Source of the DNA: Candidatus Aenigmatarchaeota archaeon
Lineage (GTDB): Archaea; Aenigmatarchaeota; Aenigmatarchaeia; JACPZZ01
Length of the DNA: 11,160 bases
NCBI GenBank assembly: GCA_043801595.1
Contig: JAZDLW010000013.1
Location: 1-11,160, forward strand
Direction: 5' to 3'
Within the stretch, counting starts at the first letter, position 1. The number at the start of each line of letters is the position of its first letter. Shown piece by piece: positions 1 to 11,160 of this stretch. Under the pieces are notes generated by a model. It searched no databases. It was not told where the DNA came from and saw nothing but the letters and a program-made list of their open reading frames with translations. The translations under genes were made by a program, and so were the position numbers.

Positions 1-627
1 ATCACTTCTAAGAACAATTATCCAACCTTGCGTGAGAGAAGAATAGTCACCATCAGATTTGCCGATAATTGCTATCCAATCATTTGAAACGTCGGAATTA
101 GCCCAAAATTCAATGGTAAAATCACCTGTCCCCAGATTCAAGCTAGCACCACTTCCCATATTAACATAGTCATTCACCCCGTCAAACAGCAACGCATTCC
201 CGAACCTTCCGTTTGTTGTTAATCCTGACGTAGAATTGCCTGTCAAATTCATATTCGTCAGCGTTCCCATGTTGCTGTAACCCGACGAGTCGTTTGTCGC
301 AGCCGAGCCGTTCGACTGTTCGAACCTCCAATAACCGACCAACCCGTTTTGGTTGAACCCGCCGAAAAACAGCGTGTTGCGTACGCTAACGCCGTTGATA
401 TCGGCAACAACAATATCATCATCAGTGATATTCGTTGTGGTCCCGGAATTCCTGACAATTACGTTTATTTTGCTGTTGTAGCATTGCGCGCCACCAGGAG
501 GAATGGTTATGATTTTCTCGGTGTTGCTTGCCATCAGTCCGGAAAACCATGTATACGATACGCCGACAATTCCTACTGTAACAAGCATAAGCATTATCAG
601 CGAAATCACAGGCGTTATGCCTTTCAT
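1..627 (-). CDS. Archaeal type IV pilin-like protein (class III signal peptide) with LamG-like/concanavalin A-like jelly-roll domain; 3' end runs off the window
   Basis: Not in the ORF track (no stop in window). Hand translation from ATG 627 (in-frame alternative ATG 636) is open for 209 codons: MKG|ITPVISLIMLMLVTVGIVGVSYTWFSG...VIVRNSGTTTNIT...GLVGYWRFEQSNGSAATNDSSGYSNMGTL...GRFGNALLFDGVNDYVNMG...LGTGDFTIEFWAN...IIGK...GWIIVLRSD. LVGYW-F, DSSG--N-GTL, G-FG-AL-FDG--DYV and FTI-FW are hallmark Laminin_G_3-type motifs. Confidence 0.9.
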   Translation of the reverse strand, partial: MKGITPVISLIMLMLVTVGIVGVSYTWFSGLMASNTEKIITIPPGGAQCYNSKINVIVRNSGTTTNITDDDIVVADINGVSVRNTLFFGGFNQNGLVGYWRFEQSNGSAATNDSSGYSNMGTLTNMNLTGNSTSGLTTNGRFGNALLFDGVNDYVNMGSGASLNLGTGDFTIEFWANSDVSNDWIAIIGKSDGDYSSLTQGWIIVLRSD

Positions 628-697
628 AAGTAACATATTGTTCCGCGGGGTAAAATAACTAAAATCAATTAGCGGACGCTTGGTTTGCAGCTATTAT

Positions 698-3367
698 TTA
701 GAATCCCATTTCTGCGAAGATGTTTCTCAACTTTGCCAGTTCGGCATGGCCTTGTGCAAAGTCCAGCGATCCTCCGCCGGACCCACCGCCGCGCTTGCAG
801 ATGTCCGATACGATCGAGCCAGCGTTCTCGCTGTTATCCTTGCCGCGTTTCGCAACAACATCCCCGTTCACATTGGCAAGCAGTATGAACGCGTTCGGAT
901 GGTCCGAAGCCATTGCAGCAGCAACTTCGATAAGCTGTTCTCTTTGATAGGGCAGTATATGGAATAATTTGTTGTCCTTGATCTTGCTTCGAAGGTTTTC
1001 AGCCTTCAGGAAGGCAAGTTCGGCCTTAAGCTTGTCAATTTGCTTGTCCTTCTCCTTCCATTCTTCGAAGAACCTTTGTGAAGTGGCGGGAAGCTGTTCG
1101 ATCGTTACGTTGAACACGTCAGCTGACTTTTTCAGCAACGCCTCCTTCTTTTTCAGGTCTTCCCACGCTTTCGAACCGGATGCGAATTCCAATCTTATCA
1201 GGCCGTCCTGAATCCTTTCTGTTTTAAGAATTTTAATAGCTTTTATCTCGTCGGTGTTGCCGACATGCGTCCCCCCACACGCCTCGACATCGTAGCCCGG
1301 TATTTCGACAACTCTGATATCGGCGCTCGGCACAGCCCCGCCCTGGTATATCATCGATCCGTATTTTGTTTCGGCCTCGGTGCGGGTCATAACGGTTTTT
1401 ATTACGTGTATGCTTTTAGCAATTATCTCGTTGGCTTTATTTTCTATCTTGACAACTTCGTCATCAGTGAGGTTTTTGTAATGTGTTATGTCAAGTCTCG
1501 ACTTTTCCACGGTTTTTTCCGCACCCGACTGGTTGACATGCTTTCCCAATACCGTTCTCGCAGCCGAATTTACAATGTGCGTGGCTGTGTGGTTTTTTTC
1601 GAGCTGCTCTCTTCGTTCCCAGTCGATTTCGCCTTTAACGGTCTTGGTTTTTAATTTTTCTTTCAGCGTATGCACGATTACGTTGTTGTATTTTTCAACA
1701 TTTACAACATCGATGTTGTTTATCTTTCCGGTGTCGTGAATCTGCCCGCCCGACGTGGGATAGAAAGCCGTTCTGTTAAGGATAACCTTGTTTCCGCCGA
1801 AAACTTTCACAACGTTTGCCGTGAATGATCTTACGTTGTCGTAATACAAAGCTTTTGTGGGCTTTATTTTCGAAAGGTCGTGATCGAATTTCTTCTCAAC
1901 TTCCTTGTGCCCCATGTGTTGCTGCGACAATTTTTCATAGAAATCCGACGGGACATTTACCTCGATGCCGCGTTGTTTTGCGGCCGTAGTTATCATTTCC
2001 GGCGTAACGCCCTGCGATTCGTACAGCGTGGTCATTTTTTTTCCGTCAATAGGAACATTCTGGTTTACGATAACTTCGACCAATTTCATGGCTCTCGCCT
2101 TCGACGACGAGAAGCGGTCGGATTCGTAATCGATTATTTTTTCAACATCTTTAAGATTTTCCTCGAGCTTCGGATCAAGATCATTCAAAAAGTTCGCATG
2201 CATTGCGCACACTTCGTGCAGCTTTATCTTCAAATTCATTTCGTCGATAAAGCTCAGCGCCCGCCTCAAAACCACGCGAAGATTGTATCCTCCGCCGACG
2301 TTGCTCGGCAATCCGCCGTCGGAAATTGCATAGAGCAGCGTTTTCGCATGGTCGGCAATGGAGTAAACTGCCCGCAGCGGCGCGACTTTTCTCTCCAGTG
2401 TAATTTCATTGATCTCAAGCTCTTTCGCTATCCTTGATCGCGCAAGGCTGAAGTTTTTTGTTTCGTCTATGCTCAACGCCCCCGCAAGCGAGGAATATTT
2501 GGCAAACAAATCCTGGTCGTAATCTACCAGCGTTTTTAGTTGTTCAGCGACCTTGCCGAATGCGGAATCGTAACTTGTTGGCGTTCCCTGCGAGAACCAC
2601 GTTAAACGCTCTAATCCCCAACCAACGTCGACTATCCTGATCGGCAATTCGGATTTTTTGTTGTTCTTCAGGCAGAACTGCATGAACACGGAGTTGACGA
2701 GCTCCAACCCTTTGGAAAAGGTCTCGATGCACGGGCCGAACGCCGACATGTCGGGCATTGTCCACAAATCTTCGACGTACGTTAACTCGTTCTTATCAAT
2801 GCCCATGACGCCCGTAAGAAACTTGAAATTCAGTTCAATGCAGTTGTCTTTCCAGTATCCTGTTTTCGGATAACCGAATGCATGCTGGCCTGCCATTATG
2901 AAAGATGTGTGATGTCGCCCTGTAACGCCGACGTTCGGTATGTCCGGGAATCTCAGACAGACCTGCGGTACGATCAGCCGGTCGCTCGGATATTCAAACG
3001 TTAATCCGGACGAATCGAGGCGCTGGAAGTCCTGTATGCTTGCGATTGTGAAAAACAAATCCGGCCTCCATCTCGATACAACAGGGTAGCGGGGCATCGA
3101 GAAGTGCGAATTTTTCCTGAAGAATTTTTCAAACTCCTTCCACATCTCGACATAGCCGAATCTTTTTTTCGTTATCGAGTTTCCGATAAATCCATAATCA
3201 TCGCAGGAAGAATCGCCGCATGTTTTCCGTTCAGTCGCAGCCCAGAAAAATTTCCCGCATTTTACGCATTGTTTTCTGGAGAAGCCCTGCTCGTCGAGTA
3301 TCTTTATTTTCCAGTACTTCGAGGGCGTTTTCTGGAATTCCTTTATCAGATTTTCTTTAGCAATCAT
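698..3367 (-). CDS. alaS: Alanine--tRNA ligase, archaeal type, full length (catalytic, editing and C-Ala domains)
   Basis: Archaeal N-terminal Cys cluster (RKQCVKCGKFFW...CGDSSCD), YPVVSRWRPD, FTIASIQDFQ, GRHHTSF, VDVGWGLER, ADHAKT, PSNVGGGYNLR, FYPTSGGQIHDTG, editing motifs HTATH and CGGTH, C-terminal GGSGGG..FAQG. Start placed at ATG 3367 (ATGA overlap with the upstream stop); ATG 3373 is the alternative. Confidence 0.98.
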   Translation of the reverse strand: MIAKENLIKEFQKTPSKYWKIKILDEQGFSRKQCVKCGKFFWAATERKTCGDSSCDDYGFIGNSITKKRFGYVEMWKEFEKFFRKNSHFSMPRYPVVSRWRPDLFFTIASIQDFQRLDSSGLTFEYPSDRLIVPQVCLRFPDIPNVGVTGRHHTSFIMAGQHAFGYPKTGYWKDNCIELNFKFLTGVMGIDKNELTYVEDLWTMPDMSAFGPCIETFSKGLELVNSVFMQFCLKNNKKSELPIRIVDVGWGLERLTWFSQGTPTSYDSAFGKVAEQLKTLVDYDQDLFAKYSSLAGALSIDETKNFSLARSRIAKELEINEITLERKVAPLRAVYSIADHAKTLLYAISDGGLPSNVGGGYNLRVVLRRALSFIDEMNLKIKLHEVCAMHANFLNDLDPKLEENLKDVEKIIDYESDRFSSSKARAMKLVEVIVNQNVPIDGKKMTTLYESQGVTPEMITTAAKQRGIEVNVPSDFYEKLSQQHMGHKEVEKKFDHDLSKIKPTKALYYDNVRSFTANVVKVFGGNKVILNRTAFYPTSGGQIHDTGKINNIDVVNVEKYNNVIVHTLKEKLKTKTVKGEIDWERREQLEKNHTATHIVNSAARTVLGKHVNQSGAEKTVEKSRLDITHYKNLTDDEVVKIENKANEIIAKSIHVIKTVMTRTEAETKYGSMIYQGGAVPSADIRVVEIPGYDVEACGGTHVGNTDEIKAIKILKTERIQDGLIRLEFASGSKAWEDLKKKEALLKKSADVFNVTIEQLPATSQRFFEEWKEKDKQIDKLKAELAFLKAENLRSKIKDNKLFHILPYQREQLIEVAAAMASDHPNAFILLANVNGDVVAKRGKDNSENAGSIVSDICKRGGGSGGGSLDFAQGHAELAKLRNIFAEMGF

Positions 3368-3804
3368 TGCCATCCATGCTCGCTATAGATTATTCTCTTC
3401 TCGATCTTATTGATAGCCTGCCTGATGTAAGGTATCGTGTTCTCCGGCAATTTGTTTATTTCGAACCAGCTTAAATCATCGCATTTGCCCGGTTCCATGT
3501 TTTTTATTTCGCCACCCCATTTGTCCGCGCGTATGAATACGTCGATTCGTTCCGCGTCAGGAACTTTGCGGTGCATTACGTGGACAACGTTCATGTCTTC
3601 GGTGTTTATTTCAATGCCAGCTTCTTCTTTAGCCTCACGCGCCATCGCTTCCAAAAACGTTTCATTTCCGTCAAGGTGACCGGCAACAACGCTGTAATTT
3701 CCGTCCATCCAGCCGGTGTTAAAGCGGCGGAGCAGCAGGATTTTATCACCTCTGGTCAGAATAAGGTGGGATGTCGGTATGAGCGTGAATCTTTCTTTTA
3801 CCAT
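3364..3804 (-). CDS. NUDIX hydrolase (MutT-like)
   Basis: Nudix box GHLDGNETFLEAMAREAKEEAGI, preceded by ILLLRRFNTGWMDG and followed by NMEPGKCDDLSWF. ATG 3804 preferred over the track's non-ATG start at 3849. Confidence 0.92.
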   Translation of the reverse strand: MVKERFTLIPTSHLILTRGDKILLLRRFNTGWMDGNYSVVAGHLDGNETFLEAMAREAKEEAGIEINTEDMNVVHVMHRKVPDAERIDVFIRADKWGGEIKNMEPGKCDDLSWFEINKLPENTIPYIRQAINKIEKRIIYSEHGWQ

Positions 3805-3856
3805 AAAATTACACAGAACAATCATTGATAAATTGCTGTAAACAATCAAAAACCGC

Positions 3857-4177
3857 TTATGCAGCGGCGCCGCAGTTCTGGCAGTGCGCGATAAGGATCC
3901 GCCTCACGCCAAAAAGTTTTATTGTTTGATTGTTCATGCTTTCCGAACCGCAATATCCGCAGTTCTTCGCGCTTGACCATATTTTCGGTCGTCTTTTTCG
4001 GCCGTAGCGGAAGAATAAATTCGAATTGCGGTAGCTTTTGCTTAAAAACGAAGAAACATACGAAACGCCGGTTGAAACCTTGTCAAGAAGCGCGGATTTC
4101 GCTTCGCGCTGCGGAGAATAGTCGGCTTTCGCAGAGTCGTCGTATGTTCCATCTGGGTGGTAATATGAAATCTTCAT
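3857..4177 (-). CDS. Hypothetical basic protein with C-terminal C4 zinc ribbon
   Basis: 106 aa from ATG 4177, filling the gap between the two NUDIX genes on the same strand; two knuckles CGYCG and CQNCG 22 residues apart; basic patch RYGRKRRPK. Confidence 0.7.
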   Translation of the reverse strand: MKISYYHPDGTYDDSAKADYSPQREAKSALLDKVSTGVSYVSSFLSKSYRNSNLFFRYGRKRRPKIWSSAKNCGYCGSESMNNQTIKLFGVRRILIAHCQNCGAAA

Positions 4178-4188
4178 TGTGCCAACAG

Positions 4189-4635
4189 CTATTTCTTCGC
4201 AATGCCAGCCTTTAATACAGAACGTAGCAGGGTTCGTTGATTGTACCACCTTAAGCTCTTCAGCGCTTCTTTTGCCGTGAACCAGCCGTAGCCTGAAAAC
4301 GATTCTTTTTCAACATTGACATTGGTTGTGATCGCCTTGACCAGAAAAGCCTTTTGCACAGTTCCGTAGGAACCGAACCTTTCGCGGCTTTCTTTTGGGT
4401 AATTATATTTGATAGGTTTTCCAACGCGTTTTAGAAATTTGATCCTTTTCAAACCAGTTTCTTCGTGAACCTCGCGTATAACAGCCTCTTTGTTCGTCTC
4501 CCCTTGTTCAATCCCGCCTTTCGGAAATTCCCAGCCCTTCCACCCCTGTTTTCTCCTCAAAAGAAGAAACTTAATTTCATCAGGGAAATTCCTAAAAACA
4601 ATGCCTATTGCAACGCGTCTTATTTTCTTCATCAT
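4189..4635 (-). CDS. NUDIX hydrolase (Ap4A hydrolase/RppH-like)
   Basis: WEFPKGGIEQGETNKEAVIREVHEETGL is a canonical GX5EX7REUXEEXGU Nudix box; the FLLL...W.FPKG context resembles Ap4A-hydrolase-type members. Substrate is inference only. Confidence 0.92.
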   Translation of the reverse strand: MMKKIRRVAIGIVFRNFPDEIKFLLLRRKQGWKGWEFPKGGIEQGETNKEAVIREVHEETGLKRIKFLKRVGKPIKYNYPKESRERFGSYGTVQKAFLVKAITTNVNVEKESFSGYGWFTAKEALKSLRWYNQRTLLRSVLKAGIAKK

Positions 4636-4651
4636 TATCCTTCAGTCCGGT

Positions 4652-4692
4652 AAAAAATAAAGCTTGGCGTCTGACTAATTAAAAAACGCCAA
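4652..4692 (-). terminator. Candidate hairpin plus oligo-T terminator downstream of rpl12
   Basis: Minus strand TTGGCGT(15 nt)ACGCCAA perfect 7-bp inverted repeat (4664-4670/4686-4692), followed by GCTTTATTTTTT. Confidence 0.4.
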
Positions 4693-4755
4693 ATAGTGTG
4701 TACGTAACTCTAACGAAACATCCGATTGACAGTGCAGTTTTGTCTCGCCATCGTC

Positions 4756-5058
4756 TTAACCGAATAAAGCCGAAAGTCCCGCAGCAGCCTCTGCAGCCTT
4801 TTGTGCAGTGTCTTCCTCAGGCTCCTTCTTTTCTTCTTTCTTCGTTTCGCTTTGCGCCGCAACAGTTGCGACAGCGACCGGTGCCGATGCCTTCTTGAGC
4901 TCTTCGTCGATGTTTACGCCTTGCAGCGCAGCGACTAAAGCCTTTATCTTCGGCTCGTCCGGTTGTGCGCCTGCAGCTTCAACGATTTTCTTTACGTTGT
5001 TTTCGTTTATTTCCTTGCCTGCCGAATGCAGCAGCAGTGCGCTGTATATGTATTCCAT
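4756..5058 (-). CDS. rpl12: 50S ribosomal stalk protein P1 (L12p)
   Basis: [30 protein letters not shown], Ala-rich hinge, acidic stretch and C-terminal [15 protein letters not shown] Shine-Dalgarno at 5066-5070. Confidence 0.98.
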
Positions 5059-5078
5059 TTTTTAACCTCCGATTTTGT

Positions 5079-5297
5079 CTACGCCTTTCGTAATTCGTCC
5101 AGCCTTTTGTAAAGGGCCGCTTCAAGTTCTATCCCGCTTTTTGAAGCGATCTTGGACAGCATTACCATGAGTTCCGTTATTGTCTTTTCATCCTGCGACG
5201 TTTCAAGCTTCGCAGCCAGTTCTTTTATTCTTTTTACAGCATCGCCGTCTTCGATTTTAATGTTTTCGGCCAGACGCTGGAAGTTGTTTATCTGCAT
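5079..5297 (-). CDS. Small alpha-helical protein, probable degenerate MazG-like (all-alpha NTP pyrophosphatase fold)
   Basis: 72 aa filling the rpl10-rpl12 gap; pattern M.I..FQ ... ELA..L ... EL...L..IA...GIELEAAL..R resembles short archaeal MazG-like proteins, but the EExGE and ELxD acidic motifs are missing. Confidence 0.65.
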   Translation of the reverse strand: MQINNFQRLAENIKIEDGDAVKRIKELAAKLETSQDEKTITELMVMLSKIASKSGIELEAALYKRLDELRKA

Positions 5298-5307
5298 TTA
5301 TGCACAC

Positions 5308-6144
5308 TCAGACATTTATCCTGCTTTTCATCGCTTCCGCGATGCGTGTGTATTTTGAGAGTATGCTGCCGATGACATCTTTCTCGTAAACGTTGTTTTC
5401 AATCGCGATGTATTTTGCGTTCCTGAAAGCGTTCGTTATCATTATTTTTACGGATTCCTTTGTCGGATAATCAATTTCGACAGCAAGATTGACAGCCTTG
5501 AGATACGAGTTGACAAGATCATTGACATACGATTCCAGCGGAACGCCCAAAACGTCCTTTCCGTAGACTGTGCCATCGTCGAGCATTGCAACAATGTTTA
5601 ACCCTATCTGCATCGGCTCGATTCCGAACTTCATTATGAACTCGGTTAATTCTTTTGCCAGCGTTGTTCCGGCTTTTGCAACAAGCTTGTCTTCTTTTAC
5701 GGTGATCTTCCCGTTTTCGACTGTTGTCTTAATCTTTACCTTCTGAAATTCGCTTATCACCGGACCTGCTGCAAATTGCGTCGGCCCTGCTGGGATGATT
5801 ATGTCAACGGGCGTAACGTCGCCCGGCTTTGCTGCAGCCGGTTGTTTGTTGTTGTCTATGAAGCGGTAGATTTTGAACGGGTTTTCGTTGGTGAATATCA
5901 ACGCGACCTCGCCTTTTACGAGGTTTTCAATGCCCGTTATGTTTTTTTTGTTAGAGGATTTGAACGCCATTTTTATGAGCGAGATTTTCGCCATTCTTAT
6001 TTTCGCGTCTCCTTGGAGTGAGTTTCGTATATCGAAAAGCTGTTTTGCCGGCATTTTGTGGAGATTTACGATTCCGATAACACTGTAACTGTCTATGAGT
6101 TTTTTCAGTTCCTCCACGACTTTTATTTTGGCTTCGTTGACCAT
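5308..6144 (-). CDS. rpl10: 50S ribosomal protein uL10 (P0)
   Basis: KIKVVEELKKLI, MPAKQLFDIRNSL, ALIFTNENPFKIY, AAAKPGDVTPVDIIIPAGPT, GIEPMQIGL and three C-terminal stalk helices; located directly after rpl1. Confidence 0.96.
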   Translation of the reverse strand: MVNEAKIKVVEELKKLIDSYSVIGIVNLHKMPAKQLFDIRNSLQGDAKIRMAKISLIKMAFKSSNKKNITGIENLVKGEVALIFTNENPFKIYRFIDNNKQPAAAKPGDVTPVDIIIPAGPTQFAAGPVISEFQKVKIKTTVENGKITVKEDKLVAKAGTTLAKELTEFIMKFGIEPMQIGLNIVAMLDDGTVYGKDVLGVPLESYVNDLVNSYLKAVNLAVEIDYPTKESVKIMITNAFRNAKYIAIENNVYEKDVIGSILSKYTRIAEAMKSRINV

Positions 6145-6145
6145 T

Positions 6146-6787
6146 TCACTGCACCTTGATTTTTTCGGGGCTGCCCATTGTCAGCTTCACGACTGCGTAC
6201 TTGATGTTTTCTTTGCCTTTCGGAAGTTTCCTTTCAAGGTATTCGAGCACAGCCTCGATATTTTCAATTACTTTTTTGTCTTCCATCTTCTCGTTTCCAA
6301 TGATCATGTTTATGACAGGAGAGTCTTTCAGTTTTATTCTTGCGGATTTCCTTGTTTTGTCAACGAGCGATTTTATGTCCGCGTTCTGAGGGATCGGTTT
6401 AGGCATCTTGCCTCGCGGCGCGAGCACGGAACCCAGATGTTTTCCTACGAGAGGCATCATTGATAATTCGGATAAAAAGAAGTCCATGTTAGAAGCGAGT
6501 TTCTTTAGTTCTTTTTTATTCTGGCCGATTACCGGCAACTGGTCCTTGGTTATCACGATGTCCGCGACTTCCGCTGCCTTCGTGGCTATGGTATCGGCGA
6601 TTATCGCGATCTTAAGTTTTTTTCCGGGCCCGTTCGGAAGCGTTATCTCGTCGTTTATCCTGCTTTCGGGCTTTTTCATGTCCATTTCTTTTAACGCAAC
6701 CGAAAGGTCCCAGGACTGCGTGAATTTCTTCGGTTTTGTGGATTCTCGTGCCTTTTTTAGCGCGTCTGTTATCAAGTTCTCGTACAT
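6146..6787 (-). CDS. rpl1: 50S ribosomal protein uL1
   Basis: KKFTQSWDLSVALKEMDMKKPESRI, LPNGPGK, LGSVLAPRGKMPKP, NIKYAVVKLTMG; GGAGG at 6794-6798. Confidence 0.98.
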   Translation of the reverse strand: MYENLITDALKKARESTKPKKFTQSWDLSVALKEMDMKKPESRINDEITLPNGPGKKLKIAIIADTIATKAAEVADIVITKDQLPVIGQNKKELKKLASNMDFFLSELSMMPLVGKHLGSVLAPRGKMPKPIPQNADIKSLVDKTRKSARIKLKDSPVINMIIGNEKMEDKKVIENIEAVLEYLERKLPKGKENIKYAVVKLTMGSPEKIKVQ

Positions 6788-6790
6788 TTT

Positions 6791-6832
6791 AACCCTCCCG
6801 CCAAAGCGGTATTAAACCAGTTAATGGGTTTA
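6791..6832 (-). promoter_or_regulatory. rpl1 upstream element: SD GGAGG within a possible L1-binding RNA structure, overlapping a TATA-like TTTAATA
   Basis: Minus strand TAAACCC-ATTAACTGGTTTAATA-CCGC-TTTG-GCGG-GA-GGGTT-AAA-ATG; the SD is clear, the regulatory role is inferred. Confidence 0.4.
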
Positions 6833-6857
6833 CAAACAGTTATTACAGTGCCAACGT

Positions 6858-7289
6858 TTAAATATGTGTTTTCACGGTTTTTTGTTCGTCCTTTTCGGTG
6901 ATCTCCAAATAATCGTCGCTCTGTTTTGTCTTTATTTCGACAATCTCCTCGGTCAGGGCGCGCGAAACGCGGTTAACGCGATTTTCCAGTTCAAGTATCT
7001 TCTTTGCCAGCATCTTATGCTGCTCGTCGTCTTCCATTGGCACATTTGTTCCGAGTTTGTTTAATCCTTCCTTGATCCAATGCAACGTCTCAAGTATTTT
7101 TTCGTTGACGCATTTCAATTCCTTGAACGTTACCTCGTCCGCAAGCTTTACGATCCCTGTTGCGATTATCGACGCGCCAATAAGCAGGCCGCTTTTTGCG
7201 CTCAGCGAAGGATTGGCGTAAACGACAAAAGCCACAGAGATTCCGCTCAGTACAAACCACAGCCAAAACAAACGGTCCCACATGCCCAT
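6858..7289 (-). CDS. Hypothetical membrane protein (two N-terminal TM helices plus cytoplasmic coiled coil)
   Basis: Hydrophobic segments LFWLWFVLSGISVAFVVYA and GLLIGASIIATGIV, then heptad-like HKMLAKKILELENRVNRVSRALTEEIVEIK. Start at 7289 or 7283. Confidence 0.8.
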   Translation of the reverse strand: MGMWDRLFWLWFVLSGISVAFVVYANPSLSAKSGLLIGASIIATGIVKLADEVTFKELKCVNEKILETLHWIKEGLNKLGTNVPMEDDEQHKMLAKKILELENRVNRVSRALTEEIVEIKTKQSDDYLEITEKDEQKTVKTHI

Positions 7290-7306
7290 GCTAACAACCT
7301 TTTAAC

Positions 7307-7357
7307 AAAACCCGCCGGACATCGAATTTAACGTTTTCGGCGCATCCGGCATGTTTT
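7307..7357 (-). terminator. Intergenic imperfect stem-loop downstream of rpl11
   Basis: Nested complementary blocks AAAAC/GTTTT, GCCGGA/TCCGGC and CGAA/TTCG; on the minus strand the stem ends in GTTTTGTT. Confidence 0.4.
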
Positions 7358-7385
7358 AAGACGCTGCTAAGAGATTTAATCCTAT

Positions 7386-7880
7386 CTACGCCGGTTTTTT
7401 TCCGAACTTTGCGGAGAATTCGCCAGAATTTATCCTTTTTATTATTTCGCGCGGGTCAACGCCTTCAACAGTAACGCCCATGCTTTTGCACGTTCCAGCG
7501 ACCTGTTTCGAACCGTTTACTACGTCAGAAAAACCTTTGGCATTTGTGATCGAAATAAGCTGGTCTATTGTCAAATTTCCTACAATTTCTTTGCCTTTAA
7601 CCGTAGCTTCGCCCTTTGCGCCAGCCTCGACTTTTATTTCTTTCTTAATCAGCGCCGAAACCGGAGGCGTTCCGACGCTCACAGTAAACTCTTTTGTGTC
7701 AACGTTTATTTCGAGCTTGACAGGAACCTGCATCCCGCCGAACGATTTCGTTTTTTCATTGACAGCGTTCATCACAGCGCCTATGTTAACCTTCATCGGC
7801 CCGAGTTTCTGCGCCAACGCCGGCGTTGGAACAGCTTTGCCGCCTTCAACCATAAATTCCATTTTTTCAGTCTTTGTCAT
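7386..7880 (-). CDS. rpl11: 50S ribosomal protein uL11
   Basis: VEGGKAVPTP, INEKT-like VNEKTKSFGGMQVPVKL, VGTPPVSALIKKE, VGNLTIDQ, GTCKSMGVTVEG; ATG 7880 preferred over GTG 7889. Confidence 0.97.
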   Translation of the reverse strand: MTKTEKMEFMVEGGKAVPTPALAQKLGPMKVNIGAVMNAVNEKTKSFGGMQVPVKLEINVDTKEFTVSVGTPPVSALIKKEIKVEAGAKGEATVKGKEIVGNLTIDQLISITNAKGFSDVVNGSKQVAGTCKSMGVTVEGVDPREIIKRINSGEFSAKFGKKPA

Positions 7881-7901
7881 TCGTATCACTTTGCATCGTA
7901 A

Positions 7902-8501
7902 TTATTTAGGCTTATTTTCGCCCACTTTCTCAAGCACTTTTACAAATTCCATGTTAACTTTCACCGGTATCGGAACCCCAGCCTCTAGCAGTTCTAGTGT
8001 AACCTCGTTCTTCGTTTTATCAACGCGCGCAACGCGCGCTTTGTCGCCCTTGAACGGACTCGTTAAAATTTCTACAATGTCACCTATGTTTAATTCGATA
8101 TTGATGACTTTTGGCTGCAGGAACTGCTGGAGCTTACTGAGATCGACTGGTTTGTTTATCAGACCGCGAACGTGCGGAACGCCCTGTATCGCTTTTTGAA
8201 TTTGCTCCATGTCGCCCTCAACGAAAATATAACCTTTTAATTCGGGCGGATGCATTATCGCCTTTACCGCAATGTTCTGCGCCTTTATCTTAGACGACAG
8301 GAAGTCGATTACAACATTCTCCCTTCCCAGCGTGGTTTTAACAGTGAATATGTTTCCAAATTCAGGCTGCATTTCAACCAGCGCAGGCTTTGGCGCCTCA
8401 ACAACATCCGTGGGTTTATCGGCAGATTCTATGAACGCCTCGACAGCGCTTTTTTCGTTTTCCTGGTTTTTCTCGTTTATTTTATTATTTTCGTCCATCA
8501 T
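7902..8501 (-). CDS. spt5: Transcription elongation factor Spt5 (NusG family), NGN plus KOW
   Basis: IFTVKTTLGRENVV, ELKGYIFVEG, GVPHVRG, GDIVEILTSPFKGDKARV, VTLELLEAGVPIPV. Start at ATG 8501 (TGATG overlap with the secE stop) or 8498, not 8570. Confidence 0.96.
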   Translation of the reverse strand: MMDENNKINEKNQENEKSAVEAFIESADKPTDVVEAPKPALVEMQPEFGNIFTVKTTLGRENVVIDFLSSKIKAQNIAVKAIMHPPELKGYIFVEGDMEQIQKAIQGVPHVRGLINKPVDLSKLQQFLQPKVINIELNIGDIVEILTSPFKGDKARVARVDKTKNEVTLELLEAGVPIPVKVNMEFVKVLEKVGENKPK

Positions 8502-8674
8502 CACACCAGCCTGAACAAAACATATACCAAAAATCCTATAAATCCGATAACAGCTATGCCAGCTCCGCACACTTTGGACGCAGACCAGAACTCATCGCGA
8601 TCCGGTTTTTTGCTGACACTGATAACTCTACGATACTGACTTATCTTGTTTTTAATATCCGACCCTAAACCCAC
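8501..8674 (-). CDS. secE: Protein translocase subunit SecE / Sec61-gamma
   Basis: YRRVISVSKKPDRDEF followed by the TM helix GAGIAVIGFIGFLVYVLF; GTG start at 8674 with GGTGA SD at 8680-8684; canonical position upstream of spt5. Confidence 0.95.
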   Translation of the reverse strand: MGLGSDIKNKISQYRRVISVSKKPDRDEFWSASKVCGAGIAVIGFIGFLVYVLFRLV

Positions 8675-8690
8675 AAATCTCACCAAAAAA

Positions 8691-8758
8691 CGGCTTTAAA
8701 CCAAATTCAATTATGGCGCAGTGTATTTAAAGATGTGTCTTCGGCCGGCTTATAAACC
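8691..8758 (-). promoter_or_regulatory. TATA-like elements upstream of secE-spt5-rpl11
   Basis: Minus strand GGTTTATAAGCCG (8746-8758), TTTAAATA (8724-8731) and GGTTTAAAGCCG (8691-8702). Confidence 0.5.
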
Positions 8759-8877
8759 GTTGCGCAGCCATGAAAAGACCGTCCGAAAAAATACCGTCTG
8801 TTTATTTTTTGTATTTGGTGGATTGCTGGAATAACCAATTGAAATTTTTTCGGAAAGGCAAATTATGATGTTTATCA

Positions 8878-10086
8878 CTAGCAAATACTGGTAACGGATG
8901 TCCCTGTAACGCCGCTTCCACTTCCCGCTATATCTCCGACATATCCGACAAACCCGTCGTTGACCATTATCAGATCGAATTCCGCGCCATTGCCTAGGCC
9001 AAGATCATTTGTGGTCATTCTTATTTTGAACGGGCTGTTTGACGAAGATTGCGTTACTGTAAGATAATAATCGTAGGCATCAAAATTATTGACACCATTC
9101 GAAACATCCGCTATCGACATGACAGTCGTATTTACAGCGAGCACAATATCATCCTTATCGAGCAGCTCCACTTTGCTTAGAGTAAAGTCATCCGTGTCTT
9201 CAGTGTAAGTGCAAATCGCCTGAAGGTCGTTGTCGTAGTCGCCGCCGCTTTTATGTTCTGTACGAATCTTTAGCGTGCTGCCCGCGGTTATCGAGTTTAT
9301 GCAGGCGAATGTTTTTGAACATGGGATCTGCAGTTTCGTTCCCATCAAAATGTCGCCTATGTAAGTTCTCTTGTCATCTCCGTTCACGCTGTAAAGCCAG
9401 AACTGTTGGTCCTGCGGTCTGGTCAATCCTGTGAATGAAAACTCAGCGTAAAAGGGTCCGTTCGACGAAGCCTGCGTTATCGTTAAATCGATAAAACGGT
9501 TCTCTATTTTTGGGACAAGGCTGTCCCCTGTCTGCAACGAGCCGGACCATGACCCGATCGCGTTGCCGTCTTTGTCCCTTATTGTTATTCCGGTCAGTGT
9601 CGGATCGTTGCACCCGGTGCACGTAGGGCCGCCGTTGATGTTGCTCAATCCTGCTCCGCCGTCTTCTGCACAGTCATTGTGCCAGCGGAACCTGACAATG
9701 TCGTTTTGGTCAAATACGGAATTCCACGCGCAAGATGTTTCTATTGTGAAGTCGAAGGACATTGCCGGCGACACGACCTTTCCGCTTATTTTTCCGTAAC
9801 CACGCGGTATTATTTCGAGTATTGCAGCTTTTCCTGCCTGTATTTTTGTCGGATTAGATATGCCCGCGTCGCCTGAACCGGCGAAAAAATCAAGGTTGTT
9901 CGTGTCTATCTCCGTTGTTCCGAGATTTGTAACAATTATTTTATTTCCGTTGATAGGCGTTACTTTGAACGTATTTGACGTTTGCGTTGTTGTTATTCCG
10001 GACAGCCACGTATAGGACGCTCCGATAAGACCTACTGTTATCAGCATAAGTAAAATCAGCGAAACAACGGGCGTTATAGCTTTCAT
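8878..10086 (-). CDS. Archaeal type IV pilin-like protein (class III signal peptide) with two tandem ~140-aa C-terminal domains
   Basis: MKA|ITPVVSLILLMLITVGLIGASYTWLSG matches the archaeal prepilin pattern; pilin-head motifs IVTNLGTTEI and IQAGK; the internal repeat is visible in the protein. Confidence 0.88.
   Translation of the reverse strand: MKAITPVVSLILLMLITVGLIGASYTWLSGITTTQTSNTFKVTPINGNKIIVTNLGTTEIDTNNLDFFAGSGDAGISNPTKIQAGKAAILEIIPRGYGKISGKVVSPAMSFDFTIETSCAWNSVFDQNDIVRFRWHNDCAEDGGAGLSNINGGPTCTGCNDPTLTGITIRDKDGNAIGSWSGSLQTGDSLVPKIENRFIDLTITQASSNGPFYAEFSFTGLTRPQDQQFWLYSVNGDDKRTYIGDILMGTKLQIPCSKTFACINSITAGSTLKIRTEHKSGGDYDNDLQAICTYTEDTDDFTLSKVELLDKDDIVLAVNTTVMSIADVSNGVNNFDAYDYYLTVTQSSSNSPFKIRMTTNDLGLGNGAEFDLIMVNDGFVGYVGDIAGSGSGVTGTSVTSIC
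8881..9732 (-). repeat. Diverged intragenic tandem duplication (aa 119-256 and 262-402)
   Basis: TLTGITIRDKDG/TLSKVELLDKDD, LTITQASSNGPF/LTVTQSSSNSPF, FWLYSVN/FDLIMVN and YIGDI/YVGDI, all at a 139-141 aa offset. Confidence 0.85.
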
Positions 10087-10103
10087 ATATCATATATACG
10101 GTT

Positions 10104-10116
10104 GCGGTATTAAAAA
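10104..10116 (-). promoter_or_regulatory. Putative TATA box for a leaderless pilin-like transcript
   Basis: TTTTTAATACCGC, with the AT-rich core 22-30 nt upstream of ATG 10086; no SD present. The T-run could also terminate ftsZ. Confidence 0.5.
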
Positions 10117-11160
10117 TCAGCTTACAAATTCTATCCCGAGGATTTGTTCAATCTCTTTGCGGTTCTCCTGCACAAACTTTTTGTCAGGCCCGTATATCTG
10201 CGGACTTTTCACACCTGTTATTACAAGCAGCGTGCGCACGACATCGCCCATTTCTTTTACGACCTGCGCGCCCCAGATTATTTTCGCGCCCGGATTCAAC
10301 CGCGACGAGACAGCCTCAACAATTTCCTGACATTCCCTTATTGTCATGTCCGAACCGCCCGCGACGCTAACGAGTGCACCAGTCGCGCCCTGCACATCAA
10401 CGTTTAACAGCGGGTTTGTGAGCGATTTTTCAACAGCCTCTATTGCGCGGTTCTCGGAATCCGACTCTCCCATTCCAATCATCGCAAGCCCGCCCGACGC
10501 CATCACAGCGCGTATGTCCGCGAAATCGAGGTTAACCAGACCTGGGCGTGTAACCAGTTCGGCAATACCTTTCACAGCATTCACAAGAATTTCATCTGCG
10601 ACTTTGAACGCTGTTGTTATCGAAACATCAGGAACTATTTCAAGCAGTTTGTCGTTCGGAATAACGATCAACGTATCAACAACAGATTCAAGATTTTCCA
10701 ATCCTTCTTTTGCGTTGTTCATCCTGTGCTCGCCTTCCATCGAGAACGGAAGCGTTACGATCGCAACGGTCAGCGCGCCTATTTTTTTTGCGACATCGGC
10801 AACAATAGGACTCGCGCCGGTTCCAGTCCCGCCGCCGAGACCGCACGTTATGAAAACCATGTCTGCGCCGTCAAGAGCCTTTTTAATATCGTCTTTGTTT
10901 TCTTTAGCAGCTTCCGCGCCGACTTTCGGGTTCGCTCCGGCTCCGAGGCCTTGGCTGACTTCTTTGCCAATAAGGACTTTCGCATCCGAGTCTGTGTAAA
11001 GAAGGTCCTGCGCATCGGTATTAATAGCAACCGTCTCGCAGCCGGTTATTCCGATCTGCATTATTCTTGAAATGGTATTTCCGCCCGCCCCGCCCACACC
11101 CACGACCTTTATGTCGGATTTTCTGGAATCGATGATCCTTCTCAACTCGTCATCGACGTC
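10117..11160 (-). CDS. ftsZ: Cell division protein FtsZ (FtsZ1-type by synteny); 5' end outside the window
   Basis: VVGVGGAGGNT, AINTDAQDL, GLGAGANP, GLGGGTGTG tubulin signature, GLVNLDFAD. The frame stays open past TTG 11145 to the edge (DVDDELRRII). Confidence 0.98.
   Translation of the reverse strand, partial: DVDDELRRIIDSRKSDIKVVGVGGAGGNTISRIMQIGITGCETVAINTDAQDLLYTDSDAKVLIGKEVSQGLGAGANPKVGAEAAKENKDDIKKALDGADMVFITCGLGGGTGTGASPIVADVAKKIGALTVAIVTLPFSMEGEHRMNNAKEGLENLESVVDTLIVIPNDKLLEIVPDVSITTAFKVADEILVNAVKGIAELVTRPGLVNLDFADIRAVMASGGLAMIGMGESDSENRAIEAVEKSLTNPLLNVDVQGATGALVSVAGGSDMTIRECQEIVEAVSSRLNPGAKIIWGAQVVKEMGDVVRTLLVITGVKSPQIYGPDKKFVQENRKEIEQILGIEFVS

Follow-up and report, generated by a model that had tools for sequence, protein, structure and literature searches.

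Near-identical pilin-like frames carrying unrelated LamG cores in Aenigmatarchaeota, probably exchanged by recombination at two conserved motifs

The window analyzed here comprises 11,160 nucleotides and is the whole of one contig (C32) of an archaeal genome, G000 (814 kb, 86% complete). Homologues (P0012 and proteins of G031) carry the name Ca. Aenigmatarchaeota at their source, so that the organism is probably a DPANN archaeon of this phylum. At its first bases it carries one member of a gene family in which near-identical pilin-LamG frames enclose a differing middle of about 130 codons, a pattern that likely results from homeologous recombination at two conserved LamG motifs. Sequence comparison established that the frames are constant and themselves mosaic, that the cores are unrelated, that junctions lie at the motif FDGxxDYV or no more than about 25 codons away from it on one side and at FNGxIDEV on the other, and that congeners have different cores at loci they share; many cores also have foreign codon usage. 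A sequence-only reading of this DNA had proposed that the LamG core was exchanged by recombination or gene conversion at the conserved motif, and the unrelated cores in like frames and the junctions near FDGxxDYV support that proposal.

The pilin-LamG gene occupies positions 1 to 627 of the reverse strand. Its 5' part, 209 codons from an ATG at 627 (an alternative ATG lies at 636), is cut by the contig end; full-length paralogues have 331-363 aa. Because the window begins at the first base of the contig, the far end of the core of this copy is unassembled. All parts of the gene lie on the reverse strand. Positions 544-627 encode a class III-type signal peptide (MKG followed by ITPV...) and a hydrophobic pilin helix, as read from the sequence and the structure model of the paralogue C23, and positions 337-543 encode the N-terminal half of a small pilin beta domain, according to alignments and the same model; both belong to the constant frame, the latter being mosaic among copies. 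Comparison with the copies places the constant N-terminal LamG strands, from GYWRFE to FDGVNDYV, at 163-336, including the left anchor FDGVNDYV at 163-186, where identity to all paralogues ends or starts fading. As identity to C23 fades over a zone at 136-162 (6/9, 5/9, 5/9, then 2/9), while identity to the paralogue C13 stops at 164, the crossovers appear to be spread and not confined to one base. The visible 54 codons of the variable LamG core (1-162) have a GC3 of 0.30, are CpG-poor and are unrelated to the paralogue cores. An AT-rich promoter-like box at 650-664 (reverse strand), found by eye and partly common to the upstream DNA of copies C13 and C25, may be an archaeal TATA region; a sigma-70 promoter scan of 600-760, which is unsuited to archaea, found no promoter. 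The upstream neighbour, by locus comparison, is alaS (698-3373, reverse strand). Upstream of alaS, at 3364-4249 (reverse strand), a NUDIX-like ORF and a 130-aa ORF have no match at this position in four congeners, which have other small ORFs there. The window also holds a second pilin-like gene of 402 aa without LamG, directly after ftsZ (8878-10086, reverse strand); since close homologues are found in G005 and G006, it looks stably inherited, unlike the LamG family.

The compositional break in the window gene is real. The hand counts of the sequence-only reading were reproduced for positions 169-393 (50/75 G/C-ending codons, 23 CpG) and 1-168 (16/56, 4 CpG), and needed correction for the first 78 codons (37/78, not 38/78). 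That reading had placed the switch at FDGVNDYV without frame disruption; the best break does fall inside this motif, and the frame is open to base 1. Neither are GC3 swings of this size routine in the genome, which would have spoken against it: among 136,594 positions of adjacent 75- and 56-codon windows in 630 ORFs of at least 150 aa (from a crude ORF caller; genome GC3 0.525), only the break in the window gene reaches 0.38. A permutation test that allows for the choice of breakpoint gave p = 0.004 (2,000 shuffles). With amino-acid composition taken into account, neither frame segment stands out (z +0.3 each), and the core shows depletion, with 16/54 G/C-ending codons against an expected 0.56 (z -4.1); CpG observed/expected is 0.69 in the core versus 1.4-1.5 in the frame segments. 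It should be noted that the 67% in positions 169-393 is a high pick, as 46 of 2,615 75-codon windows reach 67% and the whole frame lies at 0.55-0.60, and that AT-richness like that of the core, found in 35 of 3,584 56-codon windows, is uncommon rather than unique; the anomaly therefore sits in the core. Whether composition returns to normal beyond the core had been raised as a check, and it does so in the fully assembled paralogue C23, with a GC3 of 0.39 in the core (z -3.65) and 0.59 in the tail. Among the other G000 cores, C30 and C20a are depleted too (z -2.2 and -2.3), and C13 and the partial C20b have no GC3 dip.

The family in G000 is dispersed and comprises seven related genes or fragments: the window gene, C23, C13, C25, C30, C20a and C20b. 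DNA identity to the window frame is 88-94% for C23, C13 and C25 and 71% for C30; C20b has a different N-terminus, yet has the GYW-to-FDG block in common at 80%. A constant pilin frame with a variable LamG insert had been envisaged, with other copies joined to different sequence from the motif onward, and the G000 copies agree on both points, with three frames 88-94% identical in DNA to that of the window gene, loss of all likeness at FDGxxDYV in the two of these copies that are long enough, and blastn matches to the window that end at 150, 163, 164 and 164; in every copy long enough for the test, DNA matches stop at 150-164. The window and C23 frames have 98% protein identity and differ at 8/77 four-fold sites, and their cores are unrelated; for comparison, 145-157 of 239-257 four-fold sites in alaS differ between G000 and its congeners. 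C23 and C13 are wholly different over about 130 codons and then alike again from FNGAIDEV, identity resuming abruptly at TTCAACGGCGCAATC; the FNGxIDEV motif is the right anchor of the cores, as FDGxxDYV is the left. The frames are patchworks, by a runs test in G000 (p 0.013) and by PHI-type tests in G031 (p <0.002) and G010 (p 0.024). One LamG gene in G000 (L084, C20:2-421, reverse strand) has a non-pilin signal peptide and its own core together with a 183-nt GYW-to-FDG block like that of the pilin copies (80-83%), a case in which the constant LamG block evidently moves between frames too.

As the core forms the last 162 bases of the contig and repeats break the G000 assembly (6 of 64 contig ends fall inside family genes), the assembler might have crossed from the repeated frame into another organism's LamG gene at the contig end. 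Such a chimera is very improbable, as a like structure is fully assembled in C23, inside a 170-kb contig, and in dozens of copies in independent genomes. The frame, moreover, stays open and LamG-like, and a misjoin could at most put a real core at the wrong locus.

Membership of the gene product among type IV pilins was examined by signal peptide, fold and machinery. The signal peptide, MKG followed by ITPVISLIMLMLVTVGIVGV, fits the class III pattern ([KR][GA] cleavage site, charged leader, hydrophobic helix); TIGR02537 gives only 12.3 bits (cut-off 20), the UpsA profile also scores under its cut-off, and Pfam assigns the window gene no pilin family. In the C23 model (pLDDT 90.4), a helix at residues 4-34 is followed by pilin strands at 47-77 and 326-358, with LamG (96-312) inserted between them; the variable part corresponds to strands 168-288, the core spanning 11 of the 17 modelled LamG strands. 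In full-length paralogues the C-terminal half of the pilin beta domain accordingly follows the LamG insert, and LamG-less pilins of 141-155 aa in G000 align to both pilin-domain halves. PF13385 is matched over cut-off by full-length paralogues (68-95 bits) and under cut-off by the truncated window copy (21.6-25.3 bits). Foldseek matched the C23 fold to AbnA domain 4 (5hon_A, TM by target 0.77), and a PDB profile search gave 4qvs (E 2e-31); as modelled, the fold is a ConA/LamG jelly-roll. From the fold family we infer that the variable strands may bind a glycan or protein ligand. Neurotoxin HcN domains, sialidases and pentraxins, which also appeared among the Foldseek and PDB profile matches, were set aside as guides, since at 12-21% identity they reflect a common fold and not function. 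The assembly machinery that goes with an archaeal type IV pilin, a secretion ATPase and a prepilin peptidase, appears to be encoded in G000: three PF00437 matches are over cut-off, and one A24 prepilin peptidase match, at 25.3 bits, is just below the cut-off of 26.5, this family being over cut-off in 5/7 genus genomes; a prepilin peptidase is probably present in G000. In congeners, two secretion ATPase frames (1,856 and 1,357 aa) and a RadA frame (1,149 aa), at G004:C15, G005:C2:73326 and G004:C23, respectively, are far longer than their counterparts and possibly contain inteins.

The loci of the family genes differ between G000 and its congeners. After alaS, no pilin-LamG gene is found in any of the four congeners examined (G002, G004, G005 and G006), and in three of them an ssb-like gene comes directly next. 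In G000 an ssb-like gene is carried by contig C14, and as the final 39 bases of a family tail open this contig, C32 and C14 are likely joined through the window gene. The trpS site is without a family gene in 4/4 congeners and the TBP site in 2/3; in G006, another pilin-LamG gene lies one gene upstream of TBP. Pilin-LamG genes were likely gained at these sites, to judge by gene order, with the reservation that, as G000 branches outside the congeners with empty sites, the gain is not strictly polarised. Homology among copies stops at the stop codon, and the G010 and G031 copies have about 35 upstream bases in common, with a TATA-like box seen by eye.

Matches to the family were obtained in 38 of 41 genomes searched, mostly to pilin or LamG parts only, and regions from nine relatives, picked for strong or numerous matches, were compared. 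Orthologues equally conserved on both sides of the motif would have weakened the case; instead, among the G031 copies and at the loci shared by G124 and G031, frames are conserved where cores are not. Averaged over pairs of the 15 G031 copies, DNA identity lies near 0.65-0.9 in the frame, drops to about 0.3-0.55 in the core and recovers to about 0.73-0.84 in the tail. The G031 frames are at the background GC3 of 0.57, and 14/14 cores are depleted (z -3.2 to -8.6), with heterogeneity among them (p 0.003) and 71% A/T at four-fold sites versus 38% in the background. In G010 (background GC3 0.29), cores are at or below background, 3/9 significantly, and 5/9 frames are above it. G124, of the same genus as G031, has cores 19, 23 and 23% identical to those of G031 at 3/3 shared loci (both flanks common at one, the downstream flank only at two). 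Among nine G124 cores, one shares 85% identity with a G031 core yet lies in another downstream context, and one is 50-54% identical to cores of a different frame family in G005/G006; the G124 frames (GC3 0.37-0.47) are also below background (0.52), one G124 row having been mis-parsed for GC3. In G002, G004, G005 and G006, cores were replaced in 2/7 syntenic pairs (one with a scaffold gap) and kept in 5/7; the kept cores of G002/G005/G006 are 54-82% identical and show no GC3 dip, and three further copies in these genomes, outside the seven-pair comparison, retain cores at 73-91%. Core turnover, as judged from these alignments, is thus real but uneven among relatives. Left junctions lie anywhere between the DYV codons and a point about 25 codons further on, and two versions of one G010 core have different right anchors. 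The G031 assembly also contains a fork in which 127 identical nucleotides, from a single upstream contig, end exactly at the DYV codons and continue into two unrelated cores, and a second fork at the anchors leads from one core to two tails; these forks, which involve contigs C6 with C45/C46 and C39 with C5/C11, may be population variants or collapsed repeats or paralogues. Some copies, namely L024:9200-10107 and L023:15675-16692 (G005) and L076:8317-9371 (G010), are missing a portion of the pilin domain or interrupted by a frameshift, through either decay or assembly error.

These comparisons bear on whether concerted evolution is sufficient, that is, whether loci and cores are old paralogues whose conserved ends are homogenised by conversion, with nothing imported. 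The mosaic frames and the many cores kept at orthologous loci in G002/G005/G006 are in line with this explanation, as are the G010 frames above background, which biased conversion would give, and an exact 27-nt anchor held in common with a different pilin in G031 (C40:6061-6087, a different pilin-LamG type bearing a copy of the left anchor DNA). It does not sit well, however, with the contrast between G031 frames at background and G031 cores far below it, when the retained cores of G005/G006 are at background, or with the unrelated cores at shared G124/G031 loci, the core that changed locus and the empty alaS, trpS and TBP sites. Concerted evolution alone is already weakened on these grounds, and we consider it unlikely.

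The relationships of the cores to outside domains weigh in the same direction. When 27 cores were placed in one tree with 54 outside domains, five clades combined cores with outsiders (SH-aLRT 96-100) and cores did not cluster by genome; AU tests on 14 rows, chosen after the tree was seen, reject own-genome monophyly with p values of 0.008, 0.019 and 4e-5. The best outside match beats the own paralogue for 26/27 cores, a figure inflated by pool size. For the C23 core, identity reaches 52% and 48% with LamG domains in the non-pilin proteins P0077 and P0082, and no more than 36% with any sequence from 300 genomes of the phylum. A protein of 2,116 aa contains a domain that matches a G010 core at 65% over 95 aa, a G031 core is 42% identical to a protein named Ca. 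Paceibacterota, and some cores resemble modules of giant multi-LamG proteins (44-53%). When submitted to the ESM Atlas, the C23 core fell into generic LamG clusters that look viral in their features and bacterial in their structure, a result to be taken as a lead only. For the 54 core codons of the window no donor was found, the best matches being 45-62% over 34-65 aa with the anchor included. As no near-identical donor was found for any core in these comparisons, import is dated by composition alone. Pattern scans of metagenome, genome and viral contigs revealed no close relative of the window gene; the best segments reach 31-81%, the high values being short. Sparse reads (one run, 0.09 of words) yielded a single 269-nt piece of alaS, at depth 2, together with three pieces of 38-57 nt, 81-92% identical to window 136-215, that come from other sequences, which hints that anchor-like DNA occurs in unrelated community contigs. 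Giant multi-LamG proteins were rejected as silent donors, as the best core identity is 53% and none is near-identical. Silent-cassette donors were likewise absent among the six PF13385 places of G000, which include neither a promoterless core array nor a giant multi-LamG protein, and pilin cores match giant-protein cores at 44-53% at best, in genomes whose assemblies are incomplete and interrupted at these repeats. G005 (L021-L022) and G006 (L036-L037) contain giant ORFs flanked by pilin-LamG genes; that of G005 has 9,075 aa with 27 LamG modules, that of G006 8,769 aa with 26.

One could also suppose that a single ancestral core gave rise to all the others in situ, through local hypermutation with an AT bias and diversifying selection. 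AT-rich cores do occur in several lineages, and the four-fold sites of G031 noted above would suit such a bias. We give this explanation very little credence, since the cores, while retaining LamG motifs, differ by many indels, and several have more in common with outside proteins than with their paralogues; a diversity-generating retroelement (DGR), for its part, would deplete A, not enrich it.

The recombination machinery of these genomes was surveyed as well. All 7 genus genomes have RadA. Searches of 5 genomes, which are incomplete, yielded no MutS, NucS or DprA in any of them. Some junctions are very sharp, namely those of C23/C13 at both anchors and that of the G031 fork at the DYV codons, and the copied unit stops with the stop codon and, for the G010 and G031 copies, opens with the shared upstream bases; such features are what one would expect of a dedicated programmed system, in which a site-specific recombinase, an integron- or shufflon-like element or a retro-element swaps cores at fixed sites. 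A search for RVT_1 reverse transcriptases, however, gave none in G000, G010, G005 or G002, so that G010, 98% complete, has the pattern without one. The reverse transcriptases in 2/5 relatives (G031 and G006) belong to ordinary DGRs with their own repeats and non-LamG target genes, and a DGR was rejected as the source of the cores. PF00589 integrases over cut-off were absent from G000, G002, G005 and G006, and the single matches in G031 and G010 are not beside a family copy; within this survey, which covered tyrosine recombinases, an integron or shufflon was discarded on finding no such enzyme next to the cassettes and no single fixed crossover site. The spread of left junctions over about 25 codons and the lack of a promoterless core array in G000 also argue against a programmed system, which we regard as improbable.

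Homeologous recombination at the two motifs, the reading that we favour, would operate as follows. A unit of about 1.1 kb, consisting of a short promoter-like region and the ORF and ending at the stop codon, would be copied to new intergenic sites. RadA-type recombination across 25-60 nt of conserved motif DNA on each side would replace the core in frame, helped by the apparent absence of MutS/NucS; the incoming core could belong to another copy or to a giant multi-LamG protein, or derive from AT-richer viruses or organisms that share the community. Gene conversion would hold the frames alike. Incorporated as minor pilins in type IV filaments, the products would show different predicted glycan-binding faces, and selection would act on the displayed faces through host attachment or virus escape. 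Core swaps would act over evolutionary time and may still be running in some populations. Points against this reading are the cores kept without a GC3 dip in G002/G005/G006, the undepleted C13 and C20b cores, the G124 frames below background, the lack of a near-identical donor and the failure to find DprA in the 5 genomes searched. A broader proposal, which we offer tentatively and consider doubtful at present, is that Aenigmatarchaeota and other DPANN run active surface variation without a reverse transcriptase or site-specific recombinase, a spreading promoter-plus-ORF pilin unit capturing lectin cores of hosts, neighbours or viruses via 25-60 nt anchors, fast enough for alternative cores to stand behind the same frame in one population, as at the G031 fork. 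If true, these archaea would have their own version of antigenic variation, supplied from a library of adhesins that spans the community, and host range would be predictable from the repertoire of cores.

Core variation would let the cell, a tiny and probably symbiotic archaeon, vary its host attachment, and the family bears on how DPANN symbionts recognise and change hosts. It provides a constant scaffold with dozens of natural, cleanly bounded predicted binding cores, so that specificity is testable core by core and core turnover is traceable in metagenomes. The family also offers a cause for scattered pilin genes, assembly breaks and rearrangements in these genomes. In Neisseria pilE/pilS, a pilin with constant and variable parts is changed by RecA-family recombination from silent cassettes. 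In contrast to that system, we saw here no single expression locus and no silent cassette array; each copy has a promoter-like region, and the cores are 20-35% alike and partly foreign.

Of the published systems, the adhesins gp37/gp38 of T-even phages, which are described in an accessible part of PMC3157838 (citing Tetart et al. 1998) as swapped at conserved motifs, offer the closest likeness in the exchange of a variable part at conserved motifs, seen here in junction positions, replaced cores at shared loci and tree incongruence. They differ in that our case, known from sequence comparison, concerns a cellular archaeon with many dispersed copies and one LamG-fold core of about 130 codons in a pilin, with foreign codon usage. 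Expansions of LamG/ConA-like surface proteins in DPANN, some tied to type IV pili loci, are proposed to serve host attachment (Mia14, PMC5498576; Undinarchaeota, PMC7414124; Nanohalobium, PMC7443923), and PF13385 occurs in 208/274 genomes of the class examined here. The available parts of these papers describe abundance and strain specificity, to which constant frames, exchanged cores, junctions and codon-usage breaks are added here. Type IV pilins of Nanobdellati/DPANN are reported, in the available parts of PMC13705601 and PMC4858521, as highly varied and scattered away from ATPase and platform genes, a dispersal left unexplained there; LamG and lectin are absent from their main texts as far as available. 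Nothing specific to LamG core exchange stands in the available parts of PMC6393860 and bioRxiv 10.64898/2026.10.09.758139, and the literature search, whose coverage excluded supplements and most subscription papers, returned no account of exchanged LamG cores in DPANN pilins. LamG expansions and scattered pilins in DPANN are thus known, and the exchange of cores in DPANN pilins appears to be new as far as this search reached.

DGRs of DPANN diversify a predicted ligand-binding domain of a surface protein, according to the relevant part of PMC7443923. They occur in the same organism group and are present in G031 and G006; the family described here differs in having no reverse transcriptase in G000/G010, in whole-domain replacement with indels instead of adenine-specific point changes, and in a LamG domain instead of a C-type lectin. 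The apparent DGRs of G031 (L146:4957-8476) and G006 (L151:1-2225) each consist of a reverse transcriptase and repeat pairs that differ mostly at adenines, and the repeats at both lie in non-LamG genes.
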